NCBI GenBank assembly: GCA_003221615.1
Contig: QHSQ01000140.1
Span: 15,000 to 78,999, forward strand
Length of the DNA stretch: 64,000 nt
Direction: 5' to 3'
From: Candidatus Rokuibacteriota bacterium
Lineage (GTDB): Bacteria; Methylomirabilota; Methylomirabilia; Rokubacteriales; CSP1-6
This document shows positions 1-64,000 of this stretch, piece after piece. The notes beneath the pieces are model-generated. The model saw only the letters and a program-made list of their open reading frames with translations. It did not search any database and was not told the DNA's origin. Numbering within the stretch: position 1 is the first letter of the stretch; every line of letters begins with the position of its first letter. The translations under genes and the position numbers were made by a program.

Positions 1-1
1 C

Positions 2-73
2 TTCATGGCCCAGGAGGCGCTCGATCCGGCTCAGGCGCTGGCGACGTGCGCGCTCCTGAAAGAGGTCAAGTGA
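2..73 (+). CDS. 3' end of a gene entering from the left edge (partial)
   Basis: Open frame FMAQEALDPAQALATCALLKEVK ending TGA 71-73, 16 nt before the next gene. Confidence 0.5.
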   Translation, partial: FMAQEALDPAQALATCALLKEVK

Positions 74-89
74 GCCCGGCGGACAACAC

Positions 90-1016
90 GTGAGCCTGAG
101 CCCCGAGGAGTTTCGCGAGCACTTGAAACTGTCGTCCGCCACGGCCGGGTTGAAGCTTCCCGACCTGGAGCTGCCCGTCGCGCATCACGTGATCCTGCGC
201 GGGATGCGCTTCCACTATCTCGACTGGGGTACGGCGGGCCTGCCGGCCGCGCTGTTCCTGCACGGCGGGGGGCTCAACGTGCACACCTGGGACCTGGTGT
301 GTGCCGCCCTCAAGACCGAGCGGCACTGCCTGGCGCTCGATCAGCGGGGCCACGGCGACAGCGAGTGGTCGCCGGTCATGGACTACGCCACCGAGAGCCA
401 CGCCGGCGACCTCGAGGCGTTCGTCGATCATCTCGGTCTCGATCGCTTCGTCCTGGTCGGCATGTCGCTGGGCGGCGCGAACGCGCTCGCGTGGGCCGGC
501 GCCAACAGCCGGCGGCTGGCGGCGCTCGTGCTCGTGGACGTCGGCCCCGAGGTCCGCCAAGCCGGCGTGCGGAAGATCGCCGCCTTCACGTCGGAGGCGA
601 CGCCGCTCGACTCGGTCGAGGAGTTCGTGACGCGTGCCCTGGCGTTCAACCCGCGGCGCGACGCCACCCTGTTGCGACGGAGCCTGCTCCACAATCTACG
701 GCGCATGCCCGACGGCAAATGGATGTGGAAGTACGACCAGCGCCACCGCGGCCGCGCCCTCGATCCGGCCGCCGCGGCGCGTCGCCGCGAGCTCTTGTGG
801 TCGGCGGTCGCCAAGGTGTCCTGTCCGACCCTCGTGGTGCGCGGCGCCGAGAGCGACGTCTTCCACGACGAGGACGCCGAGCGCCTGGCCCGAGCGCTAC
901 CCGCCGGACGCTGGGTGAAGGTCACGGGCGCCGGCCACACCGTGCAGGGCGACAATCCGGCCGGGCTGCTCGTGGCGCTACGCGAGTTCCTGGGTGAGGC
1001 CGCCGCGAAGCGCTGA
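90..1016 (+). CDS. alpha/beta fold hydrolase
   Basis: LHGGG oxyanion region, DQRGHG, GMSLGG nucleophile elbow, AGH catalytic His. Confidence 0.92.
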   Translation: MSLSPEEFREHLKLSSATAGLKLPDLELPVAHHVILRGMRFHYLDWGTAGLPAALFLHGGGLNVHTWDLVCAALKTERHCLALDQRGHGDSEWSPVMDYATESHAGDLEAFVDHLGLDRFVLVGMSLGGANALAWAGANSRRLAALVLVDVGPEVRQAGVRKIAAFTSEATPLDSVEEFVTRALAFNPRRDATLLRRSLLHNLRRMPDGKWMWKYDQRHRGRALDPAAAARRRELLWSAVAKVSCPTLVVRGAESDVFHDEDAERLARALPAGRWVKVTGAGHTVQGDNPAGLLVALREFLGEAAAKR

Positions 1017-1058
1017 CGGAGTACAATCGGGGCACATTGCCAGAGGGAGGTTGCGCCA

Positions 1059-1943
1059 ATGCCCGTCGTCACCCGGCAGATCGGTCCGTGCTTCGCCGCC
1101 GAAGTCGAAGGCATCGACATGACCCGGCCCTTGTCCCCGGACGAGGTCAAGGCGATCCACGCCGGGATGGACCGATACGCCGTGCTAGTCTTCCACGGCC
1201 AGAGGATCGACGACGACCAGCAACTGGCCTTCACCAAGAGCCTCGGCGAGATCGAGCTGGCCGTCGGCACGAGCCTGCGCGCGCCGGACGAATACCGCCT
1301 GCCGACGACGTTCGCCGACGTGTCCAACCTCGACCAGCACCACAAGGTGTTCGCCCGTGACGATCGTCGCCGGCTGTTCGCCATCGGCAATCGACTCTGG
1401 CACTCCGACAGCTCGTTCAAGGTGGTCCCGGCGAAGTACTCGCTGCTGCACGCCCGCGCGATTCCGTCCAAAGGCGGCAACACCGAGTTCGCGTACATGC
1501 CCGCGGCCTACGACACCCTCGAGGCCGAGACCAAGGCCGAGGTCGAGGATCTGATCTGCGAGCACTCGCAGATCTTCTCCCGCCAGCAGCTGGGGTTCAC
1601 CGACTTCACCGACGAGGAGCGCGCGCGCTTCAAGCCGGTGCTCCAGCGTCTCGTGCGCGTTCACCCCGGCACCGGCCGCAAGTCGCTCTACCTGTCCTCG
1701 CACGCGGGGACGATCGTCGGCTGGCCCGTGCCCGAGGCGCGCTTCTTCCTGCGCGACCTGGTGGAGCACGCGACCCAGCCGGAGTTCGTGTACTCCCACA
1801 AGTGGCGGGTGGGTGACCTCGTGATGTGGGACAACCGCCAGACGATGCACCGTGCCCGGCCCTTCCCGGCACACGAGCCGCGCGATATGCGCCGCACCAC
1901 GCTCAAGGGCGACGGGCCGACGGTGGCCCAGGTCGCCGCCTGA
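1059..1943 (+). CDS. TauD/TfdA family 2-oxoglutarate/Fe(II) dioxygenase
   Basis: WHSDSSF (HxD) and WDNRQTMHRA motifs; GGAGG RBS. Confidence 0.93.
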   Translation: MPVVTRQIGPCFAAEVEGIDMTRPLSPDEVKAIHAGMDRYAVLVFHGQRIDDDQQLAFTKSLGEIELAVGTSLRAPDEYRLPTTFADVSNLDQHHKVFARDDRRRLFAIGNRLWHSDSSFKVVPAKYSLLHARAIPSKGGNTEFAYMPAAYDTLEAETKAEVEDLICEHSQIFSRQQLGFTDFTDEERARFKPVLQRLVRVHPGTGRKSLYLSSHAGTIVGWPVPEARFFLRDLVEHATQPEFVYSHKWRVGDLVMWDNRQTMHRARPFPAHEPRDMRRTTLKGDGPTVAQVAA

Positions 1944-1980
1944 GAAGACCCGAAGACTCCGACGAGGGGAGGTGATGCAG

Positions 1981-2040
1981 ATGGCGAAAGGCAAGAGCAT
2001 GCGGAAGGAGACGAAGAAGCCGAAGAAGAAGAAAAAGTAG
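1981..2040 (+). CDS. 19-aa lysine-rich small protein / possible leader peptide MAKGKSMRKETKKPKKKKK
   Basis: Strong SD GGAGGTGA at 1968-1975; AAG-rich codon use; stop 3 nt before the ABC-F ATG. Confidence 0.65.
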   Translation: MAKGKSMRKETKKPKKKKK

Positions 2041-2043
2041 CGG

Positions 2044-3840
2044 ATGGCCCGACCGCTCCTGCTCAGCTGTGAGGCGGTAAGCAAGGCCTACGGCACGCGG
2101 AGTCTCTTCGACGGTCTGACGTTCGGGCTGTTCGAAGGCGACCAGGCCGGCCTCGTCGGTCCGAACGGGTCCGGCAAGTCCACCCTCCTCAAGATCCTGG
2201 GGGGGATCGAGACGGCCGATCGCGGCTCTCGCTCGCTGCGCGGCGGTGTCCGCGTCGGCTACGTTCCTCAGGACCCGGTCTTCTCGACCGGTACGACGGT
2301 CGCCGACATCGTGCTGGGGAGGCTGGCCGGTGTCGACGAGGAGGATCGCCCCGGACGTCTCGCGCACGCGCTCAGTCGCGCCGGGTTCACCGACGGACGC
2401 GCGAACGTCGAGGCGCTCTCGGGCGGCTGGAAGAAGCGGCTCGCGATCGCGCGCGAGCTGGCGGCCGCCCCGGACATCCTCTTGATGGACGAGCCCACCA
2501 ACCACCTGGACGTCGAGGGGATCCTCTGGCTCGAGGATCTCCTGACCGAGCGGTCGCGCGCCTTCCTCGTGGTGAGCCACGATCGCTATTTCCTGGAGCA
2601 CGTCGCGACGCGCATGCTCGAGCTCAATCGCGTCTACCCCGACGGGCTGTTCGAGGCCGAGGGCCGGTACAGCGAGTTCCTGGCGCGCCGAGACGAGTTC
2701 TTGCGCGGCCAGGCGGCCTACCAGGACGCGCTCGCCAACACGGTCCGGCGCGAGATCGAGTGGCTGCGCCGCGGCGCCAAGGCGCGCTCGACGAAGGCGA
2801 AGGGGCGCATCAAGCAGGCCGGTCGGATGATCGAGGAGCTGGAGGACGCCCGCGGGCGCGGTCTGACGGCCACGGCGGGGATCGACTTCACCTCGTCGCA
2901 GCGCCGGACCCGCCGGCTCCTCGTCACGAGCGGGGTGACGAAATCCCTCGGCGGCCGGCGGCTCGTCAGCGATCTCGATCTCGTCATCACGCCTGGCACG
3001 CGCGTCGGGCTGATCGGTCCGAACGGGAGCGGCAAGACGACGCTCCTCGACGTGCTCGCGGGTATGGTGCCGCCCGACGCGGGCGAGATCGAGCGGGCCG
3101 ACGATCTCCGCATCGTCCGCTTCGAGCAGGAGCGCACCGGCCTCGATCCCGCGCAGAGCCTCCGGCGCGCGCTGGCGCCCGAGGGCGATGCCGTCATGTG
3201 GCAGGGCCGCAGCGTCCACGTCGCCGCGTGGGCCAAGCGCTTCCTGTTTCGGCCCGAGCAGCTCGAGGTGCCCGTCGGCCACCTCTCCGGAGGCGAGCAG
3301 GCTCGGATCCTGATCGCCCGGCTGATGCGCGAGCCCGCCGACCTCTTGATCCTCGACGAGCCCACCAACGATCTCGATATCCCCACGCTCGAGGTGCTCG
3401 AGGAGAGCCTCGCCGAGTTCGACGGCGCGCTCGTGCTGGTCACCCACGACCGCTTCATGCTCGAGCGCGTGTCCACGATCATCCTCGCCCTCGACGGCGC
3501 GGGCGGCACGGCGACGTTCGCCGACTACTCGCAGTGGGAGGCGACCCGCGCCACCGCCGCGGCCGAGCCGCGCAAGGCGCCGCCGGAGCGCGCCGCCGAC
3601 TCGCCGCGCCAGCGGCCCAAGCGCCTGGGCTATCGCGAGCAGCGCGAATGGGACGGAATGGAGCAGGCGATCCTCGACGGCGAGCGCGCGGTCGAGGCGT
3701 GTCAGCGCGACGTCGACGACCCGGCGATCGCATCGGATCCGACCGCGCTGCAGCAGCGGTACGCGGCGCTCGAGGCCGCGCGCGCCGACGTGGACCGGTT
3801 GTACGCGCGCTGGGCGGAGCTGGAGGCCAAGCAGGCCTGA
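2044..3840 (+). CDS. uup: ABC-F family ATPase, Uup-like
   Basis: Two ABC domains (GPNGSGKS/T, LSGG, DEPTN), no TM helices, linker KARSTKAKGRI, C-terminal coiled coil LGYREQREW...LYARWAELE. Confidence 0.88.
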   Translation: MARPLLLSCEAVSKAYGTRSLFDGLTFGLFEGDQAGLVGPNGSGKSTLLKILGGIETADRGSRSLRGGVRVGYVPQDPVFSTGTTVADIVLGRLAGVDEEDRPGRLAHALSRAGFTDGRANVEALSGGWKKRLAIARELAAAPDILLMDEPTNHLDVEGILWLEDLLTERSRAFLVVSHDRYFLEHVATRMLELNRVYPDGLFEAEGRYSEFLARRDEFLRGQAAYQDALANTVRREIEWLRRGAKARSTKAKGRIKQAGRMIEELEDARGRGLTATAGIDFTSSQRRTRRLLVTSGVTKSLGGRRLVSDLDLVITPGTRVGLIGPNGSGKTTLLDVLAGMVPPDAGEIERADDLRIVRFEQERTGLDPAQSLRRALAPEGDAVMWQGRSVHVAAWAKRFLFRPEQLEVPVGHLSGGEQARILIARLMREPADLLILDEPTNDLDIPTLEVLEESLAEFDGALVLVTHDRFMLERVSTIILALDGAGGTATFADYSQWEATRATAAAEPRKAPPERAADSPRQRPKRLGYREQREWDGMEQAILDGERAVEACQRDVDDPAIASDPTALQQRYAALEAARADVDRLYARWAELEAKQA

Positions 3841-3880
3841 CACGCCCGAATGGACTCGGAGCCGTGGTAGCGTAAAGAAA

Positions 3881-5359
3881 ATGCGGCCGACGCGGGCGAG
3901 CTCGTTGAGGTGGGTGTGCCTGGCCGTCGCGCTCACGCTCGGCGTGCCGCGCGCGGGATTCGCCGAGGAGCCCCTGACGGCCAAGGCCCCGGCCAAGACG
4001 CTGTCGTGGGAGACGGGCGAGGGCCACAGCTACTTCATTCCCGCCTTCGAGATCGCCGGGTTCATCGCCGGCCTGAACCTGTTCAACCGGTTCCTCGCCG
4101 ATACCGACGACTATGACTCGGATCTGCACTCGATCAAGCACAACCTGACGGCGGCCGAGGTGATCGACAAGGACCCGTTCAGCACAAATCAGATCGGACA
4201 TCCGTATCAGGGCAGCATGTACTACGGGTTCGCGCGGTCGTCCGGACTCAACTACTGGCAGTCAATGGGGTACACCGTCGCCGGCAGCCTCCTGTGGGAG
4301 ACCGTCGGAGAGAAAACGCCGCCTTCGCTGAACGACAACATCGCGAGCGGTATCGGCGGGTCGTTCGTCGGCGAGGCGCTGTTCCGCATGGCCAGCCTGC
4401 TGCTCGAGGGCGGCGGCGAGACGCCCGGCTTCTGGCGCGAGCTCGGAGCCGCGGCGATCTCGCCGCCGACCGGCTTCAACCGTCTCGTCTTCGGCGATCG
4501 GTTCGACGCCGTCTTTCCGAGCCGCAACCCGGAGATCTTCATCCGCCTGCGGCTCGGCGCGACGCTCACGACCGACATCGACACCGGCGGATTGACCCAC
4601 GAAGCCAAGAAGTATGAGGGCAGTCTCGACTACTCGATCATCTACGGGCTTCCGGGCAAGCCCGGCTACAAATACACGCGACCCTTCGACTACTTCCAGT
4701 TCGAGATCACCGCGGTGCCGAACGCCGATCCGATCTCGAACCTCATCGAGAACGCCGCCGTTCGCGGCCTGCTCCTGGGCACGGGCTACGAGCTCGGTAA
4801 CGACTATCGCGGGCTCTGGGGCCTGTTCGGGAGCTTCGACTACCTCTCGCCGCAGGTCTTTCGCGTCTCGACGACGGCCCTCTCGCTCGGCACGGTCGCC
4901 CAGTGGTGGCTCACGCAACGGATCGCGCTCCAGGGGACGGTCCTCGGCGGGGTCGGGTTCGGCGCGGCCGGCACGGTCGGCGACCGGGCGGAGCGCGACT
5001 ACCACTACGGGATCATTCCGGAGGCGCTCGTCGGCCTCCGCGCGATCTTCGGCGAGCGCCTCATGGTCGACGCGACAGGCCATCAGTACTACGTGGCCGG
5101 GAAAGGCGCTGGAGGGGGGATCAGCACCAGCGACATCGGCGGCGAGATAATCACCCGCGTGAACCTCGGGTTCACGGTCCGCGTCTATGGCCCTCACGGC
5201 ATCGGCGTCCAGTACCTCCTCTCGACGCGCGACACGAGTGTCCCCGGCGGGGGCGATCGTCATCAGAGGGTGGAGACGGTCAACCTCACGTACAACTTCC
5301 TCGGCCACACGCGATTCGGCGCCGTCGAATGGCGCCCTGCGGAGCTCGCCGCGCGCTGA
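3881..5359 (+). CDS. secreted/outer-membrane DUF3943-like protein
   Basis: Signal peptide; D-D-F-TNQIGHPYQGSMYYGFARSSG and WE...PSLND motifs typical of DUF3943; beta-rich C-terminus. Confidence 0.75.
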   Translation: MRPTRASSLRWVCLAVALTLGVPRAGFAEEPLTAKAPAKTLSWETGEGHSYFIPAFEIAGFIAGLNLFNRFLADTDDYDSDLHSIKHNLTAAEVIDKDPFSTNQIGHPYQGSMYYGFARSSGLNYWQSMGYTVAGSLLWETVGEKTPPSLNDNIASGIGGSFVGEALFRMASLLLEGGGETPGFWRELGAAAISPPTGFNRLVFGDRFDAVFPSRNPEIFIRLRLGATLTTDIDTGGLTHEAKKYEGSLDYSIIYGLPGKPGYKYTRPFDYFQFEITAVPNADPISNLIENAAVRGLLLGTGYELGNDYRGLWGLFGSFDYLSPQVFRVSTTALSLGTVAQWWLTQRIALQGTVLGGVGFGAAGTVGDRAERDYHYGIIPEALVGLRAIFGERLMVDATGHQYYVAGKGAGGGISTSDIGGEIITRVNLGFTVRVYGPHGIGVQYLLSTRDTSVPGGGDRHQRVETVNLTYNFLGHTRFGAVEWRPAELAAR

Positions 5360-5374
5360 GCGGGCGCGGGTGTC

Positions 5375-6976
5375 TTACTCCGCGACGTGCGCGGCGGCGC
5401 GCTCGGTCGCCGGCGCAGTGGCCGGAGTCGAGGGCTCCATCCGGATGCGGCGCATCAGCGGGAGGAATAAGGGCACGGCCGCGAACATCACCGCCAGCAG
5501 CCAGAAGTCGTCGGCGTAAGCCAGGAGCTGGGCTTGCGTCACCGTCTCGCGGTAGAGCATCAGGATCGCCTGGCGCTCGGCGGTGAACGCGTCGCTGCCG
5601 CGTGTGACGAAGTGGCTGGCCCATTTGGCCAGGCGCTCGCGCGTGCCCGGGTCCCACGCGGTGATGTGGCTCACCAGCGTCGTCTGATGGATCTGGCTCC
5701 GCTGGGCCAGCAAGGTGGTGACCACCGCGATGCCGACGCTGCCGCCGATGTTGCGCGCCATGCCGTACACCGCGGTGGCGTTGACCAGCTTGTCGCGCCG
5801 GATCGTGGCCAGGGTCAAGGTCGAGAGCGGCACGAAGACGAAGCCGAGTGCGAAGCCCTGGATGAAGCGCGGGATCGCCAGCGCCCAGTAGTCCATCCCG
5901 AGCGTCAGTGACGTCATCATGTAGAGGCTGACGGCGTTGAGCAGGCACCCGAATCCGAGCATCATCCGCTGGTCCACGCGCGTCACGATCCCCGAGGCGA
6001 AGAGCGAGAAGATGTTGCCGAGGCCGCCCGGCGCCAGCACGAGACCTGAGGTCCACGCGTCGTAGCCCAGGAGCTTCTGGGTGAAGACGGCGACCAGCAG
6101 CATGCCCGAGAAGGTTCCGAAACCGACGATCATGCTCAGGGTGGCGCCGGTCGCGAAGTTGCGGTCGGCGAACACCGTGAGATCGAGGATCGGATCGCGA
6201 GTCGTCAGCTCGCGGATCAGAAAACCGGCCAGCGCGCAGATGGCGACGACGCTCAGCACGACGATCGTGCCGGACGCGAACCAGTCCTCACGCTCGCCCC
6301 GGTCGAGGACGAGCTGCAGGCACCCGAAGCCGGCGACCATCAGGCCGAGCCCCCACCAGTCGATCCGCGCCGCCCGGCGCAGGTACGGCGGATCGAACAG
6401 GAACACGCTGGCCATGAAGAAGCCGACGATCCCGACCGGCAGGTTGATGTAGAAGATCCAGCGCCACGACCATTCATCGGCGAGATACCCCCCGACGGTC
6501 GGGCCCAGAATCGGGCCGAAGATGAACCCGAGCCCCCAGATGGCCATCGCCAGGCCGCGCTGGTGAAACGGGAAGATCTCCCAGAGGATCGCCTGCGAGA
6601 GCGGAATGATCGGCCCGCCGCCGAGCCCCTGGAAGATGCGCGCCGCGATCAAGGTGGTCAGGTCGGGGGCGGCGCCGGAGATGAACGAGCTGACCACGAA
6701 GAGCGTGGCGCAGATCAGGAAGAATCGCCGGCGCCCGAACACGCCGGCCAGCCAGCCGGTGGCCGGGATGATCACCGCGTTCGCGGCGAGATACGACGTG
6801 ATCACCCACGACACCTCATCGAGCCCCGCCGACATCGATCCCTGCAGGTGCGGAAGAATGACGTTGGTCACGCTGGTGTCGAGGATCTGCATGAAGGCCA
6901 CCACCATGACGGTGACGGTGATGGCCCACTTCCGGGCGGATGAGATCGCGGGCGCTTCCGGTGCCGGGGACGTCAT
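5375..6976 (-). CDS. DHA2 (EmrB/QacA) MFS efflux permease
   Basis: MQILDTSVTNV, WVITSYL, GPILGPTVGG, WRWIFYINLPVG motifs; multi-pass hydrophobic. Confidence 0.93.
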   Translation of the reverse strand: MTSPAPEAPAISSARKWAITVTVMVVAFMQILDTSVTNVILPHLQGSMSAGLDEVSWVITSYLAANAVIIPATGWLAGVFGRRRFFLICATLFVVSSFISGAAPDLTTLIAARIFQGLGGGPIIPLSQAILWEIFPFHQRGLAMAIWGLGFIFGPILGPTVGGYLADEWSWRWIFYINLPVGIVGFFMASVFLFDPPYLRRAARIDWWGLGLMVAGFGCLQLVLDRGEREDWFASGTIVVLSVVAICALAGFLIRELTTRDPILDLTVFADRNFATGATLSMIVGFGTFSGMLLVAVFTQKLLGYDAWTSGLVLAPGGLGNIFSLFASGIVTRVDQRMMLGFGCLLNAVSLYMMTSLTLGMDYWALAIPRFIQGFALGFVFVPLSTLTLATIRRDKLVNATAVYGMARNIGGSVGIAVVTTLLAQRSQIHQTTLVSHITAWDPGTRERLAKWASHFVTRGSDAFTAERQAILMLYRETVTQAQLLAYADDFWLLAVMFAAVPLFLPLMRRIRMEPSTPATAPATERAAAHVAE

Positions 6977-7016
6977 TGGCTCCAGCTGGTTCGCTCGGAC
7001 GTGCGCCGAGCGCGGA

Positions 7017-8063
7017 TCAGGCTAGTCGATACGCTCGTCTCGCGGTGGTGCTGAAGAGCGCCAGCTTCTCCTCGGCCGAGGCGCGCCCGGCGATGCGCTT
7101 GAACGCGTTCCAGAGCGCGGCGTACCCGATACCCATCTTCTCGACGGGGAAGTTGCTCTCGAACATGCACCGCGTCGGGCCGAAGCGCTCGATGCAGAGC
7201 TCGATGTACGGCCGCCAGTAGTCGGCCAGCTCGGCCGAGGACGGCGGCGCCGGGCGCGTGCCGTAGTCGTACGCGGCCAGGCGCATCATCATGCCGCCGA
7301 GCTTCATGACGACGTTGGGGCATCGCGCGAGCTCGGTGATGCCGGCCTTCCACGTCGCGAACACCTCGTCGCGCTTGCCGGTGTAAGGGCCGTAGCCGAG
7401 CGGACCGCCGCAATGGCCCACGATGATGTTCGCGCTCGGAAACGCGCGCGCCAGGTCGATCGCGTCGTCGAGCTGGGGATGGAACACCCATGCGTCGAGC
7501 GAGAGGCCGAGCGCCGTCAGGCGAGTCAGCCCGGCGCGGAAATCGGCCTGCTTCATGAGATGCGGGCCATTGGCGACGGCGCTGTTGCCGATCATCTCGC
7601 TCGCGTCCCAGGCCGCGGAATGCCGTACGCCGCGGAACCGCCCTCCGCCGGCGCGAATCAGCGCCTCGAGCACGGGCTCGACTCGATCGCCCAGGGTGAG
7701 ATCGGCGAACCCGACGATCCCGGCGGCGACCCGCGTCGGCCCGTACTGGCCGCTCTCGCTCATCGCCGCGACGCCCGCGACGAACGCGGTCTCGCCCACC
7801 GGACGCATCTCGGCCGGGCCGCCGGCGCGGTACATCGCGTGGCATTCGAGGAACACGGTGGCGACGACGTTGTGGCCGGAGGCGAGATCGGCCAGGAGCT
7901 CGTGCAGCAGGTAACGATGACCGCCGCGCTCCCACAGGTGATGGTGCGTATCGATGATCGGCAGCTCCGGCTCGAGGATCGGCTCGGGCGGCGCCTTGGC
8001 GAGCCACGCCTCGTCCGGCGGGCGGATCCTTCCATAGCGTGTCGGCGATCCCGCGCGGCCCAT
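7017..8063 (-). CDS. amidohydrolase family protein (amidohydro_2)
   Basis: IIDTHHHLW, GVRH, FESNFPV motifs. Confidence 0.9.
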   Translation of the reverse strand: MGRAGSPTRYGRIRPPDEAWLAKAPPEPILEPELPIIDTHHHLWERGGHRYLLHELLADLASGHNVVATVFLECHAMYRAGGPAEMRPVGETAFVAGVAAMSESGQYGPTRVAAGIVGFADLTLGDRVEPVLEALIRAGGGRFRGVRHSAAWDASEMIGNSAVANGPHLMKQADFRAGLTRLTALGLSLDAWVFHPQLDDAIDLARAFPSANIIVGHCGGPLGYGPYTGKRDEVFATWKAGITELARCPNVVMKLGGMMMRLAAYDYGTRPAPPSSAELADYWRPYIELCIERFGPTRCMFESNFPVEKMGIGYAALWNAFKRIAGRASAEEKLALFSTTARRAYRLA

Positions 8064-8064
8064 G

Positions 8065-8172
8065 TCAGTGCGAGTGATGGCTCGTCCCCTGACCGTGCGA
8101 GTGACCGTGGTGCGAGAAGCCGCTCGACGCAGGTGCGGACGTCGAGGGGGATGCCGGGCGGCTGAAGCTCAT
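8065..8172 (-). CDS. 35-aa His-rich small ORF MSFSRPASPSTSAPASSGFSHHGHSHGQGTSHHSH (possibly a gene remnant)
   Basis: Fills the intergenic gap exactly: 4 nt after the upstream stop, 1 nt before the downstream ATG; GGAG RBS; 7 His in the last 15 aa. Confidence 0.5.
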   Translation of the reverse strand: MSFSRPASPSTSAPASSGFSHHGHSHGQGTSHHSH

Positions 8173-8176
8173 CGCG

Positions 8177-8902
8177 TCAGCTCCGTTCGATCTCGGGCGC
8201 GATCCGTCCGGCGTCGGCCACGTGGGCTTGCCAGTAGTGATGCGTTTTCGCGACCACTGTGATGATGCTCTTCACCTCATCCGTCAGCCCGTAGTCGGGT
8301 CCGGCCGGAAGCAGGAGCCGGTCGTCCTCGAGGCGCGCGCCGACGTTCTCGAGGATAATGACCGCGCACATCCACGCGGCCATCGTCGGGGAGTCGCACG
8401 TGACCGAGAGCCAGCCCGGTCCGGCCGCCTCCGCGTAAAGTCCCGTCGTCTCCCAGATTCCCCGGCGCATCTCGGCGAGCATCTCGGCGTCGGAGTCCGC
8501 GCCGGAGCCGCCCGGTGCGCGCAGCGGGCTCTCGGGGCCGCGCTGCGGGGGCCCACCGTAGAGCGCGAGCTCGCAGAACGTCGTCCACATGCGACCCCAG
8601 TCCGGTCGACCGTCGGCGCGCCACAGAAACGGCGCCGAGGTCATGGGCGCGGCGGGATCAGGACGGGTGGTGGGCGCGTACTCGCGCCGCTGCGCCTCGC
8701 CGTCGCGACGCAGCGAATGCTCGAGCGCGTCGAGGCGTGAGACCGGAGCCGCGGCGACCGTGACGGGCATCCCGACCTGGTCGGCGAGCCGGGCCGCGAG
8801 ATCGGCGCATGCCAGGCGTGTCGCCGCGAGAAGATCGGCGTCGATCACGAGGACGAGACGGCCGGCCATGCCGTCGTCACGCGGGTCTCGAGCGTCGGTC
8901 AC
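8177..8902 (-). CDS. hypothetical protein resembling a conserved domain I recall from CbiX/SirB-associated proteins
   Basis: WGRMWTTFCELALYGGPPQRG and IITVVAKTHHYWQAH motifs; family link from memory only; TATGAT -10 eight nt upstream of GTG. Confidence 0.6.
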   Translation of the reverse strand: MTDARDPRDDGMAGRLVLVIDADLLAATRLACADLAARLADQVGMPVTVAAAPVSRLDALEHSLRRDGEAQRREYAPTTRPDPAAPMTSAPFLWRADGRPDWGRMWTTFCELALYGGPPQRGPESPLRAPGGSGADSDAEMLAEMRRGIWETTGLYAEAAGPGWLSVTCDSPTMAAWMCAVIILENVGARLEDDRLLLPAGPDYGLTDEVKSIITVVAKTHHYWQAHVADAGRIAPEIERS

Positions 8903-9005
8903 AGCGCGCGATCATAGCATCTCCGTCGTTCAGCGGCGCGCCGACGAGCCCGGGCGGGAGCCGGCGCGCCACGCTCGTGTACACTGGCCGAACGGAGGAT
9001 CCCAC

Positions 9006-10286
9006 GTGGCACTGTCCATCGCGCCGATCACGCGGCCGTTCGACGCCGTGGTCGAGCTGCCCGGATCGAAGAGCTACTCGAATCGGGCCCTGCTGGTCGC
9101 CGCGCTCGCCCGCGGGCGCTCCGAGGTCACGCGCGCGCTCTTCTCGGACGATACGCGCTACATGCACCAGGCCCTCGAGGCGCTGGGCGTGCGCGTGCGG
9201 GCCGACGAAGCCTCGCAATCGTTCGTCGTCGATGGGGTCGATGGGCGCTTCCCGGCCTCCGAAGCCACCCTGGAGATCGGCAACGCCGGGACCGCCGCGC
9301 GCTTCCTGACGGCGGCCGTCGCGCTCGCTCGCGGCACCTTCGTGATCGACGGCTCGCCGGCGATGCGCAAGCGTCCGATCCAGCCGCTGCTCGACGGCCT
9401 CCGCGCGCTCGGCGTCGACACCGAGAGCCGTGAGGGTACCGGCTGCCCTCCGGTCGTCGTGCGCGCACGCGGCATCGCCGGCGGCCATGCACGCGTGCGT
9501 GGCGACGTCTCGAGCCAGTACCTGAGCGCCTTGCTGATGGCGGCGCCCTATGCCGCCCGCGACGTGGAGATCGAGATCGAGGGCGATCTGGTGTCGGCGC
9601 CCTACGTGACGATGACGCTCTCCACGATGGAGGAGTTCGGCGTGCGCGCCGAGCGCGACGGCGACCGGCGCTTCCGCGTGGCGTCAGGCCAGCGCTACGC
9701 GGGGCGCCGATACGCGGTCGAGCCCGACGCTTCGGGTGCGTCGTACTTCTTCGCGGCGGCGGCGGTCACCGGAGGCCACGTGGTGGTGCCGCGGCTCGGC
9801 CACCGATCGGCGCAGGGCGATCTCGGACTGCTCGACGTGCTCGCGCGCATGGGCTGCGAGGTCACGATCGAGGCCGACGCGATCGCGGTGCAAGGGCCCG
9901 CGCGTCTGCGCGCCGTCGAGGCGGACTTCACGCGCATGGGCGATGTCGCGACCACCCTGATGGCGATCGCGCCGTTCGCCGACGGTCCCGTGACCGTCAA
10001 GGGCATCGCGCAGACCCACTACGAGGAGAGCGACCGTCCGGTCGCCGCCGCGACGGAGCTCCGCCGCATGGGCCTGCGGGTCGAGAGCACCTGGGACTCC
10101 GTGACGATCCACCCGGGCGCGCCGCAGTCGTGCGAGGTGCAGACCTACGACGACCATCGCATCGCGATGAGCTTCGCGGTGACGGGCCTGCGCGCGCCGG
10201 GGATCGCGATCGCGAATCCGGAATGCGTGTCGAAGACGTTCCCGGAGTTCTTCGAGGTGCTGGGAAGCCTGACCAAGCCGAGGTGA
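9006..10286 (+). CDS. aroA: EPSP synthase-family enolpyruvyl transferase (AroA paralog with atypical S3P pocket)
   Basis: PGSKSYSNR, GNAGTAARF, RPIQPL, SSQY, DDHRIAMSF, CVSKTFP; GGAGG RBS before GTG 9006. Confidence 0.85.
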   Translation: MALSIAPITRPFDAVVELPGSKSYSNRALLVAALARGRSEVTRALFSDDTRYMHQALEALGVRVRADEASQSFVVDGVDGRFPASEATLEIGNAGTAARFLTAAVALARGTFVIDGSPAMRKRPIQPLLDGLRALGVDTESREGTGCPPVVVRARGIAGGHARVRGDVSSQYLSALLMAAPYAARDVEIEIEGDLVSAPYVTMTLSTMEEFGVRAERDGDRRFRVASGQRYAGRRYAVEPDASGASYFFAAAAVTGGHVVVPRLGHRSAQGDLGLLDVLARMGCEVTIEADAIAVQGPARLRAVEADFTRMGDVATTLMAIAPFADGPVTVKGIAQTHYEESDRPVAAATELRRMGLRVESTWDSVTIHPGAPQSCEVQTYDDHRIAMSFAVTGLRAPGIAIANPECVSKTFPEFFEVLGSLTKPR

Positions 10287-11062
10287 CCGTGATCAACGTG
10301 TATGCGCTCTGCACCGGCCTCATCGAGCTCGATCGCGCCAGTATGGTGTCCGACCTCACGCCCGGTCAGCCCTGGACCGTGCCGGTGCTGAGCTTTCTGG
10401 TGAGCCATCCCCGCGGCACGCTCCTGTTCGACACCGGCGTGCACTGCCAGGCGCGCCTCGATCCGCTGGCGCGCCTGGGCCCCGAGCGGATCAAGCGCCT
10501 GACGGTCAAGTCACGGGAAGGCGACGACGTCGTGCCCCAGCTCGCCAGCCTCGGGCTCGAGCCCGACGGCGTCCGCTTCGTGGCGAACTCGCATCTGCAC
10601 TTCGACCACTGCGGTGGCAACGAGTTCTTCCCGCGGGCGACGTTCCTGGTGCAGCGGGCCGAGCTCGAGGCGGCGCGCCGCCCGGGCTTCGTGCCGAGCT
10701 ACAGCCCGAGCCCGCTCGACTTCGACCATCCGCTCGACTACCGCATGCTCGACGGCGAGCACGACGTGTTCGGCGACGGCAAGGTCGTGCTGCTGCCGAC
10801 GTACGGGCACACGCCCGGCCATCAGTCGCTGCTGGTCCGTGCCGGCAAGCAGGCGCAGATCGTCGCCGCGTCCGACGCGTGCTACACACGGGAGAACATG
10901 GACCGCGACGTGCTGCCGAAGATCCTCTGGAACCCGTCGGTCATGTCCGAGTCACTGGCGACGCTCCGAAAGCTCCGTGACCAGGCCGGCGCCACGATGT
11001 TCTACGGCCACGACCCCGCGCAGTGGGAGACGATGCCGAGAACGCCGGCCCCGGTGATCTGA
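10283..11062 (+). CDS. N-acyl-homoserine lactonase-like metallo-beta-lactamase fold hydrolase
   Basis: SHLHFDHCGG, GHTPGHQS, YGHD; GTGA overlap with the aroA stop. Confidence 0.88.
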   Translation: MTVINVYALCTGLIELDRASMVSDLTPGQPWTVPVLSFLVSHPRGTLLFDTGVHCQARLDPLARLGPERIKRLTVKSREGDDVVPQLASLGLEPDGVRFVANSHLHFDHCGGNEFFPRATFLVQRAELEAARRPGFVPSYSPSPLDFDHPLDYRMLDGEHDVFGDGKVVLLPTYGHTPGHQSLLVRAGKQAQIVAASDACYTRENMDRDVLPKILWNPSVMSESLATLRKLRDQAGATMFYGHDPAQWETMPRTPAPVI

Positions 11063-11074
11063 GGACCGACCGCG

Positions 11075-12124
11075 ATGCGATTTGGACTGTTCTATCAGGC
11101 GTCGGAGGCGGATGGGCAGACGCACATCGAGCGCTACGCCGAGATGCTCGATCTGATCGCGCTCGGCGACACGCTCGGGTTCGACGTGGCGTGGCTGGCC
11201 GAGCTGCACTTCGGCGGCGCGTTCTCGCTGCTGGCGAGCCCGTTGATGGTCGTCCCCGTGATCGCGCAGCGCACGCAACGGATCCGCATCGGGACCGCCG
11301 TCACCCTGCTGCCGCTCCACCATCCGCTGAGCTGCGCCGAGCAAGCCGCGACGGCCGACCTGCTCTCCGGCGGCCGGCTGGAGTTCGGCGTGGGCCGCGG
11401 CTCGATCCCGAGCCAGTTCCACGGCTTTCGGGTGGCCGTGTCGGAGAACCGCGCGCGCTTCGACGAGGCGCTCGAGATCATTCGGCTGGCGTGGACGAAG
11501 GAGCGTTTCAGCTTTCGGGGGGCGTTCTATCAGGTGGAGGACGTCGCCGTCGTGCCGAGACCGCTCCAGCGGCCGCACCCACCGATCCGCGTCGCCGTCC
11601 ACACGGCCGAGAGCTTCGCCCATATCGGGGATCTCGGTCTCTCGATCTATTCGGGGACGACGACCACGCCGCTGCCGCAGCTGCGCGAGTACACGGCGCT
11701 CTACCGGGCCCATCTCGCGGCCGCGGGACACGCCTGGCAACCCGATCAGATGGCGCTGATGCTGCCGGTGCACGTGGGCGCGACATCCGGCGCCGCGCGC
11801 GACGCGATGCGCGCCGGCGTGCTGAAGTACTACAAGAACATCGAAACGATCTTCGCGCAGCTCCCGGACTCCTACGGCGACCACCTGCCGCGCCTGAAGA
11901 CGATCCGGGAGACCATCGCCAATCTCCCGTACGAGAAGTTCTGCCGCGACCAGGGCGTCTTCGGCGACGCGGCCGAGGTCGTCGATCGGCTCCAGGCGGC
12001 GCGCGACGAATTCGGGCTCTCGCAGATCATCTGCTGGTTCGATCAAGGCTCGATGCTGCCGCGGGCGGAAGTCGAGCGCGCGATGCGGCAGTTCACCGAC
12101 GAGGTCATGCCGAAGTTCCGCTAG
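11075..12124 (+). CDS. LLM class flavin-dependent oxidoreductase
   Basis: WLAELHF, RIRIGTAV, DLLSGGRLEFGVGRG, PRPLQRPHPP. Confidence 0.92.
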   Translation: MRFGLFYQASEADGQTHIERYAEMLDLIALGDTLGFDVAWLAELHFGGAFSLLASPLMVVPVIAQRTQRIRIGTAVTLLPLHHPLSCAEQAATADLLSGGRLEFGVGRGSIPSQFHGFRVAVSENRARFDEALEIIRLAWTKERFSFRGAFYQVEDVAVVPRPLQRPHPPIRVAVHTAESFAHIGDLGLSIYSGTTTTPLPQLREYTALYRAHLAAAGHAWQPDQMALMLPVHVGATSGAARDAMRAGVLKYYKNIETIFAQLPDSYGDHLPRLKTIRETIANLPYEKFCRDQGVFGDAAEVVDRLQAARDEFGLSQIICWFDQGSMLPRAEVERAMRQFTDEVMPKFR

Positions 12125-12156
12125 AGAAGGCGCGCTTCGGAACGAAGGAGGACCGT

Positions 12157-12888
12157 GTGGCCAAGAGCGTCGTCACGCCCGAGCGGTTCGCCAGAGGCAT
12201 GACGTTCGAGGAGTACGTGAAATATGCCGAGACGCCCGAGAACCTCGCCCGGGAGGGGTTCGGCAGCTATTTCCCCGACGGCGGATCGATCGGCGCCGTT
12301 CGCAAGGACCAGAGCGCGGTATTCCGCGAGCGCTACGCGCGCGCGCGGCTCACCGACCAGCAGATCGGGGCCATCAAATGGCTCGCCGCGCACCCGGACG
12401 GCCCCGCGAAGATCCTCGTGATCTCCGAGGACTGGTCGTCCGACTGCCGGCGTGACGTGCCGATGCTGGCGCGGCTGGCCGAGGCGGGCGGGCTGGAGCT
12501 CAGGATCTTCAACCGCGACGGCAAGAAGATCCTCGGAACGCGGCGGCCGGATCCGGCGGCCCATCGCGACGGCAACCACGACATCATGCTCGAGTTCTTG
12601 AATTCCAAGAACGGCGGCGAGTGGGCCTCGGTGCCGGTCGTGGTGATCTACACGAAGGACTTCCGCGAGCTGCACCGCTACATCGAGTATCCGGCCATCT
12701 ATCACAAGGACTATATCCGCGGCCACATGCAGTCGGCGCGGAGCGGCGAGACCGAGGCGCAGACGAAGGACCGCGCCCAGCGGGAGTTCGTCGCGATGCA
12801 GGCCTCGCCGTTCTTCGACGTGTGGGCCTCGGCCGGGATCGACGAGATCCTGAGCGCGCTCTACGAGAAGCTGACGGTGAAGGCCTAG
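12157..12888 (+). CDS. thioredoxin-fold protein (Thioredoxin_9-like) with SxxC active site
   Basis: VISEDWSSDCRRDVP, LRIFNRD, ASVPVVV (cis-Pro); AGGAGG RBS before GTG 12157. Confidence 0.78.
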   Translation: MAKSVVTPERFARGMTFEEYVKYAETPENLAREGFGSYFPDGGSIGAVRKDQSAVFRERYARARLTDQQIGAIKWLAAHPDGPAKILVISEDWSSDCRRDVPMLARLAEAGGLELRIFNRDGKKILGTRRPDPAAHRDGNHDIMLEFLNSKNGGEWASVPVVVIYTKDFRELHRYIEYPAIYHKDYIRGHMQSARSGETEAQTKDRAQREFVAMQASPFFDVWASAGIDEILSALYEKLTVKA

Positions 12889-12899
12889 GCCGGGACGGC

Positions 12900-14243
12900 T
12901 CAGGTCGGACGCGCGGCCACGACCAGGAGGCCTTCGACCGGCTTCTTGAGCTCGAGTCGAAGATGAACGTGGGTCAGCCGGCGAGGCTCGAGACGAGCCG
13001 CGGACAGGACCCGGCGCACGTACGCCTCGGTGTGGCTATAGCGTCCGTGCGGGTTGATCCTGAATCCCTGGGGCGCCTCGGCCTCGCTCGCGCGCTCCAG
13101 GGTGAAGACCAGATGGCCTCCGGGGCGCAGCCCGCGCAGCGCCGCCGCCATCACGGGCGCCAGATCGCCGAAGTAGACCAGGGTGTCCGCCGACACCACG
13201 AGGTCCCAGGCCGCCGGCACCGCGCCCACGAACGCGGTCAGCTCGCCGAGGATCAGATCGTCGTAGAGCTTGCGCACGCCGGCGCGCTTGAGCATCTCGA
13301 GCGACAGATCGACGCCGACCAGTCGCCGGGCGAAGGGCTTCACGCGCTCCCCGCAGAGCCCCGTCCCGCATCCGGCATCGAGGATATCGAGCCGACCCTC
13401 CGGCGCTCCCGCCACGTCGGCGGCGGCCTCGGCCACCAGCGCCGGCGCGCGATACTGAAGATTCTCGAGGATCTGGTCGAAGCTGTCGGCGAAGCCCTCG
13501 AAGATGTTCCGCACGCACTCGTCCGAGGCGCGGGCGGGCACCTCCTGTCCGGTGCACGCCGACAAGAGGTGTCGCGCCAGCGGGTTGTCGGGCTCGAGCG
13601 ACAACCACTTCCGGTACACGTCGGCCGCTTCGTCGATTCGCCCCCATCCGTAGAGCGCGGACCCGAGCCGGCGATACGAGTCGAAATGAAACGGCCGCAG
13701 CATGACGGCTTGCCGGTACGCGGTCAACGCCTCGGCCATGCGGTCGAGCGCCTCGAGCGCCTTGCCAAGGTTCAGGTGGGCGTCGGCCATCTCGGGCCGG
13801 AGCGCGATGGCCCGCTCGTAGAGCGCCACCGCTTCCTCGTGGCGCTTCTGCTGCTGGAGCGCGTTGCCGAGGTTGTTGTGGGCGTCGGCCAGGTCGGGCT
13901 GCAGCGCGATGGCCCGCTCGTAGCAGGTCACCGCTTCCTCGGCGCGCTTCTGATGCTGCAGGACGTTGCCGAGGTTGTTGTGAGCGTCGGAGTAGGTGGG
14001 CGCGAGCTCCACCGCGCGCCGGATCAAGGTCTCGGCCTCGGCCAGCCGCCCGAGCTGGAACGCCACCATCCCACGGAAGTGCCAGGCGTCGGGATAGTCG
14101 GGAGCGACCGCGATGATGCGTCGATAGAGCTCGTCGGCGGCCTCCAGGCGGTCTTCCTTCTGCAGCTCTCGGGCATAGGCCATCGCGTCGGCGAGCCCGA
14201 GCTCTTTCGCCGCGGTCGCGCCCGCGTCGTCACCGGTCGCCAT
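12900..14243 (-). CDS. TPR-repeat protein fused to class I SAM methyltransferase
   Basis: Repeated AHNNLGNAL TPRs; ILDAGCGTG, DTLVYFGDL, GRYSH. Confidence 0.9.
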   Translation of the reverse strand: MATGDDAGATAAKELGLADAMAYARELQKEDRLEAADELYRRIIAVAPDYPDAWHFRGMVAFQLGRLAEAETLIRRAVELAPTYSDAHNNLGNVLQHQKRAEEAVTCYERAIALQPDLADAHNNLGNALQQQKRHEEAVALYERAIALRPEMADAHLNLGKALEALDRMAEALTAYRQAVMLRPFHFDSYRRLGSALYGWGRIDEAADVYRKWLSLEPDNPLARHLLSACTGQEVPARASDECVRNIFEGFADSFDQILENLQYRAPALVAEAAADVAGAPEGRLDILDAGCGTGLCGERVKPFARRLVGVDLSLEMLKRAGVRKLYDDLILGELTAFVGAVPAAWDLVVSADTLVYFGDLAPVMAAALRGLRPGGHLVFTLERASEAEAPQGFRINPHGRYSHTEAYVRRVLSAARLEPRRLTHVHLRLELKKPVEGLLVVAARPT

Positions 14244-14336
14244 GGCAGAGATTCTAGTCGATGGATTCAAGGCGCGACGCCACTTGACTCCGCGCCCCGA
14301 ACGGGCGAGCCTCGCGTGAGGCCACGGGCGACCGCG

Positions 14337-14390
14337 GTAGTGCGCGCTGCAGACCGTCGCGGGGCTGGGGCCCCGCCGGTCGAGGCGCGC
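14337..14390 (+). repeat. REP-like GC-rich hairpin, single copy
   Basis: GTAG-TGCGCGCTGCAGACCGTCGCGGGGCTGGGGCCCCGCCGGTCGAGGCGCGC; matches the copies at 38302-38487 and 47262-47378. Confidence 0.85.
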
Positions 14391-14409
14391 ATATAAACGG
14401 AGGGCGGTC

Positions 14410-15396
14410 ATGAGCGAGCGAGAGCTGACGTACGGCGAGGCGGTGAAGGAAGCGATCGCGGAGGAAATGCGGCGCGACCCGCGCGTGTTCCTCATCGGCG
14501 AGGACGTGGCCGAGGCCGGCCACCCGTTCAAGACCCTCACGGGGCTCGTCCAGGAGTTCGGCACTCAGCGGATCATCGACACGCCGATCTCCGAGCCCGG
14601 CTACGCCGGCATCGGCGTCGGCGCCGCGATGACGGGCATGCGCCCGGTCGTCGACGTGATGTTCGGCGACTTCATCACGCTGACGATGGATCAAATGGTC
14701 AACCAGGCCGCCAAGGCGCACTACATGTCGGGCGGCAAGATCAAGGTGCCCATCGTCTTCCGCACGACGCTCGGGGCGACGCGGCGCTCGGCCGCCCAGC
14801 ACTCGCAGTCGCTGCACGCCTGGGTGAGCCACGTCCCCGGCCTCAAGGTGGCGCTGCCCTCGGGCCCGTACGAGGCCAAGGGCCTGATGAAGACGGCCAT
14901 CCGCGACGACAGCCCGGTCGTCATTTTCGAGGACAAGATGATGTACCGGGTCAAGGGCCCGGTGCCCGCCGACGACTACACGATTCCTTTCGGGGTCGCC
15001 GAAATCAAGCGCCCGGGCACGGACATCACGATCGTCGCCACCAGCAGCATGGTCGCGGTCGCTCTCGGCGCCGCCAAGCTCCTCGAGAAGGCTGGGATCA
15101 GCGCCGAGGTGATCGACCCGCGCACGACGTGGCCGCTCGACAGGCAGGCCCTGATCGAGTCGGCCAAGAAGACCTCGCGCGCGATCGTGGTGGACGAGGG
15201 CTACGAGCGCTACGGCGTCACCGCCGAGATCGCCTCGGTGATCGCCGAAGGCGCGTTCTATCACCTGGACGCGCCGGTGAAGCGCATCGGCGCCATGGAC
15301 GTCCCGGTGCCGTTCTCGCCGGTGCTCGAGGATCTCACGGTGCCGACGGAGAAGTCGGTCGCGGAGGCCGCGAAGGCGCTCTGCCGGAAGTCATGA
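14410..15396 (+). CDS. 2-oxoacid/acetoin dehydrogenase E1 beta subunit
   Basis: GEDV, DTPISE, GMRPVVDVMFGDF, AAQHSQS, EVIDPRT. Confidence 0.93.
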   Translation: MSERELTYGEAVKEAIAEEMRRDPRVFLIGEDVAEAGHPFKTLTGLVQEFGTQRIIDTPISEPGYAGIGVGAAMTGMRPVVDVMFGDFITLTMDQMVNQAAKAHYMSGGKIKVPIVFRTTLGATRRSAAQHSQSLHAWVSHVPGLKVALPSGPYEAKGLMKTAIRDDSPVVIFEDKMMYRVKGPVPADDYTIPFGVAEIKRPGTDITIVATSSMVAVALGAAKLLEKAGISAEVIDPRTTWPLDRQALIESAKKTSRAIVVDEGYERYGVTAEIASVIAEGAFYHLDAPVKRIGAMDVPVPFSPVLEDLTVPTEKSVAEAAKALCRKS

Positions 15397-16448
15397 GCCC
15401 CGTGACTCCTCCCGTGCGCATCGACGTCGATCTGTCCAGCGATACGGTCACGCGGCCCACCGCCGACATGCGCCGCTTCATGTGCGAGGCCGAGGTGGGC
15501 GACGAGCAGAAGCTCGAGGATCCGACCGTCAATCTCCTGAACGAGATGGTGGCCGAGCTCCTGGGCAAGGAAGCCGCGGTGTTCCTGCCGTCCGGCACCA
15601 TGTGCAACGAGATCGCGCTGCGCGTACACGCGCGGCCGGGCGAAGAGGTGATCGCCCACCACACCGCGCACCCCATCAATTTCGAGACCGGCGGGCCGGG
15701 CGCGCTGGCCGGCGTGAACATGCGAGCGATCGACGGCGCGCGCGGTCAATTCGACGCGGCGGCAGTCGAAGCGGCGGTGCGCCCGCCCTCGCGCTACGCG
15801 CCCCGCACTCGGCTCGTCTGGGTCGAGCAGACGAGCAACCTCGGCGGCGGCTCGGTGTGGCCGCTCGAGCGTCTCGAGGCGGTGGCCGCGGTCGCGAAGC
15901 GCCACGGCCTGGCGACCCATATGGACGGCGCGCGCCTCATGAACGCGGTGGTGGCGAGCGGCGTCTCCGCGCGGGACTATGCGGCGCGGTTCGATTCCGC
16001 GTGGATCGATTTCACCAAGGGCCTCGGCGCTCCGGTCGGCGCCGCGCTGGCGGGCTCGCGGGCGTTCATCGACGAGGCATGGCGGTGCAAGCAGCAGATG
16101 GGGGGCGCCATGCGCCAGGCCGGGATCATCGCCGCTGGCGGCGTGTACGCGCTGCGCCACCACGTGAAGCGTCTGGCCGAGGACCACGCGAACGCGCGCC
16201 GTCTGGCCGAAGGCCTGGCCGGTCTGCCCGGCGTGCGTCTCGACCCGAGGACGATCGACACGAACATCGTTTTCTTCGAGCTGACGGGCTCGCTGACCGC
16301 CTCGGCCGCCGTGGAGCGCCTGCTCGTCCGCGGCGTGCGCATGGGCGCGCTCGGGGCGCGCACGATTCGCGCTGTCACCCACCTCGACGTCGACGCCCAC
16401 GCGATCGAGCGGGCGCTGGCCGTCGCCCGCGACGTCTTCACGGGCTGA
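15393..16448 (+). CDS. ltaE: low-specificity L-threonine aldolase family PLP enzyme
   Basis: DLSSDTVTRP, SGTMCN, HMDGARLMNA, FTKGLGAPVG (PLP Lys); ATGA overlap with E1beta. Confidence 0.85.
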   Translation: MSPVTPPVRIDVDLSSDTVTRPTADMRRFMCEAEVGDEQKLEDPTVNLLNEMVAELLGKEAAVFLPSGTMCNEIALRVHARPGEEVIAHHTAHPINFETGGPGALAGVNMRAIDGARGQFDAAAVEAAVRPPSRYAPRTRLVWVEQTSNLGGGSVWPLERLEAVAAVAKRHGLATHMDGARLMNAVVASGVSARDYAARFDSAWIDFTKGLGAPVGAALAGSRAFIDEAWRCKQQMGGAMRQAGIIAAGGVYALRHHVKRLAEDHANARRLAEGLAGLPGVRLDPRTIDTNIVFFELTGSLTASAAVERLLVRGVRMGALGARTIRAVTHLDVDAHAIERALAVARDVFTG

Positions 16449-16460
16449 GCGCGGATCCCG

Positions 16461-17792
16461 ATGCCGACCGACATCATCATGCCCGCCCTGGAGCTGGCGC
16501 AGGAGACCGGCAAGGTCGTGCACTGGCTCAAGCGCGCGGGGGACACCGTGCGCAAGGGTGAGCCGATCGTCGAGATCGAGACCGACAAGGTGACGGTCGA
16601 GATCGAGGCGCCGGCGTCCGGCGTCTTGCGTGATGTAACCGCGCAGGAGGGCGACGTGGTGCCCGTCGGGCGGACGATCGCGATCGTCGTCGGGACCGAC
16701 GAGGCCGGCGCCGCCGCTGCCGCGGCGACCGTCATGCCCCCGGCCAGCGCGGCCGCGACGGGCGCCATTCCGATCCCGCCGACCGCGGTCAGCGCGGCGG
16801 GCGGCGCGGTGAAGGCATCGCCGCTCGCGCGGAGGATCGCGGAGCAGCACGGCGTCGACATCGCGCGGGTCCGAACGCCGAGCGGACGGGTCGAGAAGGC
16901 CGACGTCCTGGCCTACGTCGAGAGCCAGAAAGCCGCGGGGAACGGACGGGAAGGACGACTCGTCGCGGCTTCGCCGAAGGCGCGCCGCCTCGCGGCCGAG
17001 CGAGGGCTCGATCTCGCCGCGGTTCGCGGCACAGGCCCCGGCGGCGCCGTCCTGGCGGTGGACGTGCCGGTCGCGCGCGTTGCCCCGGCGTCCGCCGCGA
17101 TGCCGAGCGCGCCGCGCGTCGGCGCTCCTGGCGTCGGTACGGTCTGGCGAATCATGGCCGAGCGCATGACGACCAGCTGGACGACGGCGCCCCATTTCTA
17201 TCTGGTGCGCGAGGTCGACGTGAGCCGTCTGGTCTCGTGGCTCGATCGGGCGCGCAAGCAGACGGGTGCCCACATCACGTACACGGATCTGCTGATCAAG
17301 CTCGTCGCGGCGGCGCTCTCGCGTCACCCGCGCGTGAACGCGTCATGGAGAGACGACGCGATCGCGCAGCACACGGACATCAATATCGGCCTGGCGGTGG
17401 CCATCGACGACGGCCTCGTCGTGCCCGTGATCCATCGCGCGGACACGCTGGGCCTCGCGGAGATCGCAGCCCGGCGGGAGGACGCGGTGAGCCGTGCCCA
17501 GGCTGGCAAGCTGCGCCCGGGCGACATCCAGGGCGGTGGATTCACGATCAGCAACCTCGGGATGTACGGCGTGGACGCATTCAGTGCGATCGTCAATCCG
17601 CCGCAGGCCGCCATTCTCGCCGTCGGGCGCATCGCCGACCGCGTGGTCGCCCGCAATGGCCAGCCCGCCGTCCTGCCCACGATGATGCTGACCCTGTCGT
17701 GCGACCATCGCGCGCTCGACGGCGCGCGGGGGGCCCAGTTCCTCGGGGCGCTCGCCGATCTGGTCGAGGAGCCGCTGGCGCTTCTCGTCTAG
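16461..17792 (+). CDS. dihydrolipoamide acyltransferase E2 component
   Basis: Lipoyl motif ETDKVTVE, two ASPxARR peripheral-subunit-binding domains, DHRALDG catalytic motif. Confidence 0.93.
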   Translation: MPTDIIMPALELAQETGKVVHWLKRAGDTVRKGEPIVEIETDKVTVEIEAPASGVLRDVTAQEGDVVPVGRTIAIVVGTDEAGAAAAAATVMPPASAAATGAIPIPPTAVSAAGGAVKASPLARRIAEQHGVDIARVRTPSGRVEKADVLAYVESQKAAGNGREGRLVAASPKARRLAAERGLDLAAVRGTGPGGAVLAVDVPVARVAPASAAMPSAPRVGAPGVGTVWRIMAERMTTSWTTAPHFYLVREVDVSRLVSWLDRARKQTGAHITYTDLLIKLVAAALSRHPRVNASWRDDAIAQHTDINIGLAVAIDDGLVVPVIHRADTLGLAEIAARREDAVSRAQAGKLRPGDIQGGGFTISNLGMYGVDAFSAIVNPPQAAILAVGRIADRVVARNGQPAVLPTMMLTLSCDHRALDGARGAQFLGALADLVEEPLALLV

Positions 17793-17823
17793 GAGTTCCG
17801 GCGGGCGCTATACTTCGAGCATC

Positions 17824-18576
17824 ATGAGAAACCCCCGACTCGTCGCCTTCGCGCTCGTCCTCGGTATCGTCGCTTCGACGCTCGGCGCCCGGCCCGTCGT
17901 GGGCGCCGACGAGCCGAAGCTCACGCAGCAAGAGATCGAAAAGATCGTGCACGACTACCTTCTCCGCGAGCCCGAGGTGCTCGCCGAGGCCCTGCGGAGT
18001 CTGCAGCAGCGCCAGTCGTCGGCCGCGGCTCAGAGGGCCAAGCAGGCCATCCGCGACCATCAGCAGGCGCTCCTGTCCGATCAGGGCTCGCCGGTCGAGG
18101 GCAACGCGCAGGGTAAAGTCACCATCGTCGAGTTTTTCGACTACCGATGCGTGCATTGCCGCCGCGTCGCGTCCACGATCGACAATCTGATGCGCTCGAA
18201 CGCGTCGGTCCGCGTCATCTACAAGAACTTCCCGGTGCTGGGCGAGCCCTCGGTGCTGGCGGCTCGAGCCGCGGTCGCCGCCCAGCAACAGGGCGGATGG
18301 CCGAAGCTCCACCGGGCGATGCTCGCTTACGAGGGAGATTTCACGACCGAAACCCTCCTGGCGCTCGGCACGTCGGTCGGGCTCGACTCCGGGAAGCTCA
18401 AGACGGACATGATGTCGCCCGCGACCGACAAGGCCCTGCAGGCCAACCTGACCCTCGCGGCCGCCCTCGGAGTGGACGTCACGCCGACCTTCGTGATCGG
18501 CGAGCGCGTCATCAGGGGGGCGCTCTCCGCCGAAGCCTTCCAGGCGCTCGTCGACGAGGAAGCGGGCAAGCGCTAA
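17824..18576 (+). CDS. DsbA/ScsC-like periplasmic thiol-disulfide oxidoreductase
   Basis: Signal peptide, EFFDYRCVHC, VTPTFVIG. Confidence 0.9.
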   Translation: MRNPRLVAFALVLGIVASTLGARPVVGADEPKLTQQEIEKIVHDYLLREPEVLAEALRSLQQRQSSAAAQRAKQAIRDHQQALLSDQGSPVEGNAQGKVTIVEFFDYRCVHCRRVASTIDNLMRSNASVRVIYKNFPVLGEPSVLAARAAVAAQQQGGWPKLHRAMLAYEGDFTTETLLALGTSVGLDSGKLKTDMMSPATDKALQANLTLAAALGVDVTPTFVIGERVIRGALSAEAFQALVDEEAGKR

Positions 18577-18645
18577 CCCCGCGCGCGCTCCGCGGCAACC
18601 TTTAGCCGACCCGCGGGTGGGCATCGAGGCGGCCCGGAATAAGCC

Positions 18646-18675
18646 TTGACTGGGCGTCTCATAAACGCCTAGAAT
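18646..18675 (+). promoter_or_regulatory. sigma70-type promoter of the fdh operon
   Basis: TTGACT-18 nt-TAGAAT in an AT-richer intergenic stretch. Confidence 0.6.
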
Positions 18676-18765
18676 TATGCTCGAAATAGCATATGGTGCT
18701 CACACCGTAGGCTAATTCGAGCAATCGCCCTCGAAACGATAGACTCTGGTTCCACAGGAGAGCCC

Positions 18766-19629
18766 ATGAGTCTAGAGCCCGATCTGGAAGTACCGCGAGG
18801 CGTTCCCGCTGTTCGTCATAGGGTTGTAAAAGTCCGCGATCACGTCGCCTCGGAATGTCAGGACCATCTCGCCGTCGAAGAACCCCTCGAAATCCGTCTC
18901 GGCGGCCTCAGCCTGAGTGTCACCATGCGTACGCCCGGCGAGGACGAGGAGCTCGTCGCGGGCTTCCTCTTCTCGGAAGGCGTCATCGCGGGGGCCGACG
19001 ATCTCGACGTCCTCGCTCGGTACCGCGGTCCGGACGGAGATCCCGAGGACGGCAACGTGATGAACGTGCTGTTGAAGGGCGACCCACGGGTCGCGAAGGA
19101 GCGTCTGCGTCGCAACTTCGTGGCGTCCTCGTCCTGCGGCCTCTGCGGACGGGCCACCATCGACGCGATCCGAGCCTCGCTGCCGGCCGTGCAGTCCGAC
19201 CTCGTGATCTCCGTCGATCGTCTCAACTGTCTCGGCGCGGCGATGCATGACGCGCAGGCGACGTTCGAGAAGACCGGCGGGCTGCACGCCGCCGGGCTCT
19301 TCGACGCCGACGGCCGGTTGATCGTGCTCCGTGAAGACATCGGTCGTCACAACGCCGTCGACAAAGTCATCGGCCACATGGTGCTGTCCCGCGGCGTGCC
19401 GCTCGACCGGCACGTGCTCATGGTCAGCGGGCGCGTGAGCTTCGAGATCATGCAGAAAGCCTTGACCGCCAGGATCCCGGTGATCGCCGCGGTCTCGGCG
19501 CCGTCCAGCATGGCGGTCCAGATGGCGCTCGCCGCCGACATGACCCTCATCGGGTTCATGCGGAACGGCGGATTCAACCTGTACGCGGGCGCCCATCGTC
19601 TGGCGCCGAGCGCCGCGGAGCTGGTGTGA
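18766..19629 (+). CDS. fdhD: formate dehydrogenase accessory sulfurtransferase FdhD
   Basis: TMRTPG, SSCGLCG, TGGLHAA, EDIGRHNAVDK, SAPSS. Confidence 0.95.
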   Translation: MSLEPDLEVPRGVPAVRHRVVKVRDHVASECQDHLAVEEPLEIRLGGLSLSVTMRTPGEDEELVAGFLFSEGVIAGADDLDVLARYRGPDGDPEDGNVMNVLLKGDPRVAKERLRRNFVASSSCGLCGRATIDAIRASLPAVQSDLVISVDRLNCLGAAMHDAQATFEKTGGLHAAGLFDADGRLIVLREDIGRHNAVDKVIGHMVLSRGVPLDRHVLMVSGRVSFEIMQKALTARIPVIAAVSAPSSMAVQMALAADMTLIGFMRNGGFNLYAGAHRLAPSAAELV

Positions 19630-19720
19630 TTGGCCATGCGAAGCTCTCAGTACGACTCCTGGCTTCGGTGATTGATCGGCGATACCAACGCCGTTCTCGC
19701 TTCGTAGGAGGAACGTGACC

Positions 19721-22700
19721 ATGCCCCAGATGACACGAAGGGATTTCGTCAAGCTCGGCGCGGTCAGTGCGGGCGCGCTGGGCACCACGCCCCTCGGCTT
19801 CGACCTCGCCGAGGCGGTCCAAGTCCAGCAGAACCTCCGGATCGACGGGGCGAAGGAAGTGCACTCGCTGTGTCCGTACTGCGCCGTCGGGTGCTCGATC
19901 ATCGCCTTCACCAAGGAAGATGCCAAGGGCCACGCGAAGCTCCTCCAGATCGAGGGCGATCCCGACAGCCCGGTCAACGAGGGCCGACTCTGCCCGAAGG
20001 GTGCCACGGCGATGCAGCTGGCGATCAGCAGCCGGCGCGTGTCCAAGCCCCTCTACCGCGCCCCGGGAAGCGACAAGTGGCAGGAGATCTCCTGGGACGA
20101 GATGCTCGACAAGCTCGCGCAGCGCATCAAGGAGTCGCGCGACGCTACGTTTGTCGCGAAGGACGCCAAGGGCAACACGGTCAATCGTACCGAAGGCATC
20201 GCGTTCGCGGGCGGCGCCACCTTCAGCAGCGAGGAAGGTTATCTGGCCGCCAAGCTCATGCGCACCCTGGGGGTGGTGCACATAGAACAGCAGGCCCGAG
20301 TCTGACACGGCCCCACGGTCGTCAGTCTGGCGGCCACATTCGGTAGGGGCGCGATGACGAATCACTGGCGTGACATTCAGCACGCCGACGTGATCATCAT
20401 CAACGGGGCGAATCCGGCCGAGGCTCATCCGGTCGGGTTCCAGTGGTTCCTGAAGGCGAAGCTCGATCCGCGGCGCGGGATCGGCCGCGGCGGCGGCGCC
20501 AAGATGATCCACATCGACCCGCGGTTCACCCGGACCTCGGCCGTGTCCGACGTGTATGCCCGGATCCGGACCGGCACGGACACCGCCTTCTTCGGCGGCC
20601 TGATCAACTACGTCCTCGAGAAGAACCTGATCCATCACGAGTACGTGAAGAACTACACGAATGCGTCCTTCATCGTGAAGCAGGGGTTCGGCTTCAGCGA
20701 GGGCCTGTTCAGCGGCTACGATCCGGTCAAACGCATCTACGACACCTCGACGTGGGGCTACGAGGGCGACGCGCCCGCCCAGGCGGCATTCGAGCGCGCC
20801 CAGAAGGAGATCATCGCCGGCGGTCAGGGCCCGGCCGGCGCGGGCGCCGGGGTGGCGCTCGCCAAGCGCGACATGCAGCTCGAGCACCCTCGTTCGGTGT
20901 TCCAATTACTCAAGGCGCACTATTCGCGCTACACACCCGAGATGGTCGCCTCGATCACGGGGATACCCGCGGATCAATTCCTGGAGATCGCCAAGATCGT
21001 CGGCGAGACCGGGCGTCCCGACAAGGTGATGACGGTCGTCTACGCAGTCGGGCTCACGCACCACACCACCGGCGGCCAGCTCATCCGCACGGCGGCCCTG
21101 CTCCAGCTGCTGCTCGGCAACATGGGGCGGCCGGGCGGCGGCATGAACGCCGAGCGCGGCCACGCCAACATCCAGGGCAATACCGACAACGCGATCTCGT
21201 GGGAAATCTTGCCCGGCTACCTGCGCATTCCGGCGCCGGGCCAGAAGAACCTGGACGACTACGTCACCCAGAGCGCGCCCAAGAAGTTCGACGCGAATTC
21301 CTGGAACTTCTTCGGCACGAACTACCGGAAGTTCATGGTCAGCCTGCTCAAGACCTGGTACGGCGACAACGCGACGGACAAGAACGAGTACGCGTTCGAC
21401 TTCATCCCGAAGCCGGCCACCAACTCGTCGTGGATCTCGATCTACGACCAGGCGCTCAAGAAGAAGATGGAAGGCGTCATCCTGTCGGGCATGACGGCGA
21501 CCAGTATCGGCCCCGACGCGAACCAGGTGATGACGGCGCTCGGCAACCTCAAGTGGCTGGCGGTGATGGACCCGCTGCCGACGACCAGCTCGGAGTTCTG
21601 GCGGCGGCCGGGCGCGGATCCCAAGACGATCCAGACCGAAGTGTTCATGATCCCGAGCACGCACTGGATCGAGAAGGACGGCTCGTTCGTGAACAGCGGC
21701 CGCTGGATGCAGTGGAAAGAAGCGGCCCTCGCCCCCGAGGGCGCGCGTCACGACCACTGGGTCCTGGCCGACGTGTTCGCGCGTGTGAAAAAGCTCTACG
21801 CGCAGCAGGGCGGTAAGCTCCCCGATCCGCTGATGGCCGTGACGATGAACTACAAGGATCCGCTCAAACCGGAGCTGGACGAGATCGGCCAGGAGATCAA
21901 TGGCTTCGATCTGACAACCGGCAAGCGGATGGCGACCTTCGGCGCGCTCAAGGACGACGGGACGACCACCGCGGGCAACTGGATCTACACCGGCTCGTAT
22001 CCCGAAGCCGGCAATCTCTCGAAGCGGCGCGCGGGCGTCCAGGATCCCAAGAAGAACGATCCCACCGGCATGGGCTACTACCACGGTTGGGCATGGAGCT
22101 GGCCGCTCAACCGCCGCGTCATGTACAACCGCGCCTCCGCGGACCTCAACGGCAAGCCGTGGGACCCGTCGCGTCCGGGTATCGAGTGGGATCCGACGGA
22201 GAAGAAATGGAAGGGGGACGTGCCAGACTATCCGCCCACGATGGATCCGAAAGATCCGAAGAGGTGGGGGCCGTTCATCATGAACGGCGAGGGCGTCGGA
22301 CGGCTCTTCTCGAGCTCGATGCTCGACGGGCCGTTCCCTGAGCATTACGAGCCGGTCGAGTCGCCGGTGGAGAACCCGCTGCATCCCAAGCAGTCGGAGT
22401 CACCGGTCGTGTTCTTGTACGACAAGCAGGGTGGTCGCGAGAACCGCTTTGGAACGGTCAAGGACTATCCATACATCGCGACCAGCTACAGGCTGACGGA
22501 GCACGAGCACTACGTCACGCAGCACGTGCCGGCCCTGGTCGGGCTGCAGCCGAGCCCCTTCGTCGAGATCCCGGAAGAGGTCGCGAAGGAAAAGGGCATC
22601 CAGAACGGCGATCGCGTTCGCGTCACCTCCAAGCGCGGCAAGCTCGAGGTGCTGGCGGTCGTGACCAAGCGCCTGGGCGGTCTCGAGGTCAATGGCAAGC

Positions 22701-22873
22701 GGGTCTATCACATCGGGATCCCGATCCACTGGGGCTTCGTCGGCATCGCCGCCGACCGGGACCCGACCAAGGGCGCCAACTGGCTCGCCAACGCGCTGAC
22801 GCCGTTCGTGGGCGACGCCAACTCGCGGACGCCGGAGTTCAAGGCGTTCCTGGTGAACATCGAGAAGATTTGA
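19721..22873 (+). CDS. fdnG: selenocysteine-containing formate dehydrogenase-N alpha subunit (Tat-exported, Mo/W-bisPGD)
   Basis: Tat motif TRRDFVK, CPYCAVGC...LCPKG Fe-S site; the two ORFs join in frame across TGA 20303-20305 as QARV-U-HGPTV...FGRGAMTNHW; RGHANIQG; ends TPEFKAFLVNIEK. Confidence 0.95.
20317..20335 (+). promoter_or_regulatory. bacterial SECIS hairpin
   Basis: GGTCGTCA-GTC-TGGCGGCC stem-loop with GU in the apical loop, starting 11 nt after the UGA as in E. coli fdh SECIS elements. Confidence 0.8.
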
Positions 22874-23679
22874 TGGACGGACTCTCCGTCGAATCGATGA
22901 CGACCGAGACCTGGGCCCGGCGCCGGCGCCGGGCCCGGCAGCTCGCCGAGCGCCATACGTTCGCCGGAGAGCTGCTGCGCCTCTACGAGGCGCTGCTCGA
23001 CGTGCAGGAGCCCGCGTTCTTGAAAGCCCGCGACGAGAGACCCGAGCCCGGGCGCCTGGCCGCCTACGCGGCTGGCCGAATCATGGGTGAGGTCGCCGAA
23101 GCGACGATCACGGCCGGACCTCCGCCGCTGGCGGCCGCCGTACGCGACCGCCTTCGCGACGCCGAGCCCGCCGAGTTCGTCAGTCGCTGGCTGGCGGGCG
23201 AGCGACAGGACGCGGTCGACGAATATCTGGCGCGGGCCGCCGCCGGGCCCGTGCTCGAAGCGCTGGGGCCGGCTGCCGGCGACGCGTGCTCGCGCGGACT
23301 CGCCGAAGGCGGCTGTCCCCGCTGCGGCGGCTTGCCGCAGCTCTCGTACTTGACCGACGCCGGCGAGACGCTCGTGAGCGGGCCGCGAATGCTGCTGTGC
23401 TGCCGCTGCGGCGAGAGCTGGATCCATCAGCGCATGACCTGCGCCGGTTGCGGCGAGCACGCCACGAGCAAGCTCCCGATCTTCGCCGACGCCGAGCGCT
23501 TTCCGCATCTGCGGGCCGACGCCTGCGAGCAGTGCCGGCGATACCTGATCACGATCGATCTTCGCAAGGAGCCCGAGGCCGTGCCGGTCGTCGACGAGCT
23601 CGTCGCGCTCCCGCTCGACCTCTACGTCAAGGAGCGCGGCTTCACGAAGATCGTGCCCAATCTGATGGCGATCGGATAG
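22873..23679 (+). CDS. fdhE: formate dehydrogenase accessory protein FdhE
   Basis: CPRCG, CCRCGESW...RMTCAGCG, DACEQCRRY, VDELVALPLD; TGATG overlap with fdnG. Confidence 0.9.
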   Translation: MDGLSVESMTTETWARRRRRARQLAERHTFAGELLRLYEALLDVQEPAFLKARDERPEPGRLAAYAAGRIMGEVAEATITAGPPPLAAAVRDRLRDAEPAEFVSRWLAGERQDAVDEYLARAAAGPVLEALGPAAGDACSRGLAEGGCPRCGGLPQLSYLTDAGETLVSGPRMLLCCRCGESWIHQRMTCAGCGEHATSKLPIFADAERFPHLRADACEQCRRYLITIDLRKEPEAVPVVDELVALPLDLYVKERGFTKIVPNLMAIG

Positions 23680-23689
23680 GAGAACCACC

Positions 23690-24454
23690 ATGGCGCGAAC
23701 GGTCGGCTTCTTCACCGACACGACGCTCTGCATCGGCTGCAAGGCCTGCGAGGTGGCGTGCAAGGAGTGGAACCAGCTCCCGGGGCACGCGCCCGCGTTC
23801 GGCGACGGCTACGACAATACCGGCCAGCTCGACGAGCAGAACTGGCGCCACGTCCAGTTCCACGAGCGCACCACCGCCAAGGGCGGCGTCGCCTGGAACA
23901 TGATGAGCGACGTTTGCAAACACTGCGCGATGGCGAGCTGCATGGAAGTCTGTCCGACCAACGCGATCATCCGGACGGAGTTCGACACCGTCTACATCCA
24001 GCCGAGCGTGTGCAACGGCTGCCGCGACTGCATCGCGGCCTGCCCGTACCACGTGATCGGCTTCGACGAGGCGAGTGGTCTGGCCCGCAAGTGCACGTTC
24101 TGCTACGACCGCCTGCAGGCCAACCTGATGCCCGCCTGCGCCAAGGCGTGCCCGACCGAGTCGATCAAGTTCGGCGACCTGGACACGATGCGCCAGGTCG
24201 CCGGCGCGCGGCTGAACCAGTTGCGCGGGCAGGGGATGTCGGAGGCGCGCCTGTACGGCGACAAAGAGTACGGCGGTCTGCACGCCCTGTTCCTCCTGAC
24301 CGACAAGCCCGAGGTCTACGGGCTGCCCAACACCGAGAACGCGGTGCTGCCGAGCCGCAACAACGTGCGCAGCTATCTCGGCTCGCTGGTCACGGCCGCC
24401 CTCGGCATCGTCGGCGCGGTCTTCGCGTTCCGCGAGCGCGGCGGGAAGGAGTAG
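23690..24454 (+). CDS. fdnH: formate dehydrogenase iron-sulfur beta subunit
   Basis: DTTLCIGCKACEVACKEWN, four ferredoxin Cys clusters, C-terminal TM helix. Confidence 0.92.
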   Translation: MARTVGFFTDTTLCIGCKACEVACKEWNQLPGHAPAFGDGYDNTGQLDEQNWRHVQFHERTTAKGGVAWNMMSDVCKHCAMASCMEVCPTNAIIRTEFDTVYIQPSVCNGCRDCIAACPYHVIGFDEASGLARKCTFCYDRLQANLMPACAKACPTESIKFGDLDTMRQVAGARLNQLRGQGMSEARLYGDKEYGGLHALFLLTDKPEVYGLPNTENAVLPSRNNVRSYLGSLVTAALGIVGAVFAFRERGGKE

Positions 24455-24458
24455 CGTC

Positions 24459-25322
24459 ATGCCCCAGCACTTCGTCGCGCCGCCGCAGTGGGAGTGGTAC
24501 ATCGTCTGGTATTTCTTCCTCGGCGGCATCGCGGGCGGCGCCTACGCGCTCGGCGCGATTCTCAGGCTGATGGGCGACCAGCGCGACGCGCCGGTCTCAC
24601 GGCTGGCCTTCTTGCTGACCTTGCCGGTCCTGGCCATCTGCCCGATCCTCCTCACGCTCGACCTCGGGCGGCCGCTGAGGTTCTGGCACATGCTGATCGA
24701 CAGCCGCACCTTCGGCCTCAACTTCAAGTACTGGTCGCCGATGTCCGTCGGCGCCTGGGTGCTGATCATCTTCAGCCTGTTCGCGTTCGTGTCCTTCCTG
24801 GAAGCGCTGGGCAGCCTGCGCGGCTCGCGTGCGCCGTTCCTGAGCGGCGGCCTGGGCCGCGTGTTCATGATCATCGGCGCCTTCTTCGGGCTCTTCCTGG
24901 CCGGGTATACCGGCGTGCTACTGAGCGTGAGTAACCAGCCTGTGTGGAGCGACACGTGGGCGCTCGGCGGGCTGTTCCTCGCCTCGGGTCTCAGTGTGGC
25001 TGCGGCGGCGCTGACGCTGATGACGCGGCTCGGCCGCCACGACGCGAGCGCCGAGGCCAAGCTCTCGCGGGCGGATCGCTACTTCACGATTCTCGAGCTC
25101 GTCCTGCTCGTCGTCTTCTTCTTGAGCCTCGGCGCGGTGGGGTCACAGTTCCTCCAGCCACGGTGGATGGCGCTCTGGGTGGTCGTGCTGGTCGGCACGC
25201 TCGTGCCGCTCGCGCTCCATCTCTCGACCGAGCGCCGGATGCCGGCCATGCTCGCGGCGGTCCTGACCCTGGTGGGCGGGCTGGCCCTTCGGATCGTGGT
25301 GGTGTTCGGCGCTCAGATGTAG
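24459..25322 (+). CDS. nrfD: NrfD/PsrC-family membrane anchor
   Basis: WYFFLGGIAGG, DLGRPLRFWHM, WSPMSVGAW, YTGVLL. Confidence 0.88.
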   Translation: MPQHFVAPPQWEWYIVWYFFLGGIAGGAYALGAILRLMGDQRDAPVSRLAFLLTLPVLAICPILLTLDLGRPLRFWHMLIDSRTFGLNFKYWSPMSVGAWVLIIFSLFAFVSFLEALGSLRGSRAPFLSGGLGRVFMIIGAFFGLFLAGYTGVLLSVSNQPVWSDTWALGGLFLASGLSVAAAALTLMTRLGRHDASAEAKLSRADRYFTILELVLLVVFFLSLGAVGSQFLQPRWMALWVVVLVGTLVPLALHLSTERRMPAMLAAVLTLVGGLALRIVVVFGAQM

Positions 25323-25355
25323 GGTGCGCGCCGGCGCCCTGCCTCAGGCGTTTTC

Positions 25356-26021
25356 ATGCTGAAGATCGGAGTGCGGCTGCCCCGGCAGTTCGAGGATTCC
25401 GGCGACTACCTCGCCGATGCCCGCGCCATGGAATCGGCGGGCGCCGATTCGCTGTGGCTCGATGACGAGGGCTACGATCCGTGGCTCCTGCTCGCGGGCA
25501 TGGCGACCGTCACCAGCCGGATCCGGCTGATCGTTCCGATCTCGAGCGCCGAACGGCGCGACCCGGAACATCTCGGCGTCCGCGTGGCGACCCTGAGCCG
25601 GCTCTCGCGCGGGCGCACCGCGCTGGCCGTCACCGGCATCGCCGAGAGCACGACCGGTGTCGATGCGGTCCTCGAGCTTGCGAGGCGCTTTCAGTGCTGC
25701 GTGATCCTCGAGGCGGCGGGCGATCGTCGGGCGGGGCTCGCCGACGGCCTGGTCGGCTTCGACGAGTCGCCGGCGCGGTTCCGCGCCGCCGTCGAGCCCG
25801 TCGCCCGGTTCCGTGAGCGCGAGAAGCTCACGAGTCCCTTCGAGCTCTGGGCCGCGATCAAGACACCGGACGACCGCGAGGCCTGGCGCAGGCTACGGCG
25901 CGAGTACGAAGACGCGGGCGCCACGGGCATCATCGTGCCCCTGGATCCTCGGCTGCTCGATCTCCTCCGCAACGGCGACGAAGAAGAAGATCGGTCCGAT
26001 CTCGGCCTGGCTCAGGGCTGA
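25356..26021 (+). CDS. short LLM/luciferase-like fold protein
   Basis: LLM-like N-terminus (ADSLW, DPWLLLAGMATVTSRIRL, LSRGR); only 221 aa. Confidence 0.65.
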   Translation: MLKIGVRLPRQFEDSGDYLADARAMESAGADSLWLDDEGYDPWLLLAGMATVTSRIRLIVPISSAERRDPEHLGVRVATLSRLSRGRTALAVTGIAESTTGVDAVLELARRFQCCVILEAAGDRRAGLADGLVGFDESPARFRAAVEPVARFREREKLTSPFELWAAIKTPDDREAWRRLRREYEDAGATGIIVPLDPRLLDLLRNGDEEEDRSDLGLAQG

Positions 26022-26045
26022 GCCCGTCCGGTTCGCGTCCGCCCC

Positions 26046-27201
26046 TCAGGCGCGTGCCAGGCTCCCGACGAGAGCGCTCATGTCGGTCGCATGGTCGAGC
26101 TCGGCGACCGCGCCGATGACGGCGGTCGCCTGCCGGGTGTCGAGAACCGATCACGTGGGCGGAAGCCGAGGAGAAGTTCAGGCGGTACACGGCGTCGGTT
26201 CTCGACACCCGGCAGGCGACCGCCGCGGTGAAGGGCAAGCTGTACTGTCCGCCGAGCACGTCCCGGGGCTCGCGGGCCGCGTGCCGCTCCTCCATGATGC
26301 GCGGCGCGCCACGGATCGCGATGCGCGTGATCGCGCCCGGGTCGAGCGGATGCTCGCGCTTGAGGTCCTGGATCGCCTGGACCACGGCCTGCTGCGTGAC
26401 GTGGGTCGCATACGACTTCAGGGACGGCGGCTCGATGGCCCACTCGCGACCCAGGCGCGACACGAGCTTCTCGAGGCGCGGCGGCGTCGAGAACGCGTTG
26501 AAGTAGCCGGAACGGCCCTCGAGGACCGTCGCCGGCCCGCGCACGCCCTGTCGTGCCAGCAGCGCGCTCTCCAGCCCGAGCTGGGCGGCCCGGCCGAGGT
26601 GCAGGCGCTTGGTGTCGCCGCCGCTCCACGCGAACTCCAGCAGGCCCGCGCTCGACGAGCCCGCAATGCCCAGCGCGTCGGTCAGCCGCGCCTCGTCGAA
26701 TCCATAGAGCTTGCCGACCGCGACGGCCGCGCCGAACGGCCCCTGCGTGCCCGGGTTGTGAAAGCCGCGCACCGTCTCGAGGCCGACGGCCGTACGCGCG
26801 ATTCGCGCCGAGACTTCGAAGCCGAGGGCCAGGGCGGTGAGGAAGGCGACGCCGTCGAAGCGCTCGCGCTCGGAGATCGCCAGCGCCGCCGGCAGCACGG
26901 TGCCGCTGGCATGCGAGCCCGTGAGCGGCTCGCACTCGAACGCGCCGACGAGCACGCCGTTGGCGAGCGCGGCACGCGAGACGTCCGTGCGCCAGCGATG
27001 ATGGAGGACCGACGCCTCGGCCGCGCCCCCGAGGGCTTTCGCCACCGCCACGATCCGCTGGGCCCACGGCTGCCGGGTGCCCACGAGCGCGGCGCCGAAC
27101 GTGTCGAGGACGGTGATCTTGAGGTTCTCGACCAGGCGCCGCGGCAGGTCGGTGAACGTGGTGTCCGCCACGAACCGGGCGAGCGTTCGAGTCTCGTTCA
27201 T
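26046..27201 (-). pseudogene. MmgE/PrpD family gene disrupted by internal deletion plus inverted duplication
   Basis: PrpD motifs (GFHNPGT, TKRLHLG, LEGRSG, QYSLPF) run to about 26215; the C-terminal SVLDTRQATA...LARA* is in another frame; perfect 30-bp IR 26121-26150/26195-26224. Confidence 0.82.
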
Positions 27202-27284
27202 ACGTCTCCGGCGCGAGTATACCGGGGTCGGCGGTGATGTTAAGCTCGCTCCTCGGTGCGCACAATCGAATCGGAAGGGGACCC

Positions 27285-28700
27285 ATGAGCCGCGAGCTCT
27301 GCTTCTCTACGGCGATCGAGCTGGCGCGTCGTATCCGCTCGCGCGAGGTGTCCGTCACCGAGGTCGTCCAGGCGCACCTGGCGCAGATCGAGCGGGTCAA
27401 CCCGAAGGTGAACGCGATCGTCACGCTCACCGCCGAACGGGCCCTGGCCGAGGCACGCGAGAAGGACGCGGCCCTCGCGCGGGGCGCCGCGGCGGGGCCC
27501 CTCTTCGGATTGCCCGTCGCGCACAAGGACCTGGTGCCCACCCGCGGGATCCGGACGACGTACGGCTCACGGATCTACCGCGACCACGTCCCCGACCAGG
27601 ACGCGCTGCTCGTCGAACGGCTGCGGGGGGCCGGCGCGATCACCTTCGGCAAGACCAACACGCCCGAGTTCGGCGCGGGCTCGCAGACATTCAACGAGGT
27701 CTTCGGCCGCACGCTGAATCCATACGATCTCGCGAAGACGTGCGGCGGCTCGAGCGGCGGCGCCGCCGTGGCGCTCGCCTGCGGGATGGTGCCGATCGCC
27801 GACGGCAGCGACACCGGCGGCTCGCTCCGGAATCCGGCGAGCTTCTGTAACGTGCTCGGTTTGCGCGGCGCGGTCGGCCGCGTCCCACCGTGGCCGACGG
27901 ACGCGCCGTGGGGAACCCTGCACGTGCCGGGCGCGATGGCGCGCACGGTGGCGGATCTGGCGCTGATGCTGAGCGTGATGGCCGGGCCCGACCGCCGCTC
28001 GCCGATCGCGATCGCCGAGCCGGGCGACCGCTTCCGCGGCGACCTCGGCCGTGACTTCAAGGGCGTGCGGATCGCGTGGAGCCGCGATCTCGGGGGATTG
28101 CCGGTGGACCGGCGCGTCACGAAGGTGCTGGACGGGCAGCGCGCCACCTTCGAAGCGCTCGGCTGCCACGTCGAGGACGGCGAGCCCGACTTCACCGACG
28201 CCCGGCACGTCTTCCAGGTACAGCGCGCGTTGAGCTTCGCGGCGCGCTACGGCCCGCTGCTCGCACAGCACCGCCACCAGATGAAGGACACGGTCATCTG
28301 GAACACCGAAGAGGGGCTGCAGCTCACGGCGCGCGAGATCGGCGAGGCCGAGGTGCAGCGCGCGCGACTCTACCACCGGGTGCGGGAGTTCATGGAGCGC
28401 CACGAGTTCCTGCTGATCCCGGCCGCGCAGGTGCCGCCGTTCGACGTCTCCCAGCCCTATGTGACCGAGATCAACGGCACGCGGCTTCCCACGTACATCG
28501 ATTGGATGCGCGTCTGCTCGGATATCACGGTGACGGGCCTGCCGGCCCTCTCGATTCCCGCGGGCTTCACGGACGACGGGCTACCGGTGGGACTGCAGAT
28601 CGTCGGACGGCACCAGGACGAATGGGGCGTGCTCCAGCTCGCTCACGCCTTCGAGCGGGCGACCGGATTCCATCGGCGCCGGCCGCCGGTCGCCGACTGA
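27285..28700 (+). CDS. amidase signature family protein
   Basis: GKTNTPEFG, GGSSGGAA, DGSDTGGSLRNPA, GLPVGLQ. Confidence 0.93.
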   Translation: MSRELCFSTAIELARRIRSREVSVTEVVQAHLAQIERVNPKVNAIVTLTAERALAEAREKDAALARGAAAGPLFGLPVAHKDLVPTRGIRTTYGSRIYRDHVPDQDALLVERLRGAGAITFGKTNTPEFGAGSQTFNEVFGRTLNPYDLAKTCGGSSGGAAVALACGMVPIADGSDTGGSLRNPASFCNVLGLRGAVGRVPPWPTDAPWGTLHVPGAMARTVADLALMLSVMAGPDRRSPIAIAEPGDRFRGDLGRDFKGVRIAWSRDLGGLPVDRRVTKVLDGQRATFEALGCHVEDGEPDFTDARHVFQVQRALSFAARYGPLLAQHRHQMKDTVIWNTEEGLQLTAREIGEAEVQRARLYHRVREFMERHEFLLIPAAQVPPFDVSQPYVTEINGTRLPTYIDWMRVCSDITVTGLPALSIPAGFTDDGLPVGLQIVGRHQDEWGVLQLAHAFERATGFHRRRPPVAD

Positions 28701-28773
28701 GTCGATCCGGCCGAAGGCCGGCGAAACACCGGGCCCGGCCGGTGTGCTGGTGGCCGAGCCCGGAGGCATCCGA

Positions 28774-29214
28774 TCAGCGTCGCGTCTCGCGCATGCCCGG
28801 ACTGCTGTCCAGCGTCTCACGAATGCGCCGACCCGTTTCGGTCGTGGCCGTCTGCAGACGGTCAGCCGCCTGCACGACGAGGCGCGCGCTGGTTCCCATG
28901 AGCGCGAACGCGCGCTGGGTGGACTCGAAAGTCTCCGCGAGGCCTCGCTGGTAGAGACGCAGCGGGTCCGTCAGCGCGTCGGTCCACGCCGGCTGCCACC
29001 GCAGCGCCGCCGCGTGCGAGTCGTGCACCGCCTCGAGCGCCGTGATCTGGAGCTCGGCCGCCAGCCTCGCGTTTTCCTTGGCGGCGATGATCGAGAGCTC
29101 CGTGAGCGAGCCGATCATCCGCTGGGCGACGCCGAGCGAGGCGGCAGCGGCCTCGCCATCCGGCATCGACTGTTCGAACAGTCGGGAAGTCCGTTCCTGG
29201 GTCGCGGTCTCCAC
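28774..29214 (-). CDS. helical hypothetical protein, phasin-like
   Basis: AAAGGAG RBS 7 nt before GTG; amphipathic Ala/Glu/Gln-rich helices; the phasin call is inference. Confidence 0.6.
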   Translation of the reverse strand: METATQERTSRLFEQSMPDGEAAAASLGVAQRMIGSLTELSIIAAKENARLAAELQITALEAVHDSHAAALRWQPAWTDALTDPLRLYQRGLAETFESTQRAFALMGTSARLVVQAADRLQTATTETGRRIRETLDSSPGMRETRR

Positions 29215-29227
29215 GAGTGGGCTCCTT

Positions 29228-29548
29228 TCATCCGGTGTCGCCGTCGATGAGCTCGCCGTCGATGTCGATGAAGACGATCGACTCAGCGCCGGGAGCACGT
29301 TGCACCCAGATCGCTGACGCCACGACCCCCGTCTGGAGGTTCAGCCCTTGCCAGACGCCGCCGGTTGGTGGACGATCGCGCCGACTGCGAGTCACCGCGA
29401 GCTTATATTCTGCGAATCCCGCGTGCGCGAGCGCCTCGACGACGTCTCGGGGCTGCGCCGCCCACGCGTGCGCGTTCTCTGACCATTGGATCTTGCCGCT
29501 CTGGCGTAGCTCGTTCAGCCGTTCGAGCTCTTCCACGCCACCCCTCAT
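29228..29548 (-). CDS. hypothetical protein (106 aa)
   Basis: Strong AGGAGGTG RBS; tightly coupled to the downstream gene. Confidence 0.75.
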   Translation of the reverse strand: MRGGVEELERLNELRQSGKIQWSENAHAWAAQPRDVVEALAHAGFAEYKLAVTRSRRDRPPTGGVWQGLNLQTGVVASAIWVQRAPGAESIVFIDIDGELIDGDTG

Positions 29549-29662
29549 CGAGCACCTCCTGGCTGTGTGTTCGACCTACCGATGTAGTAGCTCCGGTGCG
29601 GCTGCGGCGTGATGACGAATCGATCACCGCGTCGTGACCCGAGCACCGGAGATCGGACGGCA

Positions 29663-29678
29663 CGCAATGCGCTTGCCA
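29663..29678 (-). promoter_or_regulatory. sigma54 -24/-12 promoter
   Basis: TGGCAA-GCGCA-TTGCG on the minus strand, correct GG-N10-GC spacing, about 115 nt upstream of 29548, next to a sigma54 activator gene. Confidence 0.65.
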
Positions 29679-29911
29679 GGTCGTCGACCTGACGGCCGCG
29701 TGCGATTCGCGATGACAAGTGCCCGCAATCGCGGGACTGTCGGTCCGCGCTGCAGACGTCGCTGCCGTGACGGGAGATCGGATAGCGCCGAAGGAACAGT
29801 CACACACGCGCGATGCATGCTCGAACCGGATGCAGCGAGTTCAGGACCTTAGCGCGTGTGGCCGTCGAACGCGCAGGGTGGGCGGTTCTGCCACACCGGA
29901 GCTCGCATTCC

Positions 29912-29940
29912 TTGACATCATTCACGACCGTCACTACCCT
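29912..29940 (+). promoter_or_regulatory. sigma70-type promoter toward the activator gene
   Basis: TTGACA-17 nt-TACCCT. Confidence 0.55.
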
Positions 29941-30209
29941 GACCTGGTAATTTCAATGCGACACGCAGACTTGCCCGCCTTCCGCCTCCCCGGTCGAGGC
30001 GTTTTCTGATCGCCTAGCTCTCCCGCGGCGGCCGTCGTCGCTTCGGCGACGCCGCGCCGTCATGTCGATTCACCCCGGCTCTCTCGGCTTGGTGTTGCGG
30101 AGCGCTGCAGTCCGCGAACCTTGCCGGCCTAGAGTCGGGATCTGCGCGTGGACGACCCGGATCGAATCGGGGAGCACCGTTGAATCAGGAGCGGAGGGGA
30201 GAAGCAGGA

Positions 30210-31184
30210 ATGACCCGGCGTGAGGATTGCCGCGCTCCGCGCATCGTGGGCGGATCGCGACCGATGCGCGACGTGCTGGAGATGGTGGCCCGCGTGGCGC
30301 GGACCCGCAGCACCGTGCTGATCCAGGGAGAGACCGGCACCGGAAAGGAGCTCATCGCCCGGGCCATCCACGCGGCGAGCTCGCGAGCGGTCCGGCCGTT
30401 CGTGCCGGTCGATTGCAGCGCGCTCGCCGAGGGCGTGCTCGAGTCCGAGCTCTTCGGGCACGTGAAGGGCGCGTTCACCGGAGCGGTGATCCACAAGCGC
30501 GGGCTGTTCGAGACGGCCAACGACGGCACATGTTTTCTCGACGAGATCGGCGAGATCAGCCTGTGCGTCCAGGCCAAGCTGCTCCGGGTTCTGCAGGAGC
30601 ACGAGATCAAGCGGGTGGGGGGCACCGACAGCGTCGGCGTGGACGTCAGGGTGGTCGCGGCGACGAATCGGGATCTCGGCGCGCTGATCGACGGGGGCCG
30701 GTTCCGTGAAGACCTGTTCTATCGCCTGAGCGTGGTCACGCTCCAGATCCCGCCATTGCGCGATCGGCGCGAGGACATTCCGCTCCTCGCCGACCATTTC
30801 CTGCGCGTGTACGCCAGCGCCAACGGCCGACGCGTGTCGGACATCGCCCCCGAGGCAATGGCCTTGATGGTCGGCTACGACTGGCCCGGGAACATCCGTG
30901 AGCTGGAGCACGCCATCGAGCGCGCCGTCGCCTTGACGACGAGCTCAGTGATCCGTCCGGAGGACCTGCCGCCGAAGTGTGCCGGGACGGTACCCACCAC
31001 CGACGCGCCAGGATCGGCGCTCAGCCTGCGTGGAGTCGTGACGCGCCATGTTCACCGCGTGCTGCGCGAGGCGCGCTGGAACAAGAAGCTGGCGGCTCAG
31101 CTCCTCGGCATTCATCGGCGCACGCTCTATCGCCTCACGAAGCGGTACGGCATCAGCCTGAGTGAGCGCGACAGCCGCGGTTGA
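30210..31184 (+). CDS. sigma54-dependent enhancer-binding protein lacking an N-terminal sensory domain
   Basis: GETGTGKE, ESELFGHVKGAFTGA, FLDEIGE, FREDLFYRL, WPGNIRELE, Fis-type HTH. Confidence 0.92.
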   Translation: MTRREDCRAPRIVGGSRPMRDVLEMVARVARTRSTVLIQGETGTGKELIARAIHAASSRAVRPFVPVDCSALAEGVLESELFGHVKGAFTGAVIHKRGLFETANDGTCFLDEIGEISLCVQAKLLRVLQEHEIKRVGGTDSVGVDVRVVAATNRDLGALIDGGRFREDLFYRLSVVTLQIPPLRDRREDIPLLADHFLRVYASANGRRVSDIAPEAMALMVGYDWPGNIRELEHAIERAVALTTSSVIRPEDLPPKCAGTVPTTDAPGSALSLRGVVTRHVHRVLREARWNKKLAAQLLGIHRRTLYRLTKRYGISLSERDSRG

Positions 31185-31254
31185 AGCGCCGGACGAGCCG
31201 CAATGAGATAATCCCGCCCGCATCGCTCACGATCCGACCGAGAGGAGCGCCGGC

Positions 31255-32217
31255 ATGAAGGCCTACTGGATCAGCCCCGGTCCCACGGCAACGGCGGTCG
31301 AGCTGCGCGAAACCGCCGCACCCGAGCCCAAGGCCGGCGAGATTCTCGTGCGGGTGCGGGCCGCGTCCTTGAACCGTGGCGAGCTTCTGGGCGGCGCCCA
31401 CGGCGCCGCGCTGAAGCCCGGCGGCGGGGAATGCGCGGGCGAGGTGGTCAAGGTCGGCGACGGCGTCACCGGCGTGTCGGTCGGCGCGCGCATGATGGGA
31501 CGGTGCGGGGGCGGCTTCGCCGAGCTCGCCTTGATGGACGCGCGCGAGGCCCTCCGCGTGCCGGAGCGCCTCACGTGGGACGAGGCGGCCGCCACGCCCC
31601 TCACGTTCATCGTCGTCTACGACATGCTGATCGCTCAGGGCCACCTCGCGGCCGGTCAGTGGCTCTTCGTCACCGGGATCTCGTCGGGGGTCGGCGTGGC
31701 CGCGCTACAAACCGCGAAGGTGCTGGGGGCGCGCGTCATCGGCACGTCCGGATCCGCCGACAAGCTGGCCCGGCTCGAGAAGATCGGCCTCGACGTCAGC
31801 CTTCGCACGCGCGCCGGCGATTTCCACGACGCCGTGATGAAGGCCACCGAGGGCAAGGGTGTGAACCTCGTGGTCAACAACGTGGGCGGCTCGATGTTCG
31901 CCGCGTGCGTCAAGATCCTGGCGTTCGAGGGGCGGCTGGCGACGGTGGGACATCTCGACCACGTGCTCTCGGCCACCCTGGACATCGAGGCGCTGCATCG
32001 CAAGCGCCTCACGGTCTTCGGCGTCAGCAACCGGTTGCGGACGGCGGGTCAGCGCGCCGAGACCGTCCGCGCGTTCGCGCGCGACGTCCTGCCTTACTTC
32101 GAGGACGGGCGGCTTCGGCCGCTCGTCGACCGGGTCTTCGGCTTCGACGAGCTGCCGGCCGCCATCGCGTTCATGGAGTCCGACGCGCAGGTCGGCAAGA
32201 TCGTCGTCCGCGTCTGA
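31255..32217 (+). CDS. NADPH:quinone oxidoreductase / MDR family
   Basis: AASLNRGE, TGISSGVG, QVGKIVV. Confidence 0.9.
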   Translation: MKAYWISPGPTATAVELRETAAPEPKAGEILVRVRAASLNRGELLGGAHGAALKPGGGECAGEVVKVGDGVTGVSVGARMMGRCGGGFAELALMDAREALRVPERLTWDEAAATPLTFIVVYDMLIAQGHLAAGQWLFVTGISSGVGVAALQTAKVLGARVIGTSGSADKLARLEKIGLDVSLRTRAGDFHDAVMKATEGKGVNLVVNNVGGSMFAACVKILAFEGRLATVGHLDHVLSATLDIEALHRKRLTVFGVSNRLRTAGQRAETVRAFARDVLPYFEDGRLRPLVDRVFGFDELPAAIAFMESDAQVGKIVVRV

Positions 32218-32248
32218 TCCCGATCCCGGGATTACTCGGGGAGGCGAG

Positions 32249-33264
32249 CTAGCCGAGCACCCCCTGCGCCCGAAGCTTCTCCACGTCCGCCGCGGACAGC
32301 CCCAGGACTTCGCCCAGCACCTCGGCGGTGTGCTCGCCGGCGAGCGGCGGCGGCGAGGTCGGCGCCGGCGAGGCCGAGAGATGCACGGGACAGCCCGGAA
32401 GCCGGATGCGGCCGCGCGTGGCGTGCTCGATCGTGTGGATCTGGCCGCGCGCGTTCAGGTGCGGGTCCTCCAGGATCTCGCCCGTGTCGAGGATGGCGCC
32501 GCAGGGCACGCCCGCCTTGCCGAGGATCGCCATCACCTCGTGCTTCGTGCGGGCGCCCGTCCACGCGCGGACGATCTCGTTCAGCGAATCGCGATGCTCC
32601 CAGCGCGTCTTCGCGTCCTGATAGCGGGCGTCGGCCAGCAGGTCCTCGCGCCCGATCGCGGTCACGAAGTCGCGCCACATGTCCTGGTTGACGGGCTGCA
32701 CGTAGATGTAGGCGTGGTCGTTGGACCCGCCCGGCGCGCACGGATAGGCCCCGCCGGGGACGCCGCCCACCAGTCCGTTGCCGCGCCGCTCGGCCGGGGA
32801 AAGCCGGTCACGCTCATCACGCCGCCGGTGGCCTGGGCGATCATGTCGAAGCTCTTGTACTCGCTGTACGGGCCGGAGAGCCCGAAGCCCTTGATACGCG
32901 CCACGATGATCCGTGGATTGGTCGCGCGCAGGCGCTCGTAGTCGAGGCCGAGCTTCTCCATCAGGCCGGGCGCGAAGTTCTCGACCACGACGTCGGCCTT
33001 CTCGACCATCTTCAGGAAGAGCGCCCGGCCGTCGGCGTTTTTCAGGTCGATCGTCACGCTGCGCTTGTTCGAGTTGAAGACCAGGAAGAACATCGCGTCG
33101 AGCCCCGGCACTTCCGGCCGGTTGCGGCGCGACTGCTCGCCGCCGGGCGGCTCGATCTTGAGCACGTCGGCGCCCAGCCAGCCGAGGAACTGGGTGCAGG
33201 TGGTGCCGGCTTCGAACTGGGTGAGGTCGAGGACCCGCATGCCGGTCAGCGCGCGTTCGGCCAT
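32249..33264 (-). pseudogene. CoA transferase family III (CaiB/Frc-like) with frameshifting internal deletion
   Basis: N-half ([29 protein letters not shown]) and C-half (ERRGNG...GVPCG...PPLAGEHT) are in different frames; junction about 32796-32800; the segment with the catalytic Asp is absent. Confidence 0.85.
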
Positions 33265-33344
33265 GGCTCACTCTCCTGAAGAACGGACGCTTCGAAGGTC
33301 CGCTGCGCGAACAGCGTAGAGGATCGTCGCCCCCTCGTCCATCC

Positions 33345-34799
33345 TCATGCGTAGCCGGGCGGCGGAACGAACGCCTGGAACTCGCGCTCGAGCAGCCGCG
33401 CGAAGGCGAGGCACCTGAGATCGCCGTACTGCGGCCCGACGATCTGCACGCCGACGGGGAGCCCGCCCGGCGTGAAGCCGCACGGCGCGGCGGTCGACGG
33501 CAGATAGAACGCGCCGCTGTAGCCGGCCCAGAACAGATGGTCGGTCACGGGCACGCGCTTGCCGTCGACCATCAGCGTGCGCTCGTAGCGCTCACCCTTC
33601 TGATCGTGCGGGAAGGCCGCCGCGCCGGCGACCGGACACAGGAGCAGGTCGTGGGTCGTGAAGAACTCGGCCCACGCGCGCCGCATACGGTGGCGCGTCT
33701 CGTTCGCCGCGAGCCAGTCGCGATGCGACAGGACCGCGGCGCGCGTGGCGCGCGCATAGTAGCTCTGATCGCCGACCGCGAGGCCGCGCGCGATCGCCGC
33801 GTTCTGCTCGAAGTCCGCGTCGCTCTGGCGGTCGGACGTCGCGGCGCGCAGGAGCCGCGTGTAGACGGCGAACGCCTCGCCGGGATCGATGGCCGGGCGC
33901 GCGCGATCGTCGACCTTCGCCTTCTGCCGGCTCAGAAAGTCGGCCAGGGTCTGGAGCCGGTCCTGCACCTCGCGAGCCACGGCGATGTCGGGCGCGTCGA
34001 GCATCAGGGCCACCTTGAAGTCGCGCAGCCGCCGCTGCCGTGGCGGCGCGAGCCGCAGCTGCCATCCCGCCGCCTCGATCTCGTCGGGGCCGGCCATGAC
34101 CGACAGCGCCAGCGCGAGGTCGTCGGCGCTCCGCGCGAGCGGACCCACCACGTCGATGTCGACGGCTGCGGTTTGCCAGGGTAGCGCCTGGCCGCTACGC
34201 GGCACGATGCCCCAGGTCGGCTTGTGGCCATAGACGCCGCAGAAGTGGGCCGGGTTGCGGATCGACGAGCCGATGTCGCTCCCGGCCTCGAGCCCGGTGA
34301 GCCCGGCCGCGAGCGCCGTCGCGGAGCCGCCCGAGGATCCGCCGGGCGCGCGCGCGACGTCCCACGGGTTGTTCGTGGTGCCGTAGATCGTGTTGTAGCT
34401 CTGCCAGTCGGCGAGGAAGAGCGGCACGTTGGTCTTGCCGAAGAGCACGACGCCGGCGTCGAGCAGGCGGTCGACGGCGACCGCGTTCTTCGTCGCGACG
34501 TTCCTGGCGTAGGCCGGCACGCCCCACGTGGTCGGCAGGCCCGCGACGTCATAGGACTCCTTGATCGTCATGGGCACCCCGTGCAGAGGCCCCCATATCT
34601 GGCGGCGGGCCAGCGCCCGATCCGCCGCACGGGCGCGCGTGCGCGCGCGGTCGAAATCGCGCACGACGACGGCGTTCAGCGCACCGTCGTACTTCTCGAC
34701 GCGCGCGAGATACAGGTCCAGCAGCTCGAGGCAGCCGAGCTTCCTCTTCTTGATATCGGCGGCGAGCTGCCTGGCGGAGCGGAAGGGGATCTCGAGCAT
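33345..34799 (-). CDS. amidase signature family protein
   Basis: GKTNVP, PGGSSGGS, GSDIGSSIRNPA; AGGAGG RBS before ATG 34799. Confidence 0.93.
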   Translation of the reverse strand: MLEIPFRSARQLAADIKKRKLGCLELLDLYLARVEKYDGALNAVVVRDFDRARTRARAADRALARRQIWGPLHGVPMTIKESYDVAGLPTTWGVPAYARNVATKNAVAVDRLLDAGVVLFGKTNVPLFLADWQSYNTIYGTTNNPWDVARAPGGSSGGSATALAAGLTGLEAGSDIGSSIRNPAHFCGVYGHKPTWGIVPRSGQALPWQTAAVDIDVVGPLARSADDLALALSVMAGPDEIEAAGWQLRLAPPRQRRLRDFKVALMLDAPDIAVAREVQDRLQTLADFLSRQKAKVDDRARPAIDPGEAFAVYTRLLRAATSDRQSDADFEQNAAIARGLAVGDQSYYARATRAAVLSHRDWLAANETRHRMRRAWAEFFTTHDLLLCPVAGAAAFPHDQKGERYERTLMVDGKRVPVTDHLFWAGYSGAFYLPSTAAPCGFTPGGLPVGVQIVGPQYGDLRCLAFARLLEREFQAFVPPPGYA

Positions 34800-34860
34800 G
34801 GCCGGCCTCCTGCGCGGTCTCCAGAGACCACTGAGCGCGATGGAAGTATACTGTTCGCCC

Positions 34861-35607
34861 ATGGCCGAATCGACCCCGCCGCATCCTGTCCTGGAGGCGT
34901 ATTACTCGGTCGCGGCCGACCGGCAGTCGTTCGTCGGCGAGCTGTTCGACGGCGCCGCCCGGCACTACAACCACATCGGCCGGATGCTCGACCTGGGCTC
35001 AGGCCCAATGTATCGGCGCCAGGCTCTCCAGCGGGCCGGCCTGCGCCGGGGCATGCGCCTCCTCGACGTCGCGACCGGCACCGGTCTGGTCGCGCGGGGG
35101 GCGGTCGAGATCCTGGGCGACCCCCGGGGCGTGGTGGGCGTCGATCCGAGCGGCGGCATGCTGCGCGAGGCGCGCACCGCGCTCTCGGGGCCGCTCGTGC
35201 GGGGCCGGGGCGAAGCGCTGCCGTTCCGCGAAGATACCTTCGACATGCTCAGCATGGGCTTCGCCTTGCGCCATGTCCCGGATCTCGAGATCGCCTTCTC
35301 GGAGTACCGCCGCGTCCTGAAGCCGGGCGGCCGCGTTCTCCTTCTCGAGGTGTCTCGGCCGGCATCGCGGGTCTCTCGTTGGCTCATGCAGACCCACTTC
35401 CAGCGCGTGCTGCCGATGCTGACGCGTCTGAGCACAGGGAGCGAGCCGGCTGAGCTCCTGATGAAGTACTACTGGGACACGATCGACCGCTGCGTGGCGC
35501 CCGAGACGATCCTCGGCGTCTTGCGGCGCAACGGGTTCGTCGGAGTGGAACGGCGAGTGTTCTTCGGATTTCTCAGCGAGTACGTCGCGGTCAAGCCCGA
35601 CAGATAA
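34861..35607 (+). CDS. UbiE-like class I SAM methyltransferase
   Basis: LLDVATGTG, VGVDPSGGML, MGFALRH, RVLKPGG. Confidence 0.88.
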   Translation: MAESTPPHPVLEAYYSVAADRQSFVGELFDGAARHYNHIGRMLDLGSGPMYRRQALQRAGLRRGMRLLDVATGTGLVARGAVEILGDPRGVVGVDPSGGMLREARTALSGPLVRGRGEALPFREDTFDMLSMGFALRHVPDLEIAFSEYRRVLKPGGRVLLLEVSRPASRVSRWLMQTHFQRVLPMLTRLSTGSEPAELLMKYYWDTIDRCVAPETILGVLRRNGFVGVERRVFFGFLSEYVAVKPDR

Positions 35608-35634
35608 GCGCCGTCATCCCACCGAGCCCGCCCG

Positions 35635-36918
35635 TCACCGGATGGCGAGGTCCGTCGGCTTGACGCCGCGTAAGCCGTAGCGTCCGAGGAAACGCAGGAG
35701 GCCTCGGCTGTAGCGGGACGTCGTCGCGGCGCCGCTGGCCAAGAGGCCGACGTGCCGCGCGATGTGCTGCTGCATGGCTCGCTTGAGCAATCCCGGGTTT
35801 GCCGGCATCCACGAGCGCCCGGCCTGGATCAGCGCCGCCAGCCGTCCATCGTAGAGATAGGCCACCAGCTCGAGCCACGCCGACAGCATCTCATTCTGCG
35901 TCGCGGCGTACGAGGTCAGCACCGAATCGAGCTCGGTCGGCGACGGAATCTCGCGCCGGCGCAACCAGGGTGCGAGGGCATCCGCGAGCTGCTCGGCGGA
36001 CCTGAGCGCCAGGAACACGCCCGGCGACAGCATCGGATCGACGAAGCCGAATGCGTCGCCGACCATCACCCAGCCGCTCCCGTGGCCACGCTCGGAGATC
36101 AGCTGGTAGTTGGCGTAGGTCGCCACGTCCGTCACCCGGCGTCCGCTGCCGACGATGAACGTGAGCCCGGGGTCGGCCGCGATCGCGCGCTCGAGCCGCT
36201 CTTCCGGCGTCCGCCCGAGCTTCGCCGCGTCGTCCTGGCCAAGCACGATGCCGATGGAGAGCCGCTCCTGGAGTGGAATACACCAGCTCCAGCCCGCCTC
36301 GCCGCGGGCGATCCGCACCTGGCCAGGCGCGTCGTCCCAGCTGAAGCCCTCGAAGTGCGCGAAGTGCGCGACGTCCTTGCGGGGCCCGAGCCGCGCGGCA
36401 ATCCCGAGCGCGCGGGCCGCGAGGCGCGCGCGTCCGGTGGCATCGACGATCAGATCGGGCTGACCCGAGAGGCCCGGTGCTGCCGCGATCGCCTCGGGGG
36501 CGAGCCGCAGCTCGGCGCCCGTTTCACCCGAGGTGTTCGGCTCGAGCTGGACCCGGGTGGTCACGTAGTCGACGCCGGAGGCGATCGCCTTGGCGAGCAG
36601 CGCGTCGTCGAAATGCGGGCGGGGGACGTTGTAGGCGTACGGGAAGACCGAGGGCGCGAAGCGATTGAACGTCACGCTCACCCGGTCCGCGTGAGACCAG
36701 ATGAACGAGACGCCGGGCTTGACGCGGCTGAAGCTCGCGGTCTCCTTTTCGAGGTCGAGTCGCTGGAGGATCGGCACCACAGCCGGAACGAGTGATTCGC
36801 CGACGAGCAGCGCGGGACGGCGCCCGTCGTCGAAGAGCGTCACGTCCGCGCCCTCGCGAGCGAGCAGGATCGCCAGCGCGGAGCCCGAGGGCCCGGCGCC
36901 GACGATCGCGATCCGCAT
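35635..36918 (-). CDS. flavin-dependent halogenase-like FAD oxidoreductase
   Basis: GAGPSG, VGESL, conserved Lys in RVKPG, WSWCIPL (WxWxIP), GDAFGFVDPMLSPGV; alternative start at 36966. Confidence 0.8.
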   Translation of the reverse strand: MRIAIVGAGPSGSALAILLAREGADVTLFDDGRRPALLVGESLVPAVVPILQRLDLEKETASFSRVKPGVSFIWSHADRVSVTFNRFAPSVFPYAYNVPRPHFDDALLAKAIASGVDYVTTRVQLEPNTSGETGAELRLAPEAIAAAPGLSGQPDLIVDATGRARLAARALGIAARLGPRKDVAHFAHFEGFSWDDAPGQVRIARGEAGWSWCIPLQERLSIGIVLGQDDAAKLGRTPEERLERAIAADPGLTFIVGSGRRVTDVATYANYQLISERGHGSGWVMVGDAFGFVDPMLSPGVFLALRSAEQLADALAPWLRRREIPSPTELDSVLTSYAATQNEMLSAWLELVAYLYDGRLAALIQAGRSWMPANPGLLKRAMQQHIARHVGLLASGAATTSRYSRGLLRFLGRYGLRGVKPTDLAIR

Positions 36919-36947
36919 GCGTCGAGGTCCGCCGACGCCGCCGGATT

Positions 36948-38273
36948 TCAATTCGCCGCGCTCCATCCCATTCCCTCGCGAATGACCTCGACGATCCTTG
37001 CCGCCTCGGCCTCGGTCACGACGCCCTCGATCCAGGACACGACCAGATTGCTCCGCCCCCCACAGCGATTGAAGAATACGCCGATTCCCGGCCGCGGGGG
37101 AACGACCGGTACGTGATAGGCGTTCACGACTTTGCGTCCGAAACACTCGGCGAGCGCGGCGGGCCAGTCCGCGAGGTCGGCGCAGTTGAAGGAGAAGAGC
37201 TCTCCGCTTTCCGTCCACGGCAGCACGCGGAGCATCCGCGAGAGCGGCTGGTACTGGAGGAACTCCATGGCCACTTCGTTGGCCTCGATCTGTCCGTCGC
37301 GGACGGCGTCGGCCATCTGGCGACGCAGCGCCCGCGCCAGCCCGGGCACGTCCGCGGTATCGGATGGCGTGAACCGCGCGAAGTGGAACCCGAGCTGATT
37401 GCCGAAGGTCGCGCCCAGCTCTCCCTTCGGGCGCATGTCGACGGAGATCGGAAGCAGACAGGGCACCTCTGCGAGGTCTCGCCGGCGCCAGAGCTCGGTC
37501 ATCGCCTTGCCGACCAGGGCCACGCGCCAGCAGATCTCCCGCGTGGCGCGCGGGTCAGTCGATGGGGGAGCGACGAAGCTCTCGTGCTTGAAGCACGCCC
37601 GACCCGGCGGTACGGGTGGACCGCCCGGCGAGACCGGCGGCACCGGCGCGAGCGTTCGAAGATATTTCAGGCTCGCCCCCGCGATGCGGCCGCGCTCGAG
37701 GAGCCGGCGCGGAGCCCGATCGGGCACGAAGGTCGGCGGCGCGTCGCCCCAGGGCATCGCGCCCTCGTGACGGTCGAGATGGTTGAGGTGCGTCAGCAAG
37801 TTCTCTCCGCCCCGAGCGTCCATGAGGGGATGAAACCACGTCAACACCAGCAAGCTCGTCGGGCTCGGCCGCGCGGATTCGTCGTCGACGAGCAGCACGC
37901 GGAGCGGCGCCTCGCGTCTCGGCTCGATGCCGAGATTGAGCTCGCTCGCCAGCTCTGTGTGGAGCTGATCGCGCGCGGTGATCGTCGCCCGGCGCAGCGG
38001 CGGGCGGCTCAGGGTATTGCGCGAGCCCGCCGCCCAGTGAAGCTTGCCCCACGGAAACGGACGGCGCAGCCGAGCCGCTGGCCAGGGGCAGACGTCGAGA
38101 AACCGGTCCCACGCGCGAGTGATGCGCTCGGCATCGATGGGGCCATCGCACTCGACCACGAGCATGGTGTTGTGGTCGAGCCCAACGCCCTTCCAGCGCG
38201 GGTGGCGCGCCAACAGCACGAGATCGGCGCCGCGCAGCGGTAGTCGGCGCACGTCTCGCTTCAGGGCGGCCAC
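36948..38273 (-). CDS. stand-alone condensation-domain-like / CoA-dependent acyltransferase
   Basis: WFHPLMDARG (HxxxDG-like), PISVDMR, FGNQ motifs; the ORF-track N-terminal extension is repeat-derived. Confidence 0.72.
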   Translation of the reverse strand: MAALKRDVRRLPLRGADLVLLARHPRWKGVGLDHNTMLVVECDGPIDAERITRAWDRFLDVCPWPAARLRRPFPWGKLHWAAGSRNTLSRPPLRRATITARDQLHTELASELNLGIEPRREAPLRVLLVDDESARPSPTSLLVLTWFHPLMDARGGENLLTHLNHLDRHEGAMPWGDAPPTFVPDRAPRRLLERGRIAGASLKYLRTLAPVPPVSPGGPPVPPGRACFKHESFVAPPSTDPRATREICWRVALVGKAMTELWRRRDLAEVPCLLPISVDMRPKGELGATFGNQLGFHFARFTPSDTADVPGLARALRRQMADAVRDGQIEANEVAMEFLQYQPLSRMLRVLPWTESGELFSFNCADLADWPAALAECFGRKVVNAYHVPVVPPRPGIGVFFNRCGGRSNLVVSWIEGVVTEAEAARIVEVIREGMGWSAAN

Positions 38274-38301
38274 GTGATTTCGTCCAGCGGATCGTCTCCG
38301 A

Positions 38302-38487
38302 TTCAGAGGCGCGCCTCGGCCGGCGGGGGCCCCAGCCCCGCGACGGCCTGCGACGCGCACCAGGTTCAGAGGCGCGCCTCGGCCGGCGGGGGCCCAGCCC
38401 CGCGACGGCCTGCGACGCGCACCAGGTTCAGAGGCGCGCCTCGGCCGGCGGGGCCCCAGCCCCGCGACGGCCTGCGGCGCGCACTAC
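38302..38487 (-). repeat. three tandem REP-like hairpins (period 62-63 bp)
   Basis: Units start TTCAGAGGCGCGCC at 38302, 38365 and 38427; the reverse complement matches the 14337 and 47262 copies; GTAG at the 5' end of the array on the minus strand. Confidence 0.9.
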
Positions 38488-38596
38488 AGGTCGTCGTATC
38501 GGCCAGGACTCTGACGCGGCTCTGCGGGCATGTCAAGCGACCCGACCGAGCGCTGGTACACTCTGCGCCGAGCAAACCGATCTCAAGGAGCGCGCG

Positions 38597-39595
38597 ATGG
38601 GTGACGTGGGCCTCATGGGCATGCACGTGCCAGGCATGTCGTGGCGGGAGATGCGGGAGGCGGCGGTCCTGGCCGAGGAGCTCGGCTACAGCTGCCTCAC
38701 GATGGGCGAGTCGTGGGGCGAAGACGCGCTGACGTCCCTGGCTCAGCTCGCGGCCGCGACCTCGCGCGTCCGCATCGGGACCAGCATCGTGCCGGTCTTC
38801 GCGCGCTCGCCGGCGAATCTCGCGATGACGGCGCTGAACATGGACCGCATGACCGGCGGGCGGTTTTTCCTGGGCCTCGGCACCAGCGGCCGTCTCGTGA
38901 TCGAGGACTTTCACGGCGAGAACTTCGCCAAGCCGCTGACGCGGATGCGCGAATACATCGACATCATCCGCAAGGCCGCGCGCGGCGAGCGGCTCGACCA
39001 CGACGGCGAGTTTTTCCACACCAAGCGCTTCCAGCTCCGCTTCACGCCGCACCGGGCGAGCCTGCCCATCTACATCGCCGCGCTGAGCCCGCCGAGCCTG
39101 CGGCTCACCGGTGAGCTCGCCGACGGCTGGCTGCCGATCTTCCTGGCACCCTCGCGCATGGCGGCCGCCGTGGTGGAGCTGAAAGCCGGTGCTGCGGCCG
39201 CGGGCCGGAGCCTTCGCGACATCGCCATCTCGCCGCAGGTGTCGATCTACGTCAGCGACGATGTGGCGGCGGCTCGCGACCGCGAGCGGCCGCACATCGC
39301 CTTCTACATCGGCGGCATGGGCGTGTTCTATCACCAGTACATGCACCGCATCGGCTTCGGCGCCGACGCCGACCGCGTGCGCGAGGCGTTTCAGGCGCGC
39401 CAGCGCGACCGGGCTGCGGAGCTGGTCACCGACGAGATGGTCGACGCGATGACGATCCTCGGCACGCCCAAGCAGTGCCACGATCAGATCCAGCGGTTCT
39501 TCGATGCCGGCGTGCAGGAGGTCAGGCTCGTCTTCAATGAGCCGAACAAAGACGCCTATCTGAAGGCGCTTCGGGCGGTCGCGCCCCGCGGCTAG
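38597..39595 (+). CDS. LLM class oxidoreductase (F420-dependent-like)
   Basis: GESWGEDA, RIGTSI, GGRFFLGLGTSG, GELADGW. Confidence 0.9.
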   Translation: MGDVGLMGMHVPGMSWREMREAAVLAEELGYSCLTMGESWGEDALTSLAQLAAATSRVRIGTSIVPVFARSPANLAMTALNMDRMTGGRFFLGLGTSGRLVIEDFHGENFAKPLTRMREYIDIIRKAARGERLDHDGEFFHTKRFQLRFTPHRASLPIYIAALSPPSLRLTGELADGWLPIFLAPSRMAAAVVELKAGAAAAGRSLRDIAISPQVSIYVSDDVAAARDRERPHIAFYIGGMGVFYHQYMHRIGFGADADRVREAFQARQRDRAAELVTDEMVDAMTILGTPKQCHDQIQRFFDAGVQEVRLVFNEPNKDAYLKALRAVAPRG

Positions 39596-39805
39596 GGCAG
39601 TCCAGGTACGGGATTTCCCTGGTGTTGAGTCGGGGGAGATCCCTGATTGGCGGGTAAGCGCGACCTCGCTAGCATTTGCGAGATGATAAAGGCGCCCGTG
39701 CGTGAAGATGCGGATCTACCCCGGGGTGCGTATGGCTCCGATGCCGACCGCACTCTCCCGGACAAGGAGAGGTCTGGTATCGTGGGCCGTTCCGAGAGCC
39801 GTTCG

Positions 39806-40480
39806 ATGGGCGATCGTGTCAGCGCGGCCATCGATCAGGGCGGTGTGCCGCAGCTCTTGCGGCGTGGCCTGAACCGGCTGACGTCGCCGTGGGTCGAGTT
39901 CGGCAGCGTGACTTTTTTTCGGCGGCGGTTGGACGGGGGGCCCGAAGTGGCCCGGGCCCGGGCGGGGCTCTCGGTGCTCCATGCCTCGCTCGCCGATATT
40001 GCGCTGGTGCTGGAAGTTTCCGACCCGCGTCGAACACCCGGGATGGTGCAAGAGCGGCTGCGCCGCGGCGATCTGTGCTTTCTCGCGCTGGATGCGGCGG
40101 GCCGCCCCGTCCACTCCGGCTGGGCGACGACGCAGGGTGCGCATGTCCCGGAGCTGGAGCGCGACGTCGTGTTGCGGCGGGATGAAGCGTACCTGTACGA
40201 TGCCTTCACCCCGCCGATGCGGCGCGGTAACGGAGCCTTCGGCTTCGTCCTCGATCATCTCTTCGCCGCGCTCCAGGAGCGGGGCGCGCGCGTCGTGTAT
40301 TCGTACGTCCGCAGCGATGATCCCAAGGGCCAGCGCGCGGCCTGCGTGCGACTGCGTCCGGTCGGCACCCTCGCCTACGTTCGCCTGTACGGTCGAGCGC
40401 CACTGGTATACGGCAGGTCGAGGGGTGCGATGCCCACGCTCATCAGGGGCGTCGTCGGGAATGCGCAGCCGCCCGGATGA
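39806..40480 (+). CDS. GNAT-like acetyltransferase
   Basis: AYLYDAFTPPMRRGNG acetyl-CoA motif A; start uncertain (39647-39806). Confidence 0.7.
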   Translation: MGDRVSAAIDQGGVPQLLRRGLNRLTSPWVEFGSVTFFRRRLDGGPEVARARAGLSVLHASLADIALVLEVSDPRRTPGMVQERLRRGDLCFLALDAAGRPVHSGWATTQGAHVPELERDVVLRRDEAYLYDAFTPPMRRGNGAFGFVLDHLFAALQERGARVVYSYVRSDDPKGQRAACVRLRPVGTLAYVRLYGRAPLVYGRSRGAMPTLIRGVVGNAQPPG

Positions 40481-41245
40481 ACACCCTCTTCTAGCCCCGA
40501 CGGGAAGGCAAGGCTACGTCTCCCACGCGCCCGCGCAGCGTCAGACTCCTGTTCTTCAATCTGGCCCTGGCGCTGGTCGCCGCCTCGATCCCTTGCCTGG
40601 CGGCCGAGGCCGTCCTTCGCCTGCTCGCGTTCCCATCGAACACGCCGGGGCTACCCTCCACGAGCTGGCGCAACTCAAGGAGCTCGGCCTGGCGTTCCAC
40701 CCAGACGTGGTCGTGGTCGGCTTTTTCTACAACGACGTCGAGCTCTCGACCGCGCAGGGCCGTCGGCTCGCGCGGACGATCCCGGCCGCCGCCGGACCGC
40801 CCTCTCTTCCCCGTCGGGTGTGGTCGGACGTCGACGCCGGCGTCAGCGCCATGCAGCATCGGTCCCTCCTCTACGCGTGGGTCGCCTCGCACCTGGGCGC
40901 GGCGATCCGGCAGTTGGGCGCCAAGGGATTCGGGCAGGTAGGGAAGATCAACGATCAGTATGTCGACACCAATCAGAACTGGCAGCTGACGCGGGCGGCG
41001 CTCCTCGAGATGAAGCGCCTGTGCGAGCAGCGCGACATCCGGGCTTCTGTCGGGCTCAGTCGATCACGTGCCTGGACCTGCTCACGGCCTTCTGGGGTCT
41101 GGACGGGACGAAGTTCTGGATCTCGCCGACCGACGGGCATCCGGATGCCCGTGGCCACCGCATCATCGCCGAAGCCCTCGCCAGGTTCCTGGTCCCGCTG
41201 CTCCGGCCACGCTCGGTCGGCGTCCCGCCCTACGCAGCGCGCTGA
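40477..41245 (+). pseudogene. membrane-anchored SGNH/GDSL hydrolase pseudogene
   Basis: ATG 40477 with in-frame TAG at codon 6; TM anchor LALALVAASIPCLAAEAVLRL; block III GFFYND and block V DGHP lie in other frames; GDS block absent. Confidence 0.75.
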
Positions 41246-41290
41246 GGCCGCCCCCTCCACGCCTCTCGGCGCCCACGGAGGGACGGATCC

Positions 41291-42163
41291 CTAGGCCCGA
41301 AGAGCGAAGAAGCCCCGGATCAACTCGGCGATCTGGGCCCCGGCCTCATCGAGCGCGAAATGTCCGGCGTCCAGCAGATGCACCTCGGCCTCCGGCAGGT
41401 CCTCGCCGTAGGCCAGCGCGCCGGCGACGGTGAACGAAAGGTCGTGCTTCCCCCACACGACGAGGGTCGGCGGCTGGTGCTGCCGAAGGTAGGCTTGCCA
41501 TCGCGCATACGAGGCGACATTGGAGCGGTAATCGTGGAAGAGCTCCAGCTGGATGTCGATCATGCCCGGTCGACTCAGGAACGCGTATTCGCTCTCCCAG
41601 GTCTCCGGATCGATCCGCTCGGGGTGCGGGCTCTTGCCCACGTGCCGTTGCCTGGTGGCCTCGAACGACAGGAGGTTCGTGCGCACCGCGGCCTCATGCG
41701 CCGCCCGGTCGGCCCAGAACGCTCGACGCGGCGCCCAGAGATCCGACAGCCCCTGGGCGTGGGCGACGGCGTTCTGCACGATCAGCGCCTGCACGCGCTC
41801 GGGGTGGGCCAGGGCGAGACGGAACCCGATCGGGCCGCCATAGTCTTGCAGGTAGAGGGTGTAGCGGTCGGCCCGTTGCTGCTCCAGGAAGTGGTCGACG
41901 ATCTCCGCCAGGTGGTCGAAGGTATACAGGAACACGTCCGGTGCCGGCGCGGCGCTACGGCCGAACCCTGGATAGTCCGGCGCCAGCAGATGGAACCGGT
42001 CGGCCAGACGTGGAATCAGCTCGCGGAACATCACCGACGAGGACGGAAACCCATGCAAGAGGACGAGCGTCGGGTTCTGTGCGTCGCCGGCCTCCCGGTA
42101 GAAAATGCTGAGGCCGTCGATCGTCACCGTCCGGTGCCTGACCGTCGTGCCGCCCATGGTCAC
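41291..42163 (-). CDS. alpha/beta hydrolase (epoxide hydrolase/haloalkane dehalogenase-like)
   Basis: LLHGFPSSS, PDYPGFG, QDYGGP, AGHFA. Confidence 0.92.
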   Translation of the reverse strand: MTMGGTTVRHRTVTIDGLSIFYREAGDAQNPTLVLLHGFPSSSVMFRELIPRLADRFHLLAPDYPGFGRSAAPAPDVFLYTFDHLAEIVDHFLEQQRADRYTLYLQDYGGPIGFRLALAHPERVQALIVQNAVAHAQGLSDLWAPRRAFWADRAAHEAAVRTNLLSFEATRQRHVGKSPHPERIDPETWESEYAFLSRPGMIDIQLELFHDYRSNVASYARWQAYLRQHQPPTLVVWGKHDLSFTVAGALAYGEDLPEAEVHLLDAGHFALDEAGAQIAELIRGFFALRA

Positions 42164-42264
42164 TGGCCGTTACGACGCCGGATCCCGCGCCCGGGATTCC
42201 GGGCGCGGTGGTCCTGATGCTACAGTGTGGCGCTCGGACGGAGCCATCACCGGCGAGGTGATCC

Positions 42265-43281
42265 ATGAAATTCGGTCTCTACAGCTCGATCGCGAATCCC
42301 CCACGGGGCGAGGATCTCGATCGCTGCATCGACGAAGTCATCGCCGAGGCGCAGCTCGCGGAGGCGAGCGGCTTCGACTCGTGCTTCTTCGGCGAGCATC
42401 ATCAGGACCACGACGGCTTTCTGCCCTCGCCGCTCATCGTCGCTACCGCCGTGGCCGCGCGTACGCAGCGTCTTCGCGTCGGCACCTCGGTGATCCTGTT
42501 GCCGCTGCACCATCCGGTGCACGTGGCCGAGGACGCGATCACGCTCGATCTCGTCTCCAGGGGCCGCCTCATCCTCGGCGTCGGCATCGGCTACCAGCCG
42601 GCCGACTTCCGCGCCTTCTCGGTGCCCATGGAGCACCGCATGGGTCTGTTCGAGGAGAGCGTCGAGATCCTGCGCCTGTGCTGGGCGGGCGAGACGTTCT
42701 CGTACCGGGGCAAGCACTACACGCTCGAGGACGTGCAGATTCGTCCTCGGCCGTACCAGGCCTCCGGTCCGCCGCTCTGGTTCGGCGCCAGCGTGCCGGC
42801 GGCGGCCCGCCGCGCGGGTCGGCTCGCCGATGGATTCGTGGGGACGCCCAGCACCGGCCTCGCGAACGCGACGCAGCTCGCCGACGTCTACAAGGACGCG
42901 GCCGCGAAGGCCGGGCGAGCGGCCGACGTCATCCAGATGCGGGACGCGTGGGTGGCTCGCACCCGGGCCGAGGCCGACCTCGTGTACGGCCCGCATGTGA
43001 TGGCCGCCTATCGGTACTACTGGGAGGCCCGGCTGGCGGAGTTCCAGAACATGCCCGCCGATACGAAGTTCAGCCTGGAGAACCTGGCGCCCGACCGTCT
43101 GATCCTCGGCGATCCCGAGACGTGCGTGCGGGAATTCCACCGCTGGCACCAGGCCACGGGCGCCAGCACGTTCCTGCTGCGGCTGCGCCACGCCCATTCG
43201 GGCGGACCCCCGCACGAGAAGATCCTGGCGGCGATCCGGCTCTTCGGCGAGCGGGTGCTGCCGTACTGCCGCGAGGGCTGA
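42265..43281 (+). CDS. LLM class flavin-dependent oxidoreductase
   Basis: GEHH, RVGTSV, DLVSRGRLILGVGIGY. Confidence 0.92.
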   Translation: MKFGLYSSIANPPRGEDLDRCIDEVIAEAQLAEASGFDSCFFGEHHQDHDGFLPSPLIVATAVAARTQRLRVGTSVILLPLHHPVHVAEDAITLDLVSRGRLILGVGIGYQPADFRAFSVPMEHRMGLFEESVEILRLCWAGETFSYRGKHYTLEDVQIRPRPYQASGPPLWFGASVPAAARRAGRLADGFVGTPSTGLANATQLADVYKDAAAKAGRAADVIQMRDAWVARTRAEADLVYGPHVMAAYRYYWEARLAEFQNMPADTKFSLENLAPDRLILGDPETCVREFHRWHQATGASTFLLRLRHAHSGGPPHEKILAAIRLFGERVLPYCREG

Positions 43282-43351
43282 AAACCCGCACCCTCCGAAG
43301 TTGACTGTCGTCTCGGCGTTTTGCTAGTGTCGGAACAGTGGGTGCGCGCGA

Positions 43352-44452
43352 GTGCGGCCCACGGCGTTCCTCGAGCTCACACGGATGATCCCTCCGGCGG
43401 ATCCGCTCGACGTAACCTTCGAGGTGGCGGCTCGAGCCCGCTTCGAGATCGTCGACCTGCGTACGCGCTTCTCGAGCGAGCACGCCGACGCCTTCGCGTC
43501 GTATCCGTGCTGCCTCTACTGGTCGGCCCACACGACGGCCGGCTTCCTCGACCGCAGCCTGGTCGCGCGCCTCGGTCCCGGTCGCGTTTCGAGCTACATC
43601 GAGACCCTGCGCCGGATCTTTCCCGAGGGCGCCGGCTACGCGCACGATCGCCTCGAGCGCCGGCGCGATCTCGACGCCGCGCAGCGCGCCGTCGAGCCGC
43701 GCAACGGCGACTCGCATCTGGCGTTCATCGCCGGTGGGCTCCGGCCGTGCGTGACACATCCCAACCGCGCGGACGAGCCGGTGTGCTTCGTCGATCTGGA
43801 CGGCGTCAACGAGGGCCGGCCCCGCCGTCGCCAGACGCGCGTGATCGGCTTCCATCGCGAGGTGGTGGCCGCGCAGACGCGCCTGCGGGTGCCGCTGTCG
43901 GGGCATCCGATCGACTCCATCAATCTGAAGGATCCCGCGCTCGGGCTCTCCGAGGAGCTCGCCGAGTTCGTCGCGAAGGCTGACGTCGGCAAGGGACGGC
44001 TCCACATCGCGCTCGGTCACGGCGAGCGCGACGCCGCGCTGACGATCAACGAGTTCGAGACCCTGCTGATGAAATACGACCTCGCGGCGGTGCTGCGTAA
44101 CCCGTTCCGATTCATGGCCGAGGAGACGCGGCAGGCGCTGGCCAACCCGCGCGCCGTGCCGGGCAAGGCGCTCGGCTATGCGCGTTACGACCTGGTCCGC
44201 GTGCTCAACACCGGCCTCAGCACCCTGGGATTGCGCGGCTCGTTGCTGGAACGGATCCTCGCCGCGACCCTGGCCGTTCCGGCCGCGCGCGTGTTCAGGG
44301 TCAGGCGGTCCATCAGCCTGCTGGTCGCGGAGACGGACCACGGCCGCCCGGCGCCGGTGGAGGGCGTCTATCAGAGCCCGATCCTGATCCAGTGGCGACG
44401 CGCGGCCCGCGACGTCCGCGAGCTCGACGTCACCCTGTACCGGCTGGAGTAA
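43352..44452 (+). CDS. hypothetical protein with tandem YjbQ/UPF0047-like domains
   Basis: HTTAG, YAHD, NGDSH, DLDG...R in the first half; LTINEFE and GVYQS in the second half; start may be 43385. Confidence 0.6.
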   Translation: MRPTAFLELTRMIPPADPLDVTFEVAARARFEIVDLRTRFSSEHADAFASYPCCLYWSAHTTAGFLDRSLVARLGPGRVSSYIETLRRIFPEGAGYAHDRLERRRDLDAAQRAVEPRNGDSHLAFIAGGLRPCVTHPNRADEPVCFVDLDGVNEGRPRRRQTRVIGFHREVVAAQTRLRVPLSGHPIDSINLKDPALGLSEELAEFVAKADVGKGRLHIALGHGERDAALTINEFETLLMKYDLAAVLRNPFRFMAEETRQALANPRAVPGKALGYARYDLVRVLNTGLSTLGLRGSLLERILAATLAVPAARVFRVRRSISLLVAETDHGRPAPVEGVYQSPILIQWRRAARDVRELDVTLYRLE

Positions 44453-44457
44453 GCGGC

Positions 44458-45066
44458 TCAGACGCCGGTGCCGAACCCTCCGGCGGTGCGGACCGTCGCC
44501 GCCTCACCGATGTGACCCGCGGAATGGAACAAGGCGATGCCGCTCAGCATCGCCGAGCGCGGCCGGCCCGGGAATGCCTTCACGATCTGCTCGGTTCGCA
44601 CGCCGAACGCGCCCTGATCGGCGGCGCGCTGGACGGCGTCGACGGCGACGGTACCCTCCCAATCTTGAGGTCTGAAGCCTGAGACCACCTCGCGCGTGCG
44701 GCGACCCACCGCGTCGCGATACTCGCGGAGCGCGCCGAGCTCGATCTGCCGCGTCACCTCGGTGACCTCGGCGCTGGTCATGCCGATGCCGAAGTCGCGC
44801 CGCGTGACCGCCAGACGCTTGGCCCAGCCTTCGTCGTCGAGGAGCTGCGTGCGCGCGCCCAGGATCGTGTTGATGAAGATGTCCTCGGCGCGGGCGATGT
44901 GCCACATGAGCCACGCCAGCGAGTTGAGATCCTCGCGCGGGCGGACGCGCATCTGCTCGTCGCTCAGGCTGGCGAACGTGCGCTCCGAGGCCGACATCTT
45001 GTTGCCGCCGACGGCGGCCGAGTGCATCGCGGCGTGCTGGTCCAGGAACATGTCACGAACGTCCAT
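44458..45066 (-). CDS. DinB/YfiT-like protein
   Basis: NSLAWLMWHIARAED and HSAGHIGE metal-binding His pattern; GGGAGG RBS. Confidence 0.82.
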   Translation of the reverse strand: MDVRDMFLDQHAAMHSAAVGGNKMSASERTFASLSDEQMRVRPREDLNSLAWLMWHIARAEDIFINTILGARTQLLDDEGWAKRLAVTRRDFGIGMTSAEVTEVTRQIELGALREYRDAVGRRTREVVSGFRPQDWEGTVAVDAVQRAADQGAFGVRTEQIVKAFPGRPRSAMLSGIALFHSAGHIGEAATVRTAGGFGTGV

Positions 45067-45083
45067 GGCTCCTCCCGATGGGT

Positions 45084-46049
45084 TCACGCCACGTCGCGCT
45101 GGCGCGTGGCGTTGTAGTTGGCGTCGTACCACCAGTCGAGGTACGCCGCGTAGGTGATGGGGGGATGCCGCGGAGGGTTGCCCGGCCCGTGGCATGTCGG
45201 CAGACACGCGATCTCCGTGTCGAGGTGCGGGCCCATGAAGTAGGGAATCGCGTAGCGTGGCCGGCCGACCGGCGGCAGCGCGCGATGCGGCGTCGACTTG
45301 AACCGGTGATTCGTCCAGCGCTGCATCATGTCACCCGAGTTCACCGCGAACGAGCCTGGAACGTACGGCACGTCGGTCCAGGTCCCGTCCGGCATGCGCA
45401 CCTGGAGCCCGGGCACCTCGCTCTGGGCGAGGAACGTCACGAAGTTCGCGTCCGTGTGCGGCGCGATGCCGAACTGGTTCGCCTCGGGGGCTACCGGCGG
45501 ATAGTGGGTGAGCCGGAAGCTGAACTGGCTCTCGGCGAAGGCGTCGTCGAAGGTGTCCGCCGGCAGGTCGAGCGCCGTCGCGCACAGGGGCAGGAGCTTG
45601 CGTCCCAGCGCGTCCACGGCGTCGGTGTAGGCGAGCACTGCTTCGCGAAAGCCCGGCAGATCCGCCGGCCAACGGTTGGGCCCGGCGAAGCGCCGACCGG
45701 TGCGCACGAGCGGATCGTCCGCCGGACGCTCGCGCTTCACGAAGAACGCCTCGTTCAGGTCGGGCTTGTTGTTGGCGTTCACGTCCGAGGTCCACACCGC
45801 GTAGCGCCCGAGCATCATGTAGCCGTTGTTGTGCTCGTTCATGCGTAACGCGAGCTTTCTGTCCATGGGCTGGGCGTGGAAGCGCCGGGCCTCGCCGAAC
45901 GTGTCGTCGATCAAGGCCTGCGGGATGCCGTGGTTGACGACGACGAAGAAGCCGACGTCCTCGAGCGCGCGCCCGAGCTCGGCCGCCGTGGCGGCGAATG
46001 CCCGCGGCCGCTCCGCGAGGTACGGACCCAGATCGATCACCGGGATCAT
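45084..46049 (-). CDS. isopenicillin-N-synthase family 2OG-Fe(II) oxygenase
   Basis: IPVIDLG, GFFVVVNHGI, APHTD, KSTPHR, RYAIPYF. Confidence 0.92.
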   Translation of the reverse strand: MIPVIDLGPYLAERPRAFAATAAELGRALEDVGFFVVVNHGIPQALIDDTFGEARRFHAQPMDRKLALRMNEHNNGYMMLGRYAVWTSDVNANNKPDLNEAFFVKRERPADDPLVRTGRRFAGPNRWPADLPGFREAVLAYTDAVDALGRKLLPLCATALDLPADTFDDAFAESQFSFRLTHYPPVAPEANQFGIAPHTDANFVTFLAQSEVPGLQVRMPDGTWTDVPYVPGSFAVNSGDMMQRWTNHRFKSTPHRALPPVGRPRYAIPYFMGPHLDTEIACLPTCHGPGNPPRHPPITYAAYLDWWYDANYNATRQRDVA

Positions 46050-46127
46050 GACGATGAGATAGCACCCCTGGACGCCTTTGACAACGAGCCGGGAGGGAGT
46101 TACGGTCCGGCGCACGGGAGGTGAGCC

Positions 46128-47255
46128 ATGGCCCACGGCAAGTTCAAGGTCCTCGATAGCGACATCCACATCATCGAGCCGCCTGACCTGTGGCCGCGGT
46201 ACATCGATCCGGCCTTCCGGGACCGCGCGCCGATCGGCCTCACGGAGGACGAAGGCGACTTGCGACTGGCCCACGACGGCAAGGGCTGGGGGCGGGTCGC
46301 GATCGACGCCGACCGCAGCCGGCGCCGGCAAGGAAAGAACTACGCCCTGAACCAGGAGCGCTGGAGACCGTACGCCGAGCGGGGCTGGACGTCGAAGGTG
46401 CAGCTCGAGGCGATGGACATCGAGGGCATCGACGTCGCGGTGGTTTACCCGTCCCGCGGACTCTTCGCCCTCACGATCCCCAACATGGATCCCCGGCTCG
46501 CCGCGGCCATGGCGCGCGCCTACAACGACTGGCTCCACGACTTCTGTCAGGAGAATCCGGAGCGCTTGCTCGGGGCCGGCATGATCTCGCCGTTCGACGT
46601 CGACGACGCGGTGGCCGAAGCCAGGCGCTGCGTCCGCGAGTTCGGTTTCCGGGCGATGTTCCTCAGGCCGAACGAGGTCAACGGACGCAACTGGCACGAT
46701 CCCTACTACGAGCCGCTCTGGGCCGCGCTCGAGGAGCTCGAGGTCCCGCTGGGCTTCCACGAGGGGTCGGGCTCGCAGCTCCGGCAGGTGGGCGAGCAGT
46801 TCGGCGCCAACACGATGCTGAAGCACATCTACTCCCATCCGGTCGAGCAGATGCTCACCGCCGGCGCCTTCTGCGCGGGCGGCATCCTCGAGCGCCATCC
46901 GCGGCTGCGCGTGGCCTTCCTCGAGGGCAACTGCAGCTGGGTGCCGTTCCTGCTCTGGCGCATGGACGAGCACTGGGAGTGGCTGGGTGACATCTACGCG
47001 CGCGAGCTGACGATGGCGCCGAGCGAATACTTCAAGCGGCAGTGCTTCGTCTCGGTCGAGTGCGACGAGGAGCCGGTCAAGCACGTCATCGATGCCATCG
47101 GTGACGATCGGATCGTCTTCTCGACGGACTTCCCACACGGCGACTCGAAATTCCCCCGGGCGGTCGAGTCGTTCCTCCGGTTGCCGATCTCCGACGAGAG
47201 CAAGCGCAAGATCCTCTGGGACAACTGCGCCGCGTACTACGGGTTCCCGTCCTGA
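46128..47255 (+). CDS. amidohydrolase family protein
   Basis: DSDIHIIEP, AYNDW, STDFPHGD. Confidence 0.9.
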   Translation: MAHGKFKVLDSDIHIIEPPDLWPRYIDPAFRDRAPIGLTEDEGDLRLAHDGKGWGRVAIDADRSRRRQGKNYALNQERWRPYAERGWTSKVQLEAMDIEGIDVAVVYPSRGLFALTIPNMDPRLAAAMARAYNDWLHDFCQENPERLLGAGMISPFDVDDAVAEARRCVREFGFRAMFLRPNEVNGRNWHDPYYEPLWAALEELEVPLGFHEGSGSQLRQVGEQFGANTMLKHIYSHPVEQMLTAGAFCAGGILERHPRLRVAFLEGNCSWVPFLLWRMDEHWEWLGDIYARELTMAPSEYFKRQCFVSVECDEEPVKHVIDAIGDDRIVFSTDFPHGDSKFPRAVESFLRLPISDESKRKILWDNCAAYYGFPS

Positions 47256-47261
47256 GCCGGT

Positions 47262-47378
47262 GGAGTGCGCGCTGCAGGCCGTCGCGGGGCTGGGGCCCCG
47301 CCGGCCGAGGCGCGCCTAAAGATGGAGTGCGCGCTGCAGGCCGTCGCGGGGCTGGGGCCCCGCCGGCCGAGGCGCGCC
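47262..47378 (+). repeat. two tandem REP-like hairpins (period 62 bp)
   Basis: GGAG-TGCGCGCTGCAGGCCGTCGCGGGGCTGGGGCCCCGCCGGCCGAGGCGCGCC twice, identical. Confidence 0.92.
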
Positions 47379-47402
47379 TTAAAAAGTCGTGAGGAGGGTG
47401 CG

Positions 47403-48548
47403 ATGACCTCGTACAAGCTCATCTCGGCCGATTCGCACATCGTCGAGCCGCCGGACCTCTACACCAACCGGATCGAGTCCAGGTTCAAGGACCGGGCGCC
47501 GCGCCTGGAGCGGCTGGAAACGCCCAAGGGCCGTAAGTTCGACGCGTGGGTCATAGACGGACAGCAGGTCGGCACTCTCGGTGCCGTGATGCAGGCCGGC
47601 CAGCGGTTCGAGGATCCTTCGCAGATCGACTTCCTGGGGATGTGGGAGGACGTCCGGCTCGGCGCGTACGATCCCCAGGCGATGGTGAAGGAGAACGAGA
47701 TGGACGGCGTGTGGGGCTCGTGCCTGCAGCCGAGTCAGGGCCTCTTCTGGTATCGCATCCCCGATAGCGAGCTCCTCACCGCCATCTGCCGCGTCTACAA
47801 CGACTGGATCGCCGACTTCTGCAAGCCGTTTCCCGACCGGCTCAAGGGCATCGCGATGCTCAACGTCGACGACGTCGAGGAGGCTTCGCAGGAGCTCGAG
47901 CGCTGCGCGCGGCTCGGGCTGGTCGGCGCCTTCATCCCGGTCTCGCCGCTGGCCGACCGGCCGTATCGCCACGCGATCTACGACCGCCTCTGGTGGACGG
48001 CGCAGGACGTCGGGATGCCGCTCCTGATGCACATCGGCACCCCGCGCGGCGGCATCCCGGGCTGCGAGTTCACGATGAACCTCGGCGAGCTCACCGGCGC
48101 GGGCCGCTCGACCACCGATTACTGGGTGCGCTACTCGCTGGGGGCGATGATTTTCGCCGGAGTCTTCGACCGCTATCCGCGGCTCAAGGTCGGCTCGGTC
48201 GAGCACGAAGCCGCGTGGATTCCTCACTGGCTCAAGCAGATGGACTTCACGTATCGCGAGCGGCCGGTGTTCACGAAGGGCTGGCGGTCGAAGGAGGGGC
48301 TCCTGCCGAGCGACTACTGGCGCCGCAACATGTTCGTGGAGTTCATGGAAGACGATCTCGGCATCCAGATGCGCGACACGATCGGCGTCGACAACATGCT
48401 CTGGGGCAGTGACTTCCCACATGCCGAGTCGACGTGGCCGAAGTCGCGCGATTTCCTGGCCCGCATCTTCGCCGGCGTTCCCGAGCAAGATCTGAAGAAG
48501 GTCACCTCGGAGAACGCAGCCCGCCTGTTCGGCTTCAAGCTGAACTAG
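47403..48548 (+). CDS. amidohydrolase family protein
   Basis: ISADSHIVEP, YNDW, WGSDFPHAES; GAGGAGG RBS. Confidence 0.9.
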   Translation: MTSYKLISADSHIVEPPDLYTNRIESRFKDRAPRLERLETPKGRKFDAWVIDGQQVGTLGAVMQAGQRFEDPSQIDFLGMWEDVRLGAYDPQAMVKENEMDGVWGSCLQPSQGLFWYRIPDSELLTAICRVYNDWIADFCKPFPDRLKGIAMLNVDDVEEASQELERCARLGLVGAFIPVSPLADRPYRHAIYDRLWWTAQDVGMPLLMHIGTPRGGIPGCEFTMNLGELTGAGRSTTDYWVRYSLGAMIFAGVFDRYPRLKVGSVEHEAAWIPHWLKQMDFTYRERPVFTKGWRSKEGLLPSDYWRRNMFVEFMEDDLGIQMRDTIGVDNMLWGSDFPHAESTWPKSRDFLARIFAGVPEQDLKKVTSENAARLFGFKLN

Positions 48549-48574
48549 GCCCGCGGCTCGAGCGCGAGAGCGGC

Positions 48575-48886
48575 ATGCTCGAAGGCTTCGTGGCGGTCAC
48601 CGCGGCCTCCGAGCTGCCGCCCGGCGCGATGAAGTGGGTCGTCATCGATCGCGAGCGCGTGCTGATCGCGAACGTCAACGGGTCCTTCTACGCGCTCCGC
48701 GACGTCTGCGGCCATGCGGGCGCACCGCTCTCGACGGGCGAGCTCGTGGGGTACGTGATCGAGTGCCCGCTGCACTACGCCTGCTTCGACGTTCGCAGCG
48801 GTAAGCTCCTGAGCGGACCCGTCTCGGGCGACGTCCCCACCTACCAGGTTCGCGTCGAAGGGGACACCGTGTACGTGAAGCGGTAG
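48575..48886 (+). CDS. Rieske [2Fe-2S] ferredoxin
   Basis: CGH...CPLH motif. Confidence 0.9.
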   Translation: MLEGFVAVTAASELPPGAMKWVVIDRERVLIANVNGSFYALRDVCGHAGAPLSTGELVGYVIECPLHYACFDVRSGKLLSGPVSGDVPTYQVRVEGDTVYVKR

Positions 48887-48897
48887 CATGAGGTGTC

Positions 48898-49893
48898 ATG
48901 CCAAGGCTGCTCGCGATCTTGCCGGGCCTGTTCGTGGCCGTCGCGGCAACGAGCCTCGGAGCCGACGCCGCTGGCGACGCGCTCGACCGCGGGCTACGCG
49001 CCGTGCAGAGCATGGCGGGCTGCTATCTGGTCGACTACAGCTACGTGGAGGTCGAGAGCCTCAAGCCCGGCTACGCGCGTGACGCGCGTGTCTACGACGT
49101 CAACCGGGACAAGTCCGCGAAGGAGTGGATCACCGCCGAGGTCCTGTCACCGCACCGCATTCGCCTGCAGCGCATCCTGTTCCTCGCCGATCTCGGCGGC
49201 GCCATCCGTGAGGGGAGCCTGATCAAGCACCAGTCCGAGGACTGGGAGTACGACGCGCCGTTCCTGTACGAGTTCGTCGCGCCCCGGAGCTGGCAGGTGC
49301 GCGACCTGAAGGCGACGCCGGGACTCTGGACCCGGCGGGTCACGAATCTCGACGACGGGCCGCGCTATCAGTGTGCGGCGCGCTGGACGGAGGACACGGC
49401 CTATCCGGCGTGGACGTGCTCGAGCTATGCGCCGATTCCCGGCCGCGAGACCCGCGACATGCGGCGCGCCGACTACGACACGCTCGACCGGACCACGCGC
49501 ATCGTCGCGTACGGCCAGAGCTGGCTGGAACGGCAGGACAACGTCAAGACCATCCACCGCGACGGCGCCCGGGCGCCGCTGGCCCGTGAGGTCGGCAAGA
49601 ACTGGTCGATACGGCTCCCGGAGTCCGAGTGCGAGGCCGCTCGAGCCTTCGCCGCTCCGCGCCGAGCGTTCTGGGATCTGGTGCGCGAGGTGTGGGACGG
49701 CGTGCAGGCCGGGACCGCGCCCTTCGTCGAGACGGCGCCGCCGGGCCAGCCGCCCCGCTTCGTGAAGATGCACGAGGTCGAGGACGTCTACGTCGGGCGC
49801 GACCTCGCCGACCCCGCGCTGAGGACCGCGGCCCGAGACCGCATCCGCAAGGTCATCGAAGCCTATCGCGAGCCGGCGCCGGCGGGCCGCTGA
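48898..49893 (+). CDS. secreted DUF6607-like protein
   Basis: Signal peptide; MAGCYLVDY, IKHQSEDW, DDGPRY, QDNVK motifs recalled for this family. Confidence 0.65.
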   Translation: MPRLLAILPGLFVAVAATSLGADAAGDALDRGLRAVQSMAGCYLVDYSYVEVESLKPGYARDARVYDVNRDKSAKEWITAEVLSPHRIRLQRILFLADLGGAIREGSLIKHQSEDWEYDAPFLYEFVAPRSWQVRDLKATPGLWTRRVTNLDDGPRYQCAARWTEDTAYPAWTCSSYAPIPGRETRDMRRADYDTLDRTTRIVAYGQSWLERQDNVKTIHRDGARAPLAREVGKNWSIRLPESECEAARAFAAPRRAFWDLVREVWDGVQAGTAPFVETAPPGQPPRFVKMHEVEDVYVGRDLADPALRTAARDRIRKVIEAYREPAPAGR

Positions 49894-49895
49894 GC

Positions 49896-50519
49896 TCAGC
49901 GGGCGGCCAGGAGGTTCCGGGTCTTCAGCGCGTCGATCACGGTGTCGACGTAGCGCGCGATCTCTTTTCGGATGTCCCGCGGCTCTTCCGTCTCGACCGT
50001 GCCGCTCCAGACGAGCTGGTTCTTCTTCACGTCGTAGAGGCTCGTCTCGGAGACGTAGACGTCGTACTGGTAGTAAGTCGGGGGCTCGTAGTAGCCGAAC
50101 CATGCCCCGGCATAGCCGGGGTAGAAGCCGAAGGCAGCCGGAGCCGGCTGGTAGATGCCCGGACTCACGCGCGTTTTCTTCTCGACCTTGACCAGCCGAG
50201 TCATGATGGTGGCGTCCGCCCCCGCTTGCTTCACGGCTTCGGTCAGTCGCGCCTCCTCGACCGGCCCGTCTTCGGGGATGAAGCGATAGCTCGGCACGGC
50301 GTCCACGCCCGTCGCCTTGAGCCTGGCGACGAATTCGTCCTCGAAGGAGCGGCGGATGCTCGGTTGGCGGGTGATGCCGATGACCATGATCTTGTCGAAC
50401 CGAGGCGCCGCATATTCGGGGCTGCTCCACTGACTGACGATGCGCGTCGTGGCACACCCGGTGGCGACGACCAGCCAGGTCAGGGCGAATCCGAGCAGTC
50501 TCAGTCGCGGGGCACGCAT
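49896..50519 (-). CDS. lipoprotein (DUF4136-like)
   Basis: Lipobox-like ATGC, RRSFEDEFV, ETSLYD...LVWSG. Confidence 0.75.
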   Translation of the reverse strand: MRAPRLRLLGFALTWLVVATGCATTRIVSQWSSPEYAAPRFDKIMVIGITRQPSIRRSFEDEFVARLKATGVDAVPSYRFIPEDGPVEEARLTEAVKQAGADATIMTRLVKVEKKTRVSPGIYQPAPAAFGFYPGYAGAWFGYYEPPTYYQYDVYVSETSLYDVKKNQLVWSGTVETEEPRDIRKEIARYVDTVIDALKTRNLLAAR

Positions 50520-50567
50520 GAGTCGTCCGGATTCGAGTATACCGGCGAGCGACCTCGCGGGCAGGAC

Positions 50568-50634
50568 TACGTCGGTCGCGACCGCTCCGATCCGGCGCTG
50601 AGGGCCGCGGCGCGCGCCCGTATCCGCAAGGTCA
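50568..50634 (+). repeat. diverged 67-bp copy of the 3' end of the DUF6607-like gene (49789-49855)
   Basis: Colinear with about 10 mismatches, several synonymous (YVGRDRSDPALRAAARARIRKV vs YVGRDLADPALRTAARDRIRKV). Confidence 0.75.
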
Positions 50635-50639
50635 GCGGT

Positions 50640-51120
50640 GCGCGTCTCGCTCCGGACACCCGCGGCACTTCGAGCCACGCGCCGGCGGCGTAGTAGACCG
50701 TCTCGAGGACCGGCAACGCGTACAAGTCGTCGTGAGGAAACCGCAGCAGCAGGAACACGCCCCAGATCGTGAACACCGTGCCCACGTACGACCAGCACCA
50801 GCTCGGCTATGCGGTGCTCCGATGCCGGGCGTTTCCGTTCTCGGTGCTCTCACACCCTCAGACTTCAGATCTCGGTGTTCTTCGTCTGGTGTTACGTGGA
50901 CGCCGGCGGGCTGCCGATCCCCAGGCATGGGGATCCGCTGGTCCTCAGGCTCGCCGCAGCGCTCGTGGTCGTCGGACAGATTCTCGTCATCGCGACCTTC
51001 CATCAGCTCGGACGGATCGGCGTCTTCTTCTGCCTTGAAGCCGCTACCGGTTGATGGCGTCGCGATTTTGGCCGGCTACCGAAACGTCACGGGCTCAGGG
51101 ATCGCGGCCGGCGCGCGGGC
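50640..51120. pseudogene. scrambled phospholipid N-methyltransferase (PEMT/PLMT-like) pseudogene
   Basis: Pieces ...GFKA (minus), LQISVFF...GRIGVFF (plus), DQHQLGYAVLRCRAFPFSVLSHPQ (plus) and YVGTVFTIWG...WLE (minus) reassemble into the PEMT FPF..HPQYVG signature. Confidence 0.72.
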
Positions 51121-51126
51121 AAGACT

Positions 51127-51173
51127 CCGCCCGGCGCGCATCCGGCGTGAGAGCACGGATGCGCGCCGGGCGG
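51127..51173 (-). terminator. 18-bp perfect GC-rich hairpin downstream of the esterase gene
   Basis: CCGCCCGGCGCGCATCCG-11 nt-CGGATGCGCGCCGGGCGG; weak U tail. Confidence 0.6.
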
Positions 51174-51179
51174 CTCGGG

Positions 51180-52034
51180 CTAGCGGATCTGCTTGTGCGT
51201 GAACTCCGCGATCATCTCGAGGGCGCGATTGGATGCCGGCGAGCCGACCTTGCGCATGATGAAGCCCTGACCCTCGCCCTCGAACAGCTCGAGATCGACC
51301 ACGCCGCCGGCCTTGCGATAGGCCGCCACGAAGCGGTCGAGATGGGGCCGCGGATGCGCATGATCGTCGGTGCCCTGCAGGTACAGCACGGGCGGGAGCT
51401 GAACCTTCTCGCCGCGCTCGAGCGCCGATGCCGGCGCGCCCTCGTCCATCGCCTCCTCGGTTTTCCAGTAGGCGTCGTGGCACGGCAGGAGCTCGTCGAC
51501 CGCCACCGGGTACGGCTTCCCCTTGGCCATGACGTCCTTCGCGTAGCGGTACCGGCCGAGCGGATCGATGACGGGCGAGGTCATGATCACGCAGCGCACG
51601 GTCGCGTCGATCGCCGGTGCCGCCGCCAGCGGCAGCGCGCTGTAGCGCGGATCGAACGGCCGCATCGCCAGCAGCATCGCCTGGTGCCCGCCGCTCGAGT
51701 TGCCCATCGAGCCCACCATGTCGGGCCGGCCACCGAGCTCGACCGCCCGCGATTTGATCCAGCGGATGCCGTAGTGGATGTCCTGGAACGACGCGGGATA
51801 CGGCGCCGTCGGCGGCTGCCGCCAGTCGAGCGTGGCCACGATCACGCCGGTCTTCGCCAGCGCCTCGTGGATCACCTTGTCGCCGTGGCGATCCGAGCGA
51901 CACCAGGCGCCGCCGTGGAGCTCGACCATGATCGGGAAGGGTCCCGAGCCCTGCGGCCGGTAGAGGGTTGCGAGATACGCCGTGGTGCCGTGCCGGAGGT
52001 ACTCGATGTCCTCGACCTTGACCTCGTAGCTCAT
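51180..52034 (-). CDS. alpha/beta hydrolase (HSL-like esterase/lipase)
   Basis: LHGGAW, GNSSGG; AAGGAGG RBS before ATG 52034; the 1078-aa ORF extension is antisense shadow. Confidence 0.88.
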   Translation of the reverse strand: MSYEVKVEDIEYLRHGTTAYLATLYRPQGSGPFPIMVELHGGAWCRSDRHGDKVIHEALAKTGVIVATLDWRQPPTAPYPASFQDIHYGIRWIKSRAVELGGRPDMVGSMGNSSGGHQAMLLAMRPFDPRYSALPLAAAPAIDATVRCVIMTSPVIDPLGRYRYAKDVMAKGKPYPVAVDELLPCHDAYWKTEEAMDEGAPASALERGEKVQLPPVLYLQGTDDHAHPRPHLDRFVAAYRKAGGVVDLELFEGEGQGFIMRKVGSPASNRALEMIAEFTHKQIR

Positions 52035-52133
52035 GCTGGCCTCCTTGTCGATTCGCGCGTCTATGGCGGCAACCATCCCGTAGCCCGGGTCCGGAGTCAA
52101 GCGCCAGCCGGTGGGTAGGGTATCCTGCCCGGT

Positions 52134-54479
52134 ATGGCGAAGCCAAGACGGATCGACGGGATCGGCGCGTCGGTCAAGCGCCGCGAGGATGTGCGTCTGC
52201 TGATGGGGCAGGGGCGCTACGCCGAAGACGTCAACGCGCCGGGACAAGCCTACGCGGCGTTCGTCCGCTCGCCGCACGCTCATGCCGAGGTGATCTCGGT
52301 CGACGCGAAGCCCGCGCTGGCGCTCGCCGGCACGCTCGGCGTCTTTGCCGGGCGCGATCTCGTCGCCGACGGTGTCGGGCCCATCCCGACGTTGATCGCC
52401 GAGCGCGGCGGCGGCATCCGGAGCCGCGACGGCTCGGCGTTCGCCGAGCCGCTCTGGTATCCGCTGGCGACCGACCGCGTGCGTCACGTCGGCGAGCCGG
52501 TCGCGATCGTCGTCGCCGCCACCCAGGCCGCGGCGTGGGACGCCGCCGCGGCCGTGCGAGTGAGCTATGCCGAGCAACCCTCGGTGGTCGACGCCGTCGC
52601 GGCGCTCGGCGCGGGCGCGCCGCGGCTGCATCCCGGTGTCGCGGAGAATCGCGCGTACGACTGGGAATGCGGCGACCCGAACGCCACCGCCCGCGCCATC
52701 GCGGCCGCGGCGCACGTCACGCGCCTGACCCTCGTCGACAACCGGCTCGTCACCTGCTTTCTCGAGCCGCGCGCGGCGCTCGCCGAGTGGGATGCCGGTA
52801 CCGGACGCTACACGCTCCACGCCGGGCTTCAGAGCGTGCACCAGCTGGCGGCCAACCTCGCGCGCGTCCTGGGTGTCGCGCCCGAGCGCGTGCGCTGCGT
52901 GACGGGCGACGTCGGCGGCGGCTTCGGCTCGAAGATCCAGGTGTATCCCGAGTACGTGGCGCTCGCGTGGGCGGCGCGCCGTCTCGGCCGTCCCGTGAAA
53001 TGGGTCTCGAGCCGGTCCGAGGGGTTCGTCAGCGACGTGCAGTCGCGCGATCAGCTGCTCCGGGGCGAGCTCGCGCTCGACTCGGCCGGGCGGATCAGCG
53101 CGCTGCGCGTGCACTCGACGCCGAACCTCGGCGCCTACGTGGCGCCGAGCATCCCGATCTCGACGCTGTCCAACATGGAGCGGATGATCTCCGGCCTCTA
53201 CGCGATCCCCGCGATCCATCTGCGCGTCGAGGGCGCGCTCACCAACACCGTGCCGATCAACGTCTATCGAGGCGTCGGGCGCCTGGAGTGCGTCTATACC
53301 GTGGAGCGGCTGGTCGAGCGGGCCGCGCGCGAGACCGGACGGGACCGTGTCGCGCTCAGACGCGCCAACATGGTGCGGACGTTTCCGTATCGCACGGCCA
53401 CCGGCGCGGTCTACGACTCGGGCGACTACGTGGCGCGTCTGGACGAGGCGATCGAGCGCGCCGACACGACCGGCTTCGCCGCACGCCGCGCCGATTCGGC
53501 GAAGCGCGGCAAGCTGCGCGGGCTCGGCGTCGGGCCGTACATCGAAGGTACCGGCGGCGTGCCGCAGGAGTTCGCCGAGGTGCGCGTGCAGCCGGACGGC
53601 GTGATCGAGGTGCCGATCGGCGCGATGTCGCAGGGCCAGGGCCACGAGACCGTCTTCGCCCAGGTAGTGGCCGAGCGGCTCGGCGTACCCTTCGGCTCGG
53701 TGCGGATCGTCGCGGGCGACACCGATCGCGTCGCGAAGGGCGTGGGCACGTTCGCCTCGCGCTCGATGGTGAGGGCCGGGAGCGCGGTGGTCGAGGCCGC
53801 GGATGGCGTGGTCGCCGCCGGGCGGCCGATGGCGGCGCATCTTCTCGAAGCCGCCGCGGGCGACATCGAGTACCGGGACGGCGCGTTCCGCGTGGTCGGG
53901 ACCGATCGCGCGATCGGCATCTTCGATCTCGCGCGCGCGGCCGCCGCCGGCCGGTTGCCGCCCGCGCTCGGCACCATGCTGAGCGCCGCAACGATGCACG
54001 AGAACCCGGCGTTCGCGTTCGCCAACGGCTGCGAGGTGTGCGAGCTCGAGGTCGACCCGGAGACGGGCGCGGTCGAGATCGTCGCGCTCACGATGGTCGA
54101 CGACTCCGGCCGGTCCGTGAACCCGATGATCGTGCACGGACAGATGCACGGCGCGGTGGCCCAGGGGATCGGCCAGGCGCTGACCGAGCGGTGCGTCTAT
54201 GATCCGGCGAGCGGGCAGCTGCTCTCGGGCTCTTTCCTCGACTACGCGATCCCGCGCGCCGACGATCTGCCGTCGATCTGCGTCACGAGCCGCGACGTGC
54301 CGAGCCCGACGAACGCGCTCGGCGTCAAGGGCGCCGGCGAGGGAGGCACGGTCGGCGCGCCGGGGGCCGTGATCCACGCGATTCTTGACGCGCTGGCGCC
54401 GCTCGGCGTGACCCACATCGACATGCCCGCGACGCCCGAGCAGGTGTGGCGGGCGATCCAGGCCGCGCCAGGTCGCTGA
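52134..54479 (+). CDS. xanthine dehydrogenase family molybdopterin-binding large subunit (CoxL-like)
   Basis: RSPHAHA, DVGGGFGSK, YRGVGR, GQGHET, GVKGAGEGG. Confidence 0.93.
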   Translation: MAKPRRIDGIGASVKRREDVRLLMGQGRYAEDVNAPGQAYAAFVRSPHAHAEVISVDAKPALALAGTLGVFAGRDLVADGVGPIPTLIAERGGGIRSRDGSAFAEPLWYPLATDRVRHVGEPVAIVVAATQAAAWDAAAAVRVSYAEQPSVVDAVAALGAGAPRLHPGVAENRAYDWECGDPNATARAIAAAAHVTRLTLVDNRLVTCFLEPRAALAEWDAGTGRYTLHAGLQSVHQLAANLARVLGVAPERVRCVTGDVGGGFGSKIQVYPEYVALAWAARRLGRPVKWVSSRSEGFVSDVQSRDQLLRGELALDSAGRISALRVHSTPNLGAYVAPSIPISTLSNMERMISGLYAIPAIHLRVEGALTNTVPINVYRGVGRLECVYTVERLVERAARETGRDRVALRRANMVRTFPYRTATGAVYDSGDYVARLDEAIERADTTGFAARRADSAKRGKLRGLGVGPYIEGTGGVPQEFAEVRVQPDGVIEVPIGAMSQGQGHETVFAQVVAERLGVPFGSVRIVAGDTDRVAKGVGTFASRSMVRAGSAVVEAADGVVAAGRPMAAHLLEAAAGDIEYRDGAFRVVGTDRAIGIFDLARAAAAGRLPPALGTMLSAATMHENPAFAFANGCEVCELEVDPETGAVEIVALTMVDDSGRSVNPMIVHGQMHGAVAQGIGQALTERCVYDPASGQLLSGSFLDYAIPRADDLPSICVTSRDVPSPTNALGVKGAGEGGTVGAPGAVIHAILDALAPLGVTHIDMPATPEQVWRAIQAAPGR

Positions 54480-54533
54480 AAACGGTCGATCTGCTTCGTT
54501 GCCGCCCTCGGCCGCGCGACGGGCCGCCGTCGG

Positions 54534-55571
54534 CTAGGCGTCGGCGCGGAATTCGCGCAGGCGCCGCCACACCACTTTGAGGCCGGCGATCACCGGCACC
54601 GAGAGGAACATCCCCGCCACGCCGGCCAGCTCACCGCCCGCGAGCACGCCGAAGATCACGAGCCCGGGATGGAGCTCGACGCCACGCCCCATGATCAACG
54701 GGCTCGAGAGGTAGTCCTGCACGAGACGCCAGATCAGAATGAAGAGCGCGAGCAGCCACGGGTGTCCGAATCCGCTGAACAGGGCGACCGAGACCACGGT
54801 GACGCCGGCGGCGAGCGGGCCGACCACGGGGAGGAACTCGAGCGCGCCGCCGATCGCCGCGAGCACGAGCGCGTACGGAACTCGGGCAATGAGAAACAGG
54901 ATGGTCCAGACGACGAACGTCAGGGCGCAGAGCAGCACGAGCGCGCGGACGTACTCGCCGAGCACCGTGTGCAGATCCTGGGCGATCCTCTCCGATAGCT
55001 CGCGCCGTCCACCACGCTCGGTGATCGCGCCGGTCACCGCCTCGGCGATCCCCTCGGCGTCGCGCAGGAAGAAGAACGCGAAGATCGGAATCATGATGAC
55101 CACCCAGGCGCCCGACAGCCAGCCCAGCGCGCCGGTGAGGCCGTGCTGCGCGTACTCGACCACCTGGGGCAGGTGCGCGCGGACCAGATCGTCCAGGATC
55201 TCCGCGCCTCCCCAGCGCGGGAAGATGTTGCTGATCACGCGCCCGCTCCGGATCTGGTCCGACATCTCCGGGAACTTCTGGCCGAGCGCGGCGAGCTCGC
55301 GCCCGAGCGGCGGACCGACCAGCGCGATGAGCGTGCTGAGGGCCGCCACCAGCACCAGATAGACCACGCCGATCGCGAGCGGGCGCCGCGTCGAGCGGGG
55401 CAGGCCGCGCTCGACGAGCTTCACGAGCGGAAAGATCAGATACGCGAACACCACCGAGAAGGCGAGCACGAGCAAGACGGTGCGCAGGAGATAGACGAGC
55501 GCGAGCGCGCCCCCGACGACGAGGATCGTCCACACGACTCGCAGGGTCTTGGGATCGAGGATGCGCGGCAT
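54534..55571 (-). CDS. AI-2E family transporter
   Basis: FFFLRD, EFLPVVGP, ELHPGLVIFGVLAGG...GMFLSVP. Confidence 0.9.
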   Translation of the reverse strand: MPRILDPKTLRVVWTILVVGGALALVYLLRTVLLVLAFSVVFAYLIFPLVKLVERGLPRSTRRPLAIGVVYLVLVAALSTLIALVGPPLGRELAALGQKFPEMSDQIRSGRVISNIFPRWGGAEILDDLVRAHLPQVVEYAQHGLTGALGWLSGAWVVIMIPIFAFFFLRDAEGIAEAVTGAITERGGRRELSERIAQDLHTVLGEYVRALVLLCALTFVVWTILFLIARVPYALVLAAIGGALEFLPVVGPLAAGVTVVSVALFSGFGHPWLLALFILIWRLVQDYLSSPLIMGRGVELHPGLVIFGVLAGGELAGVAGMFLSVPVIAGLKVVWRRLREFRADA

Positions 55572-55572
55572 A

Positions 55573-56856
55573 TCACCCGCGCTGCGGGAGCGTCGTCGCG
55601 GTCGGCCGGCGCCGCCGCTGCCACAGGCTGGCGCGCCACCTGATCCCGATCAGCAGGGTGAACACGAGCCCGACCGCCGCGAATGCGCTGATGGTCGACG
55701 GATAGCCGACGCGCTCGATGAGAACGCCCGAGGCCATCAGGCCGAGGGGCATGCCGTAGATCGCGAGCGTCCGCACGCCCATCACGCGGGCGCGGAAGCG
55801 CTCGTCCGAGGCGTTGAGCAGATTGGCGGTCATCGCGATCATCGCAATGCTCTGGACGAAGCCGGCGACGAGGAGCGCCACGAGGCCGGGACCCATGCTC
55901 CGAAGATGGCCGAAGCCGAACAGGATCGCGTACCAGATCGCGGTGTAGACGAGCACGGACCGCGCGAGCCGGCGTGGCCCGCCGGTCGCGACTGTGACGA
56001 TCGATCCGAGGAGGCTGCCGAGCGCGAAGCTGGCGGCGAGCCACCCCAGCCCCGTCGCGCCCACGCGGAAGATCTGCCGGGCGACGTAGGGCAGGAGGCC
56101 GCTCGAGATCGGGTAGGCGGTGAGGTTGATCAAAAACGCGAGCCACATCATCGCCAGGAGCTCCGGCGTCCTCAGGACGTACAGGAGACCGTCCTTCAGC
56201 TCGCGGCGTCGCGACGGGACCAGCGCAACGTCGTGGCCCTCCGCGGATGCGTCGCCGGGCGCTCTGCCCGGATCAGGGACCGGGCGTCGCCGCGCCACCT
56301 CCCAGGTCAGCGCGAGGCTGGCGGCGTAGAGGCTCGTGACCAGGACGTACGTTCGCTCGATGCCGAGCGCCGTCGAGAGCTCGGCGCCGGCGAGCGCGCC
56401 GACGACGCGCGCGCTGTCCATCGTGGCGCGCGAGAGCCCGACGGCTCCCATCAGATGCCGCGATGGAATAGTCTCGCCGATGAGCGTGTTGCGCATCACC
56501 TGTTCGTTGGGGCGCACGATGCCGGCGAGCGTCGCGACGACGAGCACCCAGCTCGGTGTCAGGTTGCCGGTCAGGGTCAGGGCCAGGACGAAGGCGGCGA
56601 GCGAGGCGTAGATCGCGCGCATCGAGACGAGCATCACCCGGGCGCCGAGCCGGTCGCCCAGCACGCCGAACATCGGGGAGACGAGCGTGCCGAGGAGCAG
56701 CAGCGAGCCGAACGCGGTGAGCCACAGCACCGAGCCGGTCTCCACCATCACGTACCAGCCGAGGATGACCGTCTCCATCTCGAACGCCAGCGACGTGAGG
56801 AGATCGGCCGGCCACTGGAAACGGAAGCTGCGAACGCGGAACGCGGCGGGGGTCAG
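55573..56856 (-). CDS. MFS transporter
   Basis: Multi-pass hydrophobic, GVLGDRLG, DERFRARVMG; plausible N-terminal FRFQWPADLLTS lies upstream of ATG 56778 with only a CTG (56856) available as start. Confidence 0.8.
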   Translation of the reverse strand: MTPAAFRVRSFRFQWPADLLTSLAFEMETVILGWYVMVETGSVLWLTAFGSLLLLGTLVSPMFGVLGDRLGARVMLVSMRAIYASLAAFVLALTLTGNLTPSWVLVVATLAGIVRPNEQVMRNTLIGETIPSRHLMGAVGLSRATMDSARVVGALAGAELSTALGIERTYVLVTSLYAASLALTWEVARRRPVPDPGRAPGDASAEGHDVALVPSRRRELKDGLLYVLRTPELLAMMWLAFLINLTAYPISSGLLPYVARQIFRVGATGLGWLAASFALGSLLGSIVTVATGGPRRLARSVLVYTAIWYAILFGFGHLRSMGPGLVALLVAGFVQSIAMIAMTANLLNASDERFRARVMGVRTLAIYGMPLGLMASGVLIERVGYPSTISAFAAVGLVFTLLIGIRWRASLWQRRRRPTATTLPQRG

Positions 56857-56871
56857 GGCCGAAACGTGCCG

Positions 56872-57708
56872 TCAGCCGGCCAGTCGCTCGATTGCCGACA
56901 CCTCGTCGGCGGAGAGCGTCAGGTCGCGGCTCGCGAGGTCCTGCTTCATGTGGGCGGCGTCGGAGGTCCCGGTCAGCGGCAGCATGCCCACCGCGAGCGC
57001 GAACCGGAACACGACCTGAGCGGGCGTCGCCGCGCGTTGCGCGGCGATGTCGGCGATCAGGCGCTGGTGGAGCACCTCGAGGTTGGCGGTGAGCAGCGAG
57101 AAGCCCTGGTAGACGATCTTGCGCTCACGGCAGAACGCGCGGACGTCCCGATCCCAGCCGAGGCGAGCGAAGCACCGGTTCTGCACGAACGCCGGCGCTT
57201 CGGCGCCGGTCGCCACCATCTGGTGGAGATGGCGCAGCGAAACGTTGCTCACGCCGAGAAGCCGCGTGCGGCCGCCGTCGCGCTCCTTCACCATCGCGGC
57301 CCACACCTCGGCGTCGTGCTCGGTCCAGCCGTAGCCGGACGCCGGCCCGTGTAGCACATAGCTGTCGACGTGGTCGGTCCCGAGATGCTCGAGCGAACTG
57401 GCCATCGACTGCGAGACTTGCGTGGAGAGGCTGGCCGCCGGATCGTACGGCAGCCGGTGGTCCTGGCCGCCCTCATAGGTGAATTTCGTCTGGAGGAACA
57501 CGTCCGCCCGGGTGACGACGCCCGCGCGATACGCGGCGGCGAGCGCCTGACCGACACCCGCCTCGAAGTAGTGCCGCCGTTGATTCGCGGTATCGATCCC
57601 GCGGAAGCCCGTGCGGAGCGCGAGCTCGGTCAGGGCCGGCGTCCGCTCTTCCTTCCAGGCCGTGCCGTACAGGAAGTCGGGGACGCGTGCGGGCTCCGTT
57701 GCCGGCAT
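56872..57708 (-). CDS. aldo/keto reductase
   Basis: YGTAW, GIDTAN..HY, FLQTKF, LHGP, LGVSN, PAQV. Confidence 0.9.
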   Translation of the reverse strand: MPATEPARVPDFLYGTAWKEERTPALTELALRTGFRGIDTANQRRHYFEAGVGQALAAAYRAGVVTRADVFLQTKFTYEGGQDHRLPYDPAASLSTQVSQSMASSLEHLGTDHVDSYVLHGPASGYGWTEHDAEVWAAMVKERDGGRTRLLGVSNVSLRHLHQMVATGAEAPAFVQNRCFARLGWDRDVRAFCRERKIVYQGFSLLTANLEVLHQRLIADIAAQRAATPAQVVFRFALAVGMLPLTGTSDAAHMKQDLASRDLTLSADEVSAIERLAG

Positions 57709-57794
57709 GGCGTTATTCTGCCACGAGAAGCCCGGCGTGCCGTAGCCTTCGCGCCCGGCTCGTGTTAACGTCCAGCGCGAGGAGCGACCAGGCC

Positions 57795-58871
57795 ATGAAG
57801 GTCTCGTTCTTCGAAACCGTGCGCTACCAGGCGCCGGGGCCGCTGCCGTCGGAGTGGCCGGTGCCGTCCGGCTCGTACGATCCCGACGCGGGCGCCCGCG
57901 CCTATCGCGGCATGATCGAGCGGCTCGAATACGTCGAGGAGCTCGGCTTCGACTGGGTGAGCGTCTCCGAGCACCACTACTCCCCGCGGATCCTGACGCC
58001 GTCGCCGATCGTCTCGGCGGCGTTCCTCGCCGCGCATCTGAAAAGAATCAAGATCGCGCTGCTCGGCCCGATCGTCCCGCAGAGCAATCCGGTGCGCGTG
58101 GCCGAGGAGCTCGCGATGCTCGACACGATGGCCCAGGGGCGGTTGGTCGTCGGGCTCTTGCGGGGGACGTCGAACGAGTCGCTGACCTACGACCTCAACC
58201 CGGCGGAGTCACGGGAGCGGACCGACGAGGGGATGGAGCTGATCCTCAAGGCGTGGACGGAGCCGCAGCCGTTCGGATGGCAGGGCCGTCACTTCCGCTA
58301 CCGCACCATTTCCATCTGGCCGCGCCCGCTCCAGCAGCCCTATCCGGCGACCTACGCGCTCGGAACGAGCCGCGAGGCCTGCGAGTTCGCCGCTCGCCAC
58401 CACCTCGGCTGCGGCGTCTCCTACGGATCGTTCGAGGGCGTGGGAAGAGCCACGCGCTACTACCGCGAGGAGTGCGCGCGCTACGGGTGGGAGCCGACCC
58501 CGGAGCAGATCATCTATCGGGCGAACATGCTCCTGGCGGATACCGACGAGGAAGCTCACGAGTCGCTGCGCAAGCTTCCGGGGCAAGCGCCCTTCGCGAT
58601 GCGGCCCGGTGTCCGCGACGCGATGATGACCGTGGATTCCCGCAACATCGCGGGCGAAGCGCGCTCGCCGATCGTGAGCGGCGCCCTGCCGACGACCTTC
58701 ATCGGGAGCCCGGACACGGTGGTCGAGCAGGTCCGGCGCTGTCGCGACGTGGTCGGGGCCGGTGTCATCGATCTGTCGCTGCACCCGCCCGGGTCCACCG
58801 AGCTCGAGCCGCTCATGCGCGCGCTCGAGCTGTTCGGCAAGAAAGTGCTCCCGCGCATCCGCGACATCTAG
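57795..58871 (+). CDS. LLM class flavin-dependent oxidoreductase
   Basis: VSEHH, NPVRVAEELAMLD, WPRPLQQP. Confidence 0.92.
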   Translation: MKVSFFETVRYQAPGPLPSEWPVPSGSYDPDAGARAYRGMIERLEYVEELGFDWVSVSEHHYSPRILTPSPIVSAAFLAAHLKRIKIALLGPIVPQSNPVRVAEELAMLDTMAQGRLVVGLLRGTSNESLTYDLNPAESRERTDEGMELILKAWTEPQPFGWQGRHFRYRTISIWPRPLQQPYPATYALGTSREACEFAARHHLGCGVSYGSFEGVGRATRYYREECARYGWEPTPEQIIYRANMLLADTDEEAHESLRKLPGQAPFAMRPGVRDAMMTVDSRNIAGEARSPIVSGALPTTFIGSPDTVVEQVRRCRDVVGAGVIDLSLHPPGSTELEPLMRALELFGKKVLPRIRDI

Positions 58872-58883
58872 AGAGCCTCGAGC

Positions 58884-59678
58884 ATGGCGCAGAGCGCGTT
58901 CCGCGAAGCCCACGTCGACGCCGACGGCTTCCGCATCCGTTACCTGGAAGCCGGCGAGGGCGTGGCGCTCGTGCACCTGCACGGTGCCGGAGGATTGCGT
59001 CTCACACCGGCGCACGAGCTTCTGGCGCACCGCTTCCGTGTGGTGGCGTTCGAGATGCCGGGGTTCGGGGATTCGCCGGTGAACACGCGGACCGAGAGCA
59101 TGCCGGAGCTGGCCTCGACGATGGCGCGCGCGATCGACAAGATCGGCCTCGACAACTTCAACCTCATGGGCACCTCGTTCGGCGGGAAGACGGCGCTGTG
59201 GCTCGCGCTCCAGGCGACGCAGCGCGTGCTCGGCCTCGTCCTCGAGGCGCCGGCCGCGATCCGTCAAGAGGGCGCCGCGCCGCCGTCGGGGACTCCCGAG
59301 GAGATCGCGCGGCGCCTCTACGCTCACCCCGAGCGGATGGCGTCGATCCCGCCGATCGACCCCGTCGCGCGAGCGAAGACGCAGCCCCTGGTCCAACGGC
59401 TTCTCGGGCCTCACCGCGATGTGGATCTCGAGAGCCGGCTGCAAGACCTGGCGACGCCGACTCTCGTGCTCTTCGGCACTCTGGATCGCGTCATCGCGCC
59501 GGCGATGGGCCGGAGCTACAAGGACCTGATGCCCAATTGCCACCTCGTCTTCGTGTACGACGCGGGGCACGCGATCAGCACCGATCGCCCGGAGGCGTTC
59601 ACCGAGGTCGTCGTCGACTTCCTCGAGCGCCACGAAGCGTTCGTCATCAGCCGCACGCAGACGGTGATCCACCCCTAG
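58884..59678 (+). CDS. alpha/beta fold hydrolase
   Basis: LHGAGG, PGFG, GTSFGG, AGH. Confidence 0.9.
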   Translation: MAQSAFREAHVDADGFRIRYLEAGEGVALVHLHGAGGLRLTPAHELLAHRFRVVAFEMPGFGDSPVNTRTESMPELASTMARAIDKIGLDNFNLMGTSFGGKTALWLALQATQRVLGLVLEAPAAIRQEGAAPPSGTPEEIARRLYAHPERMASIPPIDPVARAKTQPLVQRLLGPHRDVDLESRLQDLATPTLVLFGTLDRVIAPAMGRSYKDLMPNCHLVFVYDAGHAISTDRPEAFTEVVVDFLERHEAFVISRTQTVIHP

Positions 59679-60496
59679 GCATCTTCCAGCGTCGGCGGCA
59701 GCTGGCTCCATCCGGCTCGCCCGATGCGCTTGATGGCAAGAGCCAGGAGCTGGGCACGGCTCCGGACGCCGAAATGTCGATAGAGCGCGGTCACGTACTG
59801 ATGGATCGTCGCTTGACTCAGATCGAGCCGAGCGGCGAGCTGCTTCTCGCTGTCCCCCTCCAGTAGACACGTCAGCGTCTGCTGCAGTCGCGGCGAGAGC
59901 CCGTCCGGGCGCGGCTCGGTCGCGCCGACCAGCGAGCGGCCGATCAGCCGCCCGAGCTCACCATGAAAGAAGCGCAGCAACCGTTGTTCACGCGACGAGA
60001 ACTCTCGCTCTCCCGGCGCGCGGAGCAGAGCGATCACGCTGACAGCGCCGCCTCCCGGGGTCTCATACACGGACGTGAGCTGGTTGTCGATGTCGATCGG
60101 CCGACGGTAATCGTTCCAGGCAGCCGATCGGTACCAGGCAGAATCGGAGACGACTTGTCGGCGGGTACAAACGACCAGCCGGTCGGACACGTGCTGCAGC
60201 GCCTGGAAGATGGGATCGCCGCGGGGCCCCAGGTCGCGCATGTAGGCCCCGTACAGCTCCTGGCCACGCAAATCGAGGCCGACGTCGATGGCCAAGGTCG
60301 GCTCGATGTCGCGATCCGGCCGGCTCCATCGAGCTCCGCCCCCCGTCGCCGCCCGGGCACCGATGAGCCGGCATAGTCCCTCGAGCATCCGGCGATGCCA
60401 CATGGCCGGGTCGCTGCCCAGATCCCGGCACTCCCCGATCAGCCGGTAGGCATCGCGCACGTCCTGGAACCGCAACAGATTCGACTTCGTCGTCAC
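59675..60496 (-). CDS. LuxR-type HTH transcriptional regulator with GAF-like N-terminus
   Basis: LSPRLQQTL..LLEGDSEKQLAARLDLSQATIHQYV..LYRHFGVRSRAQL; GAGGAG RBS favours GTG 60496. Confidence 0.85.
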   Translation of the reverse strand: MTTKSNLLRFQDVRDAYRLIGECRDLGSDPAMWHRRMLEGLCRLIGARAATGGGARWSRPDRDIEPTLAIDVGLDLRGQELYGAYMRDLGPRGDPIFQALQHVSDRLVVCTRRQVVSDSAWYRSAAWNDYRRPIDIDNQLTSVYETPGGGAVSVIALLRAPGEREFSSREQRLLRFFHGELGRLIGRSLVGATEPRPDGLSPRLQQTLTCLLEGDSEKQLAARLDLSQATIHQYVTALYRHFGVRSRAQLLALAIKRIGRAGWSQLPPTLEDA

Positions 60497-60648
60497 CGCC
60501 ACTCCTCTGTTCAGAGGAATTGTCAGCCGCGCCGTCGCGAATTAGATCTGACAACACGCCCCGCTCGATCAACGGCGATCCTAGGGCTGTTGGTTCTTGG
60601 CAGTCAACAACCGGGAGCGGCGCGGACAAGCATGAAGGAGAATTCAGG

Positions 60649-62142
60649 ATGCACTACCGGAGTCGTTGCGTGGGGATCGGGCTGGTTCTCGCAGTGATCG
60701 GCGGTGCTGTCGCCACGCCAGCGGTTCGTGGACAGGGCAGCAGCGGCCCGCAGGGGCGAATCTTCGACGTGAACAACGAATCGGGTCTGGCAAGAACGAT
60801 CAACGTCGGAGGGTTCCCGGTGGTGGCCACCGGGAACGCGTTCTTTCGCGACCTCGGCGTGAACGGCCGGCGCTGTGTGACCTGCCACGAGCCCGCGGCC
60901 AACATGACCGTGACGCTCGAGAGCCTCCGCGCGCGCTTCGAAATCACCCGCGGTACCGACCCGATCTTCCGGACCAACGACGGCTCGAACTCCCCGCTGG
61001 CGGACACCTCGACCTTCCGCGCTCGGCGCGACGCCTACAGCATGCTGCTGACCAAGGGGGTCATCAGAGTCGGCATGTCCGTTCCGGCGACGGCGAACGT
61101 GGAGTTCGAGCTGCTCACAGTCGAGGATCCGTACGGCTACGCCGGCCACAACACCAACGGCAACGAGTTGTCCCTGTTCCGCCGGCCGCTGCCGGCCACC
61201 AACCTCAACTTCCTCAGCGCCGTCATGTGGGACGGTCGCGAGACCCTGCAGAAAGGGTCATCGTCGGCGATTCACTTCGACCTGGCCGACCAGTCGAACT
61301 CCGCGACCCAGGGCCATGCGCAGCGCCCCTCGCCGATCGACGAGGAGACACGCGACCAGATCGTCGCCTATGAGCTGGGTCTCTTCACCGCTCAGATCGT
61401 TGATCGATCGGCCGGCGACCTGCGCGTCGCCGGCGCGCAGGGCGGTCCCGAGATCCTGTCCGACAGGACCTTCACGTTCGGGGACAACGACCCGCTCGGG
61501 TGCGACCCGACGGCGACGACCTGCACGGGCTCCAACCCGAACTTCGATCCCGTCGTGTTCACCGAATATTCGGCCTGGTCACGCTTCCGTACGGACGGCC
61601 GCGACGCTGCGCGCGCCGCGGTCGTCCGCGGTGAGGATCTCTTCAACACACTCGCGATCCCGATCGTCGCCGTCTCCGGCATCAACGACGACTTCGGCGG
61701 ACCCGGTCGCTTCAACGTCCCGATTGTCGGCACCTGCACGACGTGTCACGACACGCCGCACGCCGGCGACCACTCCGTGCCGGCGCCCCTGGACATTGGC
61801 ATCGCCGAGCCACCGGTGCCGGTCGGGCAAGGCGGCGACGGCGTCCACAACCGGTTCGGGCTGCCCGTCGGGGACATGCCGATCTACACGTTCCGCAACA
61901 GGGCGACGGGCGAGATCAAGATCGTCACCGACCCGGGGCGGGCGATGATCACCGGTCGCTGGAAGGACATCGGACGCTTCAAAGGACCGATCCTGCGTGG
62001 GCTCACCGGTCGGGCGCCGTACTTCCACAACGGTGCGGCCGCCACGCTGCGCGACGTCGTGAATTTCTACGACGGGCGCTTTGCGCTCGGGCTCAGCGAA
62101 CAGCAAAAGGCCGACCTCGTCGCGTTCCTCAGGAGCTTGTAG
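60649..62142 (+). CDS. periplasmic di-heme cytochrome c peroxidase/MauG-like protein
   Basis: Signal peptide, CVTCH and [20 protein letters not shown]...APYFHNG. Confidence 0.85.
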
Positions 62143-62280
62143 CGCGCGAGGCGTGAGTCCGAATCGGGCTGAGCGCGATCGCGCCAACGGCGTATAATCG
62201 GGCACCGTTTCCTCGGAGCTCCACACGAGATCGCGAGAGCTGGCTTTACGCGGCCCTCATGGTCGATGAGGAGGATCGGT

Positions 62281-63840
62281 ATGGCCCGCTGCTCGTCGCT
62301 GATGCCTGCCGTCGCGCTCATCCTGACCCTCGTGCTCCCCGCATCGGCCCAGGCGCCGGCACGTTCCGAGACGCCCGTGGGGCGCTCGGAAGCGCCTGTG
62401 GGGCAAATCACGTTTGCCGTGACGGTCACGCTCGCGCCGACCTGGTTCGATCCAGCCGAGACCCCCGGGGTGATCACGCCCTTCCTGACGCTCTACGCGC
62501 TCCACGACGCGCTCGTGAAGCCGATGCCCGGCAACGCGTGGGCGCCGAGCCTGGCCGAATCGTGGACGGCGTCGAAGGACGGGCTCGCCTACGAGTTCGT
62601 GCTGCGCAAAGGCGTGCGCTTTCACAACGGCGATCCACTGACCGCCGACGACGTGAAGTTTTCCTTCGACCGCTACAAGGGCGGCGGCGCCAGCACCTTG
62701 AAGTCGCGCGTGGCGGCGGTCGAGATCGTCGACGCTCAGCGCGTTCGGTTTCGGATGAAGCAGCCGTGGCCCGACTTCATGACGTTCTACGCGACGCCCG
62801 CCACCAGTGCCGCCTGGATCGTGCCGAAGAGGTACGTCGAGCGTGTCGGCGACGACGGCTTCAAGAAAGCGCCGGTCGGCGCCGGGCCTTACCGGTTCGT
62901 GTCGTTCAATCCAGGTGTCGAGCTGGTCGTCGAGGCCTACGACGGCTACTGGCGCAAGACACCATCGGTGAAGCGCGTCGTCCTCAAGTCGGTGCCCGAC
63001 GAATCGACTCGCATGGTGATGGTCAAGCGCGGCGAGACCGACATCGCCTACGGCCTGCGGGGCCCGGACGCCGAGGAGGTGAGGCGTACGCCGGGCCTCG
63101 CGCTCAAGGTCGTGCTCCCCACCGTCAGCCAGTGGCTCGTGTTCACGCAGCAGTGGGACCCGAAGTCGCCGTGGGCCGACCAGCGCGTGCGGCTCGCTGC
63201 GAACCTCGGCATCGATCGCAAGACGTTCAGCGACGCCGAATATCTCGGGCACGGCCGGCCGGCGCCGAGCATCATTCCGCGCGATTTCGAGTTCTACTGG
63301 GCGCCGCCCGCGTATCCGTACGATCCGGCGCGCGCGAAGCGGCTCCTGACCGAGGCCGGCTATCCGAAAGGCTTCGACGCGGTCGAGGTCGCGACCGACG
63401 CGGTGTTCGCGCCGGAGGCCGAGGCTGTCCTGAACGGGCTCCAGTCGATCGGCATCCGCGCGCGGCTACGCCCGATGGAGCGCGCGAGCTTCTACAAGGC
63501 AGATCAAGAAAAGCAGTTCAAGTATCTGGTTCGCGTCGGCAGCGGCGCCGCGGGCAACGCGTCGACGCGGATCGAGGCCTTCGTGATCTCCGGCGGGATT
63601 CGCTCCTACGGCGGCTATCCCGACATCGACGCGCTCTTCCGCGATCAGGCGGGCGAGATGGACGCCAAGCGTCGCGAAGCTCTCCTGTACCGGATCCAGC
63701 AGCTCATGTACGAGCGCGCGATGTTCGCGCCGATCGTGGAGCAGGCGGGTCTGATCGGCGTCGGAACCCGGTTGGCGGAGGTGCCCACGATCACCGGCCA
63801 CCCGTTCATCTCGCCCTATGAGGACCTCAAGCTGAAGTAA
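62281..63840 (+). CDS. ABC transporter substrate-binding protein, family 5 (peptide/nickel)
   Basis: SLAESW, LRKGVRFHNG..TADDVKFS, PVGAGPY, YDPARAKRLL; GAGGAGG RBS. Confidence 0.93.
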   Translation: MARCSSLMPAVALILTLVLPASAQAPARSETPVGRSEAPVGQITFAVTVTLAPTWFDPAETPGVITPFLTLYALHDALVKPMPGNAWAPSLAESWTASKDGLAYEFVLRKGVRFHNGDPLTADDVKFSFDRYKGGGASTLKSRVAAVEIVDAQRVRFRMKQPWPDFMTFYATPATSAAWIVPKRYVERVGDDGFKKAPVGAGPYRFVSFNPGVELVVEAYDGYWRKTPSVKRVVLKSVPDESTRMVMVKRGETDIAYGLRGPDAEEVRRTPGLALKVVLPTVSQWLVFTQQWDPKSPWADQRVRLAANLGIDRKTFSDAEYLGHGRPAPSIIPRDFEFYWAPPAYPYDPARAKRLLTEAGYPKGFDAVEVATDAVFAPEAEAVLNGLQSIGIRARLRPMERASFYKADQEKQFKYLVRVGSGAAGNASTRIEAFVISGGIRSYGGYPDIDALFRDQAGEMDAKRREALLYRIQQLMYERAMFAPIVEQAGLIGVGTRLAEVPTITGHPFISPYEDLKLK

Positions 63841-64000
63841 CCCGGGCACGTACGACCGCGGGACGCGGCGTTATCGGTAAACCACCGAGGCGAACCGCGT
63901 AATTCCGGGACGGCGCGAGGCGTCGCCTCCGCGAGTCGACGGTCAGCCCCAGGGCTTCGAGTGTCTCCACTCCGAGAATGGGCTCGACGACACCGCCGAC
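63827..64000 (-). CDS. 3' end of a clan AA aspartyl protease-like gene (partial, enters from the right edge)
   Basis: EPILGVETLEALGLTVDSRRRRL, the typical C-terminal LG-hydrophobic motif. Confidence 0.6.
   Translation of the reverse strand, partial: VGGVVEPILGVETLEALGLTVDSRRRRLAPSRNYAVRLGGLPITPRPAVVRARVTSA

Follow-up and report, generated by a model that had tools for sequence, protein, structure and literature searches.

A PEMT-family gene remnant with two adjoining segments inverted in place in a soil-dwelling member of the Candidatus Rokubacteria/Methylomirabilota group

The window analysed here is a stretch of 64,000 nucleotides (contig C512, 15000-78999) from a 7.24-Mb assembly in 596 contigs, with a completeness of 96.5% and a contamination of 8.6%. 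The host, a bacterium from soil, belongs to the Candidatus Rokubacteria/Methylomirabilota group and is known from metagenomes only. At 50563-51042, flanked by intact genes for a DUF4136 lipoprotein and an alpha/beta hydrolase (Table 1), lies a non-functional remnant of a gene for a PEMT-family (PF04191) membrane methyltransferase. Two adjoining segments of the remnant, 169 and 72-73 bp long, have each been replaced on the spot by their reverse complement: read along the coding strand, the pieces still come in the order A, B, C, with A and B each flipped and C in its original orientation. The remnant has no uninterrupted reading frame from a start codon, as residues 1-58 are gone and A and B lie on the opposite strand. 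Pieces A, B and C themselves contain no stops and no frameshifts.

Table 1. Features of the remnant locus, in window positions, and matches to the intact gene of a congener
Feature	Position	Strand	Details
DUF6607 gene, intact	48898..49893	+	
DUF4136 lipoprotein gene, intact	49896..50519	-	between PEMT remnant and DUF6607 gene
Segment C	50563..50789	-	residues 137-211, YVGTVFTIWG...SERSRPT; original orientation
Segment B	50790..50861	+	reversed in place; DQ[HQ]LGYAVLRCRAFPFSVLSHPQ, residues ~116-137
Segment A	50862..51030 (codons 50863-51030)	+	reversed in place; LQISVFF...QLGRIGVFF, residues 59-114
N stub	51031..51042	-	GGCTTCAAGGCA, GFKA, residues ~55-58
Spacer between stub and hydrolase terminator hairpin	51043..51126		
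Hairpin (terminator candidate)	51127..51173		perfect 18-bp stem, 11-nt loop; directly 3' of hydrolase stop
Alpha/beta hydrolase gene (Abhydrolase_3 / BD-FAE), intact	51180..52136	-	
blastn match to L014 1447-1218	50563-50789	opposite	75% over 230 nt
blastn match to L014 1156-1218	50799-50861	same	86% over 63 nt
blastn match to L014 980-1152	50861-51033	same	68% over 173 nt
tblastn match, G002 protein residues 59-114, vs whole own genome		+	E 1.9e-11
tblastn match, G002 protein residues 117-137, vs whole own genome		+	E 1.4e-4
tblastn match, G002 protein residues 137-211, vs whole own genome		-	E 2.6e-24

The pieces are too short for Pfam (zero families at E values up to 10 when they were searched on their own), and the family was therefore assigned through intact homologues. 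A DNA-level search of window positions 50000-51700 against 40 relatives located intact counterparts in two genomes of the same genus (G002 and G010) and two of the same order (G036 and G038); the G002 and G010 proteins score 43.8 and 52.7 bits against PF04191, for which the cut-off is 25. Scanning metagenome contigs with piece C gave three further loci, two of them distant intact colinear homologues and one a fragment. The motifs GVFFGD, FPFS..HPQY and RFPH are present in the remnant pieces. Against the intact G002 gene (L014 808-1443, 211 aa) blastn returned three matches with mixed strands, and in a tblastn search with the G002 protein all three matches in the bacterium's own genome fell at the remnant site, with no second PEMT-like copy found there. 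When the pieces were aligned by MAFFT as separate fragments with the four intact homologues, they tiled exactly and without overlap, reading GVFF, then DQ..HPQ with the intervening Gly codon missing, then YVG, with C reaching the C-terminus. Apart from that codon, the pieces together cover residues 59-211 of the intact homologues a single time.

These results bear out most of what an initial annotation, made from the sequence, had proposed. The four piece translations were reproduced, and blastn, tblastn and MAFFT all agree that A and B were inverted separately and in place; a single inversion, as had been argued, cannot yield this order, since it would produce B'A'. The PEMT-type identity held up, because the pieces tile homologues that pass the PF04191 cut-off, and the re-oriented pieces align colinearly to these homologues. 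The description of a gene in four pieces stands for A, B and C, but the N piece shrinks to 12 nt (51031-51042), leaving what is practically a three-piece remnant. That small size, the 5' truncation and the deletion of an operon partner had all been missed.

Identity between the pieces and the intact orthologues is 41-55% for piece A, 59-82% for B and 62-73% for C, compared with 44-54%, 55-68% and 62-71% among the orthologues themselves. Since the pieces are as close to the orthologues as these are to one another, and carry no stops or frameshifts, the damage must be recent on the scale of the genus. Segment B contains six extra in-frame nucleotides encoding HQ (50796-50801, DQ-HQ-LGY) that are missing from all four intact homologues and resemble a short tandem duplication of the CAGC type. 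The N stub matches G038 at 10 of 12 nt, and likewise G010, at the expected position. It is the sole survivor of the 5' part of the gene, that is, of everything upstream of A; the joint of the 5' deletion lies at about 51043-51045, and an in-frame stop occurs 15 codons upstream in the N reading (..PVTFR, stop, PAKIATPSTGSGFKA).

At the other end, the stop codon of segment C lies at 50567-50569. The final ~75 nt of the segment (50563-50637) correspond in antisense to the 3' end of a DUF6607 gene and are 85% identical to the 3' end of the present DUF6607 gene (49788-49858). This duplicate is a relic of the ancestral overlap of ~90 nt between PEMT-like and DUF6607 genes that is seen in G002 (L014 1353-1443), and the DUF4136 lipoprotein gene now sits between the two copies. 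In G002 an LpxH-like gene is followed by the PEMT-like gene, which converges on the DUF6607 gene with this overlap; in G008, another congener, the hydrolase gene is followed by the LpxH-like gene and then by a PEMT-like N-terminus. Together, these gene orders give the ancestral locus of the genus as hydrolase, LpxH-like phosphoesterase, PEMT-like gene and converging DUF6607 gene. The relation of the metallophosphoesterase gene to LpxH is based on weak NCBIfam matches that fall below the cut-offs. The LpxH-like gene is missing from the window, and a search with one LpxH-like query gave no match elsewhere in the genome. Deletion has removed the LpxH-like gene and the first ~58 codons of the PEMT-like gene from this species, and with both missing the PEMT-like gene of the window is a pseudogene. 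It was either dead before the flips or killed by the same event.

The source of the DNA that now separates the stub from the hydrolase gene was sought in several ways. Local alignments of 51034-51180 to intergenic DNA of relatives and to the LpxH-like/PEMT 5' region were no better than those of shuffled sequences, blastn against the loci of 12 relatives found no match left of 51176, and blastn-short against the bacterium's own genome gave only chance matches of at most 18 nt. The hairpin beside the hydrolase gene is a likely transcription terminator. It has no T-run and so is not called by a consensus scan of 50400-51300, which returned neither promoters nor terminators.

Other congeners show the same locus at varied stages of decay. 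In some the lipoprotein and hydrolase genes are separated by only about 130 bp; in one (L018, G013:C38) nothing is left at the locus but 112 nt of the DUF4136 lipoprotein gene (2071-2182), and in another (L039) only residues 32-100 of the LpxH-like protein remain (4682-4888). This variety makes the locus a hotspot of repeated gene loss in the genus. Relaxed tblastn searches of these decayed loci for further scrambled pieces returned nothing but noise besides the primary matches. A metagenome contig from a relative with ~95% similarity (run X18), which covers 50571-50670 and 51080-51153, joins 50670 to 51080 with 3 nt of microhomology, a 409-bp deletion that removes 50671-51079 and with it A, B and most of C. 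As one end of this gap falls inside piece C, the contig records an additional deletion, not an empty site. The remnant is therefore still being eroded, and it appears to be inactive today.

Could the arrangement be an artefact? The assembly is fragmented and, as noted above, partly contaminated, and the initial annotation had listed a ligation chimera among its explanations. Against this, 20 soil-metagenome runs from 17 studies contain 74% or more of the words sampled from window positions 49900-51900. Contigs were built independently (k=31) from four of these runs (X1, X2, X3 and X18), which belong to four studies from 2017, 2018 and 2019, and in 4/4 runs they bridge all three joints at a word depth of 7-9, with the qualification that the assembly itself may derive from one of these runs and that a single campaign may lie behind the studies. 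The contigs are nearly identical to the window: there are no differences in X1 (1514-bp record) or X2 (50571-51153), and one each in X3 (1514-bp record) and X18 (50609-51122; G>A at 50737). Recurrence of the same arrangement in independent contigs rejects a library chimera or a mis-assembly, and we give an assembly or amplification artefact next to no weight. The arrangement is real DNA that is present in several natural samples. The contigs of the four runs show no strand-changing joints and no alternative orientation, although contigs can conceal rare variants; the only joint reported among them is the 409-bp skip of X18.

To characterize the joints, we read them on the coding strand against an ancestral state inferred from five homologues. 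The stub meets inverted A as AAGGCA followed by GAAGAAGAC, with zero shared nucleotides. Inverted A meets inverted B as CTGAAG-T-CTGAGG, with one extra nucleotide (50862) that is either a duplicate of the stub's last base or an untemplated addition. Inverted B meets C as CTGGTC-G-TACGTG, an exact joint in which one nucleotide (50789) is ambiguous: it may be a remainder of the lost Gly codon, namely its last base, or microhomology of 1 nt. From the Gly codon that once stood between A and B, the GG has disappeared. Homology at the three joints is therefore 0, 0 and at most 1 nt, and the balance is +1 and -2 nt; one extra nucleotide, two lost and an exact B/C joint are what the initial annotation had described. 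It had also seen no inverted repeats at the joins, and a search with a seed of 6 and a minimum of 8 nt agrees: among the 25 longest of 41 pairs, none has arms at 50789/50862 or 50862/51030. On inspection, the flanks of the joints proved not to be complementary over 3 nt or any greater length, and no common motif or restriction-like site was apparent by eye at the three ancestral breakpoints.

Two further observations concern the sequence around the joints. An imperfect 14-nt inverted repeat (50782-50795 / 50886-50899, 86% complementary) spans the B/C joint; it arises from the presence of TACGTGG in A (WCYVD) as well as at the beginning of C (YVG), and is probably due to chance. We also considered a crossover of the serine-recombinase type, placed at GC dinucleotides close to breakpoints one and two, and rejected it, since it predicts C where the first joint has A.

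How could two adjacent segments be reversed with so little loss? Breakage followed by Ku/LigD end joining is the explanation we favour, with moderate confidence. Three double-strand breaks spread over about 241 bp would free two small fragments, non-homologous end joining by Ku and LigD would ligate each fragment into its own slot in reversed orientation, and end processing would yield the added nucleotide at one joint and the two lost ones; the 5' deletion would probably be a separate illegitimate deletion. The main argument is the conservation of material. The sequence for residues 59-211 occurs a single time, to within one or two bases, and each of the three ancestral breakpoints has been used again. 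Conservation of this kind follows automatically from cutting and rejoining, whereas copying would need three independent coincidences of switch points within 0-2 nt. The joints look like scars of non-homologous end joining (NHEJ), showing little or no homology and having gained or lost few nucleotides, and two free fragments can be rejoined in eight combinations of order and orientation, of which the observed one is 1/8.

The genome encodes the enzymes for such a reaction. Profile searches found two matches to Ku (177 and 141 bits), two to the phosphoesterase domain of LigD (LigD_N) and four to its primase-polymerase domain, all above cut-offs, with the reservation that, given 8.6% contamination, the Ku/LigD contigs could come from another organism. 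One contig (C551, 20554-25324) holds a 923-codon multidomain LigD frame adjoining Ku, and further end-joining genes lie on C342, C343, C519 and C530. The initial annotation had raised NHEJ-like religation and asked for ku and ligD; both genes are there and the joints are near-blunt (+1/-2 nt), while the origin of this particular scar from Ku/LigD is inferred.

Within this explanation the number of events matters. Two successive two-break inversions that reuse the middle breakpoint, the last of the four possibilities among which the initial annotation made no choice, would give the same product and are possible; a single event of clustered breaks is simpler and probably to be preferred to two inversions that share a breakpoint to within 2 nt. 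In its one-step form, at least three breaks in ~250 bp would be followed by joining of the 72- and 169-bp fragments by Ku/LigD, reversed and in order, to leave a scar that became fixed in the population; we put this forward only tentatively. It counts against a single event that three breaks are improbable at once in 241 bp: in the judgement of the authors of PMC8755829, even irradiation is unlikely to produce two breaks some 20 nt from each other. Moreover, only ~12-14 nt separate the joint of the 5' deletion from the first inversion breakpoint. A loose piece of 12 bp would make an unusual ligation substrate, and this hints at a separate event or at a process that copies short templates; an independent deletion or a copy-based process fits this spacing better than one event does. 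Finally, only one such scar was found, too few to show a pattern.

Serial template switching during replication (fork stalling and template switching, MMBIR, or the 'four-point' model applied twice) is a rival explanation. The nascent strand would skip the LpxH-like gene and the 5' part of the PEMT gene, copy ~12 nt, switch to the opposite strand and copy A backwards, switch again and copy B backwards, and resume the original template at C. Such a course would account for the 5' deletion and the very short stub by the first inversion breakpoint in one event, and small inverted stretches have been documented to result when synthesis switches over a short range to the opposite strand (PMC7954356, PMC8755829). 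Yet copying need not conserve material, and A, B and C nevertheless tile once with joints within 0-2 nt. Homology at the switch points is close to nil, and copy-based mechanisms, the four-point model among them (PMC7954356), normally draw on microhomology or flanking inverted repeats. In PMC8755829 all 59 of 59 definite human-chimpanzee microinversions are flanked by inverted repeats that abut the boundaries, of which the repeat search described above showed none here, and they measure 17-33 nt, far exceeded by segments of 72 and 169 bp. We therefore consider template switching unlikely, though well ahead of recombination at specific sites.

In a shufflon, adjacent segments are independently reversible, and A and B resemble two such segments in outline. 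An invertible switch or shufflon-like system acting on them, now or in the past, is nonetheless very improbable, and the unspecified site-specific shuffling entertained in the initial annotation found no support. The segment ends lack inverted repeats in the search described above; among the 16 of 40 ORFs tested (at least 220 aa, 40-62 kb) none belongs to a recombinase, integrase, transposase or invertase family; the contigs of the four runs hold a single orientation, within the power of contigs to display rare variants; the segments reside in a dead, 5'-truncated gene; and, as described below, relatives do not share the arrangement.

Comparison with experimental scars supports the break-and-join explanation in part. 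In Streptomyces ambofaciens, only half of the NHEJ scars at I-SceI breaks show microhomology, which is 1-6 nt long, 40% have a single untemplated or fill-in nucleotide, and three clones captured fragments of 30, 42 and 83 bp, the latter two from near the break (PMC5869714, which likens the scars to those of Mycobacterium). The remnant resembles these Ku/LigD scars in its scant microhomology, single added nucleotide, small losses and small ligated fragments, and both hosts live in soil, have a high GC content and encode Ku and LigD. It differs in that two adjacent native fragments were re-seated, reversed and almost without loss, whereas each Streptomyces scar is either a deletion or an insertion, of DNA from nearby or from an ectopic site, at one induced break. 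Those scars are experimental, and the remnant is a natural one whose link to Ku/LigD is putative.

Other systems offer looser parallels. Like the microinversions described in PMC8755829 and PMC7954356, the remnant has small segments swapped in place for their exact reverse complement; unlike those, which are single, 17-33 nt long and flanked by repeats, it has two adjoining segments with a common breakpoint, and repeats abutting both boundaries, the mark of an inverted-repeat-mediated microinversion, are absent among the pairs searched.

Chromothripsis and chromoplexy in eukaryotes are characterized by clustered breakpoints, altered orientation and blunt or near-blunt joints over kilobases to megabases. 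The remnant shares with chromothripsis its clustered breakpoints, the rejoining of flipped fragments through near-blunt joints and, plausibly, an origin in one event; it departs from it in its scale of ~100 bp, in having only two fragments with their order kept, and in occurring in a bacterium. Compared with the PF04191 membrane methyltransferases, finally, it has pieces colinear with and 41-82% identical to intact homologues of the same genus and order, but differs from them in lacking an intact frame and the first 58 residues and in carrying two segments on the opposite strand.

The arrangement is shared by none of the 40 relatives searched. A scan for split, strand-switched matches had been proposed in the initial annotation, and one was carried out against a single congener: 400 kb of the closest long congener contig (G012:C22) were compared with the bacterium's whole genome, and the 262,381 aligned bases contained no adjacent strand-switched alignment pairs, while a G002 contig used as a positive control recovered both flips. 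Titles and abstract openings in the literature gave no bacterial case of an adjacent in-place double inversion without repeats, a weak negative; a study of ion-beam treatment (PMC9282665), which found no large rearrangements, has no bearing on the case. As far as we have searched, the scramble is a one-off.

The scar itself has no functional consequence and is the single known case. It does carry a warning for annotation, because strand-switched gene fragments such as these escape gene callers and Pfam. Small inversions are usually ascribed to inverted repeats and template switching by polymerases, and the remnant, which comes from an uncultivated soil phylum and recurs in several independent samples, provides a clean natural counter-example. 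If it arose in one step, bacterial end joining would be able to reassemble very small fragments after clustered breaks, which would be relevant to 'unalignable' stretches and odd pseudogenes in metagenome-assembled genomes and to mutation in dormant or desiccated soil bacteria. One-step micro-shattering, if true, would be a bacterial counterpart of chromothripsis on the scale of a hundred base pairs.
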